Below the pieces are notes generated by a model that saw nothing but the letters and a program-made list of their open reading frames with translations, was not told the origin of the DNA and did not search any database. Source: Escherichia phage vB_EcoM_011D4. Taken from it: 64,000 bases of DNA. Both the position numbers and the translations under genes were made by a program. Positions 1 through 64,000 of this stretch are shown here, in pieces. The stretch is from the sequence record MT478991.1; one strand, 5' to 3'. How positions within the stretch are numbered: position 1 is the stretch's first letter; the number at the start of each line of letters is the position of its first letter.

Positions 1-419
1 ACGCAATCCATCAAATCAACAATCTCTGATATCTCATCGGTCATGTCTTCTTCCCCTAAGAGAGCACCATTTACCCATTCGTATTGTTCAGACACATAAT
101 CACAGATTGCATTATATTCTGCTGGGGTTATGTTGTTATGTTTGTAATGTTTGAATACATTATCTCCAAAGTCTTCGGAGTGTACTTCATACATCACATT
201 AATGATTTTCTTGACAAATCCATAATCTTGTGTCTCACGCTCAAGGAAGCGGATAACCTTCACATAATCATCAAAGTTAATCTGATCGCTGATCATCTCA
301 GTGATCATGTAACCATTAATCCCCTCAATGTCATATGTTTCGATGTAATTATCCATACGTTCCATCATTGATTCGCGTGATTCTTCTGAAAGACGAAAAT
401 CCTGTAATTTCTTGAACAT
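1..419 (-). CDS. hypothetical protein, N-terminal part only (gene runs off window start); weak Alt/Mod-like motif
   Basis: ATG at 417-419 preceded by GGAGGCTTA RBS; open frame to position 1; not in ORF track because no stop in window; motif YEWVNGALLG resembles Alt region YINMNNFL. Confidence 0.45.
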   Translation of the reverse strand, partial: MFKKLQDFRLSEESRESMMERMDNYIETYDIEGINGYMITEMISDQINFDDYVKVIRFLERETQDYGFVKKIINVMYEVHSEDFGDNVFKHYKHNNITPAEYNAICDYVSEQYEWVNGALLGEEDMTDEISEIVDLMDC

Positions 420-435
420 TTTAAGCCTCCCATAT

Positions 436-471
436 AACAGAAAACGGGGCTAGTATAAAACTAGTCCCCGT
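436..471 (-). terminator. rho-independent terminator downstream of alt
   Basis: Hairpin ACGGGGACTAGTTTTATACTAGCCCCGT then TTTTCTGTT (minus strand). Confidence 0.6.
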
Positions 472-497
472 TTGAGTCAACCATTATTTCTTAAAAA

Positions 498-2549
498 TTA
501 CATTTTAAATTTATCTGGCATTGCGTCTACAGATACCAGATCAGCGATAAGCTGACGTAGAGTTGCCTTATCTGCTTTCTTACGTTCGGTTTTAGCTTCG
601 CTAATGAAGCTGGAGAAAGACAGGTCAGAAGCAGGTTTAACAACACCTTCACGGATGAATGCATCACCGTCCGCGATCATCTCGCCAGATTCTTGTAATG
701 CTGCCAGTTCATTTTTGTTCATAATATGTGCCTCAATGTAATAAGTTTCTTGTGAATCCGTCGATGCCGTAGCACGAGTTACCGTATCAAAGGATAACAC
801 AACACCGCGAGGAAGTAAAATCTCGCATTCTTTGTAAGCAAATGCTTTGTTACCTACTGGCAAGACAGGGATGTTTTCCGCGCCAGCAATGGAGAAAGCA
901 ACATTAGCGCCACCTTCACCGCGAGAGCCAGCCATAGAATCAACACCAGCAACGGCACTAGCCACGTTTGCATTCCAGCCGCCAAAAATGTTAGGTGCAA
1001 GGGAAGTGCTCACATAGTTTTTAAAGTAAAACGCTTTTTGCTTACGTGCAGTTTCCCACATTTGCGACCGGAAGTCCATACCACGATACAGAATAGTACC
1101 CGGATCAAGTTTAACTCCATAGTTGGAGAAGGCATTATCCAGTGCATCACACATCTTGACCAATTCTTCTGGATCTGCGATGCCTTCAAACTCTTCCAGC
1201 TTACGGTCGGTTAGGAAGTTGTTCATATTGATGTATGCTGCATCGGCATATTCGCTCAACACAAAACCTTCCGCGCCAGGCAGATCAAGATCAATATCTG
1301 CCATCATTTCACCCATGTTGCTAGCAATTGCTTCAAACATACCGGAAGCAACATTACGTAGGGCATCGGTTTTAATCTGGGTGATATGACTACGCAACAT
1401 TTCAGCTTTTACATCTGCTGGCATAGACTGGTCTACTCGATCCATTGCCAGAGCGGTGATCTTGTTTTCGAATACTTCCTCGCTCATGATTTCTTTTAAG
1501 CGTTTGATTGATGCTGCGATAACTTCCGCAGACAACGGATCATATTGATCCTGAACTTTTACCAGTTCGCTTACTGCGTATTTTGCATCGGCTTCGCTTT
1601 CAAAAATAGTACGCATGAAACCATAGCGAGTGATAATATCACTTGTCCAGTCATTCAGAGAACGGGCGGTTGAACGTTCTAAGGCTTGACGATCAATCAG
1701 AGTATTAAACTGTTTCTTAGGTTCGGCTTCGGTGATATCTTCTTCCGGTTTAAGATTAATTTTTTCTGGATGATTCACATAGTCGCTGTTATAGGTCGCT
1801 TGAGTTTTCAGCATTTCTTCTTTAGTCAAACGAGATTTAGCCGCTACGCGTTGTTCCGCTTCCGCGTTTCGTTCTTCTTCTGACACAAGACTAGCCGCAT
1901 ACGCCTCATCTTTAGTCAGAGATTCACCAGTAGCCTTAGATACCCAGCGATCACCTAAATCACTTTCTACTTTAGTGAACAAGGATTCATCAAGTTTAAT
2001 CCCTTTAATCTTATCAATCGCCATACCGCGACGCTTGACAACAACTAAAGCGATCTTTTTGCTGGTCATTACTTCCTGCTGGAATACTTCAAACTTCGGT
2101 GTACGACGCACCAAACGCTCTATAACGCGCTTAACCAGTTCGGTCTTACCTTTCATGCGGGATACGTTAAAACGGAACATAACAGCGTCTAACTGCGCTT
2201 TACGGGCTGTTTCCATAACCACATCAAAAGCACTTGCCATAACTGCAATCGGGTTATCGCCTAGACCATTTTTAAGCTGTACAATACGACCGCTTTTGTT
2301 CATTTCGCACAGTACAACATGTGCGGTCTTGTCACCCATACGAATGATTTTAGGTGTTTTGTTGGTGAAGTTACAAAGACGGACAATCACATCTTTATCG
2401 CGTGTCTGTACTGCAAAAAGCTGTTTAGGATTCTGCTTAGGCTTTAAGCACTGTACCGGGGCAATACTACCAAAGTTTTCTTCCTCTTCCGTCAACAGCC
2501 ATTTCTCGAAAGATTCAATCATTAGATCGTCGATTTCTAAGTTAAACAT
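498..2549 (-). CDS. alt: ADP-ribosyltransferase Alt (packaged head protein)
   Basis: 683 aa; recalled T4 Alt similarity incl. FYFKNYVSTSLAPNIFG vs T4 FYFRNFVSTSLYPNIFG, LYRG and ExE-type motifs; ATG with GAGGATATAAA RBS. Confidence 0.85.
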   Translation of the reverse strand: MFNLEIDDLMIESFEKWLLTEEEENFGSIAPVQCLKPKQNPKQLFAVQTRDKDVIVRLCNFTNKTPKIIRMGDKTAHVVLCEMNKSGRIVQLKNGLGDNPIAVMASAFDVVMETARKAQLDAVMFRFNVSRMKGKTELVKRVIERLVRRTPKFEVFQQEVMTSKKIALVVVKRRGMAIDKIKGIKLDESLFTKVESDLGDRWVSKATGESLTKDEAYAASLVSEEERNAEAEQRVAAKSRLTKEEMLKTQATYNSDYVNHPEKINLKPEEDITEAEPKKQFNTLIDRQALERSTARSLNDWTSDIITRYGFMRTIFESEADAKYAVSELVKVQDQYDPLSAEVIAASIKRLKEIMSEEVFENKITALAMDRVDQSMPADVKAEMLRSHITQIKTDALRNVASGMFEAIASNMGEMMADIDLDLPGAEGFVLSEYADAAYINMNNFLTDRKLEEFEGIADPEELVKMCDALDNAFSNYGVKLDPGTILYRGMDFRSQMWETARKQKAFYFKNYVSTSLAPNIFGGWNANVASAVAGVDSMAGSRGEGGANVAFSIAGAENIPVLPVGNKAFAYKECEILLPRGVVLSFDTVTRATASTDSQETYYIEAHIMNKNELAALQESGEMIADGDAFIREGVVKPASDLSFSSFISEAKTERKKADKATLRQLIADLVSVDAMPDKFKM

Positions 2550-2588
2550 TTTATATCCTCTAGTTGATAACCTATAAACCTATATTTA

Positions 2589-2610
2589 TGAAAACGGGGC
2601 TTAACGCCCC
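2589..2610 (-). terminator. rho-independent terminator
   Basis: GGGGCGTTAAGCCCC then GTTTTC. Confidence 0.55.
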
Positions 2611-2615
2611 ATTTA

Positions 2616-2828
2616 TTATAATGCACCATCGAGCAATTGCTCTAAGGTGTATCCTGAATAGTCTTTTTCAATCAGGATATATTTTCCTACTCGTTTAATA
2701 CAACCACGCATTTCAACGTATTCTGCGTAGTTGATGGTACGAGTTGTTCCATCTTCCAGTAATGCAGTACCGATTTCGTTAATGCGGTCATAAGTTACGT
2801 CGGTAATGATGATTTCGATGTTAGCCAT
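2616..2828 (-). CDS. hypothetical protein (70 aa)
   Basis: ORF with ATG, RBS AAGGAG, upstream promoter cassette. Confidence 0.55.
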   Translation of the reverse strand: MANIEIIITDVTYDRINEIGTALLEDGTTRTINYAEYVEMRGCIKRVGKYILIEKDYSGYTLEQLLDGAL

Positions 2829-2864
2829 TTGATACTCCTTAGTAGTTCGTTTCGGTATGGGTGT

Positions 2865-2893
2865 ATTATGATATACACCCTCTGTTATGTCAA
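2865..2893 (-). promoter_or_regulatory. early promoter cassette (TTGACA-17-CATAAT) with conserved leader
   Basis: Hexamers read on minus strand; leader ACACCCATACCGAAACGA then AAGGAG RBS. Confidence 0.55.
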
Positions 2894-2899
2894 CAACTT

Positions 2900-3079
2900 T
2901 TAGAACATTTTTGAAATTAATTCTGCTTTGATTTCGCAGAGAACATCTAAAGATTTCTCGTCACCTGCTTTTGCGGCTTCTGCTTGCATTTTTGAAATGG
3001 CTTCAATGTCAGTGCAATTATAAGCCGCTTGAACTTTAGCGATTGCGATGATTGCCGATTCGATGGTTAATTGTTTCAT
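2900..3079 (-). CDS. hypothetical small protein (59 aa), below ORF-track cutoff
   Basis: Hand translation MKQLTIESAIIAIAKVQAAYNCTDIEAISKMQAEAAKAGDEKSLDVLCEIKAELISKMF; RBS AGGAGAATCAAAC-ATG; own promoter cassette. Confidence 0.45.
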   Translation of the reverse strand: MKQLTIESAIIAIAKVQAAYNCTDIEAISKMQAEAAKAGDEKSLDVLCEIKAELISKMF

Positions 3080-3111
3080 GTTTGATTCTCCTTTCGTTTC
3101 GGTATGGGTGT

Positions 3112-3140
3112 ATTATAGGGGATCGATGATCCCCTGTCAA
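3112..3140 (-). promoter_or_regulatory. early promoter cassette; palindromic spacer GGGGATCATCGATCCCC
   Basis: TTGACA-17-TATAAT on minus strand. Confidence 0.55.
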
Positions 3141-3148
3141 CAAATTTT

Positions 3149-3667
3149 TTAGTTATTTTTTAATTGCTCATCTTGCAATAGGGCAATCACATGCTGGCGA
3201 TGTTCTTCCGATTGAGGCACACCGAAAAAGTTTGTTTTGTAGAAATACTCTAATCGGTCTTCTCGTGTGCTCTCTTCCATCATGATCGCGGGTAGTCCGA
3301 GATTTCGGAAACGTCGCTTTTCTGCTGGCGTAAAATCACTGTAATACAACATAGAATCATCATTACAAGCAATGCTAAACTCATCCTTCATAAAGGAGAA
3401 TATTGCGTTTAAACGCTGTTTACCGTCCACGATTTCGATCTCATAGCGAGAGCCATCATCAATCTTAGCCATTGCGATAGCACCAACCGGAAAATCATTA
3501 ATCAGGTTTTCGATAAACATACGTTTGTTTTCGGTGTCCCATACTAAAGGACGCTGATAATCTGGGTTCATGTTGATATAGCCATCTTCTAACCATGCAT
3601 CATAAACAGAGATGACAAAGTTTTTAGTATTGGTATAGTAACGGCGTTTAGGCGTTAAACGGTTCAT
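3149..3667 (-). CDS. DUF262 / ParB-Srx-like domain protein
   Basis: Motifs NPDYQRPLVW and IVDGKQRL typical of DUF262 (GmrSD N-terminal / ParB-like); start moved to ATG at 3667 with AGGAGA RBS; coupled to upstream gene (TAAcATG). Confidence 0.55.
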   Translation of the reverse strand: MNRLTPKRRYYTNTKNFVISVYDAWLEDGYINMNPDYQRPLVWDTENKRMFIENLINDFPVGAIAMAKIDDGSRYEIEIVDGKQRLNAIFSFMKDEFSIACNDDSMLYYSDFTPAEKRRFRNLGLPAIMMEESTREDRLEYFYKTNFFGVPQSEEHRQHVIALLQDEQLKNN

Positions 3668-3668
3668 G

Positions 3669-3998
3669 TTATAGTCTCCTGAATGGATCATCACGTAAAT
3701 CAATATCTTTTAAGAACTCATCCCATGAATGGCGGATGTTGTTCTTAATTCTCCAGATAAGAGCAGGGATTGAACGCTCTCCCATCTGGAAGTATGGATC
3801 ATATGATCCGTATGCCCAATATGCTACTACAATTCCACAATCAGCGCAATAGTATTCTATTTCACTTGCTGGCGACCAAAGTCCATCAATATGATCGGTG
3901 ATCTTGCTTTCGATGTTATGGCTATGACAATCAGGGCAACGGATGCAATGACCTTGTTTATCGTAATTTGACGTTAGCGAATACTTAAACAATCTCAT
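3669..3998 (-). CDS. Cys-rich zinc-ribbon protein (109 aa)
   Basis: CxxC...CxxC pattern (CIRCPDC ... CADCG); start overlaps stop of upstream gene (TAATG). Confidence 0.55.
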   Translation of the reverse strand: MRLFKYSLTSNYDKQGHCIRCPDCHSHNIESKITDHIDGLWSPASEIEYYCADCGIVVAYWAYGSYDPYFQMGERSIPALIWRIKNNIRHSWDEFLKDIDLRDDPFRRL

Positions 3999-4714
3999 TA
4001 TAGATCCTTATTTGCTTCAAATACTGCCTTTGCGAATCCTCGCGGGGTAAGTGACCTTATAGTCTTTGTTTTCGTTCCTTTCCCGCCTAGCTTAGAATGC
4101 TGTTTACTGTACCCTTTATTAATCTGCAACGGTTTCTTTTCTGGCATTATAAAGCCTTGTCCGGTCCATAAGCAAGTCTTTTTCGGGTACATATCACGGG
4201 CGGCAATATACTCAGGAAACGTAGGATGCTTATCATCTTCCGGCAAATAACCGCCATATTCCCACGGATGGAACATGTAATCAGGCTTACGCCACATGCT
4301 AGAGATAACGCTTACAGGATTCTCTATCATGTAGGGAACTCCGAGCCATTCACCCAAATAAGCGGTTATTTTAGCTGCCCGTACATCATGAACTTGAATC
4401 AATGGTCCTTGTTCTCGTTTCTTTCGTTCAAAGTGCGCAGCGCCACTAACAGCTAAATTGGTGCACGGTGGGAATGCAAAGATAATATCCGGTTTCCCCC
4501 ATTCAAGGTCCATTGCTCTTTCCAGCCAGTTCAAATCAATCCAGGTGTTTACATAGGTAATGTTTGGATGTTCAAATCTGGTATTATACTTTTTGTATGT
4601 ACCGTGGTCGGCGTCATCCGCATTAAAGCAGACTACCTTATGACCTGCTTTAGCCCATTCTAGCCCCATTATCCCCGATCCGTCAAAGTTGCAGAATATT
4701 AATTTTTGTTTCAT
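3998..4714 (-). CDS. C5-cytosine methyltransferase-like protein (short, no obvious TRD)
   Basis: FxGxG-type motif I (FCNFDGSGIMGLEWAKAGHKVV), PC motif IV (FAFPPCTNLAVSG), ENV-like motif VI (YMIENPVSV); only 238 aa. Confidence 0.5.
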   Translation of the reverse strand: MKQKLIFCNFDGSGIMGLEWAKAGHKVVCFNADDADHGTYKKYNTRFEHPNITYVNTWIDLNWLERAMDLEWGKPDIIFAFPPCTNLAVSGAAHFERKKREQGPLIQVHDVRAAKITAYLGEWLGVPYMIENPVSVISSMWRKPDYMFHPWEYGGYLPEDDKHPTFPEYIAARDMYPKKTCLWTGQGFIMPEKKPLQINKGYSKQHSKLGGKGTKTKTIRSLTPRGFAKAVFEANKDL

Positions 4715-4956
4715 ATACGACCCTTTAACCCAGCACAGATTTTAGTCGGTTCTTTACCGTGCCACATTAAGTAAATTCCGTTAATGCGTCCTTGTTTTGT
4801 ATATGATTCTTTTCTGATCTTCTTATAGTGTCGTGCTTCCTCCGCCGATTGTTTAGAATGTCGGTCATAAAGGAAGAGGAACAAAGGCCAACCATTAGCG
4901 ACCTTAATGCAGTTATTCAAAAATTCCTTATTTCGTTTAATTAATTTTCTTTTCAC
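4711..4956 (-). CDS. hypothetical basic protein (81 aa)
   Basis: GTG start overlapping upstream stop (GTGA); overlaps downstream start by 4 nt. Confidence 0.45.
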   Translation of the reverse strand: MKRKLIKRNKEFLNNCIKVANGWPLFLFLYDRHSKQSAEEARHYKKIRKESYTKQGRINGIYLMWHGKEPTKICAGLKGRI

Positions 4957-5204
4957 GCTGCCCCCATTGGTTTGATAGTAACCGAATCTAAAAGACCTTT
5001 GTTAGCCAGTTCGCGGCAAGTTTTCAGATCCGCAACTTCCCAGCCAGCCGCAATCAGGTTATCAATGAGGCTGTTAGCAACTTCTTCGCTCATGAAAGAG
5101 CACTGTTTGCCGATGGTGTAGCGCACACGCTGTAATTTCAGTTTACGGAAGCCTTTAACGTTCAGGTCTTTAGCGATTTTCTTTGCGGTTTCGATGTTAG
5201 CCAT
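4953..5204 (-). CDS. hypothetical protein (83 aa)
   Basis: ATG with AGGAGAATCAAACA leader; first gene after promoter cassette at 5245-5273. Confidence 0.55.
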   Translation of the reverse strand: MANIETAKKIAKDLNVKGFRKLKLQRVRYTIGKQCSFMSEEVANSLIDNLIAAGWEVADLKTCRELANKGLLDSVTIKPMGAA

Positions 5205-5244
5205 TGTTTGATTCTCCTAAGTGGTATCTCGTCTTGATGGTTGT

Positions 5245-5273
5245 ATTGTAGGGGAGTTATCCTCCCCTGTCAA
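5245..5273 (-). promoter_or_regulatory. early promoter cassette; palindromic spacer GGGGAGGATAACTCCCC
   Basis: TTGACA-17-TACAAT. Confidence 0.5.
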
Positions 5274-5287
5274 CACTTTTTATAAAA

Positions 5288-5455
5288 TTATTTGTTAATT
5301 TCTGGTGCGTTGCTAGGATAGTAACCTTCTTTAACTCCGAGGTATTTCGCAACCATCCCTACAATCTTCTGTGCTACTACAATGTCAAATTTCAGATAAT
5401 CTTCACCGTAGGTTTCAATGATATATGCTTCACATGCTGCTTTAGTCTCGAACAT
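5288..5455 (-). CDS. hypothetical small protein (55 aa), paralog of 8544-8711
   Basis: Hand translation MFETKAACEAYIIETYGEDYLKFDIVVAQKIVGMVAKYLGVKEGYYPSNAPEINK; about 85 percent nt identity with 8544-8711 by eye. Confidence 0.5.
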   Translation of the reverse strand: MFETKAACEAYIIETYGEDYLKFDIVVAQKIVGMVAKYLGVKEGYYPSNAPEINK

Positions 5456-5488
5456 TTTGATTCTCCTATTTCGTTTCGGTATGTGTGC

Positions 5489-5517
5489 ATTATAGGGGAT
5501 CTCCCGATCCCCGTCAA
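5489..5517 (-). promoter_or_regulatory. early promoter cassette; near-palindromic spacer GGGATCGGGAGATCCCC
   Basis: TTGACG-17-TATAAT. Confidence 0.5.
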
Positions 5518-5530
5518 CAACTTTTTTAAA

Positions 5531-5812
5531 TTATTCGTGATTAGTTTCGATGTTGTGCATTTTGCACCAGTTCAGCCAATCGCCAAGATCTTGATAGTTG
5601 ATGCTTTTATCTGCTGCCATCGTTTTTGTCTTGATACCCATATGTGCGTTATGAGTAAGCATTTTTACAGTGAACTCGATTTTATCGCCTTTAGCTTTAA
5701 CATCAACCAGTTTGGTCCACTGGCTACCAGCGCCGCGAATGTTCATACCAACGATGTTTCCGATGTATGCTTCTTTGTTTTTCAGGATTTCGGTTGCTTT
5801 GATGAATTTCAT
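5531..5812 (-). CDS. hypothetical protein (93 aa)
   Basis: ATG, RBS GGAGAATCAAAA, promoter cassette upstream. Confidence 0.55.
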   Translation of the reverse strand: MKFIKATEILKNKEAYIGNIVGMNIRGAGSQWTKLVDVKAKGDKIEFTVKMLTHNAHMGIKTKTMAADKSINYQDLGDWLNWCKMHNIETNHE

Positions 5813-5844
5813 TTTTGATTCTCCAGTTCGTTTCGGTATGGGTG

Positions 5845-5873
5845 TATTATGCTATGTTCTTACTTTGGTGTCA
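5845..5873 (-). promoter_or_regulatory. early promoter cassette
   Basis: TTGACA-17-CATAAT plus conserved leader. Confidence 0.55.
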
Positions 5874-5881
5874 ACAACTTT

Positions 5882-6151
5882 TTAGATATTTTCAGAAATA
5901 AATTTTAAAACTTGACGTAAATGTTTCTCATCTTTGATAGTCGCCGGAAGTTCTTCTTTTACTTCCTGTGCAAGATAGATATTTCCGTTCCAAGTGAAAG
6001 ATCCGTCTTCGTTTACGAGATAGCTGAACATCCACTCGCAATCATTTTCGATTTCATATACACACAGAAGGGTGTAATCGTTAAAGCTATTGATTTCAAG
6101 GTCGAAGCCGTGACGTTTTGCAAAGTTGGTAGTGGTTTTAGTCAGTGCCAT
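5882..6151 (-). CDS. hypothetical protein (89 aa)
   Basis: ATG, RBS AGGAGAATCAAACA, promoter cassette upstream. Confidence 0.55.
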   Translation of the reverse strand: MALTKTTTNFAKRHGFDLEINSFNDYTLLCVYEIENDCEWMFSYLVNEDGSFTWNGNIYLAQEVKEELPATIKDEKHLRQVLKFISENI

Positions 6152-6191
6152 TGTTTGATTCTCCTAAGTGGTATCTCGTTTCGATGGGTGT

Positions 6192-6220
6192 ATTATGCTA
6201 TAGGCGTGTTCTGGTGTCAA
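6192..6220 (-). promoter_or_regulatory. early promoter cassette
   Basis: TTGACA-17-CATAAT plus conserved leader. Confidence 0.55.
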
Positions 6221-6244
6221 TTCTTTTTTTAAAAAATTTTATGC

Positions 6245-6271
6245 AATAAAAAAGCCGACGCTAAGGTCGGC
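6245..6271 (-). terminator. rho-independent terminator
   Basis: GCCGACCTTAGCGTCGGC then TTTTTTATT. Confidence 0.6.
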
Positions 6272-6279
6272 TAATAAAA

Positions 6280-6591
6280 TCATTTAGACAAATAATCATT
6301 CTGTGCAATCCGGTCGGCGTATGCTGGTGTTACGTCAATCGCAATCACTTTAACGCGTGCTTTCTTGCGACCTGGGTTTTCTCGTAACCAGTGCTCATGA
6401 CCGTGCACATTTTTATACTTTGATGCTTCTTCGAAGGTACGGATCGGACCTGGGTAATCAGCGTAAAGGATCTCTAGATCTTCGGTGATGTAAAAATATA
6501 CATCGTAATTGCTGTTCTCTAGCTTAAGCAGAGACTTTCGGAACATTGGGAGATTTTCGCGGGTAAATTCAAAGATATTATCTTTCATAGT
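6280..6591 (-). CDS. hypothetical protein, paralog family A (HxHW...IAIDV motif)
   Basis: Start moved to ATG at 6591 (RBS GAGGATAATACT); track start 6735 would overlap upstream gene and a terminator. Confidence 0.55.
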   Translation of the reverse strand, partial: TMKDNIFEFTRENLPMFRKSLLKLENSNYDVYFYITEDLEILYADYPGPIRTFEEASKYKNVHGHEHWLRENPGRKKARVKVIAIDVTPAYADRIAQNDYLSK

Positions 6592-6610
6592 ATTATCCTC
6601 AATAGTTGGA

Positions 6611-6632
6611 TGAAAAGGGGGCTTAACGCCCC
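6611..6632 (-). terminator. rho-independent terminator
   Basis: GGGGCGTTAAGCCCCC then TTTTCAT. Confidence 0.55.
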
Positions 6633-6637
6633 ATATA

Positions 6638-6925
6638 TTAAAACAGTCCTTCCTGTACACCGTAATAGAGTTCGTCGCTGATAATTTCATTAATGCGACG
6701 GTGTGCATATTCCTGATTTGCGAAGTTGTCAGCAAGTTCTACTTTAGTTTCTCCGTCATGAGTCCATTTAGTGATAACTTTACCATCTGCAAATTTGAAG
6801 TTGAACTCTTTAGCTACCGCATCGCGTACCAGACGTGCAAACTTATTGTTGCGGATTGCATTGTCGGTTTCGTGTGCAGCGTGAGCGAATTTGTTAACTT
6901 TCAGAGTGATAGTAATGTATGCCAT
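6638..6925 (-). CDS. hypothetical protein, paralog family B
   Basis: 95 aa; weak similarity to 9912-10223 (AKEFN region); promoter cassette upstream; terminator downstream. Confidence 0.55.
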   Translation of the reverse strand: MAYITITLKVNKFAHAAHETDNAIRNNKFARLVRDAVAKEFNFKFADGKVITKWTHDGETKVELADNFANQEYAHRRINEIISDELYYGVQEGLF

Positions 6926-6971
6926 AATTTGATTCTCCTAGTTAGAAAGTGTATCTCGTTTCGATGGGTGT

Positions 6972-7000
6972 ATTATGCTATACACCCGACCTCATGTCAA
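6972..7000 (-). promoter_or_regulatory. early promoter cassette
   Basis: TTGACA-17-CATAAT plus conserved leader. Confidence 0.55.
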
Positions 7001-7006
7001 CACTTT

Positions 7007-7285
7007 TTATAAAATAATTTTTTGATATTTTTCTATGATGTTTGTGTAGGTCACATCAACCGCTAGCACCGTTGCTTCGAATCCACCGTCTAGCCAATGG
7101 CTATGATCTCTTTCATCAAAGAAGCCGAGGCCAATACGAAGACCATCCTTAAACTCTGCGCGTACATTTAGATCATCATCGATAAACAGATAAAACCATG
7201 AATTTTTACTAGGATTGATGATACAACCTTTCAGATTAGGGAGAATATCACGACTAAGAATAAACTTATCACCTACTTTGAACAT
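7007..7285 (-). CDS. hypothetical protein, paralog family A
   Basis: Start moved to ATG at 7285 (RBS GAGGAAAATATT); motif HSHWLDGGFEATVLAVDV. Confidence 0.5.
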   Translation of the reverse strand: MFKVGDKFILSRDILPNLKGCIINPSKNSWFYLFIDDDLNVRAEFKDGLRIGLGFFDERDHSHWLDGGFEATVLAVDVTYTNIIEKYQKIIL

Positions 7286-7299
7286 AATATTTTCCTCAC

Positions 7300-7608
7300 T
7301 TATAAAGTTTGACCGTTGTTTTTCGCGTAATGCTGAATGCGTGCTTGATCTGCTTCCGCTGGTGATAGATTCCATGCGATCACTACAACTTCTGACGCAT
7401 CATGATCATTATCACTTACCCAATGATTGTGATTCATACAGTTATTTGCTATCGCGTGAGAAAATGATTTCATCACTGGAGACGTATAATCATAGTAACG
7501 GATTTTCAGATTTTCATCAACGTACAAATAGATCGTATAAGGTTTATATTCAGTAACCAGTAACAGACAGTTACGCAATTCTGGGAAAATCTTTTTAGTT
7601 AATTTCAT
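7300..7608 (-). CDS. hypothetical protein, paralog family A
   Basis: Motif NHNHW...VVVIAWNL; RBS GGAGAACTAGAAT. Confidence 0.5.
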   Translation of the reverse strand: MKLTKKIFPELRNCLLLVTEYKPYTIYLYVDENLKIRYYDYTSPVMKSFSHAIANNCMNHNHWVSDNDHDASEVVVIAWNLSPAEADQARIQHYAKNNGQTL

Positions 7609-7810
7609 ATTCTAGTTCTCCGTAATACACAGTAATCCATTTTTCTTCATACTTTGTATCTTTCCAGCACACAATCCCGTTTACTGTGCAATCTTTGGAA
7701 TTGACGAATGATTCATATTGTTCTGCATCTTCCATCATTGCATGAGCGGTCTTTTCATCGAATATATCGCAGATCGCTTTATATGCTCGATAATCTTTAA
7801 ATTTGCTCAT
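7595..7810 (-). CDS. hypothetical protein, paralog family C
   Basis: MSKFKDYRAYK... similar to product of 7813-8022. Confidence 0.45.
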   Translation of the reverse strand: MSKFKDYRAYKAICDIFDEKTAHAMMEDAEQYESFVNSKDCTVNGIVCWKDTKYEEKWITVYYGELEYEIN

Positions 7811-7812
7811 AA

Positions 7813-8022
7813 TTAACACCAATCAAGAGTTTTTGAGAAAACCTCTATCCATTGTTGAGTATATGCGGTTTCTTTCCATGACACAATACCAGTCGAATAA
7901 TGGTTTTTGTTTCCAGAAAAGGACGGGCATTTTGATGCATCTTCCATCATCTTTTCGGCGAACTCTGGTGCGTATACTCGCAAAATCTGTTGATATGCTT
8001 TGTATTCTTTAAATTTGCTCAT
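7813..8022 (-). CDS. hypothetical protein, paralog family C
   Basis: MSKFKEYKAYQ...; tandem to 7595-7810. Confidence 0.45.
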   Translation of the reverse strand: MSKFKEYKAYQQILRVYAPEFAEKMMEDASKCPSFSGNKNHYSTGIVSWKETAYTQQWIEVFSKTLDWC

Positions 8023-8287
8023 AATCATTCACTACCTTATCAGCTTCTTTTGTTGTTTTTACATCAACTGCGATAACTCGTAAAGGTTCGTCATGGTTCC
8101 ACCAGTGGTCATGAATATCGGCTTGTGATTTATCACCAAAGGAATCACGAATATCATTTTTACATTTATAGCTAATGTGACCGTCATAGTCAACATAAAG
8201 GTAATTATCGAAAATCGGCGTTTTTAAGATCATACCGAAAAATCTTTCTTTGTGTGTCTTATCCAGCGTTGCAGTAATTCGCATCAT
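8009..8287 (-). CDS. hypothetical protein, paralog family A
   Basis: Motif HDHWWNHDEPLRVIAVDV. Confidence 0.5.
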   Translation of the reverse strand: MMRITATLDKTHKERFFGMILKTPIFDNYLYVDYDGHISYKCKNDIRDSFGDKSQADIHDHWWNHDEPLRVIAVDVKTTKEADKVVNDYEQI

Positions 8288-8299
8288 AATATATTCCTC

Positions 8300-8479
8300 T
8301 TAGAAAGGGATGGTCATTTCTTGAGCTTGTACATTCTCGTTAGGATTAAACTTCATCCAACCGATATTGTCTACCAGCATATGCACATTTTTATCATATC
8401 CTACGTGGGTAGTCAATACTGTATGTGCTTTACCTTCAATGATGAGTTCCATGTACTTCTGAACTTCGATAGCTTTCAT
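8300..8479 (-). CDS. hypothetical small protein (59 aa), below ORF-track cutoff
   Basis: Hand translation MKAIEVQKYMELIIEGKAHTVLTTHVGYDKNVHMLVDNIGWMKFNPNENVQAQEMTIPF; RBS GGAGAATCAAA; promoter cassette upstream. Confidence 0.45.
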   Translation of the reverse strand: MKAIEVQKYMELIIEGKAHTVLTTHVGYDKNVHMLVDNIGWMKFNPNENVQAQEMTIPF

Positions 8480-8511
8480 TTTGATTCTCCGTTTGTTGTC
8501 TTTATGGGAGT

Positions 8512-8540
8512 ATCTTACTACTCCCTTTAATCATTGTCAA
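8512..8540 (-). promoter_or_regulatory. early promoter cassette; hairpin GGGAGTAGTAAGATACTCCC across -10
   Basis: TTGACA-17-TAAGAT. Confidence 0.5.
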
Positions 8541-8543
8541 CTA

Positions 8544-8711
8544 TTATTTGTTAATTTCTGGTGCGTTGCTTGGATAGTAACCTTCTTTAACACCCAGATA
8601 TTTTGCAACCATTCCGGTGATCTTCTGTGCTACTACGATATCGAATTTCAGGTAGTCTTCACCGTGGTTTGCTACAATGTATGCTTCGCATTCTGCTTTA
8701 GTCTGGAACAT
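8544..8711 (-). CDS. hypothetical small protein (55 aa), paralog of 5288-5455
   Basis: MFQTKAECEAYIVANHGEDYLKFDIVVAQKITGMVAKYLGVKEGYYPSNAPEINK; start moved to ATG at 8711. Confidence 0.5.
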   Translation of the reverse strand: MFQTKAECEAYIVANHGEDYLKFDIVVAQKITGMVAKYLGVKEGYYPSNAPEINK

Positions 8712-8745
8712 TTTTGATTCTCCTATATCTCGTTGGTATGTGTGC

Positions 8746-8774
8746 ATTATAGGGGATCACAGATCCCCTGTCAA
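8746..8774 (-). promoter_or_regulatory. early promoter cassette; palindromic spacer GGGGATCTGTGATCCCC
   Basis: TTGACA-17-TATAAT. Confidence 0.55.
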
Positions 8775-8779
8775 CAACT

Positions 8780-9073
8780 TTATAATGCTTTATATGCGTA
8801 TTTCATAAATTTGTCTGCCACTTCATTGGCATGTTCAGATTCTACGCCTGATTCGAGAACAATAGCTAGGTCGGTTTCGTCATTCCCGCCGTACCAATGA
8901 TTTGATGTTCGATTTTTTTCAATTGGAAATTGGTCACTTTTATCTGTGCGACAAAATACATCTAAATGCTCGTCTATGTAAAAGATCCAATCCTCATAAA
9001 GAATAACGGTATTAGCCAGATTTTTATTGCCTTCAACGAAAGGTTCAGCTACAAATAGCTTAGTTTGTTCCAT
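8780..9073 (-). CDS. hypothetical protein, paralog family A-like
   Basis: Start moved to ATG at 9073 (RBS GAGGAAATTACT); motif NHWYGGNDETDLAIVLE. Confidence 0.5.
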   Translation of the reverse strand: MEQTKLFVAEPFVEGNKNLANTVILYEDWIFYIDEHLDVFCRTDKSDQFPIEKNRTSNHWYGGNDETDLAIVLESGVESEHANEVADKFMKYAYKAL

Positions 9074-9089
9074 AGTAATTTCCTCAAAA

Positions 9090-9281
9090 TTATACAGCTT
9101 CGTAAACTTCCCAATGTCCAACACCAGCACGCTTAACGAAAAGGTTTTCTTTGATGTTATTCATAAACGTCTGGATGGATTTAATGCGGTTGGAAGGTTT
9201 CCAGTCTTCGTTAGCATTGCGGCGATACATTATAACATTACCAGATCGCTTATATTCAGCAACCATTTTAAGACCACACAT
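9090..9281 (-). CDS. hypothetical protein (63 aa)
   Basis: ATG with GAGGATAATATT RBS; hairpin TGGGAGGGTAATACTCTCCCA just upstream. Confidence 0.45.
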   Translation of the reverse strand: MCGLKMVAEYKRSGNVIMYRRNANEDWKPSNRIKSIQTFMNNIKENLFVKRAGVGHWEVYEAV

Positions 9282-9337
9282 AATATTATCCTCAATTTGT
9301 GGGAGAGTATTACCCTCCCAATTATTGTTATACTACA

Positions 9338-9640
9338 TTACGCAAAATGGCGTGTCAATGCTTCTTTTGCTGTTCCGCTAAGATTCTCGATCTCTCCTGG
9401 CATAACATCAACCGCCAGAACTTCTACAACATCCTCTGATCCTAACCAGTGAGTATGACCTTTGTAGAACTTGATATCCCATTTAACGCTATCGCTAGCC
9501 CACCACACATCACCGTCGATAAAGTTGATGTAAAGCACACTACGCCACATTGAATTAATTACTTTCAATACTGCGCCTTTCATCTCTTCCACGGTATGGT
9601 CTTCCATTTTGAAGACCTCACCTACCTGAACTTTTGCCAT
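9338..9640 (-). CDS. hypothetical protein, paralog family A
   Basis: Motif HTHWLGSEDVVEVLAVDV; RBS GAGGTGACTAA. Confidence 0.5.
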   Translation of the reverse strand: MAKVQVGEVFKMEDHTVEEMKGAVLKVINSMWRSVLYINFIDGDVWWASDSVKWDIKFYKGHTHWLGSEDVVEVLAVDVMPGEIENLSGTAKEALTRHFA

Positions 9641-9657
9641 TTAGTCACCTCTCTTTA

Positions 9658-9837
9658 TTACATAACAATCACGCCAGCCGTTGAAAGTTGATGTTTCAAC
9701 TGAGCATTTTCTGCTACCGTCAAATCAATGATTTCTTGTGACGCTGCAATCATATAGCCATTGGTGATATTGTTTTGCATCAGTTCAATGGTTTCTTCGT
9801 TGTAGCGGATTTTAGCGATGATTTCGTTGAAGTTCAT
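9658..9837 (-). CDS. hypothetical small protein (59 aa), below ORF-track cutoff
   Basis: Hand translation MNFNEIIAKIRYNEETIELMQNNITNGYMIAASQEIIDLTVAENAQLKHQLSTAGVIVM; promoter cassette upstream. Confidence 0.45.
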   Translation of the reverse strand: MNFNEIIAKIRYNEETIELMQNNITNGYMIAASQEIIDLTVAENAQLKHQLSTAGVIVM

Positions 9838-9871
9838 AATTGATTCTCCTAGTTCGTTTCGGTATGTGTGT

Positions 9872-9901
9872 ATTATAGGGGAGTTTAACCTCCCCTGTCA
9901 A
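9872..9901 (-). promoter_or_regulatory. early promoter cassette; palindromic spacer GGGGAGGTTAAACTCCCC
   Basis: TTGACA-18-TATAAT. Confidence 0.5.
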
Positions 9902-9911
9902 CAACTTTTTT

Positions 9912-10223
9912 TTAAAGTTTTTCCATGATAACGGTCATAATTACATCTTCTGCGCGAGCGGTCAGATTATCAGCGTCAGCATGTGGGCGGTTGGTTGTTA
10001 CAGAGATAACACCGTTGCGCACTGGTTTGATATTGATATCAAGATGATCCGCGAAACGTTCGCCAGTTACAGAATGAATTTTGGTGTTAAATTCTTTTGC
10101 CAGTGCCTTGCGAACTTCACGAATCAGGATAGCGTTTTTCAGTTGGTTCTCTGCGCTCATGGTCTTCTGGGTGTTCATGGTTCCGTCGAAGTCAATCATT
10201 GGCAGCGTTACGATGTATTTCAT
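9912..10223 (-). CDS. hypothetical protein, paralog family B
   Basis: 103 aa; ATG with GGAGAATAAAAA RBS; promoter cassette upstream. Confidence 0.55.
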   Translation of the reverse strand: MKYIVTLPMIDFDGTMNTQKTMSAENQLKNAILIREVRKALAKEFNTKIHSVTGERFADHLDINIKPVRNGVISVTTNRPHADADNLTARAEDVIMTVIMEKL

Positions 10224-10268
10224 TTTTTATTCTCCGTTTAAGAAAGTGTGTTTCGTTTTGATGTGTGT

Positions 10269-10297
10269 AGTATAGGGGATCGGTGATCCCCTGTCAA
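10269..10297 (-). promoter_or_regulatory. early promoter cassette; palindromic spacer GGGGATCACCGATCCCC
   Basis: TTGACA-17-TATACT. Confidence 0.5.
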
Positions 10298-10310
10298 CAA
10301 CTTTTTTGAA

Positions 10311-10655
10311 TTATTTTTTCATGAGCTTAATTGCTTCTTCCATAGCCAACACATTTCGATAGTTAGGGTATCGTGTTAGATCGTCATACATTCGCTTAAG
10401 GGTGGAAACTTCCTCAAACTCTGGGTTTTCTAGATACAGTTGAACAAATTGTTTCTCTACCATCTCTGCTTTTAGCTTGTCTGCTTGTTCCTGTTCATAT
10501 GATTTAGTTGGACCCAACACCAACAAAATGATAAAGGTGATCAACGGGCTAATGATCAATGATAGGATAACATAACCGATAACGCTACGGTTTAAACGGC
10601 TTGCATACATGCCTACCAGGAAAACAAAAAGGATATAGATAAACAGAAAGAACAT
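10311..10655 (-). CDS. small membrane protein (2 predicted TM helices)
   Basis: Hydrophobic N-terminal 50 aa then charged C-terminus. Confidence 0.5.
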   Translation of the reverse strand: MFFLFIYILFVFLVGMYASRLNRSVIGYVILSLIISPLITFIILLVLGPTKSYEQEQADKLKAEMVEKQFVQLYLENPEFEEVSTLKRMYDDLTRYPNYRNVLAMEEAIKLMKK

Positions 10656-10662
10656 ATAATGG

Positions 10663-11136
10663 CTACTCCTTATTTTCGCGCTCGTACTTTTCGAAATAAA
10701 ATTCTACTGGCTGGTCATGAATTGACAGCAAGCCAAAGCGTTTAGCCGCTCGCAATCCCATATTGCGCTGAATGTACTTCTGGAAGTTCTCGCGTATACA
10801 CTTACGCCAGTATTCTAAGCCCATACAACTTTTATAAAGATTGCATTGCACACACGCCGGATTCATGTTATCAAGTATATCATGTTCCGGTTTATGCATT
10901 CCTACAACCTTATACTTCCACGATCCATCATCATTACGGGCAATTCGTCCATTTTCATCATAGACTACCTTTGAGCGTCGCAATACTGGTTTGATGTGGT
11001 CTGCGTGCCAGCGATCCCCTAGTTCCTCGCCACAATAGGCACAACGTCCACCATATTTCATTTTCAGGATCTGGCGTTGCTCTTTCTTTGACAATTTTTT
11101 AGGTTTAGGGGCTTTCGCCCCTTCATTATCACACAT
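10663..11136 (-). CDS. HNH endonuclease (free-standing, homing-endonuclease-like)
   Basis: CAYCGEELGDRWHADHIKP ... NPACVQCN motif; start overlaps ligase 3 prime end by 8 nt. Confidence 0.7.
   Translation of the reverse strand: MCDNEGAKAPKPKKLSKKEQRQILKMKYGGRCAYCGEELGDRWHADHIKPVLRRSKVVYDENGRIARNDDGSWKYKVVGMHKPEHDILDNMNPACVQCNLYKSCMGLEYWRKCIRENFQKYIQRNMGLRAAKRFGLLSIHDQPVEFYFEKYERENKE
11107..11120 (-). repeat. GGGGCGAAAGCCCC hairpin at ligase / HNH junction
   Basis: Lies in first codons of HNH ORF and last codons of ligase. Confidence 0.45.
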
Positions 11137-12625
11137 CGAATACCTCTTTTACTGTATTTGCAGTGGTCTTGTCGTAGCGAATACGTTTGATGATTGGGAG
11201 AAATAAAGAGAACTCCGGTTCATCTTCTTTACGTGATTTGCTGCGGATATACCCGTTGCATGTCATCTCAATGACTTTTCCAATCAGGTTATGACGGTCA
11301 GCCCATAACATTTCTCGGTCGAGTTCATTTCGACGATCGAACGGAATTACACGTTCAATACCAACATCATCTTTTTCGGTTGTGGTGTCTGTCAATCCCG
11401 ATCCGGTGTTAGTCGTCATTCGTCCGCACGCACTACGGACAGTAAAACCGCCTACCTTATTGGGGTCTTTACTATGCGGATATACATCAACAATTTCCGC
11501 GTCGAAGTCAATCACTTCTTTAAATTTAACCTGATCTTTACTACGGCGATCTTCAAATACACCATGTAAATTTTTAAGGATAATACCTTCTAAGCCCATG
11601 TTTACATAACGATGATATACTTCGCGAGCTTCATCGATATTGTTAACTACAGTGTTTTCGATGATCTGAACACGAGGATCGTTAAGTTCTTCAACAATCT
11701 GTTTTAGTTCTTCGAATCGATCTTTATATTGCTTCGTTGCCTTCTCGTTTCCATAATACACATCACGGTCGATAACATCCCAGACAGTGTAAACAATACA
11801 TTGGGCTTCTTCTTTTGGAATAGTTCCTTTAAGTGATTTGTTGAGGATACCATTTCCGGTCTGACGATCTGCAACAACGGATTGTTTCACTGCTTCCGCT
11901 ACTGGCGTTAATGGCATTTCCTCTTCTTCAAATATCCATGACAGAGTACCATCATAAACGCTTTCAACGAAGTTCTGCGCTGGTGTTTGCGAAAGGGTAG
12001 GCATATATACCAATTCGCCATCTAGAACAATTCCACGGCCTCGTAGACGCTCTAAAACCGCAAACAAATCATCAAGTCCTTGATAGGTATTACCTGAGCG
12101 GGTATAGATTGCTAATGTTTCCCCGTCAATATCAGCCATACCACGAGCGCCATCGCTTTTAAGTTGTGCATACGCCGGATACTTGATATTAGCAATAGTC
12201 TTATCAGAACATGACGATGCAAGGTGGCACGGCTGCTGGGGGATCAGTTTCTTCCATACCTTGTTTGCAGTGGTAGCTGAACAGCCGCATTCCAGATCAC
12301 GATTCAGGACCATCATTGCAACTTTAGCATCATCCTCTGACAAGCAAGTCAGAGTATCGGTAACTAGCTGTATTGCTGCATTACCAGTTACTTGACGCGT
12401 GGCAAGTTTATTTTTAAAGACCTGTAATGCACCGGATAAAGACAATACAGACGAATAGCGAGATGGTTTATCGTATTTCTTTACGCCAAACGTAACCTGT
12501 TTGCAATATGCCAGATAAAAGCATTCTTTCAGCGTTTCATTGCTTGCAGATTCTTTCAGGATCTTTTCTTTCAGCGATGTTTTGTCGGTTGCTGCAAGCT
12601 GATTAATGATATTAAGAATTGACAT
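11129..12625 (-). CDS. 30: ATP-dependent DNA ligase
   Basis: About 498 aa; recalled T4 gp30 similarity (LKADGAR, VLDGELVY, EGIILKN, C-terminal IRLREDKT-like); start moved to ATG at 12625 after GAGGTGAAA. Confidence 0.85.
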   Translation of the reverse strand: MSILNIINQLAATDKTSLKEKILKESASNETLKECFYLAYCKQVTFGVKKYDKPSRYSSVLSLSGALQVFKNKLATRQVTGNAAIQLVTDTLTCLSEDDAKVAMMVLNRDLECGCSATTANKVWKKLIPQQPCHLASSCSDKTIANIKYPAYAQLKSDGARGMADIDGETLAIYTRSGNTYQGLDDLFAVLERLRGRGIVLDGELVYMPTLSQTPAQNFVESVYDGTLSWIFEEEEMPLTPVAEAVKQSVVADRQTGNGILNKSLKGTIPKEEAQCIVYTVWDVIDRDVYYGNEKATKQYKDRFEELKQIVEELNDPRVQIIENTVVNNIDEAREVYHRYVNMGLEGIILKNLHGVFEDRRSKDQVKFKEVIDFDAEIVDVYPHSKDPNKVGGFTVRSACGRMTTNTGSGLTDTTTEKDDVGIERVIPFDRRNELDREMLWADRHNLIGKVIEMTCNGYIRSKSRKEDEPEFSLFLPIIKRIRYDKTTANTVKEVFDV

Positions 12626-13091
12626 TTTCACCTCGTTTTGTTAAACGTTCACGAATATCATTGAGGATACTACAAAATTCCGATTCAGTCAATATAGTCT
12701 TTAACGGATCAGTTCCACCTATACTATGACGTAATTTCTTATTTCCGGTAGAGAGTAATGCTTTACAAAATTCTGGGTTATTCTGTGCCATCGTAACAAA
12801 TGCCAGATGTACCAGTCTGTAATAATGCTCACTCATTCGATGAATCGGGCGACCCTGAAAATATAACATGTGATTCTCAATCTTTTCAGTTCTTCCGGTT
12901 CTTTTTGCTTTGCCGCCGTGCATCAAAAAGATTTCTCTTTGTCTCTGAGGGTTCTTAAATCTTAGCCCCTGTAAAAATCCTTCTGTGCTGTTAATATCGC
13001 AACCAAATAGACGGAATGGTCTTTTATTGAAATTACTCAATTCACCCGATGGATAAGGTCCACCCGCATAGATATCAATTTCAGAAGTCAT
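12612..13091 (-). CDS. NADAR/YbiA-like domain protein (putative ADP-ribose-processing hydrolase)
   Basis: SEHYY and LSNFNKRPF motifs resembling NADAR (DUF1768) signatures; 159 aa. Confidence 0.45.
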   Translation of the reverse strand: MTSEIDIYAGGPYPSGELSNFNKRPFRLFGCDINSTEGFLQGLRFKNPQRQREIFLMHGGKAKRTGRTEKIENHMLYFQGRPIHRMSEHYYRLVHLAFVTMAQNNPEFCKALLSTGNKKLRHSIGGTDPLKTILTESEFCSILNDIRERLTKRGENVNS

Positions 13092-13245
13092 TGAAACTAA
13101 TCTCGCTAATCAGAGAGAACGGATCATAATCGTCATTAGGAATATCGATAGTAATCGAATGAGGATTTACCCATACACCAAACTGGTCTTCTTCGGTGAA
13201 TACTTCGGTATGGATTTCGTGGATGTTTACATTCATAGTTTTCAT
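13081..13245 (-). CDS. hypothetical small protein (54 aa), below ORF-track cutoff
   Basis: Hand translation MKTMNVNIHEIHTEVFTEEDQFGVWVNPHSITIDIPNDDYDPFSLISEISFNDF; stop overlaps start of 12612-13091. Confidence 0.4.
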   Translation of the reverse strand: MKTMNVNIHEIHTEVFTEEDQFGVWVNPHSITIDIPNDDYDPFSLISEISFNDF

Positions 13246-13289
13246 AATAAAATTCCTTAATAATCAATAACTTACAAAATCATATAGCC

Positions 13290-13316
13290 AAAATATAGGC
13301 GGGATTATTTCCCGCC
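13290..13316 (-). terminator. rho-independent terminator downstream of gene 31
   Basis: GGCGGGAAATAATCCCGCC then TATATTTTGG. Confidence 0.5.
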
Positions 13317-13327
13317 GTTTAAAATCA

Positions 13328-13651
13328 TTAACCGTAAACTACCACAATATTCTGTTTGTGCGTTACAGTCCATTTCAGGTCGATCTCTTCTTCCTTCTTA
13401 ACGCCGTTAATAACGTCTGGATGAGGAACTTTATTCATCTTGCCATGTGGCAGTAGAACAGTTTTACCCAGCAATTCTTTATCTACCGTTTCACCAATAT
13501 CAATAATCTTACCTACCAGCGGAATCTCACCCATAGTGCGCTTTTGCTCAATAATGATCCCCATAGAGCTTTTTACTTCGGTCCCTGCGCTTTCTGCTTT
13601 AGCTTCGATAATTACATAATCACCAAGTGCTTTAGGAGTTTTAACGGTCAT
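13328..13651 (-). CDS. 31: co-chaperonin GroES-like gp31
   Basis: 107 aa; position between cd and ligase; resembles T4 gp31 (GEYVIL-like N-terminus, NVPHP loop). Confidence 0.7.
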   Translation of the reverse strand: MTVKTPKALGDYVIIEAKAESAGTEVKSSMGIIIEQKRTMGEIPLVGKIIDIGETVDKELLGKTVLLPHGKMNKVPHPDVINGVKKEEEIDLKWTVTHKQNIVVVYG

Positions 13652-13692
13652 AATTTTATTACCTCTTCAAATCAATACAGTTTAATGATGAA

Positions 13693-14013
13693 TTATTTAT
13701 AAATTTCGACGATCTGCTCTGGAGTCAGCCCGTCTACATTAATCAGACTATCAAGCCCAAAACTACGGAAACCTTCAACTGCAATTTCATATACTGGCAA
13801 AGATGTTTCTGATTCTTTACGCGGTTTTTCAACATTCGGAACTAACCACTTTTCGTATGTTTCAAACGGCATCAGTGCCGGATCTCGCGTGGCGATCATC
13901 TCACGGACAGTACCATCTTTCTTAGTAAACTGCAAAGAGTGAGTACCGACCGAAAACATTTTCTTTAGTGCTTCACGAAGTGCGATATTATCAACTTGTT
14001 CAGTCATTATCAA
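13693..14013 (-). CDS. hypothetical protein (106 aa)
   Basis: ORF coupled to cd (overlap). Confidence 0.5.
   Translation of the reverse strand: MIMTEQVDNIALREALKKMFSVGTHSLQFTKKDGTVREMIATRDPALMPFETYEKWLVPNVEKPRKESETSLPVYEIAVEGFRSFGLDSLINVDGLTPEQIVEIYK
13694..13701 (-). promoter_or_regulatory. candidate late promoter TATAAATA upstream of gene 31
   Basis: Exact TATAAATA on minus strand about 40 nt upstream of gp31 ATG. Confidence 0.4.
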
Positions 14014-14506
14014 TACCCTTCAAATCAGTCAATAATGCTTTTGGAATACGCGTGATCGTAATATCTGCATTATTCAGAATATCAGCCCAATCACGCCCAC
14101 CATTTCGATCATATGTGTCGCAATAGTATAAATGTTTAATTCCACTGTTTGCAATTGCTTTAGCGCAATCTGGACACGGTGAAGCAGTACACCACATACT
14201 AGCGCCTTCAATCGATACACCGCTACGGGCAGCAAACAAAATAGCATTTAATTCAGCATGGATCTCGTTTTTCTGTGACCATGCACTATGCTCTGGTCGT
14301 TTTTCTGGGATCATTTTGCCGTCATCATCCAGCCAACCGTTTTTATGTGCATGACAGCTACAATTTACTTGCCCTGCTGGAGTTCCGTTAAATCCAGTAG
14401 AAATGATTCGCCCGTCTTTTTCGATCAGTGCGCCTACCTTCCACGAAACACATTTAGAGTTCTTTGCGATCAGATAGGCGATCTGCATGTAAGTTTGTGA
14501 CAACAT
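14000..14506 (-). CDS. cd: dCMP deaminase
   Basis: Zinc-binding deaminase motifs HAELNAI and PCPDC; ATG with GAGGATTATATT RBS. Confidence 0.85.
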   Translation of the reverse strand: MLSQTYMQIAYLIAKNSKCVSWKVGALIEKDGRIISTGFNGTPAGQVNCSCHAHKNGWLDDDGKMIPEKRPEHSAWSQKNEIHAELNAILFAARSGVSIEGASMWCTASPCPDCAKAIANSGIKHLYYCDTYDRNGGRDWADILNNADITITRIPKALLTDLKGIDND

Positions 14507-14527
14507 AATATAATCCTCACATATTAA

Positions 14528-14731
14528 TTAACCGTATACGCGAAAGTATTCTACTGATCCGTCGCTATACTGTTTTACATTGAATGTATTCACACCATGA
14601 TTATTTCTCATGATGACATATAAACTACGACGTTCATCGCTAAACGGCATAACTGGCGCGGGTTCAATATCAACACTAAAACCACGTTTAGCAAGTGCTT
14701 CGCCTAATTGCTTGATTTTATCGGTAAACAT
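14528..14731 (-). CDS. hypothetical protein (67 aa)
   Basis: ORF between pseT and cd. Confidence 0.5.
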   Translation of the reverse strand: MFTDKIKQLGEALAKRGFSVDIEPAPVMPFSDERRSLYVIMRNNHGVNTFNVKQYSDGSVEYFRVYG

Positions 14732-15609
14732 TAAAAGTCTCCGTAGTTAACCTGAAAACATTCTACACCAATTGAGCGGTACATGTCAACCACTTGATCA
14801 CGATCATCTACTGCCAACACAACATGATAACGCGGTGCAATTTCAGTGAAGAAAATCTCTTTCTTCACTTCATGATCAGGACGACGATCATTAGTTTCAC
14901 GTTGAAAGTGATCACTCGGTTCAATACCCTGTTCACGCAACCATTGCAGAGTATCTTCTTCGCAAACATCCTCACGCCCTGAGCATGTAATGATACGATA
15001 GCCATTATCACGATACAGTTTAAGCATTTCGATCACTTGCGGACGTGGTTTATCTTCTTTGACCTTTGTCCAGTCAAACGGATGACGACCGCCCTTATCC
15101 GCTAATGTTCCATCAATATCAAAGATCACTGCCTTCGGCAGCATGGTATTCGGTTTGTATACTTCTTGACCCATATATTCCTGCATCAGATAAAATTGGT
15201 TACGCAAATGAGAAAGTGGAATTGCTTTCTCACCGCGATAGAAATTACGTTTCTTTAGTGTCTCAAATGATTCATTGAACACTTGTTCAGTATACACCGC
15301 GTTAAATTCTTTTGCAAGTTCTTTGTAGAATACACGATGTTTTTCTTTCAGGTTGGTATCAGAGATAATGATACTCAATCCGCGTGATAGAGTCTCGCGA
15401 GCAATCATTCTCTGAATAGACTCTACCAGCTTTTCCTTTTCCTTAGTATATTTGTATTTCAAAGGTGAGTCAACACCAAACAACATAAGACGAAGATCAT
15501 CACGATTCACATTACGATAATTACTAAACCGTTTACACGTTTCCATAGCCCATGTAGTTTTACCGGACCCAGAACAACCAACGGTTAAAATCACTTCACA
15601 TTTCGGCAT
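14731..15609 (-). CDS. pseT: polynucleotide 5 prime-kinase / 3 prime-phosphatase
   Basis: P-loop GCSGSGKTT; HAD phosphatase motif DIDGTLA; T4 Pnk-like C-terminus VECFQV..GDF. Confidence 0.88.
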   Translation of the reverse strand: MPKCEVILTVGCSGSGKTTWAMETCKRFSNYRNVNRDDLRLMLFGVDSPLKYKYTKEKEKLVESIQRMIARETLSRGLSIIISDTNLKEKHRVFYKELAKEFNAVYTEQVFNESFETLKKRNFYRGEKAIPLSHLRNQFYLMQEYMGQEVYKPNTMLPKAVIFDIDGTLADKGGRHPFDWTKVKEDKPRPQVIEMLKLYRDNGYRIITCSGREDVCEEDTLQWLREQGIEPSDHFQRETNDRRPDHEVKKEIFFTEIAPRYHVVLAVDDRDQVVDMYRSIGVECFQVNYGDF

Positions 15610-16061
15610 TATTTCTCCTTCGGTTTACACCGTTCCTCATTGAGTTCTTTGCGATAATAACACATGATCAACTTACTTTCAAGTGTATATCTCTTAATAT
15701 CAGCCAACCAGACTCTAAATTTTTGGGAGTCCTCCCACGACATAGAAACTCTAGGCTTACCGTCTATTGTATCCACTTTCAGGTTAACGTCAACTTTTTC
15801 TATTGGTGTTGGTAGTGGAGGATGTAATTTCGGTTCCTGTGAATAATGGTCCATTGTACACGAAGAAAGCGCAAATACAATAGGTACAGCAAAAACATGG
15901 ATTATGGCGGTCTGGAAATTCTTATGTGCTTTCTTAAACATCCAATGTATTACGAAAATTGAAAACACCATCAGGATAATAATGCTTGCACCTATCCCCA
16001 GATAATCAACCAGATTAAAATTGCTTATCTGCTCTTGCGTAGGCAACATTTCTATGCTCAT
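15609..16061 (-). CDS. membrane-anchored protein, possible lipoprotein
   Basis: TM segment then LSSC lipobox-like motif. Confidence 0.45.
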   Translation of the reverse strand: MSIEMLPTQEQISNFNLVDYLGIGASIIILMVFSIFVIHWMFKKAHKNFQTAIIHVFAVPIVFALSSCTMDHYSQEPKLHPPLPTPIEKVDVNLKVDTIDGKPRVSMSWEDSQKFRVWLADIKRYTLESKLIMCYYRKELNEERCKPKEK

Positions 16062-16381
16062 TTAGTAGCCTCCTTTAATTCTTCGGTAAACTCCTTAAAT
16101 GAGTCATTAAGCTGTTTCTCTACCAACTTGGGTTTTTGTGCTACTACATAGCCTCGTGTAGCGTCTTTCATTGCTTTGTTTTGTTCTTCGGCAAACTTAG
16201 TTCTTATTCCGTACATCTCCTTTTGTAGTGAGTCTACAATCTTCATCTTCTCATCGGTCTTTTTCTTATACTCTGTAAATTCCTGATTCAGTCGATCTAC
16301 CTCCTTTTTATTTTCCCACCACATATTGCCACCTACCCCCAACAACACAGATATGATAACAATGTATATCAGCTTTGACAT
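16058..16381 (-). CDS. membrane-anchored coiled-coil protein
   Basis: Start moved to ATG at 16381 (RBS GGGGGTAAT) downstream of terminator hairpin; TM then KE-rich helix. Confidence 0.5.
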   Translation of the reverse strand: MSKLIYIVIISVLLGVGGNMWWENKKEVDRLNQEFTEYKKKTDEKMKIVDSLQKEMYGIRTKFAEEQNKAMKDATRGYVVAQKPKLVEKQLNDSFKEFTEELKEATK

Positions 16382-16393
16382 ATTACCCCCAAC

Positions 16394-16420
16394 GACAAAA
16401 GGCGGGGAACTAGCCCCGCT
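16394..16420 (-). terminator. rho-independent terminator downstream of rnlA
   Basis: GCGGGGCTAGTTCCCCGCC then TTTTGT. Confidence 0.55.
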
Positions 16421-16425
16421 TATTA

Positions 16426-17595
16426 TTACCAATCAATCTTATCAGCCGGAATCAGTTTCTTATAATTCCGTAGATAGTAAGTTTTCATTGAATCCAGAAT
16501 ACGGTCATAATCAAGACCATCAAATGCAATCATCAGACACATGAAAATATATGCTTGTGCATCACCATGTTTACGTGATTCGATAGTCGCATTTGATGCA
16601 TATGTCTTTCTGTCTTCTCCCGCGTGTGCGTTATAAAATTCTGTTGCTGTCGTGAAGGCATTGCGAAGAATAGACCTGAATGCTTCCTCGAATAGCTCGA
16701 TTCGTTCCAGTGCTTCCGGTTCGCCTTCATATGCAGCACGCAAATCATCGGTTTCGCTTTCTACGACATAGTAGATCAGGTTATTAGGAAACATCGATGT
16801 GTTTTTAATGTTATGCACACCAATATACCATTCACTCTTCACCTTGAACATTTGACCGTCTTTAGTGCGTGCAACAATTCCTTCGATACCTTCTGCGGTC
16901 CGAACTTCATCAAGAATATTGCTAAACCGCGCTGAATCAACTTGTAACGCATTTACCAGATGAGGACGTAGGATTGCATCAGCGAATAGTATTTGATGCG
17001 GTACATACTCTCCTGTGACGTTATGGCGTACATTCAGAAGTGTTAGCGACGGTTCAGAATATTCTACAACAATTCGGTTGCTTGGTGCTGTATATTCAAA
17101 GTTGAAAGTATAATCAGACCCAATATCAGAGATCTTAGCGCGTAGATCTGCATACTTCTCTGAATACAGAAGACCGTTTGCTCTCTCTGCCTGGCTTGAG
17201 TACAAGGCCGCTTTAGACTTCAACTGAACATAGCCGTTATCAATGTATGTGCTTACTAGACTACCGTCCATTTTGTCCATGACCATTTCCACATCTTCCG
17301 GCTTAAAGCGAGCGCGATCATTCTCACCCAAATTAAAAAACTTCTCCATAGGACGAGATGCGATGCGGACCGGACGACCTTTATCGTCAATTTCAAACAT
17401 GATCCCGCGACACTCTAACGCATCTGGTTTATTCCACATTTCCGGTTTGCTCAAGTACAGATAACTAAAAATGCGCATACGGGTTTGCATCGCCGTAATT
17501 TCATCTTTGTAATAGAACGTATCAGATCCGTCACATAGTGCCATAAGATTTTTGAACAATGCTAAAACTTTTTTGTTGTTTTCTTTTGTTGACAT
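16426..17595 (-). CDS. rnlA: RNA ligase 1
   Basis: PDALECRGIMFE, VRIASRPMEKFFNL, EGIVA.. conserved with recalled T4 Rnl1. Confidence 0.88.
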   Translation of the reverse strand: MSTKENNKKVLALFKNLMALCDGSDTFYYKDEITAMQTRMRIFSYLYLSKPEMWNKPDALECRGIMFEIDDKGRPVRIASRPMEKFFNLGENDRARFKPEDVEMVMDKMDGSLVSTYIDNGYVQLKSKAALYSSQAERANGLLYSEKYADLRAKISDIGSDYTFNFEYTAPSNRIVVEYSEPSLTLLNVRHNVTGEYVPHQILFADAILRPHLVNALQVDSARFSNILDEVRTAEGIEGIVARTKDGQMFKVKSEWYIGVHNIKNTSMFPNNLIYYVVESETDDLRAAYEGEPEALERIELFEEAFRSILRNAFTTATEFYNAHAGEDRKTYASNATIESRKHGDAQAYIFMCLMIAFDGLDYDRILDSMKTYYLRNYKKLIPADKIDW

Positions 17596-17992
17596 AATTT
17601 GTGTTCCATTCTGGTTTAAATTTGGTGATCAAAACAGGTTCTTCGATATCGGCAGTGCTTATAATATCCTTACCCGTTGGATTCTCGATGTACAACTCAA
17701 AGCACTGGCGGTAATAGAATGTTACTGTCTTACCTTCCTCTAGCGCCTTATGAATATTCTTACTCTTTCGAGTATCCGCCGTTGGTGTTTGTCTGTTAAT
17801 GCTCGTCCGGTAATAATTGATCCGCTTTCTGAGATTAACAGTCTGACCAATGTATACCAGTTCACCATCAACCGCAATAGCGTAAAGAACATTTAAACGG
17901 TTCTTCTGAGGCGGTAAAATCACATCACCATCTTTACACTCTAAACATGAATATTTAACGAATCCATAGTTTTCTATTAGCTCATTAATCAT
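17531..17992 (-). CDS. denA: endonuclease II (GIY-YIG)
   Basis: VLYAIAVDGELVYIGQTVNLRKRINYYRT matches recalled T4 DenA; overlaps rnlA start by 65 nt. Confidence 0.8.
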   Translation of the reverse strand: MINELIENYGFVKYSCLECKDGDVILPPQKNRLNVLYAIAVDGELVYIGQTVNLRKRINYYRTSINRQTPTADTRKSKNIHKALEEGKTVTFYYRQCFELYIENPTGKDIISTADIEEPVLITKFKPEWNTNYVNKRKQQKSFSIVQKSYGTM

Positions 17993-18009
17993 TATCCTTT
18001 CCTCACGTC

Positions 18010-18035
18010 ACAACAAAGGCGGGATTTCTCCCGCC
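18010..18035 (-). terminator. rho-independent terminator
   Basis: GGCGGGAGAAATCCCGCC then TTTGTTG. Confidence 0.5.
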
Positions 18036-18042
18036 CACCTTA

Positions 18043-18441
18043 TTAACTTTCCAGAATATCGCGAGCTTCGTTACGCTCCTTGATGATTTTCAGGATAAAT
18101 TCCAGTTTTTCTTTGTTCAGTGTCCCGTTTTCCATTGCCTCTTTGACGGTGAACACTCCGCCACCTTGCCCGTATACAGTGACAGTGATTTCACCTAACA
18201 TCGTGGTATGAAAACCGCCAATTTTCGGTGATTCGAAAGAAACAATTACCTCGCGAACAGTATTACCGTCGTTGATTTCTGAGAGGGTAATGTCGTTTTT
18301 GTAGGCGGTTGCTTTAACCATACGGATCAGCATAGTCTGATCTGGGGAGATGGTCATTTTGTCCATTGCATGTTGCAATGCAGCGTAACCGAAAACTTTA
18401 ACGAAGTCCAGAACATCTTTGCGAGTTTGAAATTTAATCAT
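18043..18441 (-). CDS. hypothetical protein (132 aa)
   Basis: ATG, RBS AAGGAG; promoter cassette upstream; terminator hairpin downstream. Confidence 0.55.
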   Translation of the reverse strand: MIKFQTRKDVLDFVKVFGYAALQHAMDKMTISPDQTMLIRMVKATAYKNDITLSEINDGNTVREVIVSFESPKIGGFHTTMLGEITVTVYGQGGGVFTVKEAMENGTLNKEKLEFILKIIKERNEARDILES

Positions 18442-18474
18442 CTTGATACTCCTTAGTTGTTTTGGTATGGGAGT

Positions 18475-18503
18475 ATCTTACTACTCCCGTGATATACTGT
18501 CAA
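18475..18503 (-). promoter_or_regulatory. early promoter cassette; hairpin across -10
   Basis: TTGACA-17-TAAGAT. Confidence 0.5.
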
Positions 18504-18511
18504 CTGCTTTT

Positions 18512-18661
18512 TTATGCAACCGCAAACATCAACATTTGAACATTCTTGGCTGTATGGCTTTCAAAGTTCTGACATTCTTTGATAATGTCCTCTACTTTCT
18601 CGCCGGAGATCTCCGCGTAAGTTTCGATTGCCATTTTCAGTACCGCGTCAAAGTTGTTCAT
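18512..18661 (-). CDS. hypothetical small protein (49 aa), below ORF-track cutoff
   Basis: Hand translation MNNFDAVLKMAIETYAEISGEKVEDIIKECQNFESHTAKNVQMLMFAVA; promoter cassette upstream. Confidence 0.4.
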   Translation of the reverse strand: MNNFDAVLKMAIETYAEISGEKVEDIIKECQNFESHTAKNVQMLMFAVA

Positions 18662-18699
18662 TTGATTCTCCTTAAAGTGTATTTCGTTTCGATGGGGGT

Positions 18700-18728
18700 A
18701 TATTACTACCCCCGTTTCATGCTGTCAA
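18700..18728 (-). promoter_or_regulatory. early promoter cassette; hairpin GGGGGTAGTAATATACCCCC across -10
   Basis: TTGACA-17-TAATAT. Confidence 0.5.
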
Positions 18729-18947
18729 CTACTTTTTAATGACAAGTTCAAATTTTGCTACTTTGCGTCCGCGTTTATTGAAAGCCACCCACGGACGGTT
18801 TTCAATGTAGAACAACTCTTCACCTATAATGAATACTGGCTGATTGTAAAGGCGACCCATCAGGTCACGCTGGCGAATGGTAGTAGATTCGTATACTTCG
18901 CCTACTACAAAGTGTTTGCTGATAGAGTCGGTGCAAGTAAATTTCAT
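18729..18947 (-). CDS. hypothetical protein (72 aa)
   Basis: Start moved to ATG at 18947 (RBS AGGAGAATCAAA); promoter cassette upstream. Confidence 0.5.
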   Translation of the reverse strand: MKFTCTDSISKHFVVGEVYESTTIRQRDLMGRLYNQPVFIIGEELFYIENRPWVAFNKRGRKVAKFELVIKK

Positions 18948-18980
18948 TTTGATTCTCCTTTGTTTCGTTTCGATGGGAGT

Positions 18981-19009
18981 ATTATGCAATACTCCCTAAT
19001 GTGTGTCAA
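18981..19009 (-). promoter_or_regulatory. early promoter cassette; hairpin across -10
   Basis: TTGACA-17-CATAAT. Confidence 0.5.
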
Positions 19010-19180
19010 CTGCCTTTTTGAAAGTTTTCTGCTTTTCTTAGGTGAAATTTCGAGGAATAAAAATTAAAGTCTTCCTCTTTCACGATACTAATTGACGTTG
19101 CAAGGTTTTCGTCCCAATGGTTGATGATATAGAGATTTCCTTCCGCTCTAAAATACCAACGTTGTTCTTTCATGTTCACC

Positions 19181-19348
19181 TCTTAGCTAAACCAGATTTT
19201 ACCATCGTTAGATACTTCGCAGATCAGGCGATTGCGCCATGTGCAGAAGTAAACACGTCCGAATTTACCTTCACCTGCATCGTGCTCGAAAGTAACGCCT
19301 TTGTTTTTCTTAGCCATGTTGCAAGCCTGACGATAAGTTAAAGTTTTC
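19181..19348 (-). CDS. hypothetical small protein (55 aa), below ORF-track cutoff
   Basis: Hand translation MKTLTYRQACNMAKKNKGVTFEHDAGEGKFGRVYFCTWRNRLICEVSNDGKIWFS; promoter cassette upstream. Confidence 0.4.
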
Positions 19349-19381
19349 ATTTGATTCTCCTTAAAGTGTGTTTCGATGTGC

Positions 19382-19411
19382 GTATTATGCTATGACAAGA
19401 TCCGATTGTCA
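19382..19411 (-). promoter_or_regulatory. early promoter cassette
   Basis: TTGACA-17-CATAAT. Confidence 0.5.
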
Positions 19412-19459
19412 ACAGCCAATAACAAAAAAGTCGCCACTATGGGCGACTTTGAACAAACA

Positions 19460-19936
19460 TTAATCATGACCGTGATTTGCAATATCCGCTCGCGTCTTAT
19501 CTTTGTGATTTCCTACGTCAAAGACACGATAACCATTTTCACGCAAAACTTTAATCACTTCTGGGTTATCCTCAAAGACTCCGACAACTTCATCTTTATC
19601 AAAGGATTTAATTACCTCTAATTTGATGTGATAGTCTTTACGGGAATCGGTACGGCCTCTCATAAAGATTTTATCAAAACACACCCCGTTAGAAATTAAC
19701 CAATCAATTGTTTCCATGTAAGCATGTGAACTTCGTCCGGTGAGGATGTAAATCAAATGCCCGTTGTCGGAAAGAGCATTAATAACACGAATTACATCGT
19801 AAATGGGGGAATCTCCCCCACATGCCTTGTTATATTCGACCCATGACTCGACTTTATCAAGATTTTCGGTTGGCATCTTTGCTAGTCGATGTGTTGGATC
19901 TGTGATCGTAAAATCTAAATCGACAAAATATATCAT
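19460..19936 (-). CDS. HAD-superfamily phosphatase, paralog of the PseT 3 prime-phosphatase domain
   Basis: DLDFT, YILTGRS, FEDNPE motifs parallel DIDGT, ITCSGRE, VDDRDQ of the pseT product in this window. Confidence 0.55.
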   Translation of the reverse strand: MIYFVDLDFTITDPTHRLAKMPTENLDKVESWVEYNKACGGDSPIYDVIRVINALSDNGHLIYILTGRSSHAYMETIDWLISNGVCFDKIFMRGRTDSRKDYHIKLEVIKSFDKDEVVGVFEDNPEVIKVLRENGYRVFDVGNHKDKTRADIANHGHD

Positions 19937-21093
19937 AGATATTTCCCGAATCGGTTGTAGTCATTGTCTGTTAAATCGGTATTAACCTGAGATACCAGAT
20001 ACATAATCTCTACTTCCTGCGCTGCATTCTGTACTTCGTCAGAGTTCAACCATTTACGCATCCACGGTAACGGATGACGACGAACACTAAACGGGCTTTT
20101 CAGTCCGGCAGCACGCATACGGGAATCTGCCAGGTATTCTACATAGGTTTTCAGAATTTCCGGTGACAGGTTAGGAATTGCCCCCATTGCGAATAGGTGG
20201 TCTACCCATTCTTTTTCTTGCTCGACAACATCCAGAAAGATTTTCGTTGCTTCGCCTTCAAGTTCTTCCGCAATCTGTTTCCACTCATCACCATCAACCC
20301 CCGTTTGCCATTGACGAATAATGTATTGTGTGCCTTTTAAGTGAAGTTGTTCATCACGCGCAATAAATTTCATGATCTTCGCGTTACCTTCCAGTAAACC
20401 ACGTTCGGCAAAGCTGAAAGTACATGCAAATGACACATAAAAACGAATTGCTTCCAGTGCATTTACGCAGTGTGCACACAGATAAATCGAAGCCATCAGA
20501 TCTCGTTTTGTGTCTTCAAAAAATCTTCTTGCATCATCTAATGCTGTCTGATCGTCTCGTTCTTCCCAATAGCGGAGTTCTTCTTTTGCATTCTCATACT
20601 TACGAATCCAATAAAGAACATCATCATAATATTGCCCGATAGATTCCGCTCGCTTCATGATAGCAGGGTTATCGATGATCTGGTCGAACTCACTAGCCGG
20701 ATCAATGAAACAGTTACGCATAATGTGTGTATAGCTTCGGCTATGAATCGTTTCGCTGAATGTCCATGTTTGCAACCATGTATCGAGAGTTGGATCAGAT
20801 ACAATTGGACCAAATGCTGCGGACGGTGCGCGACCTTGAATAGAATCAAGTAATGTCTGATACTTCAAGTTTTCAGTAAAGAAACGCTTTTCAACGTCAC
20901 CCATATTAAGATATTGAATGCGGTCGGTTGCAAGTGAAATTTCTTCGGGGCGCCAGAAAAATGACAATTGCTTTTCGATCAGTTCTTCAAATACTTGATG
21001 ACGCTGAATATCATAGCGAGCGATACCCAACCCACTACCCAGAAACATTGGTTCGTTCATAATATCAACATGTTCGCGGTTAAATACGCTCAT
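19933..21093 (-). CDS. nrdB: ribonucleotide reductase small (beta) subunit
   Basis: 386 aa; di-iron ligand regions (EAIRFYVSF, RDEQLH); synteny next to nrdA. Confidence 0.88.
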   Translation of the reverse strand: MSVFNREHVDIMNEPMFLGSGLGIARYDIQRHQVFEELIEKQLSFFWRPEEISLATDRIQYLNMGDVEKRFFTENLKYQTLLDSIQGRAPSAAFGPIVSDPTLDTWLQTWTFSETIHSRSYTHIMRNCFIDPASEFDQIIDNPAIMKRAESIGQYYDDVLYWIRKYENAKEELRYWEERDDQTALDDARRFFEDTKRDLMASIYLCAHCVNALEAIRFYVSFACTFSFAERGLLEGNAKIMKFIARDEQLHLKGTQYIIRQWQTGVDGDEWKQIAEELEGEATKIFLDVVEQEKEWVDHLFAMGAIPNLSPEILKTYVEYLADSRMRAAGLKSPFSVRRHPLPWMRKWLNSDEVQNAAQEVEIMYLVSQVNTDLTDNDYNRFGKYL

Positions 21094-21108
21094 TAATTCA
21101 CCTCACTA

Positions 21109-21276
21109 TCACTTTTTAACACAAAAGAACTTAGTATTTCTGTTAACTTCGCTATCCTGCTGCAATTCCTGCACAGCTTCAAAACAATTTTGATGTGATG
21201 AAAACTCTACGCTGGTAACAGTTCCTTTATTATATGATCCTACGCTAACGGAAAGCAATAACCATAATGTAGCCAT
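21109..21276 (-). CDS. small hydrophobic-N-terminus protein (55 aa), paralog E1
   Basis: Hand translation MATLWLLLSVSVGSYNKGTVTSVEFSSHQNCFEAVQELQQDSEVNRNTKFFCVKK; TAATG coupling to upstream gene. Confidence 0.4.
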   Translation of the reverse strand: MATLWLLLSVSVGSYNKGTVTSVEFSSHQNCFEAVQELQQDSEVNRNTKFFCVKK

Positions 21277-21449
21277 TAGTTCACCTTTTGTTTTTCAACG
21301 CAATATAGATTCATAAAGCGTTTATTGTCTTCACGGATAATCTCGCGAGCTTTAACGCAATCCTGCTTTGTGGAAAATTCAATGCTTGACATATTTCCGT
21401 AATTATACATTGAATTGCTTATTGCAATCAATAACCATACAGTAGCCAT
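21276..21449 (-). CDS. small hydrophobic-N-terminus protein (57 aa), paralog E2
   Basis: Hand translation MATVWLLIAISNSMYNYGNMSSIEFSTKQDCVKAREIIREDNKRFMNLYCVEKQKVN; TAATG coupling. Confidence 0.4.
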   Translation of the reverse strand: MATVWLLIAISNSMYNYGNMSSIEFSTKQDCVKAREIIREDNKRFMNLYCVEKQKVN

Positions 21450-21616
21450 TATCCGACAACCTCAAAACATTTATCATCAGGAAGAATAGCCCATTCTACG
21501 CCGTATTCATCCTTAACGTAGTAGCAAGTCCCATCATGTCGAGCATCATATTCATCACCGACAACAAAGCTATCAGCTAGTTCAAAATCTACAGCAACAC
21601 ATTTTAATTTGGTCAT
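21449..21616 (-). CDS. hypothetical small protein (55 aa)
   Basis: Start moved to ATG at 21616 (RBS GAGGATTTTATT); promoter with palindromic spacer upstream. Confidence 0.45.
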   Translation of the reverse strand: MTKLKCVAVDFELADSFVVGDEYDARHDGTCYYVKDEYGVEWAILPDDKCFEVVG

Positions 21617-21647
21617 AATAAAATCCTCACTTGTTTTTGATGGTTGT

Positions 21648-21676
21648 ATTATAGCGGGGATTTCTCCCCGCGTCAA
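21648..21676 (-). promoter_or_regulatory. early promoter cassette; palindromic spacer CGGGGAGAAATCCCCGC
   Basis: TTGACG-17-TATAAT. Confidence 0.5.
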
Positions 21677-21684
21677 CACTTATT

Positions 21685-23928
21685 TTACAGCTTGCAAGAT
21701 GAGCACTCGCTAGCGTCTTCCGTACCATCAGCACCATCACGCACGTTAGCGTAATACAGGGTTTTCAGACCGTAATATTGAGCAAACAGCATATCATCTA
21801 ACACATCAGCAATATCGACTTTACCAGTCTTATAAGTGCTTGGATCATAGGATGTATTGGAACTAATCGCCTGATCTACAAACTTCTGCATGATCGCTGC
21901 CAGTGTCAGATAGGGCTTGTTACCTTTCTTGATCAGTGTCCAAAGCAGGTCAATAACATCAGCATTATTCTCTACGTTCGGAATAACCTGATTAAATTGC
22001 CCTTCTTTCGATCCTTTAACCGATACAATCCCGCGAGGCGGTTCAATACCATTTGTGCTGTTAGACACCTGAGAGGACGACTCACAAGGCATCAGCGCCG
22101 ACAGTGTACTGTTACGAATGCCATATTTTTTCAGGTCTTCGCGCAGTTCTTCCCAATCCATCTCATACACCGGATCAACCAGTTCATCTACTGTCTTTTT
22201 GTACCAGTCGATAGGAAGTTCACCGCGACCATAGCGTGTTTCGTGCATCAGTTCGCAAGCACCCTTCTCTTTAGCCAGTCGCACACTAGCCTTAATCAGA
22301 GCATATTGCAAGCGTTCAAACGTTTTATGCGTAAACTCGTTAGCGTCTTCATATGTGAAGAAATTATCTGCTAGATATGATGCAAAGTTAGTAACACCAA
22401 CACCCAGAGAGCGACGTTTTTTGGCTGTCAGAGCTTGTTCTACAGGATAATCCTGATAATCTAACAGGTTGTCAAGTGCACGCACCATAACCATAGCAAT
22501 GCGTTCTACTTCTTCCATATTTTCGATATCGAAATTACCTAAAACATATGCTGCCAAAGTACATAGGCTAATTTCTGAATCATCCCGACCCATCGGTTTA
22601 GTAGGCAGTGCAATTTCACAACACAGGTTAGATTGTTTAATCGGTGCTACATTACGAATAAACGCCCCATGATTGTTCATGTTGTCTGTGAACGTTGGGT
22701 AGATTCGACCAGTGTTAAAACGTTCAATTGCCACCGCTAAAAACAGGTCTTCGGCTTTAACACGAGTTTTACGAACACTCGGATCTTTTTCCAGTTTTTC
22801 GTAAAGCTGGCGGAAACCTTCCTCATCTCGGAAGTACAGATCCCACAACAAGCCACCCGCAACATCTGGACTAAACAGAGTAATGTAATCCCGTTTAAGG
22901 AATCGCTCTACCATCAGGTTATTAATCTGTACGCCGTAATCAAGATGACGAATGCGGTTATCTTCCACCCCCTTATTGTTCTTCAACACAATCAGACTTT
23001 CAAACTCTAAATGCCACATTGGGTAATAGAGAGTCGCCGCCCCGCCACGAATACCGCCTTGTGAGCATGACTTAACGGCAGTCTGAAAATGTTTCCAGAA
23101 TGGGATAACGCCAGTATGACGAACTTCACCATGCCCGATCTTAGATCCTTCCGCGCGAATCATACCAGCATTGATACCGATACCAGCACGCTTACTAATA
23201 TACTTGATGATTGCATTTGCTGTTTCGTTGATGCCCTGCAATGAGTCATCACTTTCAATAACCACACACGAACTAAATTGTCGTGTCGGGGTACGCACAC
23301 CCGCCATAATCGGAGTAGGCAGAGAGATTTGCTTATTCGCAACAGCATTATAAAAATCAATCACATGTTCAAGTCGATTTTCTGTCTCTTCTTGATGCAA
23401 GCACATACCGATCAGCATATACGCAAATTGCGGTGTTTCAATGATTTTCTTAGTGCTGCGATCCTGAACAAGATATTTCTCTTTTAACTGCATCGCACCA
23501 GCGTAGGTCATTTTAAAATCAAGTTTATGATCGATGAATTTCTCCAGATATTCCACTTCTTCGCGGGAATACTTTTGCAGAATTTCGCGATCATATTTTC
23601 CGGTTGCAATATTACGCTCAATATGGCTATAAAAATCAATCGGTTGGAATTGACCGTATACTGATTTACGAAGCGCGAACATTGCAAGGTTACTTGCTAC
23701 ATATTGATAATCAGGTGTTTCTACAGTAATGTTATCTGCGGCGACCTTAATCAATACTTTCTGGATATCATTGGTAGACATACCTTCTGTCAGAAGTGGT
23801 TCAACCATATCAAACAATTCATATGGATCAACGTTATGACCTTCGGCTGCCGCTTCCAGAATTTTCATTACTTTTTCTTTTTCAAACGGAACAGTCAGAC
23901 CGGAAGACTTAACAACATTTTTAATCAT
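21685..23928 (-). CDS. nrdA: ribonucleotide reductase large (alpha) subunit
   Basis: 747 aa; ATP-cone N-terminus; catalytic-site regions (NLCCEI, PCESS); synteny. Confidence 0.9.
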   Translation of the reverse strand: MIKNVVKSSGLTVPFEKEKVMKILEAAAEGHNVDPYELFDMVEPLLTEGMSTNDIQKVLIKVAADNITVETPDYQYVASNLAMFALRKSVYGQFQPIDFYSHIERNIATGKYDREILQKYSREEVEYLEKFIDHKLDFKMTYAGAMQLKEKYLVQDRSTKKIIETPQFAYMLIGMCLHQEETENRLEHVIDFYNAVANKQISLPTPIMAGVRTPTRQFSSCVVIESDDSLQGINETANAIIKYISKRAGIGINAGMIRAEGSKIGHGEVRHTGVIPFWKHFQTAVKSCSQGGIRGGAATLYYPMWHLEFESLIVLKNNKGVEDNRIRHLDYGVQINNLMVERFLKRDYITLFSPDVAGGLLWDLYFRDEEGFRQLYEKLEKDPSVRKTRVKAEDLFLAVAIERFNTGRIYPTFTDNMNNHGAFIRNVAPIKQSNLCCEIALPTKPMGRDDSEISLCTLAAYVLGNFDIENMEEVERIAMVMVRALDNLLDYQDYPVEQALTAKKRRSLGVGVTNFASYLADNFFTYEDANEFTHKTFERLQYALIKASVRLAKEKGACELMHETRYGRGELPIDWYKKTVDELVDPVYEMDWEELREDLKKYGIRNSTLSALMPCESSSQVSNSTNGIEPPRGIVSVKGSKEGQFNQVIPNVENNADVIDLLWTLIKKGNKPYLTLAAIMQKFVDQAISSNTSYDPSTYKTGKVDIADVLDDMLFAQYYGLKTLYYANVRDGADGTEDASECSSCKL

Positions 23929-23956
23929 ATTACCTCACTTCATATTTTAGCAGGAA

Positions 23957-23997
23957 CAAGTTTATCCTCCATATTGGGGGCTTTCGCCCCCCTTTGT
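23957..23997 (-). repeat. direct repeat with GGGGGCGAAAGCCCCC hairpin, left flank of methyltransferase pseudogene
   Basis: About 35-bp match to the copy at 24757-24797. Confidence 0.5.
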
Positions 23998-24754
23998 TAC
24001 AAGTCTAACGTATTTTGATGTATTCTGTCAACGGCAATTTGATAATATTTTTCGTCTTTCTCTATGCCGACAAAATTTCGATTTAAGTTTCGACACGCAA
24101 CACCAGTTGTTCCACTTCCCATAGTAAAATCCAGAACAGTTTCCCCCTCGTTGGTGTAAGTTTTTATCAGATATTCCATTAACTCTACTGGTTTCTGTGT
24201 TGGGTGCAATCCTCTTTCTTTACATCGACCGGAATAACTTACAATAGATTCTGGGCATTTGGTATCGTATGTTTTATTATTATAGCTTTGGTTTGTGACT
24301 AAAGGGATCGCCCCACTTTCATTTTTGTTGCTTCCTTTTTTAATTGGCTTGTCTCTTTTCGTCATTTGCGGATAATAAAGTGGCATTTTCCAGTTCTTGA
24401 AAATATGATAACATCTTCATGAATTTTTAACGGTTGTCGTTTTGCTTGAACAAAATTTGCCGCAAATTTTTTATCCCACACCCAAGAATAACAGAATCCG
24501 TTCATATTACTATGAATTAATGCCGTTGTGAATGGTTGAGACGCGGTCATGACAATGGCATTTTTAGGTTTAATTATTCTATTAATCGCCGCCCACATTT
24601 CAGTAAATGGTATAACACTATCCCATTTACACGCTGTTGTTCCATATGGAGGATCACAAAGAATTAAATCTACGCTTTCCGTTTCAATTTCTTTCATCAG
24701 TTCCAGACAATCCCCGTTCATCAACCAGATTTTGTCAGTTCTAACGTCATTCAT
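23997..24754 (-). pseudogene. beta-class DNA methyltransferase (N6A or N4C) split by a +1 frameshift
   Basis: ORF 24362-24754 has DPPY motif IV; ORF 23997-24386 has HPTQKP and DFTMGSGTT (motif I); the two overlap by 25 nt in different frames. Confidence 0.55.
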
Positions 24755-24756
24755 GA

Positions 24757-24797
24757 TATACTATTCCTCATAAATGGGGGCTTTCGCCCCCTTTGTT
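24757..24797 (-). repeat. direct repeat with GGGGGCGAAAGCCCCC hairpin, right flank of methyltransferase pseudogene
   Basis: About 35-bp match to the copy at 23957-23997. Confidence 0.5.
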
Positions 24798-26029
24798 TAT
24801 ACTGCCATTTGAGCGGTGATCGCTGGATGGCTTTGATAGTTGTGGATTTTAAAGTCTTTCGGAGTCTTTGTCAATACCTCATCTAAAGATTTAAATTCCG
24901 GCAACTCAATTGTTGGTTTATCAAACGGAACACGGCTTAACTGTTCCATAACTTGATCAAAATGGTTTTTGTAAATGTGAGTATCTCCACCAGAGAAAAT
25001 CAGTTCTCCTACCTCAAGATCACACATTTTCGCTATGATGTGAGTTAACAGCGCATAGCTGGCAACATTAAAGGGCAAGCCCAAAAAGCTGTCTACGCTT
25101 CGCTGAAACCACATACAAGATAGTTTACCTTCATTGACGTAGAATTGCACGAAAGGATGACATACACCTAATACAGCATTATGTGTTCCTTGTACGTTCC
25201 ATGCGTCAATGATAATACGTCTATTATACGGATCATTCTTGATTAAGTCAATCACGTTTTGTAACTGGTCTTCCCAAATCTTCGGGCGATAGACATATTC
25301 TTCATCGTCTTTAGTGCTTGATGTGTCTACGTCCATACTAACAAAGATCGTGGTATCCGGTGCTATAATATCCCCACCCAGATAATCACTATCAAGCAGA
25401 TAACCGAAATAACCATCATCTACCCATTCCTGGAATCCCCACAAGCAATATGCATCATTAACAAAATTAGATTGGGTCTTCCAGTGATCTGCTACTAAGA
25501 ATTGATTATATTCAGAATCAAACTCTTCATAACGCATACCACGCCAGATAGCACATAAACGGTCTTCTGTTTCATTGGTTGGCGTAAAGTCTTCTACCCA
25601 CGGGTGTTTAAATGTATGTGTATATTTGCTATTAACGCGCTTAATTTTGATTTCACCATGTGGATGAATCGGTTTGCGTCGCCACGCCATACCATACATA
25701 TTGCCGACATTATAACCATTGAATCGCAAAGGATTCTTTTCTTTCATATCAAGACAGTTACCGCGCCAAATGTCAAAGGCTTCTTCGTCAAACTTACCGC
25801 GTGTAATTTCCTGTAAGCGACGGCGGTCAAGTGATCCTTCCATAAACCATAGCAACTCGCCAATTACAGAGGCTGTAGCCATCTTTTTAGTAGTCAGTAA
25901 GGGGAAACCCTTGCTTAAATCAATTCGCATCTCTGCACCGAATTTAGAGAGCGTACCGACCCCCGTGCGGTCTTCACGAGGCCAGCCATTATCAAGAACA
26001 TCACGCAACAGTTTCAAATATTCTTTCAT
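24797..26029 (-). CDS. td: thymidylate synthase with a large internal insertion
   Basis: N-terminal EDRTGVGT, catalytic core LGVCHPFVQFY, C-terminal HPAI..AV; 410 aa vs about 286 aa recalled for T4 Td; no intron (continuous frame). Confidence 0.85.
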   Translation of the reverse strand: MKEYLKLLRDVLDNGWPREDRTGVGTLSKFGAEMRIDLSKGFPLLTTKKMATASVIGELLWFMEGSLDRRRLQEITRGKFDEEAFDIWRGNCLDMKEKNPLRFNGYNVGNMYGMAWRRKPIHPHGEIKIKRVNSKYTHTFKHPWVEDFTPTNETEDRLCAIWRGMRYEEFDSEYNQFLVADHWKTQSNFVNDAYCLWGFQEWVDDGYFGYLLDSDYLGGDIIAPDTTIFVSMDVDTSSTKDDEEYVYRPKIWEDQLQNVIDLIKNDPYNRRIIIDAWNVQGTHNAVLGVCHPFVQFYVNEGKLSCMWFQRSVDSFLGLPFNVASYALLTHIIAKMCDLEVGELIFSGGDTHIYKNHFDQVMEQLSRVPFDKPTIELPEFKSLDEVLTKTPKDFKIHNYQSHPAITAQMAV

Positions 26030-26270
26030 CCCACTTCACCTTTTTCTTGTTCATTGCTTTCTTACGCAGTTTTGCTACTGTCTCATCAATATCGATAAAG
26101 ACAACACCCGGATCGAATACAGTAACAGGTCTTGAAATATCGCTATTTTCCTGTACCGGAAGCCATGATGCTTCCGCTTCAACATAGGCATATTGTAAGC
26201 CGTAATAATCTACGGCTACTGCGTAGTTTTCACTGGTAGCCGACCATAGTTGAATAATGGTGATTTTCAT
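26001..26270 (-). CDS. hypothetical protein (89 aa)
   Basis: Start moved to ATG at 26270; overlaps td start by 29 nt. Confidence 0.45.
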   Translation of the reverse strand: MKITIIQLWSATSENYAVAVDYYGLQYAYVEAEASWLPVQENSDISRPVTVFDPGVVFIDIDETVAKLRKKAMNKKKVKWDERIFETVA

Positions 26271-26362
26271 TATTGTTCCCTTCCGCAATGTAAACACCGA
26301 CCACCAGCAAACATCAAAGATTCACCACAATGTTTGCACTCATAATCTGTCAGAATTTTCAT
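26270..26362 (-). CDS. micro zinc-ribbon peptide (30 aa)
   Basis: Hand translation MKILTDYECKHCGESLMFAGGRCLHCGREQ; start 1 nt after frd stop; TAATG with next gene. Confidence 0.3.
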   Translation of the reverse strand: MKILTDYECKHCGESLMFAGGRCLHCGREQ

Positions 26363-26363
26363 G

Positions 26364-26945
26364 TTACGCCTTCTTACGTTCTAAAATTTGTTCGCTGATC
26401 AGGTAATCATCAAGGAAGTAATTATGTTCTTCTTTTGTTACAAAGTCAAAATATAATTCCTGAATCATTTCCTTAGAGATACCAACATCATATTCAAACG
26501 GATCGTTGATTCCTGAACGTTGAACATACGTTAACACAATACGGTCCGCAAAGTCAACTGCTTTTTCAATCAGGGAAGGTCCACCGATAACGCTTACCAT
26601 ACCTTGCAATTTCTCTATGACTTCCAATAAATCCTTCAAACCACCATCATTAGTAATCGCGGTATACACATCAGGCTGTTCGCCGTTTTTTGCTTTCGGT
26701 GCTGGCTTACTGGTATCGGTACTAACAACCACATTCACACGACCTTCCAGTGCTTTAGGAAGACTTTCAAAGGTATTACGTCCCATTACTACCGCCGCAA
26801 GATCAACATCTCCCATAGTGCGCATTTTAAAGTTTTCCATATCTTTTTTGATTGGACGACCCCACGGTAAGCCGCCTTTAAAACCAAACGCCCAATTTTC
26901 ATCCGACATTTTAGTGTCACCAATCGCAAATACACATTGAATCAT
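26364..26945 (-). CDS. frd: dihydrofolate reductase
   Basis: VIGGPSL glycine motif, LPWGRP-like motif; start moved to ATG at 26945 with AGGAGATTATATT RBS. Confidence 0.8.
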   Translation of the reverse strand: MIQCVFAIGDTKMSDENWAFGFKGGLPWGRPIKKDMENFKMRTMGDVDLAAVVMGRNTFESLPKALEGRVNVVVSTDTSKPAPKAKNGEQPDVYTAITNDGGLKDLLEVIEKLQGMVSVIGGPSLIEKAVDFADRIVLTYVQRSGINDPFEYDVGISKEMIQELYFDFVTKEEHNYFLDDYLISEQILERKKA

Positions 26946-26959
26946 AATATAATCTCCTG

Positions 26960-27289
26960 TCAAATCAGTTTAAAGAAGTTTTCGTTTACATTTTCTTCGG
27001 TGATTGCTGTCTTAAATTCTTGACCGTTATCCGGTGTGATGAAATAACGGTCAGAATAATCACGAAAACGTTTTAAGTGAGATACCCCAACATTAACACC
27101 ATTTTCCCAAAAACGAAAGGTAATCATTTTTGGTTCATATCGATAGTCGCTGGTTAACACAGTACCATCACCGCGACGGGCTTCATAAACCGTAATACAT
27201 TCACGATTAGCGGCTTTAAGGCATTCTTCAATAGTGCCACACGAGATAATACTTACTTTTTCATCTACGATTTGCTCTACAGTCCACAT
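26960..27289 (-). CDS. hypothetical protein (109 aa)
   Basis: ATG, RBS GAGAGGATTATATT; promoter cassette upstream. Confidence 0.55.
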   Translation of the reverse strand: MWTVEQIVDEKVSIISCGTIEECLKAANRECITVYEARRGDGTVLTSDYRYEPKMITFRFWENGVNVGVSHLKRFRDYSDRYFITPDNGQEFKTAITEENVNENFFKLI

Positions 27290-27320
27290 AATATAATCCT
27301 CTCTTCGTTTCGATGTTTGT

Positions 27321-27348
27321 ATTATACATCATCTGTATTCGGTGTCAA
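27321..27348 (-). promoter_or_regulatory. early promoter cassette
   Basis: TTGACA-16-TATAAT. Confidence 0.5.
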
Positions 27349-27674
27349 CCTTTTTGTTCCATGAAAAGCGGTGCTGTTTCTTCTTTCAGTTTAATAACTA
27401 GCGCGGAAACTTCATCAAGAAAATCTTTTTCCATATGAGCAAGCATTGATTTAGAATCTTTGATGACTTTCAAAGAATATTCACTTAGATCTCCTTTTCC
27501 TAACAATAATGCAGGATACACACTATGTGGGATCTCGATTTCATGATATTCGCTCATAGTATAATATTTGTGAATTTTTAAATCTATATTTCTTCGTTGT
27601 ACGTCTACCTCAGCAATGACATACAGAAGTTCGATTTTATCACTTTTCTGGGAAAGGGTAGCATTCAAAAACAT
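27345..27674 (-). CDS. hypothetical protein (109 aa)
   Basis: ATG, RBS GGAGGATTAACA; promoter cassette upstream. Confidence 0.55.
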   Translation of the reverse strand: MFLNATLSQKSDKIELLYVIAEVDVQRRNIDLKIHKYYTMSEYHEIEIPHSVYPALLLGKGDLSEYSLKVIKDSKSMLAHMEKDFLDEVSALVIKLKEETAPLFMEQKG

Positions 27675-27703
27675 TGTTAATCCTCCGTTGTTTCGATGAG
27701 CGC

Positions 27704-27731
27704 ATTATACATTACCACATCAGCATGTCAA
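27704..27731 (-). promoter_or_regulatory. early promoter cassette
   Basis: TTGACA-16-TATAAT. Confidence 0.5.
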
Positions 27732-27758
27732 CACCTTTTTCATAAAATTTTAGGCAAT

Positions 27759-27790
27759 AAAAAAGCCTCCCCGAAGGGAGGCTGTAAAAT
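27759..27790 (-). terminator. rho-independent terminator downstream of gene 32
   Basis: GCCTCCCTTCGGGGAGGC then TTTTTTATT. Confidence 0.65.
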
Positions 27791-27793
27791 TCA

Positions 27794-28735
27794 TTAGAGA
27801 TTCAGAAGAGAATCAAGGTCATCCAGATCCGAAGCGGAGGAAGTACCGCCACCCAGGTCCAGAGATGCCATCAGGTCATCAGCGGAAGAACTCGACGCGG
27901 TGATAGCTGAGGTAGTACCAGCGTCGAATGCATTCATCTGAGCATCGAAATCATCAAGCTGGCTGTTAATCGCTGCCGCAGCACTGGAAGCCGCAGCACC
28001 AGCTACCATAGACACGCCCATAGTTTTCTTAAATTTGGTTTCCAGTTCATCAAACGGTTTAAACTGGCTAGGTGCTACAATCTCACCCAGATCAACCATG
28101 TTTTCCATCAGATATTTCTGATATGCTTCGTCTTCAATTTTCGGAAGCTGTGATTGCTGCATGAAACGAGAATCATCATAGTTCTGGTGTTTATCAACCT
28201 TCTTAGCTTTCAGGAGGAAGTTAGCGCCAGAGAACACACAAGTTACATCGACCGGAACTTCGCCCATATCGGTATTCACGTTCACCATTGCAACGATCTT
28301 ATCATAAATTTTCTGACCGAAGCGGAATTTGAATACCTTACCTTCGTTTTCTGGTGCTTGAGGATCTTTCAGTACCAGAATATTTGCGTAGTAAGACGCT
28401 TTACGTTTAATCAGTTGCCATTCGGTTTTATCGGTATTGTACAGATCTTTTTCGTTAATATATTTGCACACCGGGCAAGAATCAAAATCACCGTGGGTGC
28501 TGGAGCAGTTTTCCCAATACCATTTTCCATTAACTTTGAAGGAATGGTTTACCAGTTTCACAATCGGCAGACCGTCTTCTGTCTTAGACGGCAGGAAGCG
28601 AATCAGGGCTTCACCGTTACCCGCTGCATCAGTCTTAATCTTCCACTCTTTCGGATCTTCTTTGGAAAAACCGTTGCCACCTTTCAGTGCGGCCAGTTGA
28701 GCTTGCAGTTTGGAGCTATCTTGACGTTTAAACAT
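27794..28735 (-). CDS. 32: single-stranded DNA-binding protein gp32
   Basis: Strong similarity to recalled T4 gp32 (FLPSK, CSSTHGD.DSCPVC zinc site, [15 protein letters not shown], acidic C-terminus); start at ATG 28735 (track start is GTG). Confidence 0.9.
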
Positions 28736-28771
28736 ATTCACTATTCCTTCTTTTGATTAATTTACTAGACT

Positions 28772-28799
28772 ATTATACAGATTTAAATTTACTTGTCAA
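28772..28799 (-). promoter_or_regulatory. sigma70-like promoter for gene 32, inside HNH gene 3 prime end
   Basis: TTGACA-16-TATAAT about 36 nt upstream of gp32 ATG. Confidence 0.5.
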
Positions 28800-29382
28800 A
28801 TACTTTATTAATTATATCTAACAACTTTGGTTTTCTATTTTCAAATTCTAACATTTCTTCGGGAGAAATATCAACTACTTCTGTTTTATGAAAGAAATCA
28901 GGATCTATTGCATCGGCAACAAAATTTCTAGCTAACGCAGCGGCCTTTTCGTAATCATAAAGACCTAGATACAAAAGTTTCCCTCTATCAACCTGAATAC
29001 ATGCTTTATATTTACCATCTCGTTTATAAAAACTTACTCCGATATACTCAGACGTCTTACCTTTTTGCTTTCCAACATTTCTTGAGTTTTGTTGGTCAGT
29101 CGCATCTCTCAAGTTTTCAATCCGATTATCGGTTATAACTCGGTTTACATGGTCAACACATTTTGGCATATATCCATGATGCATGAAGAAAATTATTCTA
29201 TGCTCTTTGTGCAATCGACCATCAAACTTAACTACTCTATATCCAATTCTTGGATTTACATAGCCCGCTCTAGATCCGACTTTATGCTTTCGGTTTGTCG
29301 ATATCTTGCGAATCAGCTTACCGTTATCATATTTAAAGAGTTCATGACAACGAGCATACAATTCAGGATCATATGTTTTCAC
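28789..29382 (-). CDS. HNH homing endonuclease with AP2 DNA-binding domain
   Basis: HNH_3-type motif (HHGYMPKCVDHVNRVITDNRIENL) followed by AP2-like YIGVSFYKRDGKYKA; apparent GTG start overlapping gp59 3 prime end. Confidence 0.7.
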   Translation of the reverse strand: MKTYDPELYARCHELFKYDNGKLIRKISTNRKHKVGSRAGYVNPRIGYRVVKFDGRLHKEHRIIFFMHHGYMPKCVDHVNRVITDNRIENLRDATDQQNSRNVGKQKGKTSEYIGVSFYKRDGKYKACIQVDRGKLLYLGLYDYEKAAALARNFVADAIDPDFFHKTEVVDISPEEMLEFENRKPKLLDIINKVFDK

Positions 29383-30046
29383 CTTTTAACCTCGATATTT
29401 CTTTACACTCTTTAACTACTTTAACAAATAATGTTCTTGCTTTTGCGGCGTCAATAACAAGTAGTTTCTTGTACGCCTTCATTTTAACACTATAAGTTTG
29501 CCAAATCAAGTCTTTGGCTACCTTGTCGTGTTCGTCGATTATATTTAGAAAGCTATCTAACAACATAAACGACTCAAACGATATAATCCGATTTTGCAGT
29601 AGTTTAAAGATACCGCTAGTTTCGGTTGCGGGATTGTATGTAATTAGCTCTTTAAGAGTAACCCCGCGTTTCTCTGAGAAGTATACAAGACTTTTAATGT
29701 CATCGTCAAATCGTGTTGCAGCATCAGTGATCTTACCGATATACTCCATGTAAAATCCGTATGCGTCAACATCAGTGATTTCACCTACCCATGCATCGGT
29801 ATTGGCTACCAGATTGCTTAGGAATAGGAAGTATAATTCTCTTAGATTGTACTTTTCCGCTAATTTCGCGAAATAATACTTATCTCTGCGTTTATTGAAT
29901 GCGGCATCAGACAACCGCATCCTCCAATTGTATTTTACGCAATCATAACGCCCGTTCATGTGAGCTTTCATCATGCAATATAACATATACACAGATTTAG
30001 CATTAATTCGCATATCTGGATCTGGAGGAAGACGGTTTCTGATCAT
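29369..30046 (-). CDS. 59: helicase loader gp59
   Basis: KSVYMLYCMMKAHMNGRYDCVKYNWRMRLSDAAFNKRRDKYYF closely matches recalled T4 gp59 N-terminus. Confidence 0.85.
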   Translation of the reverse strand: MIRNRLPPDPDMRINAKSVYMLYCMMKAHMNGRYDCVKYNWRMRLSDAAFNKRRDKYYFAKLAEKYNLRELYFLFLSNLVANTDAWVGEITDVDAYGFYMEYIGKITDAATRFDDDIKSLVYFSEKRGVTLKELITYNPATETSGIFKLLQNRIISFESFMLLDSFLNIIDEHDKVAKDLIWQTYSVKMKAYKKLLVIDAAKARTLFVKVVKECKEISRLKGENI

Positions 30047-30055
30047 ACATACCCC

Positions 30056-30310
30056 TTAAATATCGAGAGTGTTGGTCGGTTCGTCGATCACTCCCTTCCT
30101 GAGCGTTCTATTTACTATACATTCTTGTGTGATCTTGTCAATAATGGACACCGGAATATATTTCTGATAGTGACCATATTCGATAGAGTTTTCCTCTACA
30201 AACTGCGTTGTCGCTTCAAGATAAGTCAATCCCTCTTCAACAACCAGTTTTTCGATTGCAAGACCGTTTGCTGTTTTGTTCGCGGCTTTTACCGCATGTT
30301 CATTAAGCAT
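30056..30310 (-). CDS. hypothetical protein; positional candidate for late-transcription co-activator gp33
   Basis: Synteny only (T4 order 59-33-dsbA-rnh); no motif recognised. Confidence 0.35.
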   Translation of the reverse strand: MLNEHAVKAANKTANGLAIEKLVVEEGLTYLEATTQFVEENSIEYGHYQKYIPVSIIDKITQECIVNRTLRKGVIDEPTNTLDI

Positions 30311-30578
30311 TGAACACCCGATCATAGAGTTCTACTGCTTCGTCGCGTTCTGCTTCGAAGGTTTCGCGCTGTTGCTGGTGATACAGTTTAAACAGAATGC
30401 CCCACATTTTACCATCGACGCCTAATTCTTCTTTAGCACGCTGTTTGATCTCTTTGATCTTATCGCCGTATGCTTCTTGAATGGTTTTCTGATCGCTGGC
30501 TTCTTTAATCAGTTGTGCCAGGGTATTTCCGTGTACATTTTCATCGAATACTACTTTTTCTTTTTTCTGTTCAGTCAT
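30303..30578 (-). CDS. hypothetical protein; positional candidate for DsbA (dsDNA-binding)
   Basis: Synteny and size (91 aa) only. Confidence 0.35.
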   Translation of the reverse strand: MTEQKKEKVVFDENVHGNTLAQLIKEASDQKTIQEAYGDKIKEIKQRAKEELGVDGKMWGILFKLYHQQQRETFEAERDEAVELYDRVFNA

Positions 30579-30583
30579 AATAT

Positions 30584-31180
30584 TTAACCCTCTTTCGTCA
30601 TTAATTGAAAACCACGTTCAGCTTTTGAAATTTCGCTAGGACTTAAATCGTCACCAACATATTCTAGCATCATTTCTCGGATAATGTCAAGTGCTTTTTC
30701 ATCACCTGATTTTAACTCGAACTCAAGTTCATAGTGAGCATCTCCCATTACTTCGCCGACTTTGCAATAATAGAAAGTGTCTTTGCACATTTCCACTATA
30801 GCACCCTCAAGGTCAATTGTCAATGACTTGCGGTATGTCATTACTTGCAATAAAGGAACGATAAGGTCGGAGTTTACGCCTAGACTATCAACATAATGAT
30901 AGAAATCATCCATTGTTGAAAAAGTAATTTCTTCTCGGTTGAAGAGTCCAGATTCACTATCACCTATTTTGACCATGATCAATGATCTATTAACGTCAAG
31001 TCGAGCATAAATTCCTTTTCGACGCAGTGCATGATCTTCGGTATCATAATAAAATTCGTGTTTTAGAGTGTTAGCACGATCTACTAGATTGTACCCGTCA
31101 TACATTGCTACCCACAAATCACAGATTGTTTCGACGCCAATTTGTGAGTGTGCATAGTATTTTAATTCAAGTTCTTTCAT
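30584..31180 (-). CDS. CYTH-domain (triphosphate tunnel metalloenzyme) protein
   Basis: N-terminal ELELKY and C-terminal HYELEFELK acidic beta-strand motifs typical of CYTH/CyaB-like proteins. Confidence 0.45.
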   Translation of the reverse strand: MKELELKYYAHSQIGVETICDLWVAMYDGYNLVDRANTLKHEFYYDTEDHALRRKGIYARLDVNRSLIMVKIGDSESGLFNREEITFSTMDDFYHYVDSLGVNSDLIVPLLQVMTYRKSLTIDLEGAIVEMCKDTFYYCKVGEVMGDAHYELEFELKSGDEKALDIIREMMLEYVGDDLSPSEISKAERGFQLMTKEG

Positions 31181-31190
31181 ATGTCAACCC

Positions 31191-32138
31191 TTAGAACTCA
31201 CCAATTTTCTGCAACATTTTAACTAACGCATTTGTTACAAAATAGTTATAAATTTTACCGCGTGGTGCTGGTTTAGATTTTTCCCATGCTAACAAAATTT
31301 CATACTCAATGTTATCAGGAATAAATTCAAAATCAATAAGTTCGCGGTTTTCGTCAAAGCGTCGTGCTTCTTCCTCTGTCATCAAAGACTTTGGATCTTC
31401 GGCATCGAAAATTTGCTCTAACCATTTGGTTGCAATTGGTTTAGCTCGTTCACCTTCCAGTCGTGAGATAATGAAATCACTACGGCACTTGATAGAAGCT
31501 ACACCGTCTTTTGCGTCGCCCTTAACACATTTTACCATAAGGTCTTTGTAAGGGCTACCATATTTGCATTTCTTCCATGCTTTCTGTACTGGCGCCCACT
31601 GTTTCACGTTTTTGTATTTGTGCAACTGTGTGTAGTCACCATCACCGGAGTTGATCAGCACCTGGCGACCTTCTACAGAAAACTTTTTAGTTAACACAGC
31701 GATTATATCATCTGCTTCAACTTTGTCAACCTTAATAACGTGATAAGGCATGTTCTCTTTAAACTCTTCGGTGATCTTATTGATCGCAGCAAAGATCATC
31801 TCCCAATCACGCGGATCTGCGTCTCGTTTTTCCTTACGGTTGCGTTTATAGTAAGATGCGATATCACGTCGCCAGTAACCTTTGCTTGAATCAAAGGCAA
31901 GTACCGTAATTGGGTATTGCTCTTTGAATTTTGTCATATTATAACGCATGGTGTCAAGGATAAGATGACGGATCATGCCTTCATTAATAGGATCTTCCGG
32001 TTTAAAGGTATGCGAGATAGTAGCAATCATAAGCTGCGACATATCAATCAAATGCACACCTTCCGGCAGTTTATCTTCTGGATCATCGAAGAAATCATTA
32101 AGTGTAGCGGTAGTTTTTGTAAACGGGTTATACGTCAT
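31191..32138 (-). CDS. rnh: RNase H / FEN-type 5 prime-3 prime exonuclease
   Basis: HVIKVDKVEADDIIAVL, SGDGDYTQLHKY.NVKQW, PRGKIYNYF match recalled T4 RNase H. Confidence 0.85.
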   Translation of the reverse strand: MTYNPFTKTTATLNDFFDDPEDKLPEGVHLIDMSQLMIATISHTFKPEDPINEGMIRHLILDTMRYNMTKFKEQYPITVLAFDSSKGYWRRDIASYYKRNRKEKRDADPRDWEMIFAAINKITEEFKENMPYHVIKVDKVEADDIIAVLTKKFSVEGRQVLINSGDGDYTQLHKYKNVKQWAPVQKAWKKCKYGSPYKDLMVKCVKGDAKDGVASIKCRSDFIISRLEGERAKPIATKWLEQIFDAEDPKSLMTEEEARRFDENRELIDFEFIPDNIEYEILLAWEKSKPAPRGKIYNYFVTNALVKMLQKIGEF

Positions 32139-32364
32139 AATTAAGTTCTCTCCACTCTCACAACAACATATTCGCCAAACGAGTTAGATACTTCACGATC
32201 ATACCCGTATTTCTCCATAACTCGCAGAATTGCATTGTTTAATTCGGCACGGAAATAATTATAATCCTTATCAGGGATTCTGTCAACTACCCATTTTGCA
32301 CCTTCTGACAAATCAACTTTAACCATAATATATCATCCTCTTTTGTTTCTATCAAGCCTCATTT

Positions 32365-32372
32365 TATAAATA
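32365..32372 (+). promoter_or_regulatory. T4-type late promoter TATAAATA for gene 34
   Basis: Exact TATAAATA about 30 nt upstream of ATG. Confidence 0.6.
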
Positions 32373-32400
32373 TGAACATACTATAAAAGGAGACCCAATA

Positions 32401-35400
32401 ATGGCAGATTTTTCTCAACATTTCAAGGCCACATTTGGCTTTGACGCTGGTAATGAAAAGGTCGTCAATGTAGCATTGGCTGATAAGAATGTCAACACCG
32501 ATGCGGTCAACGTTGAATTTTTCAATTACCATAATGGTATTACTCAGTATGACACAACTCGCGGTTATGATCAATACGGAACTACAATCTATCAAAACCG
32601 TCCATATTATGCAAAAGAAGATATCACAAAGCCAGCAGGTGATTTTGACCCGACTAAATGGCAAGCACTGCGCACGGACCCACGTTGGGATTATGTTGCA
32701 GCAACTTCCGGTGATACTCCTTTACAGTCTGGTGATTATATCGCAGCAGATGGTCAATTTGCAAACTTGACTTTCTCTATGCCAACTAAACCAGCAGAGG
32801 GAGACACTATAACAGTAAAAGATATCGGTGGCAAGTGTGGTGTTAACGAATTATCGTTCTTGAGTTCAGGACATGAGTTTTACCATAACGGTAATGTGTA
32901 TAACCGAAAATGGTATTGCACTACCCCGTATGCAATGAACTATTTCATCTTTGTTCGTAATCGTTGGCATGTTTATCAGACAGGAACAGAGCCACGCGGT
33001 GTGTATGCACAGCCAGCGATTGATGCTATTCAAATGCAGAATGGTGATCAGGTATTTCGTCGTAGTTCGTTGGGTAATATTACCTTAGTGCTTCCTAAGT
33101 TTGCCAACAATGGCGACATGATCCAGACTACAGACCTTGACGGATTAACCGCAACCAACCACGTTACGGTTAAAGTTCATGAGCACGCAGAAGAACAATC
33201 AATTGGCACGTCCGGTCTAAAAGAGATTATCGGTAAGCGTAGCGGTCATGGTGTATTCATCTTTGACAAGACGGAAAACTTATGGCGTTTGTGGGATGGT
33301 GATCAGTCTGTTCGTCTTAAACCGATCATCGATGACACTCGCTTGCAACCTAATAGCTATGTTGCCGTATTTGGTGATCGTGATGTTACTCTGACGCTGC
33401 CGACCAATGTCGAGCCGGGTGATCGTATTCAAGTTTCTATGCAGTATATGCACGGAAACCAGAATTGCCGTATTATCACCGCCACAGAGGATACAAAAAT
33501 CCTTATGCAGAAAAACATGGTTCAGTTTCCTAAGCGTAGCGAGTACCCATTCAATGGGACCGATACATGGACGGGAGTATCTGAATTGTCTTTCAACGCT
33601 GCAAATGATTATGTACCTTATCTGGAGTTCTCTTATTCAGAAGGTGATGATGGTAAGAAATACTGGTTGGTGGCACATGCTCACCCGATTGTAGAACGAG
33701 TAGATCCGACTCGTAAAGATCGTGTTGGTGTAATTGCACTGGCTACCCAGGATGAAACAAACAAAAACCATGAAGATAATCCTAGCGACGAAGTTGCGGT
33801 GACTCCAAAGGTTCTGGCTAATAAAACAGCCAACGAAACTCGACGCGGTATTGCTCGCATTGCAACTCAAGCGGAAACGCATCAAGATACTGGTTCCAGC
33901 TTCCTGGATGATGTTATCGTTACGCCTAAAAAGTTAAATAATTGTGTTGCTACCGAAGCCCGTCGTGGTGTGATGGAAATTGCAACCCAGCACGAAACCA
34001 ATGAAGGTTTAGACGATACCCGCGCTATTACTCCTAAGAAATTAGAAGAACGTCGCGCTTCCGAAGATCTCGCTGGTATTGCTGAAATTGTTCAGGCTGG
34101 CGGTAGTGCTGCCGCTCGACGTGGCGAAGCTGGTACAGGGATCTATAACATCAACGACCATGCTAAAATTGTTACGCCACAAAACATCAACGAAGTCAAG
34201 GCGACCGAAACTTCCCGTGGTGTTGGCTATCTGGCAACTGACGCGGAAGTGCAAGGGGCTACAGAATCAACCCCGCAAGATGCTTTACTAATCACGACTC
34301 GCACGCTAACGAAACGTACTGCTACCGAATCGCGCACTGGTATCGCTGAAATTGCAACTCAGGAAGAAACAAACTTAGGTCAAAGTGATAACCATATCAT
34401 CACGCCTAAAAAGCTGCATACTCGCCGCGCAACGGAAACTTTACATGGTTTAGCAGAAATTGCAACTCAACCGGAGTTTGACGCAGGTCTTGACGATGCT
34501 CGCATTTCTACCCCATTGAAGATTAAAACCTTCTTTGAGAATGCACAGCGTTTGAAAGTAGATCCGACTCAGGGGCTTAACCTTACTGGTGATTTGTGGC
34601 AAGGTATCATGATTCGCGGTCTGGACGCAACCGAAGACACAAAAGGTGTCGCTAAAGTTGCTACTACTCAGCTTACGGATGCTGGTCAAGATGATACTAC
34701 AATCATCACGCCTAAAAAGCTGCAAGGCAAAAAGGCCACCGAAGGTAAAGAAGGTATTATCCGAGTTGGTACTCAAGCCGAAACCGTGGCTGGTACACTG
34801 GCTAATGTAGCAATTTCTCCGAAGAACTTCAAATATGTTGTTCAGACAGAGGATACATGGAAAGCAACCGAAGCGCGTCGTGGTTTCTTGAAAGTTGCCA
34901 CTCAGGAAAACTGTTTTGTTGGTGATAATCTGCAAGGTTCTACTCAAGAACTAGGAAACTACCAGCATGACGGAATTGCTGTTACTCCGAAAGGATTAAA
35001 CTACGCACTTGCTAATTTCTTACCTAAGATGGCAACCGCTCAGAATAGTTTGAAATTGGGTAACGTAGAGGCCGCTAAATGGGCGCGTAGAGACATTGAC
35101 CAGACCATAGAGAGCAATTACACGTTTAATAAAAACGTTAACGTGAAGGGCGATTTAGGGTGCTTAAAATCTGGTTCCTTTGAAACTCTGTCTGTGACTA
35201 AGAACTCGACCGATGGTCCGAGTAATGGTCATCTGGTGTTGGGTGAGCGTGGAGTTGACGGTCACACCGGAATTACTCTGCATGGCACAACCGCATCGGA
35301 AGGCATGAAAAACTCGTGGTCTATTATCGTTGGTGGTACTGGAACAGCGCAAGTTGTTGATAGTGATGCTATCGCTTTCGGTAAAATCAATGATGGTGGA

Positions 35401-36141
35401 GTCGTCGAGCATTACGCCTTTGCTATGGAACACAATGGCGACGCGACAGCATATAGAGACTTTATTGCAGGTCGTAACCTGTATGCGAAACAAGGCGGTT
35501 TATACATTGTTGATCAGTCTAATCCGGCAATGACTCGTTCCCCAGATGGTATGCTGAATATCGGTCACGGTGGAAGTGTTAACATCAAGGCAGGTTATCA
35601 AACGTTAACTACAGAGATCGCCGGACAGAAATATCAGATCGTACACGCAGGAAACGCTGACGAAGTTCTTAACCGTCAGTTTGTTAAGAATGCTGGCGAT
35701 ACAATGGTCGGTAAGCTGACTATGGATAATGCGCCTATTGTTTCTGTTAAGCATGAAGCTAGCGCGGCAACCGCTCCAGCAATCGGTAACATCGGTTTCT
35801 GGAATATGCGAGTTACTACCCAGAACATCAAAGAAACTTATCCAGAGAAGAAAAACGGTACTCTGATGCAATGGGGTACTGACGCGGACGGGCTTACCCA
35901 GCTTTGGTCCCCTGATGGTACTCATAAACATTATATCCGTTCCGGTACTGGTGGTCAATGGACTGCATGGGGTGAAATTTACACCAAACAGAATAAGCCT
36001 ACCGCTCAGGAAATCGGGGCAGTAGTTGCAGAAGGTGGTTTAATGAACTCTATGACGGTTCGTGATTGGATCAAAGTTGGTAATGTTAAAATCATCGCCA
36101 ATAATCTGACTCGTACCGTAGACTTTATCTGGGAAGACTAA
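32401..36141 (+). CDS. 34: long tail fibre proximal subunit gp34
   Basis: 1246 aa; late promoter TATAAATA at about 32365; AAAGGAGA RBS; internal ITPKKL/IAEIATQ repeats. Confidence 0.8.
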   Translation: MADFSQHFKATFGFDAGNEKVVNVALADKNVNTDAVNVEFFNYHNGITQYDTTRGYDQYGTTIYQNRPYYAKEDITKPAGDFDPTKWQALRTDPRWDYVAATSGDTPLQSGDYIAADGQFANLTFSMPTKPAEGDTITVKDIGGKCGVNELSFLSSGHEFYHNGNVYNRKWYCTTPYAMNYFIFVRNRWHVYQTGTEPRGVYAQPAIDAIQMQNGDQVFRRSSLGNITLVLPKFANNGDMIQTTDLDGLTATNHVTVKVHEHAEEQSIGTSGLKEIIGKRSGHGVFIFDKTENLWRLWDGDQSVRLKPIIDDTRLQPNSYVAVFGDRDVTLTLPTNVEPGDRIQVSMQYMHGNQNCRIITATEDTKILMQKNMVQFPKRSEYPFNGTDTWTGVSELSFNAANDYVPYLEFSYSEGDDGKKYWLVAHAHPIVERVDPTRKDRVGVIALATQDETNKNHEDNPSDEVAVTPKVLANKTANETRRGIARIATQAETHQDTGSSFLDDVIVTPKKLNNCVATEARRGVMEIATQHETNEGLDDTRAITPKKLEERRASEDLAGIAEIVQAGGSAAARRGEAGTGIYNINDHAKIVTPQNINEVKATETSRGVGYLATDAEVQGATESTPQDALLITTRTLTKRTATESRTGIAEIATQEETNLGQSDNHIITPKKLHTRRATETLHGLAEIATQPEFDAGLDDARISTPLKIKTFFENAQRLKVDPTQGLNLTGDLWQGIMIRGLDATEDTKGVAKVATTQLTDAGQDDTTIITPKKLQGKKATEGKEGIIRVGTQAETVAGTLANVAISPKNFKYVVQTEDTWKATEARRGFLKVATQENCFVGDNLQGSTQELGNYQHDGIAVTPKGLNYALANFLPKMATAQNSLKLGNVEAAKWARRDIDQTIESNYTFNKNVNVKGDLGCLKSGSFETLSVTKNSTDGPSNGHLVLGERGVDGHTGITLHGTTASEGMKNSWSIIVGGTGTAQVVDSDAIAFGKINDGGVVEHYAFAMEHNGDATAYRDFIAGRNLYAKQGGLYIVDQSNPAMTRSPDGMLNIGHGGSVNIKAGYQTLTTEIAGQKYQIVHAGNADEVLNRQFVKNAGDTMVGKLTMDNAPIVSVKHEASAATAPAIGNIGFWNMRVTTQNIKETYPEKKNGTLMQWGTDADGLTQLWSPDGTHKHYIRSGTGGQWTAWGEIYTKQNKPTAQEIGAVVAEGGLMNSMTVRDWIKVGNVKIIANNLTRTVDFIWED
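33780..35000 (+). repeat. about 10 tandem degenerate 35-40 codon repeats inside gene 34
   Basis: Recurring peptide unit ATE.R.GIAEIATQ.E ... ITPKKL in gp34 translation. Confidence 0.6.
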
Positions 36142-36146
36142 TTAAA

Positions 36147-36162
36147 GGGGGCGAAAGCCCCC
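36147..36162 (+). repeat. GGGGGCGAAAGCCCCC hairpin between genes 34 and 35
   Basis: Same hairpin as at 23976, 24776 and 11107 (coding-strand sense in each case). Confidence 0.5.
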
Positions 36163-36174
36163 TATGGGGTTATT

Positions 36175-37314
36175 ATGACACAAGATATAGAATTACGCAA
36201 CACTGGAATTAGGTTTGCGCATTTCGACGAAGACTCTGCGACATTTACCAGCATTTCAGAAAATAACTCTGTGATGTATAAGCTGGAAGTGCGCGGATCT
36301 AATGCGGATTCTACCAAACCAGCAAGAATTAGATTTAATGGAGTGGAGATCGTTGGCACTGGCTATGAAAATGGCCTAAATTTTAAAGTTCTTACTCCAA
36401 CTGGACAACTACACGAAGAAAAGGTATTCTATGGTCGCGGTGCTGTTTTGGCAATGCGTGATTATCTTTCTTTGCTGAAAGGTGATTATATCATTGCGAT
36501 GGCAACTCATGGAGAATTGTTTGCAGATCCGATAAGTGATGTTGTATTTTCTAAGCTGGGATCGGTATCATTCCCGAATCACATTTTGTTACAGCAAATG
36601 CCTCGTGTATCATATGCAGCAATTTATTCTACGAAAATGGGTAAAATTGTTTGTGAGGGTATGCAAGCGACCCACGGGGAAGGACAAGATTCATCTATAC
36701 AAATTGAGAAAGTCTATGATACTATAGATGATCTTGCTATAACAGGAACACCACAACGATTTTTAGATTATCCGGTTGAGTATGTTAGCGAAGATGCCGA
36801 ACATTTCGAGCTAATACAATGGCCTCACGATGAGATCAGCGCACCACTTGAAGATTTTAACATAAAGGCAGGTGACAAACTATCAATATCCTTTGAATTG
36901 TTCCGTGATAGTGCCGCAGCCGCAGCCAACGTAACAGCGCGTTTCTATCACAACTACTTCACCGATGGACAATATAAAACTGGTGTTCGATACAATGCCA
37001 GCAAAAAAGACCAATGGGAAAAGTTTGAAGCAGTCTATACAGTACCGGAAGGTGTCGATGGTGTAGTAACTGGTTGTATCAGATATCCAACCAACTCAAA
37101 TGAAGGTATTGTTAAAATTAGAAACATACTAATAACGCCGATCAGTGGAGTCGTTAAAACTACTGGTCCTACTTCATTTGGTGTTAATGGTGTTAGAACA
37201 ACTCATATTCAGGATAACGGTGATTTTACTAACCCTGTAATGAGTCTTCTTAAACTACCCAGAGATAATAAACACATCACATCCAACAACTTTAAAGAGT
37301 TCGATGTTGATTAA
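36175..37314 (+). CDS. 35: long tail fibre hinge protein gp35
   Basis: 379 aa; synteny between 34 and 36; followed by rho-independent terminator. Confidence 0.6.
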   Translation: MTQDIELRNTGIRFAHFDEDSATFTSISENNSVMYKLEVRGSNADSTKPARIRFNGVEIVGTGYENGLNFKVLTPTGQLHEEKVFYGRGAVLAMRDYLSLLKGDYIIAMATHGELFADPISDVVFSKLGSVSFPNHILLQQMPRVSYAAIYSTKMGKIVCEGMQATHGEGQDSSIQIEKVYDTIDDLAITGTPQRFLDYPVEYVSEDAEHFELIQWPHDEISAPLEDFNIKAGDKLSISFELFRDSAAAAANVTARFYHNYFTDGQYKTGVRYNASKKDQWEKFEAVYTVPEGVDGVVTGCIRYPTNSNEGIVKIRNILITPISGVVKTTGPTSFGVNGVRTTHIQDNGDFTNPVMSLLKLPRDNKHITSNNFKEFDVD

Positions 37315-37324
37315 CATTTTTTAC

Positions 37325-37356
37325 AAGCCGATCCATGTGGTCGGCTTTATTTTTAT
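37325..37356 (+). terminator. rho-independent terminator downstream of gene 35
   Basis: GCCGATCCATGTGGTCGGC then TTTATTTTTAT. Confidence 0.6.
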
Positions 37357-37475
37357 ACAGTTGGTTAAAATGTAACCAAAACGAAGAAAGATCTTTAGAA
37401 TAATAGAAAATTTGTTTCGGTTAAAAAATAGTCAGTGCCTACGGCACGTCGCGAAGCGATATTTTGTTAACATTC

Positions 37476-37483
37476 TATAAATA
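37476..37483 (+). promoter_or_regulatory. T4-type late promoter TATAAATA for gene 36
   Basis: Exact TATAAATA about 35 nt upstream of ATG. Confidence 0.6.
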
Positions 37484-37516
37484 ATCGGAACTATAACTAA
37501 TTTTTGAGGTTACTTT

Positions 37517-39007
37517 ATGGCAGATTTGAAATATGGATCTACTGTAGGTGGATCTCCCATTTGGACGCAAGGAAACTTGACGATCCAGCCAGCGGGGGAT
37601 CAGCTTTTCTACAAAGGTCATAAAATCTATACCGCTTTTGATAGACCTTCGGCTACCGATTTTGATGCTGTTAGTGCATCCGAAGGTGGCACATTTCAAA
37701 AGCAAGTTCATTTCGAGGAAGGTTTAAGCGTAGGTAGCGCATCGGCTGGAGAAACCAAAAAGAATGGTATCTTTAAAGGCCAGAGTGATGCCGCTAATTT
37801 TGACGGCGTAAGCTGGGGTTTGCATTCATGGAAGTCAATCGGCTTTGTTAATGCCCGTGATGGCGTTATTATGGCGTATATTGACACCACAACGGGCGAA
37901 TTTAAGTCTAAAGGGACTATCGAAGGGACAACCATTAAAGACACAGGTCAACGCGTCTATAGCCCTGTTAATAAACCAACGAATAATGATTTAGATTTGG
38001 TGTCTCGTCGCGGTGATACTCTCACAGGAACATATAATTTAAACACTGTCACTGTTAAACTATCGGTTGATTCGAAATTAATTGCAAGGGAACGTGATTT
38101 AATTAATTTTGATGCGACTAAGATCTATTATGGTAACGTTCTTGATACGTTGGTATTCCGAAGTAAAGATGAGCCTACCATTTTTGTTAATGGCAGAGAA
38201 GGTCGTTTTTATCACACCAACAATAAACCAACTAAAGCCGATGTTGGGCTAGGCAATGTCACCAATGATGCACAGGTTAAACGTGCTGGTGATATTATGG
38301 AAGGTAACTTGCAAGCGCCTAGAATGTTGGCGACAAACGATCCTGCTGGTCCTAATGAATTGGTTCGTTTGAGCTACTTTGAGAGAAAATCAATGGTAGC
38401 AAATCCAACCATCATTGGAAACGTTGATTGGAACACTCTTATTAATCGCGGTATCTATCGTGTGGAAAATGCTGGGTCGGGTACTAATAAACCGTCTGAT
38501 AGTTATTATAACGGCGTTTTGATGGTATATCGCCCAGAAGATGCGGTCGGTACTCGTCGAATTGTTCAGGTGTATTATCCTGAATCTATTGATCATCCGA
38601 TGTGCTGGCGTTCGTGTTCTAATGAATCATGGACTGCATGGAACTATGTAGATCACCGTAAATTAGCCGATATTCGCTATGTTAACGTAACTGGCGATAC
38701 CATGACAGGACCGTTAACTGTTCCGGCTGCAAACGGTGTTAGAACAGCTAAAACTAACTATAACGGGGATAACTGTTATGCGGCGTTAAGCGGTGCTGAT
38801 GGTACTGCTATGATTCACCGTATTAGTGATATTAAAGGGACCGAAAAGCTGGGGATCACCCACGACTCAAAGGTCGTGTTTTTCCGTTCTAGAAACAATA
38901 CTCAAACCGTGGACCGCTATCAGCTTTATCATGAAGGCAATAAACCTACTCCGGCTGATGTTGGCGCAGTTCCACTTAATGCGGTGATTGATTTTGGTAC
39001 TTTCTAA
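37517..39007 (+). CDS. 36: long tail fibre distal connector gp36
   Basis: 496 aa; late promoter TATAAATA at about 37476; shares NKPT..ADVG motifs with gp37 N-terminus. Confidence 0.6.
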   Translation: MADLKYGSTVGGSPIWTQGNLTIQPAGDQLFYKGHKIYTAFDRPSATDFDAVSASEGGTFQKQVHFEEGLSVGSASAGETKKNGIFKGQSDAANFDGVSWGLHSWKSIGFVNARDGVIMAYIDTTTGEFKSKGTIEGTTIKDTGQRVYSPVNKPTNNDLDLVSRRGDTLTGTYNLNTVTVKLSVDSKLIARERDLINFDATKIYYGNVLDTLVFRSKDEPTIFVNGREGRFYHTNNKPTKADVGLGNVTNDAQVKRAGDIMEGNLQAPRMLATNDPAGPNELVRLSYFERKSMVANPTIIGNVDWNTLINRGIYRVENAGSGTNKPSDSYYNGVLMVYRPEDAVGTRRIVQVYYPESIDHPMCWRSCSNESWTAWNYVDHRKLADIRYVNVTGDTMTGPLTVPAANGVRTAKTNYNGDNCYAALSGADGTAMIHRISDIKGTEKLGITHDSKVVFFRSRNNTQTVDRYQLYHEGNKPTPADVGAVPLNAVIDFGTF

Positions 39008-39010
39008 TTT

Positions 39011-39038
39011 TAGCGGGGAGACAATCCCCGCTTTTCTA
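39011..39038 (+). terminator. rho-independent terminator between genes 36 and 37
   Basis: GCGGGGAGACAATCCCCGC then TTTTCT. Confidence 0.55.
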
Positions 39039-39077
39039 AATAATATTATTCTAATAACCGTTTAAGGATTTTATAAA

Positions 39078-41996
39078 ATGGCAGATTTAAGCAGAATCCA
39101 ATTTAAACGTACTAGCACTAAAGGCCGTCGACCTGATGCTGGTACGATGAATCCGGGGGAATTGGCAATCAACCTTGCGGATCAATATCTTCTTACTAAA
39201 AATGATTCCGGTGCTATTATCAATTTAAGTTGTCCTCCGGTTTATGACCGCGATGTTACAATGGCAGGTAAGGTTAAAGGTAATAATTATATCTTAAGTA
39301 AAACCGCTAACTATTTGGAAGACCAGACAGCGCGAGATCTTAACTACTTTGGTGCTTTCCGTACCAATGGTCTTGATGGTCTTCTCGAACTCACGCTAAA
39401 CGTTCCTCATTCTTCTGGTGTTCAGCATGGTCGAGGATTTACTTTCCAGTATGGACACACTGGATCGCGTGTAGAAACTTATGGCTATAATAAAGAAGGT
39501 CAAAAAGCATTTAGCTATAAAATGTATCATGAAGGTGATAAACCAACTCCAGGAGAATTGAACGTTTATAGCAAACAAGAAGTTGACCGTATGTTTGTTA
39601 AGAACGTTAAACTTTCTACAGGTTCTGGTGATATCGTTGAAGGCTATTTTAAATTAGCAACTGCAATGATTCCACAAAACGGTCTTAGCGTATTTTTCCG
39701 TATTCATGGTGGTAACGGATATAACGTTACTGCATACGACCAAGTTGATATTGTAGAAATTGTTATTCGCAGTGGAAATGGTCGCCCTAAAGGTGTTAAC
39801 GTTATTGCATATCGCCGAAATACAAACAAATCATTTGATGTTTTGGCTGTTAATACTTCTGGTGATAACTATGATATCTATGTGAAATATCAGCGTTACA
39901 CTGATAACGTTATTGTTGAATTTGGTAAAAGTGTTGGTGTTAATCTGGTAGTTCATGACGTTCCAGATTTTGTTGCTGAACGTCCTGCTGGCGATAATGT
40001 TATTGGCGGTCGTGCTGTAACTCTTTTTAACACAGAAAATAAGCGTGGTGTGTTGAGTTTTGACGATAACACACAAAACAGCTATGATATTGTTCATATG
40101 AGTAATGATAAAGGTACTGGTCGGAAATATATTCGTAAATTCCGTAGTAACTATAATGAAATGATCTGGCACGAGACGGTTCAAGGTAATACATATCGAT
40201 TGGCAACCGGAACGACTGATGCATCGGAAGTTTTTAGAATTACTAGCCGCACCATGTTTACTGGTAAAGGTGTATTTGATGCCGGACAAAACGTTCTTAG
40301 ATTAGAGCGTCCTAGTAACCAATCAAACTATATTGAATGGCAAGATCGCCGAAATGGTGCTGATGTTCGTCAAGGTTGGATCGGTTTTGGTGGTGCTGAA
40401 ACAAATGACTTCCAATGGTATAGCGATCACGCAAAAAACTCATTCATGTTGGATGCTAACGGTCAATGCTCTATTATTACTGGTGCGACCAAAATTGTAT
40501 ATACCAACGGACAATATTATTCCGCTAACTCTGATGCATATCGTATGATCTATGGCAATTATGGTGCATTCTGGCGTAATGACGGGACTAAAGTTTATCT
40601 TCTGTCTACGGCTGAAAATGACCGTTTTGGTGGCTGGAACGGAAACCGACCATTCATTTACGATCTTACTTCCGGTAACGTTCAATTAGGCGGTGATGGT
40701 AACGAAGATGCATTAACGTTAGAATGTGCTTCTCGTGCCGCTCGCTTTAGTAATGACGTTTACATTAAGAAAGGGCTTTTGACTTTCGACGCTGGGCGCG
40801 CTGGATCTCGCGATTATATTCGATTTAATCATTGGGGTGATAGTAATAATGCCCGTGATAACGTTTTGTACATAGAAGATAGTCAAGGCCGACATTTTAG
40901 CACAGAACGTGCGATGGGTACTGGTGCTCTTAAAGCATACTTCTTAGGCGATCTTGAAGTCGGTGGTAAGTTTACTTGGGGTAAAAATACAGCTACATCT
41001 AGCTTTAATATTCGTGCATGGGGTAATGATTCCCGTAAACAAGTATTAGAATGCGCGGATGAAAGTGGTTGGCATTGGTATACCCAACGTCCAGGCGGTC
41101 CGGGAACAAATGAGATTATATTCAATGTTAACGGGAAAGTTCAATCTCAGGGTTTTGAGACTTCCGGTAATATTAAGATAACTGGACCAGACATTGAGTT
41201 TCGTCGCACTGGCAATAAGCACATCTGGTTTAGAGATCCTGACGGCTTAGAATTGGGTTTGATTTATTGTGACGACAACGGCGTTATTCGTTTCCGTGGT
41301 CAAAAACAAACTCAAGATTGGATATTTGGCAATAAGACGATCCAATTAGGAACTAGTGCTACTGTTAGTGGATCTGGTAACGGTTTGATTCGCGGACAAG
41401 TTCAAGGTGGTGCTTGGACACAATGGAGAGATCGTGCTGCTGGCTTATTGGTTGATTGTCAGAATACCGAAAACTCTGCACATAACGTGTGGAAAGCGAC
41501 ACATTGGGGCAAATTCCACATTGCAGCTATGGGTATTCACGTTTCAGGTGGAAATATAGCAAACGCATTGGCGCGTCTACATGTTAATGATGCAACTTTT
41601 GACCATAGTGCGAGCGGTGACTTCCAGGCAAGCCGTAATGGTAGCTTTAACGATGTTTATATTCGTTCTGATGCTCGCCTTAAAATCAATAAGGAAGAGT
41701 ATAAGGAGAATGCCACCGATAAAGTTAATCGCTTGACTGTGTACACCTACGATAAGGTTAAGTCTTTGACGGACCGCACTGTTATCGCTCATGAAGTTGG
41801 TATTATTGCTCAGGATCTTGAAAAAGAATTGCCGGAAGCAGTAACAACTTCTAAGATCGGCGATCCTGATAAGCCAGAAGAGATCTTAACAATTTCTAAC
41901 TCTGCTGTCAACGCTCTTTTAATTAAGGCGTTTCAGGAAATGAGCGAAGAACTTAAAGCCGTTAAAGCTGAACTAGCGGAACTTAAAAAGAATTAA
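39078..41996 (+). CDS. 37: long tail fibre distal subunit gp37 with C-terminal intramolecular chaperone
   Basis: 972 aa; N-terminal gp37-like region; C-terminal 110 aa resemble self-cleaving chaperone domain (peptidase S74-like) with coiled-coil tail. Confidence 0.7.
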   Translation: MADLSRIQFKRTSTKGRRPDAGTMNPGELAINLADQYLLTKNDSGAIINLSCPPVYDRDVTMAGKVKGNNYILSKTANYLEDQTARDLNYFGAFRTNGLDGLLELTLNVPHSSGVQHGRGFTFQYGHTGSRVETYGYNKEGQKAFSYKMYHEGDKPTPGELNVYSKQEVDRMFVKNVKLSTGSGDIVEGYFKLATAMIPQNGLSVFFRIHGGNGYNVTAYDQVDIVEIVIRSGNGRPKGVNVIAYRRNTNKSFDVLAVNTSGDNYDIYVKYQRYTDNVIVEFGKSVGVNLVVHDVPDFVAERPAGDNVIGGRAVTLFNTENKRGVLSFDDNTQNSYDIVHMSNDKGTGRKYIRKFRSNYNEMIWHETVQGNTYRLATGTTDASEVFRITSRTMFTGKGVFDAGQNVLRLERPSNQSNYIEWQDRRNGADVRQGWIGFGGAETNDFQWYSDHAKNSFMLDANGQCSIITGATKIVYTNGQYYSANSDAYRMIYGNYGAFWRNDGTKVYLLSTAENDRFGGWNGNRPFIYDLTSGNVQLGGDGNEDALTLECASRAARFSNDVYIKKGLLTFDAGRAGSRDYIRFNHWGDSNNARDNVLYIEDSQGRHFSTERAMGTGALKAYFLGDLEVGGKFTWGKNTATSSFNIRAWGNDSRKQVLECADESGWHWYTQRPGGPGTNEIIFNVNGKVQSQGFETSGNIKITGPDIEFRRTGNKHIWFRDPDGLELGLIYCDDNGVIRFRGQKQTQDWIFGNKTIQLGTSATVSGSGNGLIRGQVQGGAWTQWRDRAAGLLVDCQNTENSAHNVWKATHWGKFHIAAMGIHVSGGNIANALARLHVNDATFDHSASGDFQASRNGSFNDVYIRSDARLKINKEEYKENATDKVNRLTVYTYDKVKSLTDRTVIAHEVGIIAQDLEKELPEAVTTSKIGDPDKPEEILTISNSAVNALLIKAFQEMSEELKAVKAELAELKKN

Positions 41997-42036
41997 GGAA
42001 ACTCCCAGGGAAGGGAACTACTAAGGAGAAACGGCT

Positions 42037-42276
42037 ATGGTCTATAATATCGTCATTGGTGCTTTGTCTAATTTCGGAATGAAATTATTGTCAAAGTTAA
42101 TTAGTGAAAAGATGCTCACTAAAATTTTCTTCTATTGCGCTCGTCGTCTTGCGGCTTATACCAATACGCCAATTGATGATCGTTTTGTGGAAGAACTTTA
42201 TAAGGAGTTTAATAAAGATCAGTCAGAAGATAGCAACGAGCAAAATAAAAATAGTGATAGTCAACTACCTAAATAA
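42037..42276 (+). CDS. small protein with hydrophobic N-terminus (79 aa), in the position of gene 38
   Basis: RBS AAGGAGAAACGGCT; no similarity to recalled T4 gp38. Confidence 0.45.
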   Translation: MVYNIVIGALSNFGMKLLSKLISEKMLTKIFFYCARRLAAYTNTPIDDRFVEELYKEFNKDQSEDSNEQNKNSDSQLPK

Positions 42277-42309
42277 GAGTACACTGTCATAGTTATCTTA
42301 GGGCATTAT

Positions 42310-42966
42310 ATGCAAGTTTCTGAAAAAGGGAAAGACTTTGCTATCTCAAATGTCCTGCGCGCTATTTTCACAACTAAAAGCACGGAGTTGCTCGTACTTC
42401 GTGTTTTTGCTGCCGTCGTGTTGTCCATATTAGCATTTGTCGTTTATAGTAAAAACGAGTTATTTGCGCTTTATAAAGAGACTCGTTATGAGACTTATGC
42501 TCACGTTCTCCAGGTAGAGAAAGACCGCAATTTTGATAATGCAGCACAGGAGCAGTTACAGATAGTTCATGTGTCGGCTGATGCCGATTTTTCTGCTGTT
42601 TTTAGTTTTCGTCCGAAAAACCTAAACTATTTTGTTGATTTGGTGGCATATGAAGGAAAGCTACCGCATACAATCGATGAAAAAAATTTAGGCGGATTCC
42701 CTATCAATAAAACGAGTGAAGAATATCGTAGACATCTTTTAGGTAAATCCTATTTTACCGATAAAGATTTCCAGTATATTCCATCAAGAGAAAAGAAATT
42801 AGAGAGTATCGATATAGGGGTTATGTATTCTTGTCCTATATTCAATCTCGATAATGTCTATTCTGGTAGTATCTCCATTGCATGGAAGAATAAACCGGAT
42901 ATTGACATTGAGAATTTAGATACTCTTTGCAATCAATCTGCCAGAATCCTCGGAAGGATTAGATAA
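42310..42966 (+). CDS. t: holin T
   Basis: 218 aa; LQIVHVSADADFSAVFSFRPKNLNYFVDLVAYEGKLP and ICNQSARILGR closely match recalled T4 holin. Confidence 0.88.
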   Translation: MQVSEKGKDFAISNVLRAIFTTKSTELLVLRVFAAVVLSILAFVVYSKNELFALYKETRYETYAHVLQVEKDRNFDNAAQEQLQIVHVSADADFSAVFSFRPKNLNYFVDLVAYEGKLPHTIDEKNLGGFPINKTSEEYRRHLLGKSYFTDKDFQYIPSREKKLESIDIGVMYSCPIFNLDNVYSGSISIAWKNKPDIDIENLDTLCNQSARILGRIR

Positions 42967-42970
42967 CTTA

Positions 42971-43006
42971 AAGGGGAAGCCTTTCGGCCTCCCCTTCTTT
43001 TTTATT
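42971..43006 (+). terminator. terminator between convergent holin t and minus-strand operon
   Basis: AGGGGAAGCC-TTTC-GGCCTCCCCT (one mismatch) then CTTTTTTATT. Confidence 0.55.
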
Positions 43007-43250
43007 GACGCATAGACGCGCCTGAATCGCATTTTGACGCTGTATGATGAAAACATGTAGCGTACCAGTCATCGGCTTGTTTGTCTTCGTCAGAAAACGC
43101 GTAATTTCGTTGTATGCCGTTTTCTACTTTGACCAGTGCAATAGCTGTTTCTGGAAGATCAATCAATCGGACAAAATCACCATCTTCCCACTCTACACGA
43201 GCAATATCATAGCCCATCTCAAAGTATACAATCGCTTGTTCTAATTTCAT
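43002..43250 (-). CDS. small protein resembling the DUF2829 / Tad2-like phage family
   Basis: N-terminal pattern MKLEQAIVYFEMGYDIARVEW resembles MxFxEAL..GxKVRRxxW family; low confidence. Confidence 0.35.
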   Translation of the reverse strand: MKLEQAIVYFEMGYDIARVEWEDGDFVRLIDLPETAIALVKVENGIQRNYAFSDEDKQADDWYATCFHHTASKCDSGASMRQ

Positions 43251-43576
43251 TCTGGAAACTTCCCGTAAACATTCTCTGCCAACTTACGTGCATCTTTTAC
43301 AATATCTTTCATGTAATGACTATAATTTTTAGCTAGATCAATGATACAATCAACAAAGAAGTAATAGCGTCGCAGTGCTACCAGCTCAACATCTTCAAGA
43401 TGACCATTTTCTCCAATCGATGAAATATATTTAAATTCCTTTCGGATCGCGTCCATCGCTACATTAACTTCTTTTATAATATCTTTAGTATTATATGCAC
43501 CTCGACTAATCAAAATTTTGGTTATGTCTTCTGCTTTTTCGTGAAAGTTGTCAATTTCAAACTCGATCATAATCAC
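43247..43576 (-). CDS. hypothetical protein, paralog family F
   Basis: C-terminus ARKLAENVYGKFPE similar to ARIMTENIFGKF of 43685-44017. Confidence 0.5.
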   Translation of the reverse strand: MIMIEFEIDNFHEKAEDITKILISRGAYNTKDIIKEVNVAMDAIRKEFKYISSIGENGHLEDVELVALRRYYFFVDCIIDLAKNYSHYMKDIVKDARKLAENVYGKFPE

Positions 43577-43684
43577 CTCTCATAATTTCACGCTGTTGTT
43601 TCAACATTTTTTCGTGGTTTGCTAATTCTATACCTTGTAATAGCATAACCAGTGCAATTTTCAATGATTCATCATCTTTCATAA

Positions 43685-44017
43685 TCAAAATTTACCGAAA
43701 ATATTCTCTGTCATAATTCTTGCTTCGTCGATTATTTTCGTCATGTTCATGGTGTAGTTATGATCATTTAGTGCTTTAATAACAACGAGCAAGGAATCTA
43801 AAAACACTCGATACCGGGTATATTCTACGCTATTTGTGAATACCGATGTTTTCTCGACTTTATCGATCAGATAGCCTAAAACCGATAGCGCCTCGTTTAC
43901 TTCCCTTGTTACTTTATCGGCGCTAAACAACACCGGATAAAGACGCGGTGTGATTAACCGCGCTGCCTCTTTCAATTCGGTTGCTTTCCATGATTCATAT
44001 TTGTCATAATTAAACAT
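43685..44017 (-). CDS. hypothetical protein, paralog family F
   Basis: See 43247-43576. Confidence 0.5.
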   Translation of the reverse strand: MFNYDKYESWKATELKEAARLITPRLYPVLFSADKVTREVNEALSVLGYLIDKVEKTSVFTNSVEYTRYRVFLDSLLVVIKALNDHNYTMNMTKIIDEARIMTENIFGKF

Positions 44018-44029
44018 TGTATAATGTCC

Positions 44030-44362
44030 TTACAGATGAAAACCTGTTACAATCACCGCATCGATCATACCGCTAGGAATAAACGGTTCACCCTCTTTTA
44101 TTTCAACTTTGAATTGATGCCATTTCGCTAATACTTCTTCCGGTACACCCAGCGATTCGGCGTCTGCTTTAGTTTCATCCATAATCCAACTAGGCTGCAT
44201 GAGAGCATAGTTTACATAGTCCATTTCTGGGGTCATGTCATCAATGTTAATATATTTGCAGTTGACGCGTTTCAGAATTTCAAATTCTTTATTGTCAACC
44301 TGTACCATGTATAATTCAGTAGTTTCTGGAATCAGTTCCCACACAATCAGTACATTTTTCAT
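44030..44362 (-). CDS. hypothetical protein (110 aa)
   Basis: ORF in minus-strand operon. Confidence 0.5.
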   Translation of the reverse strand: MKNVLIVWELIPETTELYMVQVDNKEFEILKRVNCKYINIDDMTPEMDYVNYALMQPSWIMDETKADAESLGVPEEVLAKWHQFKVEIKEGEPFIPSGMIDAVIVTGFHL

Positions 44363-44370
44363 AGTTCACC

Positions 44371-44739
44371 TCACTTAACAAAGATTTTCTTTAATGCTTT
44401 CAGGATCGTTGCTTCCGGCGCTTCTTCCGGTGGAGGAAGCAATTCTACCACTTCCTCTTCCAACTCGATATAGTCTACCAGATATTCTACATAGAATGCA
44501 AGTGCTTCCATGAAATTAAATGCTACATCCGATTCACCACAAGCGCCCACATGCATTGTATAAACATCACTGCGATCAAGTTTGTGGATGCTTCCCAGAT
44601 AGTTTCGGTTATACCAGACTTCCCACACTTTCAACTTTCCGGTTTTTGTTGATGTTTTATAATCGGTTTCGTAATGATGCAATTGACGTTGCAAATCATT
44701 GATAATAACACATTTTTCGTAATTGTTTTGAATTTCCAT
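44371..44739 (-). CDS. hypothetical protein with acidic C-terminus (122 aa)
   Basis: ORF; acidic tail EEEVVELLPPPEEAPE. Confidence 0.5.
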   Translation of the reverse strand: MEIQNNYEKCVIINDLQRQLHHYETDYKTSTKTGKLKVWEVWYNRNYLGSIHKLDRSDVYTMHVGACGESDVAFNFMEALAFYVEYLVDYIELEEEVVELLPPPEEAPEATILKALKKIFVK

Positions 44740-44749
44740 GATGTAATCC

Positions 44750-44941
44750 TCACTTATCGTTAAGAAGTTCTAAAACTTTCTGTCGTACTTTGTCAATATT
44801 AGTTGATTCAAAAACTGTACGGTATCCCCAGCTTTGACCGTATGATCGCGAGCAATCCCCATATCCCCATTGTTCAACCTGATAGTATTCAAGGAATGGA
44901 TGTTGCCGAACTATGATACCATCGCGATTAAAAATTACCAT
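44750..44941 (-). CDS. hypothetical protein (63 aa)
   Basis: ORF. Confidence 0.45.
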   Translation of the reverse strand: MVIFNRDGIIVRQHPFLEYYQVEQWGYGDCSRSYGQSWGYRTVFESTNIDKVRQKVLELLNDK

Positions 44942-44964
44942 AATATAATCCTCACGTCAACAAC

Positions 44965-45252
44965 TTATTTTCGGTTGTGGTCACGATATGTTTTAAAATA
45001 TCCCTCGTACCACGGTAAAACATCTGGATTTTTACCACTATACAGACCTTTAACCATCATGTCAATAAGACCGTCCGGTGTTTGATAATTACCAGCTTTT
45101 ATAAGCTCTCTGATTAAAATTTCCCTGTATATGTCTTTCGGATCTTCGTAATCAACTTGTATCGTGGTTGTTGTCTCGCTTAATTTGGTTTCTGGAGTAT
45201 CTTGCATCGCCTTCCACCAATCTTTTGTAATCTTCATGTTATTGAATTGCAT
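44965..45252 (-). CDS. hypothetical protein (95 aa)
   Basis: ORF. Confidence 0.45.
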   Translation of the reverse strand: MQFNNMKITKDWWKAMQDTPETKLSETTTTIQVDYEDPKDIYREILIRELIKAGNYQTPDGLIDMMVKGLYSGKNPDVLPWYEGYFKTYRDHNRK

Positions 45253-45263
45253 AATTTAACCTC

Positions 45264-46022
45264 TTACTTGCAAACGTATTGATCTACATCAATTGCGCCA
45301 CCGAATGTAGGATGACGTTTTTCAAATCGAATAGTTCCGTCGTTTGGTTCGAAAACGGAGTATTCATATAGATCTTTCTTGCCAACATTCTTATAAAACC
45401 CGCCTTTAGTCATAACGGTTTCTTGTACGTTTGCTTTGTGTACGTTGTATTCATCAATGTATACAAAATCAACCATCTTCCCATTTTTAATGGTTACTTT
45501 AAGATCTCCTGGTTGATTTCCATATTTGGCATACAGTGGCGCTTCTTTAATTTTTGTGGAAATTCCATCTTTCATACTCCACTCATAACGAACGGTGCAT
45601 TGATAGGTAAAAGTTTCGACCTTCGGTTCTTCCACCACTTTTTCTTCCTGTTTCGGTTGTTCTTCGTCAACCTTCACAGAAGTCTCTGAATCGCTTTCTG
45701 ACGCGGTTTCTTCTTTAGGTAATACATTCATCAAGTTTTGGATTTGAGCGTTGTATACAGCCTCCAGTGGCTGAATCTGCCCGATATTGATCATTGTATC
45801 ACGAATAGTTTTATTCCAGTTGCGTTGCTCTTGTTTAAGAGACGGATCAATCTTAACAGCCTTAACATATACTTCATGAAGTTTCGAATCCAGCGCGGAG
45901 ATAGACTCGTTAGCACAAATAAACTTCTCTGATTTGGTAGTCGCTTTAGCGCAATCAAAGGACGCAGCGTTAGCACCGAAAGCAGTAGCAGAAAGAACGA
46001 TAGCAGCGATAATGTTTTTCAT
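45264..46022 (-). CDS. secreted protein with DUF1311 / LprI-like (lysozyme-inhibitor-like) N-terminal domain
   Basis: Signal peptide MKNIIAAIVLSATAFGANA; SFDCAKATTKSEKFICANESISALDSKLHEVY..QRNW matches DUF1311 pattern; promoter cassette upstream. Confidence 0.5.
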   Translation of the reverse strand: MKNIIAAIVLSATAFGANAASFDCAKATTKSEKFICANESISALDSKLHEVYVKAVKIDPSLKQEQRNWNKTIRDTMINIGQIQPLEAVYNAQIQNLMNVLPKEETASESDSETSVKVDEEQPKQEEKVVEEPKVETFTYQCTVRYEWSMKDGISTKIKEAPLYAKYGNQPGDLKVTIKNGKMVDFVYIDEYNVHKANVQETVMTKGGFYKNVGKKDLYEYSVFEPNDGTIRFEKRHPTFGGAIDVDQYVCK

Positions 46023-46055
46023 AATATATTCCTCAATGTTTTTCTTGATGGGAGT

Positions 46056-46084
46056 ATCTTACTACTCCCTTAATCCGGTGTCAA
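46056..46084 (-). promoter_or_regulatory. early promoter cassette; hairpin across -10
   Basis: TTGACA-17-TAAGAT. Confidence 0.5.
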
Positions 46085-46091
46085 CTACTTT

Positions 46092-46304
46092 TTAATTTTT
46101 ACCCGCTCGTGCATTAATACGCATTTTCTGCATAGCCATGATCTGGTTTACTGCTTCTTCTTTACGTTCTTGCGTGATAACGTGACCAGATTCCGCAAAC
46201 TCTCCAGAGACCTCTTCCACGATCTCGCGAACTTGAGAACGTCCAAAGATGCGGTTTCCTTCGTAGCTCATAAACTCTGTTACTACTTGCTCGATAGATT
46301 TCAT
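46092..46304 (-). CDS. hypothetical protein (70 aa)
   Basis: ATG; promoter cassette upstream. Confidence 0.5.
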   Translation of the reverse strand: MKSIEQVVTEFMSYEGNRIFGRSQVREIVEEVSGEFAESGHVITQERKEEAVNQIMAMQKMRINARAGKN

Positions 46305-46333
46305 GTGATTCTCCTTTCGTTTGGTATGGGAGT

Positions 46334-46362
46334 ATCTTACTACTCCCGTTTCTTTACGTCAA
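46334..46362 (-). promoter_or_regulatory. early promoter cassette; hairpin across -10
   Basis: TTGACG-17-TAAGAT. Confidence 0.5.
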
Positions 46363-46369
46363 CTGGTTT

Positions 46370-46612
46370 TTAGAAATTTTTCGCTTCTTCTTCGGTCATC
46401 ATAACCGCGCATTCGTGCATAACTTTGAAAACCGGATCAATCATGTCGAATGCTTCGCGAGACAGTTTACGAGAAGCGATTTTGATTGCTTCAACGTCTT
46501 CTACTACAGGAACAAAAACAGTTTTCAGTTCATCGAGCACGGCAGCTTCTTTTTCATTCAGGAAGATTCCAGCGTCGTACAGTGCAACTTCGATAACATT
46601 AACTTTAACCAT
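46370..46612 (-). CDS. hypothetical protein (80 aa)
   Basis: Start moved to ATG at 46612 (RBS GGAGGAAATAAAA); promoter cassette upstream. Confidence 0.5.
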   Translation of the reverse strand: MVKVNVIEVALYDAGIFLNEKEAAVLDELKTVFVPVVEDVEAIKIASRKLSREAFDMIDPVFKVMHECAVMMTEEEAKNF

Positions 46613-46646
46613 TTTTATTTCCTCCAGTTCGTTTCGGTATGGGAGT

Positions 46647-46675
46647 ATAATACTACCGATGACCTTTGGCGTCAA
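46647..46675 (-). promoter_or_regulatory. early promoter cassette
   Basis: TTGACG-17-TATTAT. Confidence 0.5.
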
Positions 46676-46871
46676 CTGCTTTTTTATTATTTTCGTGAAA
46701 ATTTTTCGTTGCCTCTAGGTTCTTTTCGACCTTCATCCATTCCGCGTATTCTTGCGCGGCTACTTTCGGATTTAGTCCGTCTTCGTACATTGCATCGAGT
46801 AATTCTTCGTCGGTGGGCTTATACCCTAGATAAGCCTCCACCTGATTTTTCCAAATTTTATACCAGTTCAT
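46653..46871 (-). CDS. hypothetical protein (72 aa)
   Basis: Start moved to internal ATG (MNWYKIW). Confidence 0.4.
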   Translation of the reverse strand: MNWYKIWKNQVEAYLGYKPTDEELLDAMYEDGLNPKVAAQEYAEWMKVEKNLEATKNFHENNKKAVDAKGHR

Positions 46872-46875
46872 ATTA

Positions 46876-47148
46876 TCACCAATCAAGAGCGCGTGTCTCT
46901 GCGTCTTCCCATGCTTGATCCATTACAGCCTTAAAAACATACTCTAGAGTATCATCTTTAGAGAATCCGAAGACTTTAGACGGAATATCTTCGATTGCTA
47001 CTCCCGCAACTTCTGCATTACGCGCTTGGCAATAATGCAACTCTAAGTTATCGAGATAGCGACCGCCTAATTTCTCCATATCATCCCAGCATTTCCAGTA
47101 ACCTACTTTATCTGCAATTGCTAACACTTTGCTGTTTTTGTTGCTCAT
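46876..47148 (-). CDS. hypothetical protein (90 aa)
   Basis: Start moved to ATG at 47148 (RBS AGGAGAATCAAAG); promoter cassette upstream. Confidence 0.5.
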   Translation of the reverse strand: MSNKNSKVLAIADKVGYWKCWDDMEKLGGRYLDNLELHYCQARNAEVAGVAIEDIPSKVFGFSKDDTLEYVFKAVMDQAWEDAETRALDW

Positions 47149-47179
47149 CTTTGATTCTCCTTTTGTTTGGGATGGGTGT

Positions 47180-47208
47180 ATTATGCAATGATGGATTTGT
47201 GAAGTCAA
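47180..47208 (-). promoter_or_regulatory. early promoter cassette
   Basis: TTGACT-17-CATAAT. Confidence 0.5.
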
Positions 47209-47219
47209 CAACTTTTTAA

Positions 47220-47246
47220 AATAAAAAGCCGACCACAAGGATCGGC
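47220..47246 (-). terminator. rho-independent terminator
   Basis: GCCGATCCTTGTGGTCGGC then TTTTTAT. Confidence 0.55.
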
Positions 47247-47257
47247 TTAATAATCAG

Positions 47258-47653
47258 TTACTTACTAAATTTCTTTTTGGCTTCGTCTACTGCATGAGAT
47301 GCCAGTACCGCTGCCGCATGTGCACTTTTATCTGTGTTGCAGAGAACACCCAGATAAACATCACGCCAAAGTTTAATCATCTCGTAGATCATATCAATAT
47401 CATTTTCTTGTTTGTTGGCGATGCTATTCGTTGTTATCTGGTAAGGTAACGGCTTAATCTGTACTGGTTCCGCCATCGGGCTAATCGGTTTCGGATCAGT
47501 CATAATAGGTGCTGTTGTGTGTGGTGTTTTCCATACGCCATTATTCCACGGTTTAATCGTTGTATCGTAAAGTTTATAAGGATTTTTGTCTGGGTCAACC
47601 ATCCATGCATGATGAGTACCCAAACCATTTGAAGTGATGCGTCGTTCAGTCAT
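47258..47653 (-). CDS. hypothetical protein (131 aa)
   Basis: ORF; terminator hairpin downstream. Confidence 0.5.
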   Translation of the reverse strand: MTERRITSNGLGTHHAWMVDPDKNPYKLYDTTIKPWNNGVWKTPHTTAPIMTDPKPISPMAEPVQIKPLPYQITTNSIANKQENDIDMIYEMIKLWRDVYLGVLCNTDKSAHAAAVLASHAVDEAKKKFSK

Positions 47654-47656
47654 AAT

Positions 47657-47860
47657 TTATTTCCTCTCTGATAATTCTTTCATCAAGCTGTCGATCTTTG
47701 CTCTGTGTTCTGGCGTGTTTGTCATCTCTGCTAATTTGCTCAGAGATTCACTGGTGATCCGGTTGGATTCTTCCAGTGTTTCAACGACAATTGGCACAAT
47801 CTTTTTATTGTTGTACAGAAATGCAATATAACCGCCTTCTGGATATTCTTTCATAATCAA
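47657..47860 (-). CDS. hypothetical protein (67 aa)
   Basis: Start overlaps gp52 stop (ATGA). Confidence 0.45.
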   Translation of the reverse strand: MIMKEYPEGGYIAFLYNNKKIVPIVVETLEESNRITSESLSKLAEMTNTPEHRAKIDSLMKELSERK

Positions 47861-49203
47861 CCCTTCTTAAGTTCTTTAAGATCTTTCTTATATTCCTTCA
47901 TTGCGGTCGTCTTTGTCCAATACTCATATTCACTATGATGTTTATCGGCATCTTTGACCAGTCGATCATACTCTTCTTGAGTAACGCTATACAATGGCAT
48001 AGAAACGAGTTTATCGGCGTATGGACGCAGTTTTTCATGTCCATTGATAGATTGCATTACCTCGGCCTTTTTCTTGCCCTGTAGCTCGATTTCGCCCTTA
48101 ATTACAAGGTCGATAAATTCGGCTTTAGCCATTGCATAATTGTATGCTTCCAGCGTTTCCGCTTGCATCAATTCAATGCGTTTATCGACATACCCTAATC
48201 GGATTTCGACGAATCGACGGATCAGATCGCTCGCTTTCTCGAATACTTCAACTAAGCCACGTTCATTAACTACCACGATATTCTGGGCTACTAACTGCGT
48301 TAGTTTAAAATCCTTCATGATTTGCTCATGTCGAGCGTATTCATCTTCGCTTTTGAAATAATCGCGTTTCAGTGTTACTTCAAATCTGAATCCGTCCTTA
48401 GAGCAACGGTCATTATACGATACAATCAGATCTTTTTCTTCCAGCGCATCCAGTACCGCTACATATTCTTCACGGTCGAACTTATAAGGAACTTCTGATA
48501 TTGTCAGTTTAGTCTTGCCGTTTAGTTCATATGTACCCTCAAGAATCACACCATCGCGATCATCTCGCGGGATAACTTTACCCGTGAATTTTGGGAATTG
48601 AACACTAGGTTCTTTATCCAGTTTTCCGGCAAGTGCTAGCTCTGTGCATTCAATGAGGCTTTCCAGTGAATGCGGTAAAATGTCGGTTTTATACCCTGTA
48701 GCAATACCACTAATACCATTTGCCAATACCATTGGCACAACTGGCAAGTAGAACGCTGGCGGGATGTGTTCCAGGTCTTCGTGCTTAGGTGCGCAATTCA
48801 TATCTTTATAGATTTTAAAGAAGTTTTCATGCACACGAGCAAAAATATAACGTGCTGCACCTGCTTTCTGGACTAAACGCGATCCGAAGTTACCTTGACC
48901 GTCAAGCAGTGGAGTATTATTGCTCCATGTATTCGCCATGAGTGATCCGGCTTCTACGGCATTAGTTTCCCCGTGGTGATACCCCAACTCAGCGACACCA
49001 GATCCAATATCTGCCATCTTACGGAATTTCTTACGGTCGCCTTTACTCTTTTGCAAAGCACATTCCATAACAAAGCGTTGCACTGGTTTAAGACCATCAA
49101 CTAATTGAGGAATCCCGCGTTCCTCGGCAGAATAGATCGCATATTCCTTAGCTTCATTATGTACAATGCTTTCAAGGCTGCGGTAAGTAACTGATTTATT
49201 CAT
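47857..49203 (-). CDS. 52: DNA topoisomerase II medium subunit (GyrA-like)
   Basis: KPVQRFV, LLDGQGNFGS, AARYIFARV active-site Tyr region; start moved to ATG at 49203 after GAGGTGAAG. Confidence 0.85.
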   Translation of the reverse strand: MNKSVTYRSLESIVHNEAKEYAIYSAEERGIPQLVDGLKPVQRFVMECALQKSKGDRKKFRKMADIGSGVAELGYHHGETNAVEAGSLMANTWSNNTPLLDGQGNFGSRLVQKAGAARYIFARVHENFFKIYKDMNCAPKHEDLEHIPPAFYLPVVPMVLANGISGIATGYKTDILPHSLESLIECTELALAGKLDKEPSVQFPKFTGKVIPRDDRDGVILEGTYELNGKTKLTISEVPYKFDREEYVAVLDALEEKDLIVSYNDRCSKDGFRFEVTLKRDYFKSEDEYARHEQIMKDFKLTQLVAQNIVVVNERGLVEVFEKASDLIRRFVEIRLGYVDKRIELMQAETLEAYNYAMAKAEFIDLVIKGEIELQGKKKAEVMQSINGHEKLRPYADKLVSMPLYSVTQEEYDRLVKDADKHHSEYEYWTKTTAMKEYKKDLKELKKG

Positions 49204-49210
49204 CTTCACC

Positions 49211-49573
49211 TCATACACGCTTACAAATCACATTCTTTACTTTATCAGATTTATCAGCCCAATCCAATAGCCATTTTAACGGAAGGATTGAAACAATAAA
49301 CGGGGCAGCAATCAAAGCAAACATGATACACCGGATAATCAGGAAAGCGCAAGTAACAAAGCTAGCGATAGCGATCCCGACAAAACAAAATACCATAGAA
49401 AACAGAGTAATGATATAGAAAGGCCAGAATACCCACTCCCGCATCTTAACGCCTTTGTATTCTCTGAATTGCTTAAAATCTACAAACAACTCTCGGATAG
49501 ACGCGTACAGGACCGAAAAATCATCTTTCATTGCTCTGAATGAGCAATCTTCTATTTTAGAATGACCTAGCAT
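49211..49573 (-). CDS. multi-pass membrane protein (120 aa)
   Basis: Three hydrophobic segments. Confidence 0.5.
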   Translation of the reverse strand: MLGHSKIEDCSFRAMKDDFSVLYASIRELFVDFKQFREYKGVKMREWVFWPFYIITLFSMVFCFVGIAIASFVTCAFLIIRCIMFALIAAPFIVSILPLKWLLDWADKSDKVKNVICKRV

Positions 49574-49575
49574 TA

Positions 49576-49869
49576 TTAACCGCCTTTCATCATTGATACT
49601 GGAATTGTTTTCTGATTTGTGTATAATTGTCCTACTTCAATTTTTTCTTGAATCACCACGACGTTACAATATCCACTGTCTTTAAGTTTTCTGATAATGA
49701 CTCGCTTTTGTTCGTCGGTGATAGGATTGACTGTTCTCACCAATTCACCGCAAATAATAGCACCATCTTTACAATTACCAGTAACTTTCATGCTACGACC
49801 GTGAACAACAACCACATCACCGCAAATCACATTTTCGTCGTCGTATTTGGTAATAACCGTGACCGTCAT
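49576..49869 (-). CDS. hypothetical protein (97 aa)
   Basis: ORF; RBS AGAGGGAATACATT. Confidence 0.5.
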   Translation of the reverse strand: MTVTVITKYDDENVICGDVVVVHGRSMKVTGNCKDGAIICGELVRTVNPITDEQKRVIIRKLKDSGYCNVVVIQEKIEVGQLYTNQKTIPVSMMKGG

Positions 49870-49885
49870 AATGTATTCCCTCTAA

Positions 49886-49907
49886 GAAAGGCCGCTTTGC
49901 GCGGCCT
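49886..49907 (-). terminator. hairpin, probable terminator
   Basis: AGGCCGCGCAAAGCGGCCT then TTCTTAG. Confidence 0.4.
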
Positions 49908-49914
49908 ATGTTGA

Positions 49915-50241
49915 TTATTGTTCTACAGTATAACCGTTGTTTTCAAGCCATGCAATAACAATCTTCTCACCAATTTCATCGAGCATTTCATCAGATCCAT
50001 ATTCTTTGATGAAAATCGATGGATCATTATTGCTTACTACGTGCTGAATCACAACATGTTCAGGAATTGCGTCTAGCAGTTCGCTATGATCATACTCATT
50101 AACGATATCTTCAACACTAACATTATTAACCAAATCAACATCATCCATAGTCACAGTAACGCGACCGGACGGACGCAATGAATATTGGCTACTTTCAACT
50201 TCAACATGTGCACTTTCGCAAGTAACTTTCATATCAACCAT
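49915..50241 (-). CDS. acidic hypothetical protein (108 aa)
   Basis: ORF; terminator hairpin downstream. Confidence 0.5.
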   Translation of the reverse strand: MVDMKVTCESAHVEVESSQYSLRPSGRVTVTMDDVDLVNNVSVEDIVNEYDHSELLDAIPEHVVIQHVVSNNDPSIFIKEYGSDEMLDEIGEKIVIAWLENNGYTVEQ

Positions 50242-50255
50242 AATTAATTCCTCTG

Positions 50256-51257
50256 TTAGTAATGGCTAAAACCTTCGGTTACATCTTCAACCACATAGTA
50301 ACGATGACAGCGCATTTTGGCATTCGCATAATCTTTCGGAATACTTACAACGTGACGAGGATCAACTTTGCATTTAATGATTCGGCCTCGTCCACCGCCA
50401 TAGTGTGGAATATAGTGTTTCGCTGCAACGTGGAGGCCATTAGAGCAAGTGCGATCATCATCTGGGTCAACGTCTTTACGCTTCATTTTAACCGTGCGCC
50501 CTGGGCTATTATCAAACGTATGAGTAAAGAAATCTTTATAATCAACATCAACACGTTTCCATGCATAGAAACAACCATCTTCCCCGATCTCAATGTCGTT
50601 GTGTTCTAAGAAGTCAAACAGACGATCTACCGCCTTACGGCTAGGGTTTTTCTTGCACTTCTCAAAGAAGTTCAGATAGTGCGTATATGGCTTATTCTCT
50701 TTAATAGACTCAACAACTCGACGAGTCAGATTATTATCAAGAACAATATTATGATAATACACAATACCATTTTCGATACGGAAAGCGCCGTGATAATATA
50801 CTTCAACCGCTTTCTTAATGTCAATCAGCGTAATTGCTTTAATAAAATCATTCTGCTTAACTGCTTCCAGTGCTTCCTTAAAGTTAACATGTGATGGATC
50901 AGCAGTATAAACAATGTCACCGCATGTAATAGTAATAAACTTAGTTGAGGCTATGGCTACGATTTTTGAGGTAGTAGTCACGGGCTTTTTTGCGCGTTCA
51001 CCACCTTTTCCTTTACTTGTTTTACGGCGTGCTTTACGTTTTTCTAGTGCCTTGCGACCTTCCGCTACTGCGTCTTTCTGAATCAGTAATACACGGGAGG
51101 CAGTACGACGAGATACCCCAAATGCTGCCGCAAGTGCTTCGCGGGTAGTAAACTTACCTTCGCCCCACTGTTTAGCCAGTTTGATTTGTTTTTCAGAATC
51201 CAGGCATTGAACGTTACGGTCAGAGACGGTGATTTTTGCTTTAGTCATAGTATTCAT
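50256..51257 (-). CDS. rIIB: rIIB protein
   Basis: PSRKAVDRLFDFLEHNDIEIGEDGCFYAWK, TFDNSPGRTVKM, HPRHVVSIPKDYANAKMR, YVVEDVTE match recalled T4 rIIB. Confidence 0.85.
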   Translation of the reverse strand: MNTMTKAKITVSDRNVQCLDSEKQIKLAKQWGEGKFTTREALAAAFGVSRRTASRVLLIQKDAVAEGRKALEKRKARRKTSKGKGGERAKKPVTTTSKIVAIASTKFITITCGDIVYTADPSHVNFKEALEAVKQNDFIKAITLIDIKKAVEVYYHGAFRIENGIVYYHNIVLDNNLTRRVVESIKENKPYTHYLNFFEKCKKNPSRKAVDRLFDFLEHNDIEIGEDGCFYAWKRVDVDYKDFFTHTFDNSPGRTVKMKRKDVDPDDDRTCSNGLHVAAKHYIPHYGGGRGRIIKCKVDPRHVVSIPKDYANAKMRCHRYYVVEDVTEGFSHY

Positions 51258-51310
51258 TCCTCTATTAGTTGGGCGACTATCGCCGCCCGATTCACATCAT
51301 TATAACAGAA

Positions 51311-51442
51311 TTATTTTGCTTCGACAACCTTGCGGATTGTGCGGTCTGATACATTATAGATTCGTGCCAGTTCGCCTTTAGTCAAGCCGCGAGCGTATTG
51401 TTTACGGATGGTTTCTTTCTGGATAGCGGTCAGTTTAGTCAT
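51311..51442 (-). CDS. mini helix-turn-helix protein (43 aa) resembling the rIIB N-terminus
   Basis: Hand translation MTKLTAIQKETIRKQYARGLTKGELARIYNVSDRTIRKVVEAK; RBS AAGAGGTGA. Confidence 0.4.
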   Translation of the reverse strand: MTKLTAIQKETIRKQYARGLTKGELARIYNVSDRTIRKVVEAK

Positions 51443-51453
51443 AATATCACCTC

Positions 51454-53562
51454 TTAAAATTTAACATTCTTAACCAGTTTCATAAAGTCTTGTGCGCGTT
51501 TGTCGTTATGCAGAATACGATACCAGTTATCTACAATATCATACAGTAACGGGCTATTCTCTTTAAACTTCGCACAAACTGCTTTAATTCGTTCGTTTGC
51601 TGCCGTGAATTTTTCATCACAGATCTTTTTAGTTTCTTCGTCCATAATCCAACGAGTACGAAGGAGTAACTTGGAAACCTCTTTATTATAATGACGACCG
51701 TACAGTCTGTCAATAAATTCTGGAACACAGCGTTCTAGTTCATCGTCATGAAACAACATAGTGATCACACCCAGATATTCGCCATACCCCAGATGATTGG
51801 TCTTAACCTTCTTAGCCAGACCAGCCAGCTTACCGCGAACAAATTCTAGCGCACATTCCAATTGTTCGTCAACGAGATATTTTTGTGTCTCGTTTCGAGT
51901 AATAATATACTTTGTTACCCCGAAGTAGTCAAGCGCCGTGTGTAATGTATCTTCATTATAGATCGATTGACGGCTACGGCTTTCGAATGCATCACCCACA
52001 CGGAACATATGCAAACCTGATAACTCGCGAATCTCTGCCGCTTTCATGTGATGGCTGGTTTTATGCCAACTGTCACCAATCTTTTCCATGATATACACGT
52101 TAGGCAGCTTGGGAGTAGCTTCACGTTGTGTACGCTCGGTCTTCTCCGGCTTAACTGCTTTAGCACGCAGATCATCGGCCTCTGATACCTTAATCACGGT
52201 CATTTCAGAATCATCATAATACTGTTTGATGTACTCGAAAGTCTCCATATGTTTTTCGTTGTTCTGACGGAACACCAGTACCTTTTTATTGATTCCGTAT
52301 TCCTGGACCATGCCGTTAAGAGTCAGTGCACGCAGTTTCGGTTTATCGGTATCATCAATAAGACACGTAATATCTTCTTTATGCATCCATACAAAATGCG
52401 TAATGTTGTATTGACTGCTAACGAAAGCAGGGCGCAATTTACTGATTGTGTGACGAGTACGATACAGAGTATACACCTGACCTTCTACGTCATTTGGCGA
52501 ATCTTTACCCGCATTCACAAACTTATTATAGATTGCTACCGGATCATCCCACTGCCCGATCTTACCCATCTTGCTAATAATATTGCGTTGAGTCGATGAA
52601 TACTCGCTCATAAATTGCGCAAGTTTACGCTCTGTTTTAATGTTGGCGATCTTCTCTTTAACCTTTTCCAACATCATTTCATTGATTTCTGCAATGCGTT
52701 TTTCGATGTTCGCTTTAGTATCAATTGACAAGTGAACTTCTTCACGCGATGGCATCAGGTCCAGATCACCCAACTCAAAATTAATGTAAATGGTCTGGTG
52801 CTGGCGGTTTACAGCTTCTAACCACGTTCCGCGAACATATTCATACGGGATCGGATACTGGATCTTACCCATGATTGCATATACTACATAGGAATCGTTA
52901 TCACGACCATTGCAAACATAATAATTATCAAAGCTAGGGAAATAATTAATTTCGATTGCATTGATATTAGGTTTGTGTTCCCCAAAATGACGAAGTACAA
53001 ATTGTGCTTCTCGATGCCATGTCTGAATGTCTTTTTCTTTCACCGGAATAGTGATTTTCAGACCATTGTCTTCATAGGTCGGTTCGTCGAAAATCTGCAC
53101 CATTTTCGGCATAGAGTTTTGCACAAATGCCGTAAAGCCATAAGCGCGACCATTGTAATAGTTTACGATTGTAAAGGTGTCAGTGTAGCTATAAGCAGAT
53201 TTCGCACCTAAACCAAAAGATCCGATATAATCATTAGTCTGGTCTTTTGTTGATTCAAAGTAAACCGTAAACAGTTGTTCTAATTCTTTCTTAGACGGAA
53301 TACCAGTACCATAATCACGCACAGAAAAATACGGTTCGATTGCAGTCGGTAAATGAATATCAAACGGACGATCTAAGGTTCCGGCTTCTTTGTGAGTGTC
53401 GGTAGCATTGCACGAATACTCACGGACGCAAGCACGTTCACAATATTGATAGGTATTCTTAGAAAGCACCATAAAAGCCTTGCTACTTGCTTTCAGTGAA
53501 AAATCAACCGCACCGCTCAAGTCACTGCCAAATACTTCTTCATTATCAATATGCATTTTCAT
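51454..53562 (-). CDS. rIIA: rIIA protein (GHKL ATPase-like)
   Basis: 702 aa; DYGTGIP, GSFGLGAKSAYSYTDTFTI match recalled T4 rIIA ATPase region. Confidence 0.85.
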   Translation of the reverse strand: MKMHIDNEEVFGSDLSGAVDFSLKASSKAFMVLSKNTYQYCERACVREYSCNATDTHKEAGTLDRPFDIHLPTAIEPYFSVRDYGTGIPSKKELEQLFTVYFESTKDQTNDYIGSFGLGAKSAYSYTDTFTIVNYYNGRAYGFTAFVQNSMPKMVQIFDEPTYEDNGLKITIPVKEKDIQTWHREAQFVLRHFGEHKPNINAIEINYFPSFDNYYVCNGRDNDSYVVYAIMGKIQYPIPYEYVRGTWLEAVNRQHQTIYINFELGDLDLMPSREEVHLSIDTKANIEKRIAEINEMMLEKVKEKIANIKTERKLAQFMSEYSSTQRNIISKMGKIGQWDDPVAIYNKFVNAGKDSPNDVEGQVYTLYRTRHTISKLRPAFVSSQYNITHFVWMHKEDITCLIDDTDKPKLRALTLNGMVQEYGINKKVLVFRQNNEKHMETFEYIKQYYDDSEMTVIKVSEADDLRAKAVKPEKTERTQREATPKLPNVYIMEKIGDSWHKTSHHMKAAEIRELSGLHMFRVGDAFESRSRQSIYNEDTLHTALDYFGVTKYIITRNETQKYLVDEQLECALEFVRGKLAGLAKKVKTNHLGYGEYLGVITMLFHDDELERCVPEFIDRLYGRHYNKEVSKLLLRTRWIMDEETKKICDEKFTAANERIKAVCAKFKENSPLLYDIVDNWYRILHNDKRAQDFMKLVKNVKF

Positions 53563-53576
53563 AATATAATACTCAC

Positions 53577-53834
53577 TTAATTAAAATCTTCTTTGTCCAT
53601 CTCTGCGTAGATTACATCCCACGCCCATAAATCAATAAACGCATTATATGTCACGGTGCAATCGTTGTCAATCACTTCTTTCGCATATTTCTTGATGTTT
53701 TCGTAGGAAACTTGCGGATCAATTTTGTGTTTACGAAGATGCGCATATTCATACCTCAAACACTCCATAAACAGGTCCATCGATTTCTTTTCTCGATGAC
53801 ACTTGGCGATCAGAAAATCAAAACTTCGACTCAT
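53577..53834 (-). CDS. hypothetical protein (85 aa)
   Basis: ORF. Confidence 0.5.
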   Translation of the reverse strand: MSRSFDFLIAKCHREKKSMDLFMECLRYEYAHLRKHKIDPQVSYENIKKYAKEVIDNDCTVTYNAFIDLWAWDVIYAEMDKEDFN

Positions 53835-53844
53835 TTTCTACTCC

Positions 53845-54039
53845 TTATACATTTTCAATCACCCATTGCAGATGGGCTTCTGCGTCAACCAGTTCAGCGC
53901 GGCTTTTCTCTAAGCACTTGCTGTATTCTTTACGTTCCCAATCAGCAATTTCGTTTTTCAAGACTTCTTCATAGTAAGCAATTACGCCTTTCAGATCGGA
54001 AACTCTACGGCTTGCCAGTTCGATGTAATGGTTACGCAT
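53845..54039 (-). CDS. hypothetical protein (64 aa)
   Basis: ORF. Confidence 0.45.
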   Translation of the reverse strand: MRNHYIELASRRVSDLKGVIAYYEEVLKNEIADWERKEYSKCLEKSRAELVDAEAHLQWVIENV

Positions 54040-54226
54040 TTTGATTCTCCTTTGTTACTAGATAACGAATTTGGTCTTGCATTGCGATCAGTTCCCAGCG
54101 TGCTACTTTCATCATGGAAACTGACTCTTTGAACATAATATTAGCTTTTTCCTTCTCCCCTGTCAAGTAGATTTCTGCAATTTTTTCACAAAATTTTTGA
54201 GTTTCTTCATTCTTAAACGGTTTCAT
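54032..54226 (-). CDS. hypothetical protein (64 aa)
   Basis: Start moved to ATG (track start is TTG); promoter cassette upstream. Confidence 0.45.
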   Translation of the reverse strand: MKPFKNEETQKFCEKIAEIYLTGEKEKANIMFKESVSMMKVARWELIAMQDQIRYLVTKENQNA

Positions 54227-54256
54227 ATAAGTCAACCTTTTGTTTTCGATGGGGAC

Positions 54257-54285
54257 ATTATGATATATCCCCTATCTGGTGTCAA
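54257..54285 (-). promoter_or_regulatory. early promoter cassette
   Basis: TTGACA-17-CATAAT. Confidence 0.5.
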
Positions 54286-54293
54286 CAACTTTT

Positions 54294-54593
54294 TTAATCT
54301 TTTTTCAGTGCGTCCATTACTCGCTCTGCGATCAGTTCTCGTAAGCACTGATAACCATGATATTTGATGGCAATGTCACGCAGATCATTAACCAGTTCTC
54401 GCACTTCATGGTCTTTCAGATCGTCTCTGTATTTCGATTTAACCGTGTCTTTAGGTGGATTGCGGATAACCTGAAAACCTTGTTCTGCAATCACTGCGGC
54501 TTCTCGCTGGCGTTCATGTTGTACGGTGTTTTTGATCAGGTCCGCTTCCATGAACTTTGCCATGCTCATCATCATGTTATTCTTTTTGCTCAT
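54294..54593 (-). CDS. hypothetical protein (99 aa)
   Basis: Start moved to ATG at 54593; hairpin-containing promoter upstream. Confidence 0.5.
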   Translation of the reverse strand: MSKKNNMMMSMAKFMEADLIKNTVQHERQREAAVIAEQGFQVIRNPPKDTVKSKYRDDLKDHEVRELVNDLRDIAIKYHGYQCLRELIAERVMDALKKD

Positions 54594-54627
54594 TATTAAA
54601 TCCTCATAAAAGAAAAGGGAGACTCCC

Positions 54628-54655
54628 ATTATAGAGAATCTCCCTTTTATGTCAA
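54628..54655 (-). promoter_or_regulatory. early promoter overlapping a 10-bp-stem hairpin that could also terminate gene 39 transcripts
   Basis: TTGACA-16-TATAAT; AAAAGGGAGA ... TCTCCCTTTT inverted repeat then T-run. Confidence 0.45.
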
Positions 54656-54658
54656 GTG

Positions 54659-56482
54659 TTATGATTGCATCCAAATTTTGCGCTGATCTGCATCTTCACT
54701 ATAGAGCAAATCGAATAGCTCTTTATAGTTTTCCGGCAACGTGATGATTTCCATTACAGGATCGTTGATCACGCGATGATAATCTGATTCTGTAAGCGAT
54801 GCTAACCCTTTGATATATCGAATGCTATAACCTTTGATATTATCTCGGTCGTTCTCAAAATCTTCTAGGTCATAATACCATCGAACATCATTACCTTTCT
54901 TTTGTTCCGCAATGATAATAGGTGTTTTGATAAACCGGATTCGTCCATCTTCGAACAATTCAGGCCAACGAGCAAAGAAAGAAATCAGACTAGGTTTAAT
55001 AGACCCGATCCCGTCAGTATCAGCGTCTGTCATAATCGCAATATTTTTGTATTGCATAACTTCCAGCGCATCAACACCAAATTGCAAACCAGTGATCGCC
55101 ATGATGTTAAAAATTTCGGCGTTCTTAACGATCTTTGCCTCTGGTTGTTCCCACGTTGTAAGAGTTTTACCTCGCAACGGGAAACCGCCATGTAAATCTT
55201 GATCACGTACAGAGATCAGATAGTTGATCGCGGAATCACCTTCCGTCAAAAACAGGGTAGTTTCTGCGTCAGTTCCAATAAGGTTAGCTTTAACGTGTTT
55301 TGCTACCTTAGCCCGTTTTGCTGCCTTTGCTGCCTTAGTCGCTGCCGCTTTATCTGCTGCCTCTTTGCGTGCCAGGACTACAGCAATAATAGGCATGATA
55401 ATGTTTTCTTTCTTCGCAATGACTTTAGCCAGCTTTTTAAAATCAAGATCAATATGACGCTTGATATCACCAGTTGGATTAGTCAATCGTTCTTTTGTCT
55501 GTGAATCAAAACGGAGGTTTGGCAATTCACGAACAATAAGAATACAGGTCAATCCAGACTTAACCGCAGCTTTAGTAACATCAACCTTATATTCTTTCTT
55601 GATTCGTTTTACAATCTCTTCACAAAGATCATCTGTCACGTAGTCTACGTGTGTTCCCCCGTTTTTGGTAAACAGACCATTAGCAAATGATACTGATTTA
55701 AAACCTTCACCTTCAACCGCAGGAACTAGGGCAAGTGAAAAGTTTTTATCTTCAATGACAAACGGATCATCATTGTATAGTTTAGCATAATCCTTGAACT
55801 TACTAACAATACGTTTACCATTAAACTTAAACGTGATCTTAGGAAATATTACGCTCAATGATTGCAGACGATCATGAACAATATCTAAAACAGAGTTGTC
55901 CATCATATAACCTTCGAAGTGGTCGAAGTCTGGGCAAAATGTAACCTTTGTTCCCTTCAATTTTGATGGTTTCGATGACCATGTGATATTTTCAGCACCG
56001 TTTGTACATTGAACGGTCATTTCTGTTTCGCCGTCACAGGTCACACCAGTAAACCAATCGCTAAAGAAATTTGACAACGACGACCCCACACCGTTCATCC
56101 CTTGCGTTAGTCGATTTGTATCATCAAAGTTAGACCCTGCTTTTGTTCGTGTCCATGCGGCTACAGGTTGCGGAATCTGCGTGCCCTCTGGGGTAGTAAC
56201 CATATGTTGAGGAATACCGCGACCATTGTCTGTTACCGTAACAATATTGTTTTGGATATCGACGCTAATCACATTGGCAAATTCAAAGTTAGTGCGGATC
56301 GCCTCGTCTACAGAGTTGTCGATGATCTCATCAATGATTTTAACCAGTCCTGGAACATATGAAATTTTTGTCCATTTACCGAACAGGAAACGTTGATGTT
56401 CTTCGTAAGTTGTTGATCCTATATACATTCCTGCACGCTTAAGGACATGTTCACGATCAGATAAAATGCGAAACTCACTCAT
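54659..56482 (-). CDS. 39: DNA topoisomerase II large subunit (GyrB-like), single ORF covering T4 39 plus 60
   Basis: 607 aa; GHKL ATPase and Toprim regions; C-terminal part in-frame with no bypass element. Confidence 0.85.
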   Translation of the reverse strand: MSEFRILSDREHVLKRAGMYIGSTTYEEHQRFLFGKWTKISYVPGLVKIIDEIIDNSVDEAIRTNFEFANVISVDIQNNIVTVTDNGRGIPQHMVTTPEGTQIPQPVAAWTRTKAGSNFDDTNRLTQGMNGVGSSLSNFFSDWFTGVTCDGETEMTVQCTNGAENITWSSKPSKLKGTKVTFCPDFDHFEGYMMDNSVLDIVHDRLQSLSVIFPKITFKFNGKRIVSKFKDYAKLYNDDPFVIEDKNFSLALVPAVEGEGFKSVSFANGLFTKNGGTHVDYVTDDLCEEIVKRIKKEYKVDVTKAAVKSGLTCILIVRELPNLRFDSQTKERLTNPTGDIKRHIDLDFKKLAKVIAKKENIIMPIIAVVLARKEAADKAAATKAAKAAKRAKVAKHVKANLIGTDAETTLFLTEGDSAINYLISVRDQDLHGGFPLRGKTLTTWEQPEAKIVKNAEIFNIMAITGLQFGVDALEVMQYKNIAIMTDADTDGIGSIKPSLISFFARWPELFEDGRIRFIKTPIIIAEQKKGNDVRWYYDLEDFENDRDNIKGYSIRYIKGLASLTESDYHRVINDPVMEIITLPENYKELFDLLYSEDADQRKIWMQS

Positions 56483-56585
56483 TATTAAACCTCTTCATAA
56501 CATAACCATAACTTACTGCAACCGCCACAAAGACGGCTGCAACAATCATATTAAAAATTGAGTGATTGTCAAGTATATGACTCAT
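56475..56585 (-). CDS. hydrophobic micro-protein (36 aa)
   Basis: Hand translation MSHILDNHSIFNMIVAAVFVAVAVSYGYVMKRFNNE; ATGA coupling to upstream gene; overlaps gp39 start. Confidence 0.3.
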   Translation of the reverse strand: MSHILDNHSIFNMIVAAVFVAVAVSYGYVMKRFNNE

Positions 56586-56755
56586 GATACGCGCACATTT
56601 TTATCATAGTACCCGCCATTAATCCCGCGCGGGGCAGTCAATCCCTGTTTGCATTCTTTACCACATTCAGGGCATTCTGCCTTTTCACGCTCGGAAATTT
56701 TGCGGATTTTCTGAAATTGACCGTGTTCTTCACAAGAATAATCGTATAATGGCAT
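56582..56755 (-). CDS. FmdB-family zinc-ribbon protein (57 aa)
   Basis: MPLYDYSCEEHGQFQ...CPECGK pattern; start moved to ATG at 56755 (RBS AAGGGGATAAT). Confidence 0.45.
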   Translation of the reverse strand: MPLYDYSCEEHGQFQKIRKISEREKAECPECGKECKQGLTAPRGINGGYYDKNVRVS

Positions 56756-56756
56756 A

Positions 56757-57425
56757 TTATCCCCTTTGTTTCTTAACTGAATTTGGATCTGGATTTTCTG
56801 GTAGGTCTTCCAGACCCATAGCATAACGTTGTGCATAGATTAGCATAAGAATATCGCGAGCGCAATCATGAATTGCATCATGTGCGATAAAACCATCTAG
56901 CGTACCCATTGGTAACGGACACTCACACATCCCGCGATGCATCAATGTACGCTCAATGGCGGTGCGAACATCTCGGATATTCCAGAATCGCACAGGTTCA
57001 AGGCTGAACGTCTCTCGTGTATTGTGTGCACGGCGGATCATATCAACTAGCAACGGAATATCAAACGCATTACCGCGTGACCACATTACTGATTTAACCG
57101 GATCTACTCCTACGGCTTCACAGAATGCGTTAAAACGAGCTAAACCTTCTTTAGTTGATACTTCCGTACCATTTGTGATTAATTGCTTTCTCATGCCTTC
57201 TGAGGCGGTATTCTTCCACCATTCAACCACACCATGATCAAACACCCTTACACCTTTCTGGGAAGGAATATCAAATTTTACCAGAAAGGAATTGTCAACC
57301 AGTTCTTTAAATGTAGGTGGATTGTGCGGATCTTCTTTAAATCCGATTGCCGCCATATTGATCACCGCCCCATCAGGCGGATAACCTAAACTTTCAAAGT
57401 CAATCATTAAATCCACTGGAAGCAT
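56757..57425 (-). CDS. dexA: exonuclease A
   Basis: DFESLG, FDHGVVEWWKN, FDIPLLVDMIR, CPLPMGTLDGFIAHDAIHDCA, RYAMGLEDLP match recalled T4 DexA; start moved to ATG at 57425. Confidence 0.85.
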   Translation of the reverse strand: MLPVDLMIDFESLGYPPDGAVINMAAIGFKEDPHNPPTFKELVDNSFLVKFDIPSQKGVRVFDHGVVEWWKNTASEGMRKQLITNGTEVSTKEGLARFNAFCEAVGVDPVKSVMWSRGNAFDIPLLVDMIRRAHNTRETFSLEPVRFWNIRDVRTAIERTLMHRGMCECPLPMGTLDGFIAHDAIHDCARDILMLIYAQRYAMGLEDLPENPDPNSVKKQRG

Positions 57426-57426
57426 T

Positions 57427-57669
57427 TTAAATATCCTCCGCGATGTGCCGGAATAACTCCAGATCATTTTTATCAAGAATGAAACCGCTACAATCAATAA
57501 TTCCTTTACCGTAATTATCGGTTAACAGTCGGTCCGTTGCCATGTATTCGCGTACTTTGTTGTTAAAATTCATTACATGTTGTGCATAGTCACAATGAAT
57601 CTTTTGACGGTTCCACGCGACAATTGATTGTAGATGTATTACATTAGCCATATCATTAATAACAACCAT
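57427..57669 (-). CDS. hypothetical protein (80 aa)
   Basis: ORF downstream of dexA. Confidence 0.45.
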   Translation of the reverse strand: MVVINDMANVIHLQSIVAWNRQKIHCDYAQHVMNFNNKVREYMATDRLLTDNYGKGIIDCSGFILDKNDLELFRHIAEDI

Positions 57670-57683
57670 ATCAAAAACCTCGC

Positions 57684-57848
57684 TTAGTGGAATGTTCTGG
57701 CATTTTTATTGATACATTCAGCTTGGTAGTCACGAGATTTTTTTGACGAATTAAGAGCTACAGCCAAAAAATCCTGTAACTGCTCGTTTGTCATTTTTGG
57801 CTTACGACGCGTATCTAAACTCTTCGTTCTTCTAACTTCATTAGCCAT
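57684..57848 (-). CDS. hypothetical small protein (54 aa), below ORF-track cutoff
   Basis: Hand translation MANEVRRTKSLDTRRKPKMTNEQLQDFLAVALNSSKKSRDYQAECINKNARTFH. Confidence 0.4.
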   Translation of the reverse strand: MANEVRRTKSLDTRRKPKMTNEQLQDFLAVALNSSKKSRDYQAECINKNARTFH

Positions 57849-57849
57849 A

Positions 57850-58017
57850 TCAAAAACCTCGCTTAGTGAAATGCTCGATCATTTTATTGATACATGCAGC
57901 TTCACTATCGCCGGACACGTTCCAGCCGTATAGACCCCATCTAAAGCACATGGTAACAGTTCCATTGTGACGGCTTACCGTCACATCATTAAATTCTGGG
58001 ATACTTCGCATAATCAT
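57850..58017 (-). CDS. hypothetical small protein (55 aa), below ORF-track cutoff
   Basis: Hand translation MIMRSIPEFNDVTVSRHNGTVTMCFRWGLYGWNVSGDSEAACINKMIEHFTKRGF; RBS GAGGAAATTATT. Confidence 0.4.
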   Translation of the reverse strand: MIMRSIPEFNDVTVSRHNGTVTMCFRWGLYGWNVSGDSEAACINKMIEHFTKRGF

Positions 58018-58027
58018 AATAATTTCC

Positions 58028-59419
58028 TCAAATATAGTCTACTCGATACCGCGCACGGGTAACACCCACATATAATAACTGCATTGCCAATTCAAAGTCA
58101 ACATTGTCTGTACACATACAAGGAGTATACAGGAACACGCGGTCTACGCTGATCCCTTGTGACTTATGAATGGTGCAAGCTGGTAATGCTTTTACATTCA
58201 AGAACATACGTTTCATCGTCCAGAAGGAATCCCAATCTGGTTTAAATTTTGGATTCTCTTTCTTCATTTCGCGATATTGTCCGGCGACCGTATTCAGATA
58301 GATAGAGAAAATGTTCTTCTGACGTTGTTCTGTCAGAATGTTGATTTCTACTAAATCCGGTTTATCTGTAGTGATTCCGACTGCATCTAAACCGACTTTC
58401 TGATTTAGGATTTCTTTGTCTTCGTCATCATCGACGCTTTCCACTTTCAGAGTATAGCCTAAAACTGGTTGCGGATCTACCCCCGTGCAACGTAATGTAA
58501 ATTCACGCGGTATAACCTCTTTAACCCGGATCATCTCACCATTGTTAAAAATAACATTGGGAATTTTCTTCCCGCGTTCATCTCGCAGATATTCGATCAA
58601 CGGTTCCTGAGTAACCAGAATTTCATCTACAATCACTGGTTCATCGGTGTTATAAACGCGCTTGCGCACAATTTCATTGAGTTTTTCGACGCTCTTGTTA
58701 GTGTAAGCCAGAATACGGTTTTCTAGAAGGTCTTCCGGCGTTTTAACGGTTTCGAAATAATGCTTCATAAACTCCGGCAGAGTTGAGCTATGGAATACAC
58801 CCTCGTTACCGCACTGCTTTTCGAATACCCATTTACCGTTACGGACAGCGGTCGCCACATCAATGATCGGTGCATTAGATCGTTTAATTTCTGTCAACTC
58901 CACGTTTTGAAAATTTTCATCCGTGAAGAAAGGAGAAATTGACGTTGCACCGCTCGGATCAACTGGTCGTAACTGGTGCGGATCGCCAACTGCAATAACA
59001 ACAATTCGACCGTTGATACTCTTCATGAGAATATCAAATAGTTTCTTATCGACCATACTCGCTTCATCAACAATGATGATCTGAACATCATCTAGCTTAG
59101 GAGTATCTTTTTGCTCAAATACTTGAGTATCTTCATAGTTGGTCGGGTTTAGTCGCAGTAGTGCATGTAAAGTAAATGCTTGACGACCTACCGCTTTACT
59201 CAAAACTTTTTTAGCCTGGTGGGTAGGCGTTGCCAAAACCACACCAGTTACACCACGGCGGACCATTTCCTGAACAATGAATTTCATCATTGCGGTTTTA
59301 CCAGTACCCGCCGCACCACGGACAGTTGTATGCTTCTTTTGTTCAATGCGTTTCATTAGAACATCAAAAGCATGTTTTTGCCCGTCTGTTAACATATCGA
59401 AAGTTAATACTCTGCTCAT
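58028..59419 (-). CDS. dda: Dda DNA helicase (SF1B)
   Basis: GAAGTGKT Walker A, PTHQAKK, VDEASM, RSNAPIIDVATAVRNGKW, LYVGVTR match recalled T4 Dda. Confidence 0.88.
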   Translation of the reverse strand: MSRVLTFDMLTDGQKHAFDVLMKRIEQKKHTTVRGAAGTGKTAMMKFIVQEMVRRGVTGVVLATPTHQAKKVLSKAVGRQAFTLHALLRLNPTNYEDTQVFEQKDTPKLDDVQIIIVDEASMVDKKLFDILMKSINGRIVVIAVGDPHQLRPVDPSGATSISPFFTDENFQNVELTEIKRSNAPIIDVATAVRNGKWVFEKQCGNEGVFHSSTLPEFMKHYFETVKTPEDLLENRILAYTNKSVEKLNEIVRKRVYNTDEPVIVDEILVTQEPLIEYLRDERGKKIPNVIFNNGEMIRVKEVIPREFTLRCTGVDPQPVLGYTLKVESVDDDEDKEILNQKVGLDAVGITTDKPDLVEINILTEQRQKNIFSIYLNTVAGQYREMKKENPKFKPDWDSFWTMKRMFLNVKALPACTIHKSQGISVDRVFLYTPCMCTDNVDFELAMQLLYVGVTRARYRVDYI

Positions 59420-59733
59420 TATCCTAAAATCCTCACCTTGCGAACACAGATAGTATTGAGTTCTCGCCGTACCCGTTCTTTTTCATATTCAGGAATTTTA
59501 TATTCGATACCATCCCGAACAATTTCAGAAGACCGGATTATGCCAAATTTTCGTTTAGGTACAACCTTGTATTTCGGTTCACCCGCCAATAGACTCTCAC
59601 AATAATCTATCTGATCACACATTGACGCTAACGCAGCATCATGTGTTTCGCAAGTTAGGACGCGACCCTTCGCGTCCACTGAGTATTGAAAGAATCCGTC
59701 TTTATCACGATAACATACAGCAAATACATGCAT
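59419..59733 (-). CDS. hypothetical protein (104 aa)
   Basis: ORF coupled to dda. Confidence 0.5.
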   Translation of the reverse strand: MHVFAVCYRDKDGFFQYSVDAKGRVLTCETHDAALASMCDQIDYCESLLAGEPKYKVVPKRKFGIIRSSEIVRDGIEYKIPEYEKERVRRELNTICVRKVRILG

Positions 59734-60488
59734 TATAAACCTACCTTCGCTTTCATCAATTCAATCCACGACGCATCAATCGGAAGCCCGTATTTCACGC
59801 GTTCTTTTTGTGCTGGCGTTAAGTTCTCATACTTAGAAAGAGATTCAATCAAAACGCTGGTATATTTTAGCACGATTTCGGTATTGTTTGCAATAGCCTT
59901 AAGTTTTTCCTCTTTCTTGTTGATTTCGCTAAGGGCTTGCTTGAGATCTGCAATTTTCTGATAACGTTCTTCCATACGGAAGAGAGTATTTTTAATCGCT
60001 CGCTCGGCTGCCTCTGCTTTCTCCGGTTCGTTGTGCTTTTTATGGCGCTCGATTGCTAATTTCTTTTCTTCGATTGCCATTTCCTGATTTTTGATGCGAT
60101 TCTCGTTAAGTTCGATCCACTCGATGTACTTCGCACGTAGGGCAATTTCATCATCAGAAAGTTTACCGTTAGTTCCTAGTTCCTGGATCTCTTTAAGAGA
60201 TTCGATAGTGTGATTGCCACGGAAAGAATTGTATTTCAGTTTAACCGGAATTACATTGCCATCAACATATCCCAGATTGCAATCAATGCGCTCTAAGGAG
60301 AGTCCGTCATCACCTTCACCGAAAGCCTCACCTGAATATGCGCAATGAGTCTGACGGTAAATGTTACGCACAGTGACTAAGCTCATAGAGAAGTCTTTGT
60401 TGCGACGTGAAGCGCCAGCCATGATAGAGTTCAGACGGAAAACAACCAGCGCCAATTCTTCGTTAGATTTAAAAGCAAACAGTTTCAT
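59733..60488 (-). CDS. hypothetical protein with coiled-coil C-terminal half (251 aa)
   Basis: Promoter cassette upstream; KE-rich helical C-terminus. Confidence 0.5.
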   Translation of the reverse strand: MKLFAFKSNEELALVVFRLNSIMAGASRRNKDFSMSLVTVRNIYRQTHCAYSGEAFGEGDDGLSLERIDCNLGYVDGNVIPVKLKYNSFRGNHTIESLKEIQELGTNGKLSDDEIALRAKYIEWIELNENRIKNQEMAIEEKKLAIERHKKHNEPEKAEAAERAIKNTLFRMEERYQKIADLKQALSEINKKEEKLKAIANNTEIVLKYTSVLIESLSKYENLTPAQKERVKYGLPIDASWIELMKAKVGL

Positions 60489-60517
60489 AATTGATTCTCC
60501 TTAGTTGGTATGTGTGT

Positions 60518-60546
60518 ATTATTGTCTATCTGGTTTGTGCTGTCAA
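60518..60546 (-). promoter_or_regulatory. early promoter cassette
   Basis: TTGACA-17-AATAAT. Confidence 0.45.
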
Positions 60547-60549
60547 CAC

Positions 60550-61053
60550 TTAAATTAAAGAAAATTTGTAAATCTCTATCAGATCGCCATTACACGCGTA
60601 AACTTCCTCGATCTCGTCAAGGATCATGGTCGTCCCTGTCTTGTATATGCACTCGCGCTCATCTGCCAACATAGCATACAAAGACAGTCGAGTAGTCGGA
60701 TTGTCATACTCTTTAGACACCACTCGGTCAATAGCATGTTCGTAATAATTCATGCAAGGCTTGGTAGGTTTTATTGCAATAATCTTTCCTGTTGCATAAA
60801 CATCGGTTGCAAAGTCCTCTGCTGTTGATTGCAGTGGCGTAAAGCTCATAGGACGCTCTACAACGAAAGAATCACCCACAATTAAGGTATCCAGCTTACG
60901 GCCTTCTCTTTTGCTCACACCGCGATACAAGGCTTCATGATGCACTAACCGCTCAGTCTTTTCGATCAATCCATTAAGGGTCGACATATCGATATTTTCT
61001 TTGGAGTTCATAACTTCATCAATGATGTTAAGTTCTTCTGGTGTAAATTGCAT
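60550..61053 (-). CDS. possible Mod-like ADP-ribosyltransferase
   Basis: R (ALYRG), S-x-T (PMSFT) and acidic ERE elements in ART-like order; position between dda and 56 as T4 modA/modB. Confidence 0.4.
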   Translation of the reverse strand: MQFTPEELNIIDEVMNSKENIDMSTLNGLIEKTERLVHHEALYRGVSKREGRKLDTLIVGDSFVVERPMSFTPLQSTAEDFATDVYATGKIIAIKPTKPCMNYYEHAIDRVVSKEYDNPTTRLSLYAMLADERECIYKTGTTMILDEIEEVYACNGDLIEIYKFSLI

Positions 61054-61062
61054 AATAAAAAA

Positions 61063-61086
61063 GCCTCCAATCTTTCGACGGGAGGC
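61063..61086 (-). promoter_or_regulatory. leader hairpin pairing the GGAGG Shine-Dalgarno upstream of 60550-61053
   Basis: GCCTCC-N12-GGAGGC followed by TTTTTTATT and ATG. Confidence 0.45.
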
Positions 61087-61115
61087 ATAATAAAACCATT
61101 ATAGAGTAGTGTCAA
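61087..61115 (-). promoter_or_regulatory. early promoter cassette
   Basis: TTGACA-17-TATTAT. Confidence 0.45.
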
Positions 61116-61122
61116 CTAATTT

Positions 61123-61641
61123 TTAGTAGCCGCGTTCTTGACGGGCGAAATTTTCAGCATTTTTCAGGTAGTACAGAATAAAGAGTTCTTGAGCGTCAAT
61201 ACCAAGCGGGATCATCTTTGACAGAATGAAGTGGACCGCGTCCACAAATTCAAATTTCACTTCAAGCTGATCTTCTGGTGACAGTTCAGAGAATTTACGC
61301 GCTCGCGCTTCCCCGTGGTTCTTTTTCCACATTTTCCAGATTGCACTTGCATCTTTACCATTGGACATTCCACCCAGCGATGTGTAAAGCTCTCGTGTTT
61401 CGTCTGCGATAGCGTCATCCATCCGTTGCATCCAATCCAGCATTTCACCGCAAGTCTCTAGCTTAGTTGGATTTGGGACCCAATCAAATTTTTCGGATAG
61501 TGCAACCTGCAAACCAGTTTGCATTTCTAGCATCACCTGAAACGGATCTTTACCTTCTGCAATCGCGTGATGATATGCGGCAATAGCCGCGTTAATATCT
61601 TTTTCGTTAACCAGACCAGCACAAGAATTAAATTCTGACAT
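61123..61641 (-). CDS. 56: dCTP pyrophosphatase (dCTPase)
   Basis: C-terminal region SPEDQLEVKFEFVDAVHFIL..LYYLKNAENFARQERGY matches recalled T4 gp56; start at ATG 61641. Confidence 0.85.
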   Translation of the reverse strand: MSEFNSCAGLVNEKDINAAIAAYHHAIAEGKDPFQVMLEMQTGLQVALSEKFDWVPNPTKLETCGEMLDWMQRMDDAIADETRELYTSLGGMSNGKDASAIWKMWKKNHGEARARKFSELSPEDQLEVKFEFVDAVHFILSKMIPLGIDAQELFILYYLKNAENFARQERGY

Positions 61642-61655
61642 ATTCACCTCATTAA

Positions 61656-62684
61656 TTAAAATTTACAATATTTCATAAACCGCATTTTAGCCATCAGACC
61701 TTGTACGGTGTTCTCTTTGATATATTCCATGATCTGATCGCGGGTAGCACCCTCATCCTGAATCATGGCGTTAACGTCTTTAGAATGCCACGGGCAACGA
61801 TCCCATAATACAATCTTTTCCCCTGCATTGATAAACTTTTCCAGTCGGTGCATTGTATCGGCTGACCGTGGTTCGGCGTCAAGTACAAACACTCGCTGAT
61901 CAGGGAAAGGAATTTCATCTAATCCCAAAGTACCGCCAGTAATTGCACACCCGTTATCAATAAACAGGGAATCTATCGGACCCTCTAAGAAGTACACTGG
62001 CTTGCTCGGATCAGCACGTTCAAGACCATAGACCTTACTCGCTAACTCATGAGTTTTAATCGTCATATATTTGGTCTTTCCGTAATCCTTTCTCAATGCT
62101 CGCCCCTGAATGGATTCTATCTTGTTTTCGCGGTTAAAGATAGGAATCACTAAACGCGGTTCAGGTTGTGGATTCTTGAAGGTATCAGCTTTAATGTGAT
62201 TTGCTACCTTTTGCCATTCTCTCGTGAAATACAGAAGATCCCATTTATCGTGGGGAATGCAACGATCACTGACATACTTTATTATAGGATGATTAGCCGG
62301 AAGAGTATCTAATCTCTCGCAGAAAGGCAATGTTTGCACTTTCTTAATCTCCGGCTTTTCTACCTTTTTCAGTGGCTTGAACGTGGTGTTCTTGTGATCG
62401 CCTTGTTCCTTCCGTCGTTCCATAAGCCATTCCCTGAATAGGTCCGGCTTATATTGTTTAAGAAATTCACCTAACGGCTGATTGTAGTTACAGTTGAAAC
62501 AACCACAACGCAAACTATCCTTATAGGTATAGATACGGAATCGCGCTTGAGTATGATTTTTCTTTGAGTCACCGCAGATCGGACAACTACAGACCAGCGT
62601 AAATGAGCTAGTATGCAACCGTTTAAAATTTCGTTCGCCATATATGGCTTTTTCCGCTATTTCATAATCTGCGTAGTAAATCAT
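61656..62684 (-). CDS. 61: DNA primase
   Basis: 342 aa; CPICGDSK zinc motif, PRLVIPI, LEGPIDSLFIDNGCAITGG, KDVNAMI, EGATRDQIMEYIKENTVQGLMAKMR match recalled T4 gp61. Confidence 0.9.
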   Translation of the reverse strand: MIYYADYEIAEKAIYGERNFKRLHTSSFTLVCSCPICGDSKKNHTQARFRIYTYKDSLRCGCFNCNYNQPLGEFLKQYKPDLFREWLMERRKEQGDHKNTTFKPLKKVEKPEIKKVQTLPFCERLDTLPANHPIIKYVSDRCIPHDKWDLLYFTREWQKVANHIKADTFKNPQPEPRLVIPIFNRENKIESIQGRALRKDYGKTKYMTIKTHELASKVYGLERADPSKPVYFLEGPIDSLFIDNGCAITGGTLGLDEIPFPDQRVFVLDAEPRSADTMHRLEKFINAGEKIVLWDRCPWHSKDVNAMIQDEGATRDQIMEYIKENTVQGLMAKMRFMKYCKF

Positions 62685-62693
62685 ATTAACCTC

Positions 62694-62897
62694 TTATAGC
62701 TCAAATTTCATGAAAGTTCCTACACTTTCATTTTCATTCTCTCCGTTTTCATCTAAGCCAAATTTGTAGACACTACCATCTGGCGATGTGTAAGAGAATA
62801 CACGAAAACGGCCTACCGGGTCAAGTTCTGTAAATTCATATTCTTTTCCGGCTTCAAAAAGTGCATATGTGCTTTTAAGACATTTCATCGTAATCAT
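62694..62897 (-). CDS. hypothetical protein (67 aa)
   Basis: ORF coupled to gene 61. Confidence 0.45.
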   Translation of the reverse strand: MITMKCLKSTYALFEAGKEYEFTELDPVGRFRVFSYTSPDGSVYKFGLDENGENENESVGTFMKFEL

Positions 62898-63049
62898 TTA
62901 AGCGCCACCGACAACAGAATGAGAACTACACCAACATACATTGTGATCTCGGATAACTTTTCTGTTTTTGTTTTGTGTCCAGATAATCCGAAAACAACAA
63001 CACCGACAATAGCGGACAGCAAGCCAACGATAAACATGATGATACTAAG
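62894..63049 (-). CDS. small membrane protein (about 51 aa, 2 TM), probable GTG start
   Basis: Hand translation (V)LSIIMFIVGLLSAIVGVVVFGLSGHKTKTEKLSEITMYVGVVLILLSVALK; AAGGAG RBS before GTG. Confidence 0.35.
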   Translation of the reverse strand, partial: LSIIMFIVGLLSAIVGVVVFGLSGHKTKTEKLSEITMYVGVVLILLSVALK

Positions 63050-63221
63050 CACCGTCTTTCTCCTTTTTGCGTTTTTCTTTACCCGCTACACTAGGTCCAC
63101 GATTGGTAATAGATCCGCTCGTTTCACCTGCTGCGATCTTCTCAGGATTGCCGCCAGCATCGCCAGCGGTCATATCTTCTTTGAGTTTATTTTCTTCAAC
63201 AAACTGTTTAAAGCCAATCAT
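63045..63221 (-). CDS. hypothetical small protein (58 aa), below ORF-track cutoff
   Basis: Hand translation MIGFKQFVEENKLKEDMTAGDAGGNPEKIAAGETSGSITNRGPSVAGKEKRKKEKDGA; ATGA coupling to upstream gene. Confidence 0.4.
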   Translation of the reverse strand: MIGFKQFVEENKLKEDMTAGDAGGNPEKIAAGETSGSITNRGPSVAGKEKRKKEKDGA

Positions 63222-63595
63222 AGAATAATCTCTTTCAGTAAGTCAACAATCTGGTCTTTCGTCAGTTTATCCTGATTCTCTACAATCTTGATAACACAAG
63301 CGTTAACATCTTTTCGAGTCACGCGGGAGATCGTTTTAATCCGGTTAAATGGTTCGTAGAAATACACTGCTTCATTATAGAGAGCGGATACTTTACGACG
63401 CATTTGATCTTTATCTGACAAGAAAACAATTGCTGTTTTATGACCTTCTACACCCGCCACGTTATATAGTTCAGCAACACCCCAGCGACCGTTAGGTTCA
63501 ATCATTCCGGCGTGTTTACCGTCGATAAAAATAAGAATATCTCCGTTGAATGCGGTTTTGAATGCTACATCTTCCGGCGTAATCATATTTTTCAT
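63218..63595 (-). CDS. hypothetical protein (125 aa)
   Basis: ORF. Confidence 0.5.
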   Translation of the reverse strand: MKNMITPEDVAFKTAFNGDILIFIDGKHAGMIEPNGRWGVAELYNVAGVEGHKTAIVFLSDKDQMRRKVSALYNEAVYFYEPFNRIKTISRVTRKDVNACVIKIVENQDKLTKDQIVDLLKEIIL

Positions 63596-63625
63596 AATAT
63601 AGTCTCCTTAGAGTTTCATTATAGA

Positions 63626-64000
63626 TCAATCGAATGTAGAAAGCAACTGTTTTGTTTCTTTCAGTTGTCGTTCAAGATTTTTGCGTTTCTCTTTAAGTTG
63701 CATTTTAGCATTATTTCGCTCTCTTGTAACCTCTTTATCAATGCTCTTATTCCAGTTATCAATATCAGAATAAGTTGGCATACCCAATTCTAGACCTAAT
63801 GCGGTTGGATGCAGGGTAACAGTCCATAAACCGCTAATCTTCTTAAATAGGTCGGGGTGTAGTGTACTACCTACATCTTCCGGTGTCAACTCTTTTTCTT
63901 CTTTCAGTGGTGGGGTCTCGTCATATGGTTCCAGTGCATTTACTTTAATATCAGATACCTCATCAAAGAATCCGCGTACATCCGCAGGAAATACACAAGC
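63626..64000 (-). CDS. C-terminal part of a protein whose start lies beyond the window end
   Basis: Frame is open from 64000 to stop at 63626 by hand translation; track start at 63889 is a TTG. Confidence 0.4.
   Translation of the reverse strand, partial: ACVFPADVRGFFDEVSDIKVNALEPYDETPPLKEEKELTPEDVGSTLHPDLFKKISGLWTVTLHPTALGLELGMPTYSDIDNWNKSIDKEVTRERNNAKMQLKEKRKNLERQLKETKQLLSTFD

Follow-up and report, generated by a model that had tools for sequence, protein, structure and literature searches.

In the 64,000-nt stretch of Escherichia phage vB_EcoM_011D4 analyzed here (MT478991.1; hereafter the window), the short GC-rich hairpin GGGGGCGAAAGCCCCC is, on a slight balance of probability, a sense RNA element that caps the cistron ahead of it, as a barrier to decay or processing and perhaps a mild attenuator, and its repeated copies provide a recombination crossover at the DNA level. 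A primary RNA-level role with a secondary DNA-level crossover is the best-supported arrangement, because the spacing to the upstream stop codon is constant and that to the next start variable, the loop is biased in orientation across phages, the hairpin is replaced by another hairpin in a second allele, and the logic of the operons points the same way; stabilization and attenuation themselves we infer.

The motif consists of a perfect 6-bp G/C stem without bulges, a C-G closing pair and a GAAA tetraloop. A sequence-only reading of the window had described it as a GC-rich hairpin repeated four times at gene junctions, always in the sense of the local coding strand and never followed by a clear U-tract, and each of these points was confirmed. 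Three matches to GGGGGCGAAAGCCCCC are exact, and the fourth copy, AGGGGCGAAAGCCCCT, carries two mismatches and still pairs, since together they make the outer pair A-T instead of G-C; no match to the motif was obtained in 100 dinucleotide-preserving shuffles of the window. All four copies are in sense relative to the neighboring genes, at 5–7 nt from the stop codon (TAA+5 for g34, td and the methyltransferase, TGA+7 for the ligase), and the 8 nt past the stem hold 3, 4, 2, and 1 T. The next start codon follows 12–47 nt past the hairpin. The coordinates of the hairpin copies and of the surrounding features are compiled in Table 1.

Table 1. Hairpin copies, adjoining genes and comparison hairpins in the window.
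Feature	Position	Strand	Remarks
Hairpin copy 1, GGGGGCGAAAGCCCCC	36147..36162	+	5 nt past g34 stop, 12 nt ahead of g35 ATG
Hairpin at td 3' end, GGGGGCGAAAGCCCCC	24776..24791	-	5 nt past td TAA; upstream arm of direct repeat, repeat unit CAAAGGGGGCGAAAGCCCCCA at 24775-24795
Hairpin past methyltransferase stop, GGGGGCGAAAGCCCCC	23976..23991	-	5 nt past stop; downstream arm of direct repeat, repeat unit CAAAGGGGGGCGAAAGCCCCCA at 23975-23996, one G more than upstream unit
Variant hairpin copy, AGGGGCGAAAGCCCCT, outer pair A-U	11107..11122	-	7 nt past DNA ligase (gp30) TGA
g34 (proximal long tail fiber subunit)	32401..36141	+	Late-promoter core TATAAATA at 32365
g35 (tail fiber hinge connector)	36175..37314	+	No late promoter of its own
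Canonical hairpin then T-tract past g35	37325..37347	+	RB49 TransTerm '35-->36'
td (thymidylate synthase), upstream cistron of td/nrdA hairpin	24797..26029	-	
Inserted cassette body, beta-class N6/N4 DNA methyltransferase, DPPY motif	23997..24754	-	PF01555
nrdA, downstream cistron	21685..23928	-	No promoter between hairpin(s) and start
DNA ligase gp30, upstream cistron of 11107 copy	11129..12631	-	
HNH endonuclease ORF, homolog of phi1 ORF212	10663..11136	-	ATG overlaps ligase stop
Class A, classical PeSLs, stem-loop between TTGAC and TATAAT	e.g. 3117, 5250, 8751, 9877, 10274, 18469, 21654, 46050		
Class B, hairpin then T-tract	e.g. 6253, 13298, 27764, 37325, 47226		27764 has C(UUCG)G loop
Class C, tail-less and promoter-less, right past stops	four motif copies and 9300, 49889, 51271		

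Folding with ViennaRNA predicted the 6-bp stem and GAAA loop in all four native contexts and gave -13.3 kcal/mol for the bare 16-mer RNA; folded as ssDNA, the hairpin has -8 kcal/mol. At 36147 the stem reaches 7 bp through an A-U pair (36146/36163). The GCGAAAGC core present in all four copies is the core of the DNA mini-hairpin GCGNNAGC (Hirao), and a search of the whole window against Rfam 15 at gathering thresholds matched no family. The 11107 copy falls within codons 5–10 of the annotated HNH ORF, so that it is not intergenic; it begins at nt +15 of this ORF, whose ATG overlaps the ligase stop (ATGTGA), and it may be constrained as coding sequence.

Sense-strand GC hairpins of the window were sorted in a census into three classes (Table 1), the first of which comprises the PeSLs (promoter-early stem-loops), described from RB49 and phi1 as the combination of a sigma-70 promoter with a stem-loop "generally involving GGGG...CCCC" (Arbiol et al., 2010; PMC2839356). 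Exact 16-mer hairpin repeats in the window belong to two families only, the GGGGGCGAAAGCCCCC motif and the PeSL stem GGGAGTAGTAAGATACTCCC, which has four copies. A textbook C(UUCG)G hairpin lies at 27764-27783.

The orientation of the loop was followed into other phages using IMG/VR, where the exact 16-mer occurs in at least 120 contigs. With crude ORF calling, 79–80 of the 117 distinct contexts listed had the hairpin past a sense stop and 7 had it past an antisense stop (binomial p = 1.5e-16). The arms read GGGGGC...GCCCCC on either strand and orientation is told by the loop alone; since the stems are the same on both strands, the 79:7 sense bias means that selection acts on the GAAA loop in mRNA. 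In a first pass, the sense copies listed lay 4–31 nt past the stop of a same-strand ORF (median 9.5 nt). The 21-mer CAAAGGGGGCGAAAGCCCCCA was found in 37 metagenome and 22 viral contigs, in about 18 unrelated flanking contexts with a GC content of 28–55%, almost all of them arranged as stop, hairpin, SD and ATG. Within an RB49-type genome, intergenic perfect-stem tetraloop hairpins with GNRA or UUCG loops numbered nine in sense and one in antisense. This count and the GAAA sense orientation in 79 of the 86 scorable unrelated viral contexts listed give indirect support to the proposal of the sequence-only reading that the hairpins are RNA-level elements. As judged from these contexts, GGGGGCGAAAGCCCCC appears to be a generic hairpin of phages, placed past stops and under selection for the GAAA loop in mRNA sense, and sense bias across unrelated phages offers a handle for separating RNA-level from DNA-level roles of hairpins.

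The window belongs to Krischvirus, the RB49-like, T4-type coliphages. A BLAST search with the g34-g35 region returned 58 phage records at 90–99% identity, all of them Krischvirus (RB49, Phi1, JSE, GEC-3S and relatives). The motif is not absent from these relatives: in the complete RB49-type genome OZ035808 (162 kb) it is present, at up to two mismatches, at three junctions only, namely ligase/HNH, td/nrdA, and g34/g35. Among seven relatives read directly, the sequence is conserved at ligase/HNH and g34/g35 in six or all seven and at td/nrdA in five; the 36147 copy is kept in all seven. The single variant seen, in phage E26 at the 11107 site, changes the loop from GAAA to AAAA and is synonymous in the HNH frame. 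Invariance between genomes that are 96–99% identical says little on selection. Farther afield, the T4 34/35 spacer has 8 nt and no hairpin, and Winklervirus CHI14 has an overlapping small ORF and no hairpin at td/nrdA. RB43 has TransTerm matches at td->nrdA and after gene 30, so at least one other genus has a hairpin of this kind, not of this sequence, at td/nrdA. When the Krischvirus junction sequences were searched in IMG/VR, few contigs were recovered.

At td/nrdA the repeat also marks an insertion. In the window this insertion has 800 bp and is bounded by a 21–22-bp direct repeat of the hairpin, in the order td, TAA, ACAAA, hairpin, A, ~775 bp of foreign DNA, TAA, CAAAG, hairpin, A, ancestral spacer and nrdA; the sequence beyond the 23976 copy is the ancestral td/nrdA spacer, and a single hairpin separates td from nrdA in RB49, GEC-3S, Phi1, JSE, and JK32. 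The four copies represent three independent sites, because the two that flank the methyltransferase are one ancestral site duplicated by insertion; read from this junction, one of the four copies is then evidently a by-product of duplication. The cassette body has a GC content of 36.3% (window, 40.4%). In the window a 1-nt deletion within a run of A (24386-24389, A4 as against A5 in three other contigs) divides its methyltransferase into two ORFs, so that the gene as sequenced would be either inactivated or mis-sequenced, and the exact split ORF has no database record. Repair of the frameshift yields a 252-aa protein identical to a database protein, which is encoded on three metagenomic Krischvirus contigs with the same order of td, hairpin, methyltransferase, hairpin and nrdA and with identical junctions. 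By BLAST at the DNA level the cassette is absent from all 58 isolates. Which arm has the 5-G and which the 6-G stem run differs from contig to contig, as expected if the arms exchange.

The origin of the cassette was sought on several routes. The next homologs of the methyltransferase (71–73% amino acid identity) are in unrelated phages and have no hairpin there, the cassette leader was absent from JGI metagenomes and IMG/VR, and among the protein homologs, JGI metagenomes and IMG/VR no donor bearing the hairpin was found. Homology-driven insertion is for this reason not proven against, for example, a duplication made in an illegitimate insertion. A mosaic breakpoint at the td/nrdA hairpin was considered as evidence of recombination and rejected, the divergent patches lying 300–800 nt upstream and not at the hairpin; across relatives the 3' half of td has 90–96% identity and nrdA 97–98.6%, and apart from the cassette the divergence profiles have no mosaic breakpoint at the td/nrdA hairpin.

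A second allele occupies the same junction. E26, LF73P4, and Makalu_001 carry a different 100-codon ORF at td/nrdA, and four further isolates match the E26-type allele in BLAST span and annotation. Directly past the td stop and ahead of this ORF, the alternative allele has the tail-less hairpin GCGGGGAG(A/G)AATCCCCGC, identical to the stem-loop of the PeSL at 21654-21671, downstream of nrdA. The td/nrdA junction thus appears from the compared sequences to be a multi-allelic site, at which the structure past the stop and its position are kept and the sequence is swapped, because the alternative allele bears another hairpin.

Among the rival explanations, one takes the hairpin as a site of recombination at the DNA level that acts through its structure: the GCGAAAGC mini-hairpin would be extruded in ssDNA, cassettes would be captured and excised there, and any RNA role would be incidental. 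It gains from the exact bounding of the cassette by the repeat, from the different cassette at td/nrdA in other isolates, and from one unrelated phage contig in which two motif copies 821 nt apart flank a two-ORF block. The stability of the ssDNA fold is in keeping with it, d(GCGAAAGC) being the core of a classical DNA mini-hairpin of exceptional stability, resistant both to SSB binding and to the exonuclease of T4 polymerase (PMC13037366), as is the behavior of PeSLs, which cluster in hyperplastic regions and give rise to indels and mini-circles, with an RB49 crossover mapped to the loop (PMC2839356). Yet identical stems should make the strand of the GAAA irrelevant, whereas the contexts listed are biased 79:7; the alternative td/nrdA cassette does not reuse the GGGGGCGAAAGCCCCC hairpin; and at two of the three ancestral sites, g34/g35 and ligase/HNH, hairpin presence/absence polymorphism was not seen in the seven relatives, nor is any suggested by the BLAST coverage of the other 51 isolates. 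The proposal that the copies mark recombination hotspots at cassette insertion points consequently holds for td/nrdA and fails for the other two sites: the g34/g35 junction is invariant across relatives, and at ligase/HNH, where the HNH gene comes next after the ligase in each of the seven relatives, the hairpin is not the variable boundary, which is found downstream of the HNH gene (seven relatives directly, the rest by BLAST coverage). A primarily DNA-level site is accordingly unlikely.

Whether transcription ends at the hairpins was judged from the operon context. The first ~32.3 kb of the window carry minus-strand genes, as does the part beyond 43.0 kb, and the genes at 32.4–43.0 kb (tail fiber genes 34–37) are on the plus strand. 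On the plus strand of the tail-fiber operon TATAAATA occurs only at 32365, ahead of g34, and at 37476, ahead of g36, and these cores match the RB49 predictions Pl:144977 and Pl:150089. Because there is no late-promoter core between the g34 promoter and g35, g35 must be transcribed through the 36147 hairpin. For none of g35, nrdA and the HNH gene was a sigma-70 site or a late-promoter core predicted past the hairpin. No promoter-like site was found at 36147 or 11107; near 23991 the only candidate is TTGACA-18-TAGACT (10/12), within the coding end of the methyltransferase, and near 24791 a TTGACA-17-TAAAAT lies ~55 nt upstream in td and corresponds to the weak RB49 prediction Pe:136961 (score 9 vs. 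30–47 for PeSL promoters). The g34-g35 transcription unit really ends 1.2 kb farther on, at the hairpin with a T-tract past g35. RegB processing at GGAG was considered as a partner of the hairpins in general and set aside, GGAG following the ancestral td/nrdA copy only.

That the ligase, td and g34 transcripts end at the hairpins, acting as efficient hairpin-only terminators, is therefore quite unlikely. A GC-rich stem immediately past a stop codon is what such terminators would have, ~30% of the 16-mer copies listed in other phages have a T-rich tail (at least five T in the next 8 nt in 24 of 80 sense copies, first pass), and the PeSL211/210 stem-loop, which corresponds to window 10274-10292 and has no T-tract past it, lowered lacZ about as strongly as rrnB T1 (PMC2839356). 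This reporter result suggests that tail-less hairpins may stop far more than "mild attenuation" implies; strong stopping is hard to square with the requirement that g35 and nrdA be expressed. What weighs against termination is the missing U-tract at all four copies, the lack of a predicted promoter past the hairpin for g35, nrdA and the HNH gene, the canonical terminator past g35, and the position of nrdA, which in the window would stand behind two terminators. The 2006 TransTerm list for RB49 contains 41 sites, including 35->36, 36->37 and a site after gene 32, and the three hairpin sites are missing from it; the GEC-3S annotation marks other hairpins as terminators and not these, and a terminator scan flags the motif on the antisense strand only, reading TTTGTT. 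The statement of the sequence-only reading that these are not standard terminators is borne out on all of these grounds.

A translational role, in which the hairpin insulates or down-tunes downstream initiation (e.g., keeping the HNH nuclease low) or uncouples ribosomes terminating upstream, is very unlikely. The short distance to the next start codon in the window and the start of the 11107 copy inside the HNH ORF are compatible with it, as is a same-strand SD with a start codon within 100 nt in 34 of the 79 sense contexts listed from other phages (median 22 nt), and in T4-like phages free-standing homing endonuclease genes are known to have hairpins that sequester the RBS (Gibb and Edgell, cited in PMC3014915). 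In the predicted folds, however, none of the copies pairs with a Shine-Dalgarno sequence or a start codon, and the spacing to the next start varies widely while that to the upstream stop is constant, which ties the element to the upstream gene. For the translational coupling structure that had also been suggested from the sequence, no evidence was found. That the copies have no function and are neutral duplicates of a thermodynamically favored sequence, spread by duplication or recombination, is highly improbable: the 16-mer is generic and one copy is simply a duplication by-product, but the regularity of position and orientation is far above chance and the alternative td/nrdA allele keeps a hairpin.

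We therefore return to a sense RNA cap with a secondary crossover function. On this model the hairpin sits a few nt past the upstream stop within a polycistronic phage transcript, where RNA polymerase would mostly read through it, and in mRNA it would adopt a compact fold of about -13 kcal/mol. After endonucleolytic cleavage or pausing it could cap the 3' end of the upstream message and stop 3'-5' exonucleases, possibly with mild attenuation of read-through. Expression of the upstream gene (ligase, td, g34) would in that case be more stable than that of the downstream one (HNH nuclease, cassette/nrdA, g35). In the long tail fiber of T4, gp34 and gp35 stand at 3:1, and if this ratio holds, a device favoring g34 over g35 would be sensible. 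At the DNA level the repeat is a short patch of perfect homology, because the same 21–22-bp sequence recurs, and the methyltransferase cassette entered, and could leave, at the repeat. Homologous recombination of the phage could account for this, as could a template switch at the hairpin, which is in line with what has been published for the PeSL stem-loops of RB49/phi1. In the literature searched, no studies of transcript ends, decay or transcriptomes of Krischvirus were found.

These hairpins should not be annotated as terminators; they are intercistronic structures with read-through, and they probably adjust how strongly the genes are expressed relative to one another. In kind the element is already known, an ordinary intercistronic phage hairpin, and what is notable is the clean capture of a cassette at a promoter-less stem-loop in a core operon, together with the phage-wide sense bias of the exact hairpin. 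The td/nrdA hairpin is a sequence-resolved case of an RB49-like phage gaining an orphan DNA methyltransferase, which is likely an anti-restriction trait and relevant to host range and phage therapy; cytosine is not known to be modified in RB49-like phage. The case extends the published PeSL shuffling to a promoter-less stem-loop within an operon of core genes. A broader proposal is very doubtful, namely that GGGGGCGAAAGCCCCC with its A-rich flanks is a portable gene-junction module across unrelated phages, not merely convergent, which moves promoter-less single-gene cassettes by hairpin-templated recombination or template switching; if true, it would be an integrase-free analog of integron attC sites.

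Several known systems can be set beside the motif. Rho-independent terminators share with it a GC-rich hairpin near the stop codon and differ in that the motif has no U-tract, no TransTerm call and promoter-less genes downstream; neither a U-tract nor the end of a transcription unit with a next gene that has its own promoter was found at the copies. Intercistronic 3' stabilizer hairpins, such as E. coli REP in malEFG and those of Rhodobacter puf, set differential operon expression. As in these, the hairpin lies past the upstream cistron, has no U-tract, is read through and would be expected to protect the upstream message from 3' exonucleases; unlike the motif, REP elements are longer and host-encoded. 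In integron attC cassettes, too, an ORF with no promoter precedes a repeat that forms a hairpin, and insertion leaves a hairpin after each ORF; circular intermediates have been proposed for the PeSLs related to the motif. In contrast to the perfect stem of the motif, attC sites are longer and imperfect, have extrahelical bases and are recognized as folded ssDNA, and ordinary phage homologous recombination is the simplest agent of the movement of the methyltransferase cassette, as against the tyrosine integrase of attC.

T4 and other phages have an abundance of stable tetraloop hairpins between their genes (Tuerk et al., 1988, as cited in PMC8948821). The motif resembles these C(UUCG)G and GNRA hairpins in its short GC stem, in a special tetraloop on a C-G pair, in its mainly intergenic position and in its mRNA sense, with C(GAAA)G in transcribed sense in all four copies. 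It differs from those with UUCG in its GAAA loop, in the repetition of its exact sequence and in doubling as a recombination junction.

The closest counterpart is the PeSL, cassettes of which are known from RB49, phi1 and other T4-like phages (PMC2839356; Comeau et al., 2014, PMC4122927); Arbiol et al. (2010) do not mention td/nrdA, the ligase or methyltransferases (PMC2839356). Both occur in the same genus and have a stem-loop of poly-G then poly-C, the PeSL loop often being GAAA or GAGAAA, both are placed past a stop and ahead of an SD and are repeated in the genome, and at both a crossover inserts or deletes single-gene cassettes. The four motif copies differ in lacking the sigma-70 promoter and AT-rich upstream element that define PeSLs; three of them lie among core genes (td/nrdA, g34/g35) and not in a hyperplastic region, and one belongs to a late operon, in which there would be no use for an early promoter. 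Of the defining features of a PeSL, the stable poly-G/poly-C stem-loop in the spacer between stop and SD is present, with the 11107 copy overlapping an ORF start; facultative gene flanks and indel endpoints are found at td/nrdA only and not at g34/g35 or ligase/HNH; and an early sigma-70 -35/-10 promoter in or adjoining the stem-loop is not found at the motif copies, for which reason the motif is not a strict PeSL. By this comparison it seems to behave like the stem-loop half of a PeSL, a promoter-less counterpart of the PeSLs of RB49 and phi1.

At the junction of td and nrdA a different ORF of 100 codons is apparently carried by seven isolates, and the junction sequence was read in three of these, Makalu_001, LF73P4 and E26. 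Ahead of this alternative ORF lies the hairpin GCGGGGAG(A/G)AATCCCCGC, whose stem-loop is identical to that of a promoter-early stem-loop (PeSL) located downstream of nrdA in the window, a match that suggests exchange of stem-loops between sites. The ancestral td/nrdA spacer contains a mini-ORF of 10 codons (ATGGAGGATAAACTTGTTCCTGCTAAAATATGA), which ends in ATATGA like the ORF of the alternative cassette and may be a deletion scar.

The methyltransferase of the cassette is split into two overlapping ORFs in the window because one A-run is shorter by a single nucleotide (A4 versus A5 in three metagenomic contigs, all of which encode an intact protein of 252 aa). The shorter run either is a genuine mutation that inactivates the gene or reflects a sequencing error in the homopolymer. 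The neighboring td gene encodes 410 aa, compared with the 266 positions of the Pfam profile, and contains sharply marked hypervariable patches, where divergence from GEC-3S and JSE reaches 41 differences per 100 nt. The gene's final 200 nt and the entire 5' end of nrdA are near-invariant.

Among the relatives a single sequence variant of the hairpin was seen. It is located at the ligase/HNH junction of phage E26, where the loop is changed from GAAA to AAAA, a change that is synonymous in the HNH reading frame (GCG to GCA). The 114-aa ORF that follows the HNH gene, by its position probably the homolog of RB49 ORF211, is present in JSE and E26 and missing from Phi1, GEC-3S and JK32. Gene content here thus begins to vary not at the ligase/HNH hairpin but beyond the HNH gene on its downstream side, where the PeSLs mark the boundary.

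Coordinates of the features discussed (window positions unless indicated otherwise)
Feature	Coordinates	Strand	Remark
114-aa ORF	10311-10655	-	next after HNH gene
PeSL matching the alternative td/nrdA hairpin	21654-21671
Mini-ORF in td/nrdA spacer	23940-23972	-
Methyltransferase	23997-24754	-
A-run of methyltransferase	24386-24389	-
Hypervariable patches of td	~25075-25600	-	300-800 nt upstream of td stop
C(UUCG)G hairpin AGCCTCCCTTCGGGGAGGCT, then TTTTTATT	27764-27783	-	textbook example
315-aa ORF	27794-28741
Terminator hairpin AAGCCGATCC(A/T)TGTGGTCGGCTT, then T-tract	37325-37347	+	after g35
Terminator hairpin, nearly identical copy	47226-47248	-	10 kb from first copy
GGGAGTAGTAAGATACTCCC, four identical copies	8506-8525, 18469-18488, 46050-46069, 46328-46347	-	each between TTGACA -35 and -10 region
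Hairpin pair in contig L176	6806 and 7627		reverse complement coordinates

Exact matches to the 16-mer, and even to the 21-mer that includes its flanks, recur in many unrelated environmental phage contigs from IMG/VR and JGI (L005-L124, L146-L203). Among the matches listed the hairpin is nearly always positioned shortly 3' of a stop codon on the sense strand, and in most cases no T-tract follows; in one large freshwater group it comes after a gene whose product ends in an acidic tail (…EDEEEDEE*). One unrelated phage contig with 39.5% GC (LWDU01040907.1 / IMGVR_UViG_3300001683_000369; L176 / L194) harbors two copies of the hairpin 821 nt apart, each within a repeated module of ~45 nt (ATCCAAAGGGGGCGAAAGCCCCCATYATCAAAGAGGAAATATCATG), and the pair brackets a block of two ORFs.

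In the window a terminator hairpin followed by a T-tract occurs in two nearly identical copies on opposite strands. The C(UUCG)G tetraloop hairpin lies directly 3' of the 315-aa ORF, which judging by synteny with the relatives should be gene 32, and probably corresponds to the published conserved terminator after that gene. The sole other hairpin 16-mer that is exactly repeated within the window, GGGAGTAGTAAGATACTCCC, represents a classical PeSL family.

Follow-up and report, generated by a model that had tools for sequence, protein, structure and literature searches.

A predicted minimal, strongly acidic Tad2-like (DUF2829) protein encoded next to the holin gene in Krischvirus phages

The present analysis indicates that a small gene of Escherichia phage vB_EcoM_011D4, located on the 64,000-nucleotide stretch of record MT478991.1 that was analyzed (the window), encodes a protein of the Tad2-like (DUF2829) fold family that is minimal, with a core of ~66 residues, and strongly acidic. 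A first-pass annotation had proposed here an 82-residue Tad2/DUF2829-like protein downstream of the holin gene and had seen in it a candidate anti-defense sponge. The reading frame and the sequence given for it are correct: 82 codons, opening with ATG, specify MKLEQAIVYFEMGYDIARVEWEDGDFVRLIDLPETAIALVKVENGIQRNYAFSDEDKQADDWYATCFHHTASKCDSGASMRQ, on the minus strand, a point which that annotation had not stated (Table 1). The best explanation of the gene is that it is a conserved but dispensable Krischvirus accessory gene, in a region of small genes between gene 52 and t that is the counterpart of the T4 early asiA–motA region. For its product we tentatively favor, with a probability of about 0.42, a divergent, acidic, minimal Tad2-fold protein serving as an anti-defense accessory factor and stoichiometric binder of a noncanonical ligand. 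By analogy with the characterized Tad2-fold proteins, it would act without catalysis and as a small homo-oligomer, and it would bind and sequester a host factor, blunting a defense. The sequence indicates that this ligand would not be the canonical 1''–3' gcADPR held in the canonical way, and suggests a re-specified site for another ligand, possibly a cationic or metal-ion-bridged one or a basic protein surface.

Table 1. Features of the Tad2-like gene, its product, and its flanks, in window coordinates
Feature	Position	Strand	Remarks
Tad2-like protein CDS, 82 aa	43002..43250	-	Stop codon 43002-43004; homolog of RB49p255 / NP_891826.1; PF11195 27.9 bits; phrog_1048 E 5e-19
Folded core, aa 1-67 (predicted)	43050..43250	-	Helix 3-11, strands 14-18, 26-31, 37-43, 46-49, helix 54-58, strand 62-67; AF2, Foldseek
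C-terminal tail, aa 68-82	43005..43049	-	Poorly conserved, predicted disordered, pLDDT < 50; Klebsiella relatives lack the tail and end in ...DWICF
Loop β1-β2, aa 20-25, EWEDGD	43176..43193	-	Equivalent of canonical GWNGK(N) ligand loop; W kept, N to E, G to E, G to D, K to G
Segment aa 50-56, YAFSDED	43083..43103	-	Equivalent of canonical W-x-x-S-Q-T-D ligand motif; W to Y, S kept, Q to D, T to E, D kept
Upstream gene, 109 aa, phrog_9457	43247..43576	-	Its stop overlaps the Tad2-like ATG as ATGA
GC-rich hairpin between convergent t and Tad2-like gene	42970..42997	.	Folding energy; "terminator" features annotated at the same spot in several Krischvirus records
Best sigma-70-like promoter, candidate early, for gene string 44941->43002	45037..45065	-	TTGACA-17-TATAGT, 11/12; consensus scan alone

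The proposed family assignment was borne out. The PF11195 profile (Tad2-like, formerly DUF2829) matches residues 1–63 at profile positions 1–71 of 73, significantly (E = 3.4e-6) and with 27.9 bits against a curated gathering score of 25 bits. The match is nonetheless marginal, as canonical members score 83–101 bits; relatives in the acidic clade to which the protein belongs score 16.8–26.5 bits. Among the 10 members of this clade, the protein and four others exceed the gathering score, and all 10 match at E < 1. In hhalign comparisons of the acidic clade with 109 canonical Tad2 homologs, a set that had SPO1 Tad2 as its seed and samples the family incompletely, the whole domain was aligned with probabilities of 76–89% (E = 2.4e-5 to 2.5e-6). 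R18, W21, D56, D61, and W62 do not vary among the 119 sequences of the combined alignment (109 canonical, 10 acidic), and they are the family-wide R of β1, W of the β1–β2 loop, motif D, and C-terminal DW. An AlphaFold2 monomer model built from these 119 sequences has a pLDDT of 84.6. Because canonical Tad2 makes up most of that alignment, a control model was made from the 10 acidic-clade sequences alone, with canonical Tad2 left out; it has the same topology (pLDDT 83.0). When either model was compared with the PDB by Foldseek, the top 12–15 matches were exclusively SPO1 Tad2 and Myroides Tad2 (TM 0.65–0.78, rmsd down to 1.6 Å), and the next match after the Tad2 chains had E > 0.1; in BFVD, nearly all matches of the model were "Thoeris anti-defense 2-like" domain proteins. 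Structure prediction thus returned the Tad2 fold, as the first-pass annotation would have it. Searches at the level of sequence were empty: PDB chains queried with the protein and with a four-sequence profile gave no match, pairwise BLASTP with SPO1 Tad2 gave no alignment, and NCBIfam gave no match to the protein. The relationship to Tad2 is therefore seen by profiles and structure only. A consensus-like DUF2829 sequence was used solely as a probe for retrieving the real Tad2 sequences of the PDB, and it carries no conclusion. Collectively, profile and model evidence provide good support for membership in the Tad2-like fold and family; with the BLASTP and PDB sequence searches empty, the protein lies at the extreme edge of the sequence family.

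The best superposition is with Tad2 of Myroides odoratus (MoTad2; PDB 8V3E, 9EIB), which as a sponge sequesters His-ADPR and cUMP/cCMP (TM 0.77–0.78, rmsd 1.6–2.3 Å). MoTad2 keeps the GWNGK and W-T-P-S-V-S-D motifs and an A–C interface pocket for cUMP, whereas the phage protein lacks both the motifs and the insertion. SPO1 Tad2 (gp34.65; PDB 8SME/8SMF/8SMG, 8WJE) superposes with TM 0.66–0.77 and an rmsd of ~2 Å. Like the model, it consists of an N-terminal helix, an antiparallel β-sheet, a short C-terminal helix, and then the strand with ...DW; the two have the R, the W of the β1–β2 loop, the S, the D, and the C-terminal DW in common, and both are small, stand-alone phage proteins. The phage protein differs in having an additional disordered tail of 15 residues and in its β2–β5 insertion, which is ~6 residues (DLPETA) compared with 24 in SPO1 Tad2, where it bears helix α2, part of the dimer interface, and 41 in HgmTad2. 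The SPO1-type homotetramer is a dimer of dimers assembled via α1, α2, and β2; as modeled, the phage protein would keep α1, with the α2-bearing insertion cut down. HgmTad2 and AcrIIA7 (PDB 8KBI-8KBM, 9KZR) belong to the same Pfam family and are tetrameric binders of anionic nucleotides or RNA.

The would-be ligand pocket sets the protein apart from these relatives. In SPO1 Tad2 the main ligand contacts are W25, N26, W73, and D79, with further contacts from T78, I63, T65, D67, H71, and S76 (10.1101/2023.05.01.538930); in HgmTad2 the equivalents W21/N22 and S90/T92/D93 bind gcADPR (PMC10680739). In an ungapped alignment, which MAFFT and hhalign reproduced, three of the 10 SPO1 residues are kept (W25 as W21, S76 as S53, D79 as D56), and the other seven correspond to E22 (N26), Y50 (W73), E55 (T78), V40 (I63), V42 (T65), N44 (D67), and R48 (H71). 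In addition, SPO1 G24, G27, K28, and Q77 correspond to E20, D23, G24, and D54. The W–N pair of the gcADPR sponges is thus absent, its N being E22 here and E, D, or V across the clade, and the W-x-x-S-x-T-D motif is replaced by Y50-A-F-S53-D54-E55-D56. In the SPO1-seeded canonical set, 109 of 109 sequences have the N, W, S, Q, D, and K, and T/S is found in 108. As a sequence proxy for the charge of the pocket, the net charge of three segments (residues 20–25, 40–44, and 48–56) is −6, within a range of −5 to −8 in the clade (n = 10), compared with −1 to +1 in the canonical set (n = 109) and 0 in SPO1 Tad2. Also missing is the insertion of 35–41 residues that forms a second pocket in the long-insertion proteins HgmTad2, SptTad2, and MoTad2.

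These features make it improbable that the protein is a canonical Tad2, that is, a homotetrameric sponge for 1''–3'/1''–2' gcADPR or cyclic di- or mononucleotides that inhibits Thoeris, CBASS, or Pycsar in Escherichia coli. Such a role would accord with its family and fold, with W21, S53, and D56 at the positions of SPO1 W25, S76, and D79, and with an aromatic residue, Y50, at that of W73; moreover, Thoeris was inhibited by four of the five diverse Tad2 homologs tested in the original study (10.1101/2023.05.01.538930). It is opposed by the replacement of N26 and T78 by E, Q77 by D, K28 by G, T65 by V, and H71 by R, at positions of which the N, T/S, Q, and K are present in 108–109 of the 109 canonical sequences, and by the acidity of the pocket segments, unfavorable for a diphosphate ligand. 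The insertion with which HgmTad2, SptTad2, and MoTad2 build the pocket for cyclic dinucleotides (cGG/cGAMP in the 41-residue insertion of HgmTad2) or cUMP is not there, and the Pfam score is 28 bits rather than the 83–101 bits of canonical members. Of the sponge first proposed, the fold therefore stands, and the gcADPR or cyclic-nucleotide ligand is not supported, given the divergent motifs (EW-E-DG and Y-A-F-S-D-E-D), the acidic pocket, and the missing second-pocket insertion; on sequence grounds, binding of the known Thoeris signal is improbable.

The charge of the pocket bears on other ligands as well. In each characterized activity of the Tad2 fold, a homotetramer binds RNA or an anionic nucleotide (gcADPR, His-ADPR, N7-cADPR, cyclic dinucleotides, cUMP/cCMP, tracrRNA), the known sponges have positively charged interprotomer pockets in common (PMC12265669), and the groove in which AcrIIA7 binds tracrRNA carries positive charge (PMC13133391). 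Since the known ligands are anionic and their pockets neutral or positive, the rebuilt, acidic pocket of the clade is hard to reconcile with canonical function, and it argues against any anionic nucleotide ligand. No positive K/R groove of the AcrIIA7 type (K58, K66, K71, K93, R101) was found in the protein, which is acidic or neutral at the corresponding loop, lacks the insertion, has a core with a net charge of −9.5, and carries G24 in place of the GWNGK lysine. The clade-invariant residues W21, D23, Y50, S/T53, D54, and D56 map to the position of the Tad2 pocket, and their conservation there is more in keeping with a re-specified site than with decay. The ligands of the family are known to have diversified widely, and 19 of 84 tested sponge homologs inhibited none of seven systems (PMC12393519). 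Positions 22 (E/D/V) and 55 (E/S/D), in contrast, vary within the clade and so may make no specific contacts.

The nearest relatives beyond the T4-like phages are Klebsiella proteins (e.g., UVX30944.1 of phage VLCpiP4a; P0009, P0011-P0015), which are likewise acidic and have the W-x-D loop and a Y-x-x-T-D-x-D...DW motif. They differ in lacking the C-terminal tail, in being encoded next to tailspike genes, and in matching PF11195 with 17–26 bits, mostly below the cut-off. One extension of the favored interpretation, which we regard as unlikely in this specific form, is that the Krischvirus and Klebsiella proteins are a distinct acidic "mini-Tad2" clade in which the W-x-D plus Y-x-x-[ST]-D-x-D pocket would sequester a cationic or metal-bridged signal of an uncharacterized enterobacterial defense, or a basic defense protein. 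If this is true, the protein would offer a handle by which the signal or system could be found, with E. coli and RB49 as a tractable model.

The genomic setting is that of a small nonstructural gene. The Tad2-like gene is the last member of a minus-strand string of small ORFs, and its ATGA overlap with the preceding gene implies cotranscription and possibly translational coupling. Holin gene t (42310-42966, plus strand; Pfam Phage_holin_T, E = 3e-60) converges on it. The earlier description "downstream of holin" is consequently right as to position and wrong if taken to mean a common unit: the Tad2-like gene is on the opposite strand, outside the holin operon and in a transcription unit different from that of t. 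The hairpin between the two has a folding energy of −16.8 kcal/mol on the plus strand and −23.2 kcal/mol on the minus strand (z = −2.8 and −5.6; 0 of 200 shuffles fold equally well), and it is likely a bidirectional terminator that ends both units. No terminator-like site was found between the best sigma-70-like promoter and the Tad2-like gene, no T4-type late promoter (TATAAATA) was found near the gene, and a local HMM scan of the window revealed no further ORF of the Tad2 type. In the annotation of RB49 the cluster lies between the DNA topoisomerase gene 52 and t, and one neighbor (RB49p259 note) resembles a T4 ORF of the asiA–motA region, which in T4 is early. We infer early expression from this genome position; the sites found in the sigma-70 consensus scan were in total not above the shuffled expectation.

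Both the location and the composition of the protein invite a different role for the fold, that of an acidic inhibitor or nucleic-acid mimic that binds and blocks a basic DNA- or RNA-binding host defense protein, such as a restriction enzyme or other nuclease, in the manner of Ocr and Arn. The whole protein has a pI of 4.46 and a charge of −8.3, compared with −4 for SPO1 Tad2 (the rounded value here being −8) and a canonical median of −1.4; the core alone has a pI of 4.08, and the clade pI is 4.05–4.47 in 10 of 10 members. Its region corresponds to the T4 asiA–motA region, in which, we presume, arn is located. However, the strongly acidic surface of Ocr/Arn-type proteins mimics the phosphate spacing of DNA, whereas our comparison is one of composition alone (pI and D+E content), and 16 D+E in 82 residues, a fraction of ~20%, is a moderate content by the standard of DNA mimics. 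In addition, the clade-specific residues that are best conserved gather at the former ligand pocket and are not spread over the surface. Such a re-use of the fold is conceivable but rather unlikely.

The gene is highly conserved among close relatives. The window derives from a Krischvirus (RB49-like Straboviridae): 58 phage records, all Krischvirus, match the 3.3 kb around the gene at 90–99% identity, and tblastn finds the Tad2-like protein in 58 of these 58 region-matching records at 97.6–100% amino acid identity. The 56 annotated records call it hypothetical or "phage protein," and RB49p255 (NP_891826.1) is a "hypothetical protein." In three metagenome or SRA assemblies, on Krischvirus-like contigs, a GATTGATT repeat has lost 4 bp, which cuts the protein to 40 residues (P0006); the site of the deletion, seen on comparing L011:1501-1623 with window 43150-43165, is a GATTGATTGAT repeat, and the other differences from this allele are mainly synonymous. 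The truncated allele has two possible origins, a null mutation in nature or a slip that recurred in assembly or sequencing. On the first of these readings, its presence in three assemblies would make the gene dispensable.

Identity of at least 97.6% in 58 records, syntenic homologs, mostly synonymous differences, and a Pfam match above the gathering score together indicate that the ORF is more than chance, and sequence comparison indicates that the gene is under purifying selection. It is thus very improbable that the protein is a relic, a decaying Tad2 homolog with no current function, even though the loss of the canonical pocket, the marginal Pfam score, and the truncated allele could be read in that way. 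Besides the conservation in 58 genomes, relatives at 49–59% identity keep the reading frame with its start and length, the clade has an invariant motif of its own, and the prediction of the fold is confident.

When 1.8 billion representatives were searched exhaustively with phmmer, only four genuine relatives emerged, one 98% identical (P0001), one 59% (P0004), one 49% (P0005), and the truncated copy (P0006). P0004 and P0005 come from metagenomes and are syntenic homologs that have the MKLEQA start in common with the protein. P0005 belongs to another T4-like phage, in which gene 52 is followed by small ORFs and then by the Tad2-like gene, which is convergent with holin T and gp38; preservation of the string of small minus-strand genes from gene 52 to t at this distance is supporting context for the favored reading of an anti-defense accessory protein. 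Scanning of viral contigs with a clade profile gave two Krischvirus contigs and nothing more. Four further phmmer matches were rejected. P0002 is not a true variant: it follows the protein for 58 residues and then continues as the opposite-strand translation of the same locus, its C-terminus …DKITVFPFYTSNIITHLKINNRLF corresponding to the plus-strand ORF …DKITIFPLYTSNIIAHLKVYNRLF at window 43044-43244 (+), which marks it as a probable fold-back assembly chimera. P0003, P0007, and P0008 are long FN3-type repeat proteins whose E values of 1e-9 to 1e-14 are sums of six to eight weak repeat matches to residues 16–52, and they are false positives of repeat summation.

The next-nearest relatives are the Klebsiella phage and prophage proteins, of 68–72 residues and 29–44% identity (hhalign 95.6%). 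In the prophages (L008-L010, gene 8001-8216) the gene lies directly 3' of an 897-residue tailspike gene, with which it shares base 8001, and ahead of a holin/endolysin cassette, and in the N4-like Klebsiella phage VLCpiP4a (L002:2453-2659) it lies between two tail-protein genes. In Klebsiella elements, this small acidic gene may travel with tailspike modules. A position directly after tailspike genes is untypical of early anti-defense genes and argues against the anti-defense reading. It could instead point to a tail- or adsorption-related accessory, for example, a helper of the tailspike or tail fiber: this closest outgroup overlaps a tailspike gene or sits between tail proteins, and the Krischvirus gene adjoins the tail-fiber/holin module. 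Yet the copies in Krischvirus and in the L007 phage are on the opposite strand, in the cluster of small nonstructural genes that extends from gene 52; a terminator separates the Krischvirus gene from the late genes, with no late-promoter motif nearby; and accessory "moron" genes, too, are commonly found after the tail genes of prophages. A tail function thus appears quite improbable.

Sponges of the Tad2 family have repeatedly led to new bacterial immune signals, namely, 3'cADPR and His-ADPR as well as N7-cADPR. The Tad2-fold protein described here is conserved and belongs to a classical model coliphage, and its pocket appears from its residues to be incompatible with all known ligands; it would therefore be a cheap, testable lead, which may reveal a new ligand or defense system or a recruitment of the fold for a nonsponge role. 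Should it be an ordinary or inactive homolog, the gain would be a better annotation of a "hypothetical" gene in the 56 annotated Krischvirus records. The Pfam assignment itself is already in public precomputed data, in which P0001 carries PF11195, and a function in "Thoeris anti-defense" should not be transferred from so marginal a match. Our literature search found no link between Krischvirus and Thoeris; the top-ranked matches for RB49/Krischvirus name neither phage, and the text of PMC12393519 mentions neither.

Several other small genes of the region were noted. The gene preceding the Tad2-like gene and a second one at 43685-44017 (minus strand) are diverged tandem paralogs; both match phrog_9457 (E = 2e-55 and 3e-43), their products are 37% identical across the C-terminal 43 residues by BLASTP, and between them lies a 43-residue ORF (43557-43688; RB49p256.1). 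On the other side of t, a small ORF at 42037-42276 (plus strand) lies between the distal tail-fiber gene and the holin gene. It corresponds to the RB49 dc5 region and phrog_402, its homologs in the related loci L007 and L011 match Pfam PF26925 (Phage_PM2_Gpl), and it has two nested starts in the RB49 annotation. Within the small-gene cluster itself, the gene at 45264-46022 (minus strand) encodes a protein of 252 residues whose N-terminus resembles a signal sequence (MKNIIAAIVLSATAFGANA) and which matches the LprI lysozyme-inhibitor domain above the Pfam cut-off (E = 4e-5); this protein may be secreted or periplasmic and lysozyme-inhibitor-like, with a possible relation to lysis control or superinfection.

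What the first reader, a model, noticed from the sequence alone, without database searches (positions are those of the whole stretch)
45264..46022. Secreted DUF1311 / LprI-like protein expressed from an early promoter cassette
Seen in sequence: a cleavable signal peptide (MKNIIAAIVLSATAFGANA) is followed by SFDCAKATTKSEKFICANESISALDSKLHEVY...QRNW, the pattern of the DUF1311 domain, then a Glu/Lys-rich linker and a C-terminal beta-rich domain. Established knowledge: DUF1311 includes the mycobacterial lysozyme inhibitor LprI; T4 Spackle is a periplasmic protein that inhibits the tail lysozyme of superinfecting phage. Inference: a functional analogue of Spackle or an inhibitor of host lytic enzymes.
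Basis: partly seen in the sequence, partly recalled or inferred. Interest (0 to 1): 0.6.

Follow-up and report, generated by a model that had tools for sequence, protein, structure and literature searches.

The report
Secreted phage protein with swappable barrel
An early gene of an RB49-like (T4-type) coliphage encodes an exported two-domain protein with a constant DUF1311 domain and a beta-barrel that differs sharply between near-identical phages and an E. coli prophage, making it a candidate cell-wall-protecting or phage-exclusion factor of untested function.

Summary
The minus-strand ORF 45264-46022 (252 aa, orthologue of RB49ORF260c) has four parts:
- a Sec signal peptide (ANA|A);
- a DUF1311/LprI-N domain (PF07007, 24.3 bits against a cut-off of 22);
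- a disordered Glu/Lys/Pro linker;
- a confidently modelled 8-stranded beta-barrel (pLDDT 91).

It sits behind a PeSL early-promoter cassette.

- The barrel is a hypervariable cassette. I count about eight allele types, 20-50% identical or unalignable, in Krischvirus genomes that are otherwise 95-99% identical.
- The same alleles occur in a gene at the edge of a lambdoid prophage, in 26 of 5426 E. coli genomes.
- The architecture mirrors M. tuberculosis LprI (DUF1311 + MliC barrel). Lysozyme-inhibitor barrels (PhiA, ACP, PliC) are among the tightest structural matches, but the MliC motifs and any sequence signal are absent.

The Spackle-analogue reading is only partly supported.
- Krischvirus has no detectable Spackle.
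- gp5 lysozyme is invariant while the barrel varies.
- Klebsiella phage Marfa carries both Spackle and a DUF1311 protein.

My best guess, at about 0.4, is a modular periplasmic inhibitor of incoming peptidoglycan hydrolases. The function is untested.

The parts
46056..46084 (-). Sigma-70-type early promoter: -35 TTGACA, 17-nt spacer, -10 TAAGAT
   Evidence: Consensus scan, 10 of 12 matches. Sequence read. It is part of a repeated PeSL cassette (PMC2839356).
46050..46069 (-). PeSL stem-loop GGGAGUA-6 nt-UACUCCC, overlapping the -10 element
   Evidence: The identical 22-nt repeat recurs at 46326-46347 (family D2). RNA fold gives -13.3 kcal/mol, z -2.5.
46029..46034 (-). Shine-Dalgarno GAGGAA, 6 nt upstream of the ATG
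   Evidence: Read directly from the sequence.
45264..46022 (-). CDS, 252 aa plus stop; orthologue of RB49ORF260c
   Evidence: PHROG 14799 matches over the full length, E 1.8e-155.
45966..46022 (-). Sec signal peptide, aa 1-19, predicted cleavage ANA|AS
   Evidence: Hydrophobicity profile and AXA motif. Conserved in all homologues.
45720..45965 (-). Constant DUF1311/LprI-N helical domain (aa 20-101) with invariant Cys24 and Cys36
   Evidence: PF07007 hit. Four helices in the AF2 model. 98-100% identical across the 9 closest Krischvirus-type alleles compared, 87% in the divergent P0020.
45615..45719 (-). Disordered acidic Glu/Lys/Pro-rich linker (aa 102-136); length varies between alleles
   Evidence: Composition. 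pLDDT below 50. Indels in the alignments.
45267..45614 (-). Hypervariable 8-stranded beta-barrel domain (aa 137-252) with invariant Cys142 in strand 1 and Cys251 in strand 8
44965..45252 (-). Downstream 95-aa ORF (RB49ORF259c homologue). It is also polymorphic, and its conserved 5' end is the likely 3' recombination anchor of the barrel cassette
   Evidence: A 75-90 nt remnant of its 5' end follows three of the four prophage copies examined.

Best explanation
The gene encodes an early-expressed, Sec-exported periplasmic protein built from two independent modules joined by a flexible acidic linker.

Module 1 is a constant DUF1311 domain. This is the fold found in stand-alone periplasmic 'LprI family' proteins, including at least one experimentally supported immunity protein against a periplasm-acting cell-wall toxin.

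Module 2 is a small 8-stranded beta-barrel, probably stapled by a Cys142-Cys251 disulfide. Its topology is that of the MliC/PliC, ACP and PhiA peptidoglycan-hydrolase inhibitors.

The barrel is a specificity cassette. It is exchanged by homologous recombination between the conserved 5' half of the gene and the conserved start of the next ORF. The exchange occurs among Krischvirus phages and into a lambdoid prophage.

Proposed mechanism (inferred, not shown). The protein accumulates in the periplasm of the infected cell or lysogen. There it binds and neutralises cell-wall-degrading proteins arriving from outside, chiefly the muramidases or transglycosylases of superinfecting phage tails. This protects the wall and excludes competitors. 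Barrel diversity would reflect an arms race with variable targets.

Shown here: domain anatomy, export signal, promoter cassette, polymorphism, recombination boundaries and prophage copies. Inferred: periplasmic location, the disulfide, early expression, the target class and the exclusion phenotype.
For: - Export signal and DUF1311 membership.
- ACP has a disulfide between its first and last strands (PMC5507604). E. coli MliC has Cys at equivalent positions, including the same YQC on strand 1.
- LprI is DUF1311 + MliC (PMC7933661).
- The DUF1311-only protein Etsi4 rescues periplasmic toxicity of the cell-wall effector Etse4 (PMC12981562). LprI-domain proteins sit next to lysozyme-like T6SS effectors (PMC9796082, PMC8867033).
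- About eight barrel allele types occur on a 98-100% identical N-domain. The identity breakpoints are sharp.
- The same alleles occur at the att-proximal end of a prophage in 26 of 5426 E. coli genomes. Three different barrels occupy the same prophage site. This is a moron-like position typical of exclusion genes.
- No Spackle homologue is detectable in RB49.
- The RB49 endolysin is annotated as a peptidase-type enzyme, so it should not be affected.
Against: - There is no biochemical or genetic test.
- There is no sequence or profile link to MliC, and the MliC motifs are absent.
- Class A and class B barrels are not detectably homologous to each other (hhalign probability 2.6%).
- DUF1311 itself has not been shown to inhibit a lysozyme, and ScwA does not (PMC7933661).
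- No target was identified. The barrel does not co-vary with gp5, the gp37 tip or the downstream ORF.
- PADLOC gives no defence-family hit.
Confidence: 0.4

Rival explanations
1. A direct Spackle analogue. The protein inhibits the tail lysozyme (gp5) of Krischvirus-type phages to exclude superinfection by kin. The constant DUF1311 domain does the binding.
For: - No Spackle homologue is found at the syntenic 61-41 locus or elsewhere in RB49.
- The protein is predicted to be early and periplasmic.
- The DUF1311 domain is as conserved as gp5, as Spackle is with its gp5 contacts (PMC7677548).
Against: - The hypervariable barrel has no role in this model, since gp5 is 98.8-100% identical across Krischvirus records.
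- Phage Marfa carries both Spackle and a DUF1311 protein.
- The lambdoid prophage copies would gain little from inhibiting a T4-type gp5 only.
Confidence: 0.15
2. An orphan immunity protein against bacterial periplasm-acting toxins (T6SS peptidoglycan hydrolases or bacteriocins). It would protect the infected cell or lysogen from neighbouring bacteria.
For: - The DUF1311 protein Etsi4 is the immunity protein for Etse4 (PMC12981562).
- LprI-domain orphan immunity genes accumulate in polymorphic arrays (PMC9796082, PMC12135965).
- The pattern of a variable specificity module on a constant one resembles toxin-immunity polymorphism.
- The prophage moron position fits.
Against: - No effector gene is adjacent. 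The nine nearest small ORFs scanned have no significant Pfam domain.
- A lytic phage with a short cycle gains little from such immunity.
- Known DUF1311 immunity proteins are single-domain proteins of about 120-146 aa (PMC8867033).
Confidence: 0.15
3. A modulator of host peptidoglycan enzymes, as ScwA controls MltD. It would stabilise the wall or tune lysis timing during infection.
For: - ScwA is a periplasmic, disulfide-bonded DUF1311 protein that controls the level of the lytic transglycosylase MltD (PMC7933661).
- PhiA, a good structural match to the barrel, inhibits the endogenous autolysin SagA (PMC8334348).
Against: - Host enzymes are conserved within E. coli, so barrel hypervariability among phages sharing hosts is unexplained.
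- ScwA has a different architecture, with the DUF1311 domain at the C-terminus.
Confidence: 0.1
4. A function unrelated to peptidoglycan. The barrel could bind a small ligand or lipid (lipocalin, YceI or Cap15-like). Alternatively it could bind a variable envelope component or a periplasm-facing host defence sensor, acting in receptor masking or anti-defence.
For: - The same early region carries a Tad2-like anti-Thoeris gene.
- In class A barrels the core and a few polar residues are invariant while the rest varies.
Against: - The match to DUF1311 and the LprI-like architecture point to cell-wall enzymes (PMC7933661).
- A ligand pocket would normally constrain sequence more than is observed.
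- No defence or anti-defence profile hit was found.
Confidence: 0.15

Closest known systems
Mycobacterium tuberculosis LprI (DUF1311 + MliC lipoprotein lysozyme inhibitor)
   Same: Both are exported proteins with an N-terminal PF07007 domain followed by a small 8-stranded beta-barrel (architecture of LprI from PMC7933661).
   Different: The phage protein has a Sec signal peptidase I signal, not a lipobox. A long acidic linker separates the domains. The barrel has no sequence or profile similarity to MliC, lacks the SxSGAxY and YxxxTKG motifs, and is hypervariable.
MliC/PliC, Neisseria ACP and Brucella PhiA (periplasmic or surface beta-barrel inhibitors of lysozymes and autolysins)
   Same: All have an 8-stranded antiparallel barrel of about 90-115 residues. 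They superpose on the phage barrel at rmsd 2.5-2.8 A over 77-83 residues. Cysteines sit in the first and last strands, as in ACP (PMC5507604) and E. coli MliC.
T4 Spackle (gp61.3)
   Same: Both are small early-expressed proteins exported to the periplasm of the infected cell. The proposed role, neutralising an incoming cell-wall hydrolase, is analogous.
   Different: Spackle is an unrelated all-helical protein of about 97 aa. It is conserved at its gp5 contacts (PMC7677548). It co-exists with a DUF1311 protein in phage Marfa. It is absent from RB49.
Stand-alone DUF1311 T6SS immunity proteins (e.g. EHEC Etsi4, Salmonella Dublin SED_RS06230)
   Same: They share a signal peptide and a PF07007 domain. 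They are periplasmic antagonists of cell-wall-targeting proteins (PMC12981562, PMC8867033).
   Different: Those are single-domain proteins encoded next to their effector. The phage protein has an extra hypervariable barrel and no adjacent effector.
PeSL regulatory cassettes of RB49/phi1 (Arbiol et al. 2010)
   Same: The element upstream of the gene has the same composite of AT-rich tract, sigma-70 promoter, stem-loop and Shine-Dalgarno sequence. It is repeated in the hyperplastic region (PMC2839356).
   Different: PeSL-mediated shuffling moves whole genes. The barrel exchange described here has its 5' breakpoint inside the coding sequence, at the linker.

Membership tests
DUF1311 / LprI N-terminal domain (PF07007) | Profile HMM score above Pfam's gathering threshold | tested here: met
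   24.3 bits against a cut-off of 22, E 4.3e-5. All 5 diverse phage relatives hit the family. A family profile retrieves 228 proteins, many carrying PF07007, down to E 1e-33.
DUF1311 / LprI N-terminal domain (PF07007) | Full-length coverage of the domain, including all conserved cysteines | tested here: inconclusive
   Only profile positions 1-69 of 106 align. Cys24 and Cys36 are invariant. The other two cysteines of the protein lie in the barrel, not in the helical domain.
DUF1311 / LprI N-terminal domain (PF07007) | Exported (periplasmic) protein | tested here: met
   The sequence shows a canonical Sec signal with an AXA site. Localisation has not been tested experimentally.
DUF1311 / LprI N-terminal domain (PF07007) | Inhibition of a lysozyme or peptidoglycan hydrolase | not testable with these tools
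   This needs an enzyme assay. The literature shows the activity is not established for DUF1311 alone (PMC7933661).
MliC/PliC lysozyme inhibitors (PF09864) | Eight-stranded antiparallel beta-barrel | tested here: met
MliC/PliC lysozyme inhibitors (PF09864) | Sequence or profile similarity to the family | tested here: not met
   No PF09864 hit at E up to 10. hhalign against E. coli MliC gives probability 1.7%. A profile search of PDB sequences finds no inhibitor.
MliC/PliC lysozyme inhibitors (PF09864) | Conserved inhibitory motifs SxSGAxY (loop 4) and YxxxTKG (strand 6) | tested here: not met
   The motifs are defined in PMC5507604. They are absent from the barrel alignments. A lone TKG in the window allele is not conserved.
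MliC/PliC lysozyme inhibitors (PF09864) | Cysteines in the first and last strands (disulfide staple) | tested here: met
   Cys142 lies in strand 1 and Cys251 in strand 8, and both are invariant in all alleles. E. coli MliC has the same pattern, as does ACP (PMC5507604). The bond itself is inferred.
T4 Spackle | Sequence homology to gp61.3 | tested here: not met
   The PHROG hits are function-unknown families only. There is no PDB sequence hit. tblastn with the Marfa Spackle homologue finds nothing in the window or in RB49.
T4 Spackle | Binding surface conserved in step with the gp5 lysozyme | tested here: inconclusive
   gp5 is 98.8-100% identical across Krischvirus records. The barrel is hypervariable, which does not fit, but the DUF1311 domain is 98-100% conserved, which is compatible.
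T4 Spackle | Distribution complementary to Spackle, as expected for an analogue | tested here: not met
   Phage Marfa encodes both a Spackle homologue and a 252-aa DUF1311 protein.
PeSL early promoter/stem-loop cassette | AT-rich tract, sigma-70 -35/-10 elements, stem-loop and Shine-Dalgarno sequence, repeated in the hyperplastic region | tested here: met
   The definition is from PMC2839356. Promoter activity was not tested here.
T6SS effector-immunity pair (DUF1311 immunity) | Immunity gene adjacent to its cognate effector gene | tested here: not met
   The neighbouring ORFs are small and have no toxin domain. In the prophage the neighbours are hypothetical genes and hicAB.

The most novel reading that the evidence does not exclude
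The locus is an allele-specific recognition system shared by virulent T4-type phages and temperate prophages. Each barrel allele binds a different variable protein that competitor phages deliver into the periplasm, such as a tail-tip enzyme, an ejection protein or an internal protein. The constant DUF1311 module would provide the common effector step. The result would be a polymorphic superinfection-exclusion specificity locus, maintained by frequency-dependent selection and exchanged as a cassette between lytic and lysogenic phages.
Probability: 0.15. Interest if true: 0.8.

Novelty: new variant of a known kind. Interest (0 to 1): 0.55.

Why it matters
Superinfection exclusion in T4-type phages is understood mechanistically only for T4 Imm and Spackle. 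RB49-like phages have no detectable Spackle.

This gene offers a testable candidate with a built-in natural experiment. About eight barrel alleles sit on an otherwise identical protein, in near-isogenic phages and in a prophage.

If the barrel sets target specificity, the locus would show how phages diversify periplasmic defences. It would also show that virulent and temperate phages draw on one allele pool.

It would give DUF1311, a widespread domain annotated 'lysozyme inhibitor' on thin evidence, a second experimentally tractable context.

If the protein proves inert in exclusion and enzyme assays, the polymorphism itself still needs an explanation.

Tried and rejected
- Co-variation of the barrel allele with the phage's own gp5 tail lysozyme. 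Rejected: gp5 is 98.8-100% identical in all Krischvirus records.
- Co-variation with the receptor-binding tip of gp37. Rejected on four genomes: the window and RB49 share a barrel type but are 83% identical in the tip, while RB49 and Phi1 differ in barrel type and are 86% identical.
- The barrel and the downstream 95-aa ORF as a co-evolving pair. This was suggested because both lie in one variable island. Rejected: their alleles reassort freely, r = 0.20. For example, window against L026 gives 20% identity in the barrel and 92% in the downstream ORF.
- A diversity-generating retroelement. No template-like repeat of the variable region exists within 42-50 kb. The alleles differ by indels and are unalignable, rather than differing by point substitutions.
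- Sequence homologues of the barrel outside the family. Exhaustive phmmer over 1.84 billion representatives found only the same family plus two repeat-driven spurious hits. A profile search found only a fragment of a class B allele. A PDB profile search gave only noise.
- Homology between class A and class B barrels. hhalign probability is 2.6%.
- Defence-system (PADLOC) and NCBIfam names. Nothing significant.
- The afdb50 fold library was unavailable.
- Sethi et al. 2016 could not be read. Statements about LprI rest on PMC7933661 and PMC5507604.

Full report
**Source and gene.** The window is a Krischvirus, an RB49-like T4-type coliphage. The stretch 44000-47500 is 99.1% identical to E. coli phage phiS and 90-98% identical to 57 other records. 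The finding corresponds to a minus-strand ORF at 45264..46022 encoding 252 aa. It is the orthologue of RB49ORF260c, Phi1 ORF262 and phiS gp070, all annotated as hypothetical. Nolan et al. 2006 had already listed RB49ORF260c with a weak DUF1311 match, E 0.2 (PMC1524935). UniProt labels the RB49 protein 'LprI-like N-terminal domain-containing'.

**Checking the observation.**
- Signal peptide. MKNIIAAIVLSATAFGANA|AS has a basic N-terminus, a hydrophobic core (maximum Kyte-Doolittle 11-mer score 2.47) and an AXA site. There is no lipobox.
- DUF1311 domain. PF07007 scores 24.3 bits against a gathering cut-off of 22. It covers only aa 24-74, profile positions 1-69 of 106. Membership is firmer than that single score suggests. 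Four other phage relatives at about 40% identity also hit PF07007. A profile of the N-domain retrieves 228 proteins, most of the 120 listed being 64-146 aa and many carrying PF07007 or named 'LprI family', down to E 1e-33.
- Linker. Residues 102-136 form a Glu/Lys/Pro-rich segment that AlphaFold leaves disordered.
- C-terminal domain. Modelled alone it is an 8-stranded meander barrel with pLDDT 91.2 and pTM 0.83. It agrees with the independent BFVD model of the RB49 protein at TM 0.93.
- Promoter cassette. Upstream lie TTGACA-17 nt-TAAGAT, a 7-bp stem-loop overlapping the -10 element, and a GAGGAA ribosome-binding site. The 22-nt core recurs identically at 46326 and in degenerate form at 46639 and 47172. 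This is the PeSL cassette of Arbiol et al. (PMC2839356).

Aligning the 20 database homologues showed that the signal peptide, DUF1311 domain and first part of the linker are essentially invariant. The C-terminal domain is not; only Cys142, Gly153 and Cys251 are invariant.
- Within Krischvirus genomes there are at least three isolate-level types: RB49 type, Phi1/GEC-3S type and JSE type.
- Metagenomic Krischvirus contigs with the same gene order add more.
- In total I count about five class A barrel types (26-51% identical to each other) and about three class B types.
- Class A and class B are not detectably homologous by profile comparison (probability 2.6%).
- Against Phi1 and JSE, DNA identity runs at about 97-100% in the flanks. 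It collapses at window position about 45650, around codon 125 in the linker, and recovers at about 44980.
- That island also contains the next ORF (44965-45252), which has three or four allele types of its own.
- The two polymorphisms are independent. The window and contig L026 share the downstream ORF at 92% but their barrels at 20%. JSE and L022 share 88% and 19% respectively. Overall r = 0.20.
- The barrel is therefore a separate cassette. It is bounded by the conserved 5' half of its own gene and by the conserved first ~75-90 nt of the next ORF (the stretch retained after the prophage copies).

**Prophage copies.** Homologues P0013 and P0019 are chromosomal E. coli genes.
- 26 of 5426 complete E. 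coli genomes carry one, always on the chromosome and annotated 'lysozyme inhibitor LprI family protein'.
- The gene is the last one at the end of a lambdoid prophage (gpA terminase, portal) inserted into hicB.
- The DNA is 94-96% identical to the window from the ATG to about codon 125. It then diverges into one of at least three different barrel alleles.
- In three of the four copies examined, a 75-90 nt remnant of the 5' end of the Krischvirus downstream ORF follows the stop codon.
- The upstream PeSL is not present in the prophage.
- The remnant suggests the gene moved from a Krischvirus-type genome into the prophage. The multiple alleles at one site argue for repeated cassette exchange between virulent and temperate phages.

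**What the barrel resembles.**
- By sequence it is an orphan. An exhaustive phmmer search found only its own family. Profile searches of the protein database and of PDB sequences gave nothing.
- PhiA inhibits the autolysin SagA (PMC8334348). ACP is a lysozyme inhibitor whose barrel is stapled by a disulfide between the first and last strands (PMC5507604).
- The phage barrel has invariant cysteines in exactly those strands. E. coli MliC has them too, with the same YQC on strand 1.
- Against membership of MliC/PliC: there is no PF09864 hit, hhalign probability is 1.7%, and neither SxSGAxY nor YxxxTKG is present.
- The resemblance is therefore architectural. M. tuberculosis LprI is DUF1311 + MliC (PMC7933661), and this protein is DUF1311 + an MliC-like barrel.

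**What DUF1311 implies.** The 'lysozyme inhibitor' name is weakly founded.
- LprI carries an MliC domain that is sufficient for inhibition. The periplasmic, disulfide-bonded DUF1311 protein ScwA gives no lysozyme resistance and instead controls MltD (PMC7933661).
- DUF1311-only proteins with signal peptides are repeatedly found as predicted immunity partners of lysozyme-like or transglycosylase T6SS effectors (PMC9796082, PMC8867033, PMC12135965).
- EHEC Etsi4 has been shown to rescue the periplasmic toxicity of the cell-wall effector Etse4 (PMC12981562).
- A role in antagonising peptidoglycan-degrading proteins is therefore the best-supported reading for this domain, but it remains an inference here.

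**Testing the Spackle-analogue idea.**
For it:
- RB49 has no annotated sp gene between genes 61 and 41, and the ORFs there match only function-unknown PHROG families.
- tblastn with the Marfa Spackle homologue finds nothing in the window or in the RB49 segments fetched. Those cover everything except 70-78 kb, which holds the baseplate genes.
- The RB49 endolysin is a peptidase-type enzyme rather than a T4 e-type lysozyme. A periplasmic muramidase inhibitor would not hinder the phage's own lysis.

Against it:
- gp5 is 98.8-100% identical in all Krischvirus records whatever their barrel allele. Real Spackle homologues are conserved at their gp5 contacts (PMC7677548).
- Klebsiella phage Marfa has both Spackle and a 252-aa DUF1311 protein.
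- Relatives in Marfa, Aeromonas phage CC2 and the plasmid-prophage SSU5 combine the same N-domain with a different, non-barrel-like C-domain.
- If the phage's own-type gp5 is a target, only the constant DUF1311 domain could be responsible. The barrel must address something variable.

**Other partners tested.** The gp37 receptor-binding tip does not track the barrel type, nor does the downstream ORF. The nine nearest small ORFs have no significant Pfam domain. Further along the same early region lies a Tad2-like gene that passes the Pfam threshold. PADLOC and NCBIfam give no name. No paper in the library addresses this protein's function.

**Conclusion.**
- Anatomy, export signal, promoter cassette, polymorphism, recombination boundaries and prophage copies are shown directly.
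- The mechanism is inferred. I favour a periplasmic, modular binder and inhibitor of incoming cell-wall hydrolases that acts in superinfection exclusion, with the barrel as a diversifying specificity module (about 0.4).
- The rivals are a plain anti-gp5 Spackle analogue acting through DUF1311, an orphan immunity protein against bacterial toxins, a modulator of host peptidoglycan enzymes, and a function unrelated to peptidoglycan.
- Relative to what is known, it is a new variant of a known kind. It combines a known domain and a known architecture type with an orphan, cassette-exchanged barrel shared between a virulent phage lineage and a prophage.

Noticed in passing
window 43002-43250 (- strand): An 82-aa ORF hits Pfam PF11195 'Thoeris anti-defense 2-like' at 27.9 bits (cut-off 25). 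The same early hyperplastic region therefore carries a candidate anti-Thoeris gene.
   Followed up: partly
window 44965-45252 (- strand): The 95-aa ORF just downstream (RB49ORF259c homologue, no signal peptide, no Pfam hit) is itself polymorphic. It has three or four allele types (33-92% identity) that reassort independently of the barrel alleles. Its function is unknown.
   Followed up: partly
window about 46094, and PeSL copies at 46048-46069, 46326-46347, 46639-46660, 47172-47193: Relative to this window, Phi1 carries about 470 bp and JSE about 230 bp of extra DNA immediately upstream of the gene's PeSL, including small ORFs such as a 51-aa one. RB49 also has a 51-aa ORF there. This fits PeSL-mediated gene shuffling.
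   Followed up: partly
L003, L005, L015, L016 (E. coli chromosomes): A lambdoid prophage is inserted into hicB, truncating the antitoxin gene. It is present in 26 of 5426 complete E. coli genomes and carries the DUF1311-barrel gene as its terminal gene.
   Followed up: partly
L027 4720-5109 (RB49 ORF102c): The putative Krischvirus endolysin is a 129-aa peptidase-type enzyme (D-Ala-D-Ala carboxypeptidase-like in Nolan 2006), not a T4 e-type lysozyme.
   Followed up: no
L010 3001-3759, L011 2974-3693, L012 3001-3699: Klebsiella phage Marfa, Aeromonas phage CC2 and Salmonella phage SSU5 encode 232-252 aa proteins with the same signal peptide and DUF1311 N-domain. Their C-terminal domain is different and does not align with the barrel. 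In CC2 and SSU5 it is also bracketed by two cysteines.
   Followed up: partly
window 45615-45719 (linker): The Glu/Lys/Pro/Gln-rich linker varies in length between alleles through repeats such as PKVEEKQPE. Its composition recalls periplasm-spanning linkers such as that of TonB. Whether it acts as a spacer across the cell wall is unknown.
   Followed up: no
window 39078-41996 vs L001 1-974: Gene 37 (distal tail fibre) is one intact 972-aa ORF in the window. In the phiS record, 99% identical over the 3.5-kb stretch compared (window 44000-47500), it is annotated as two CDSs. This suggests a frameshift or an annotation split in that record.
   Followed up: no
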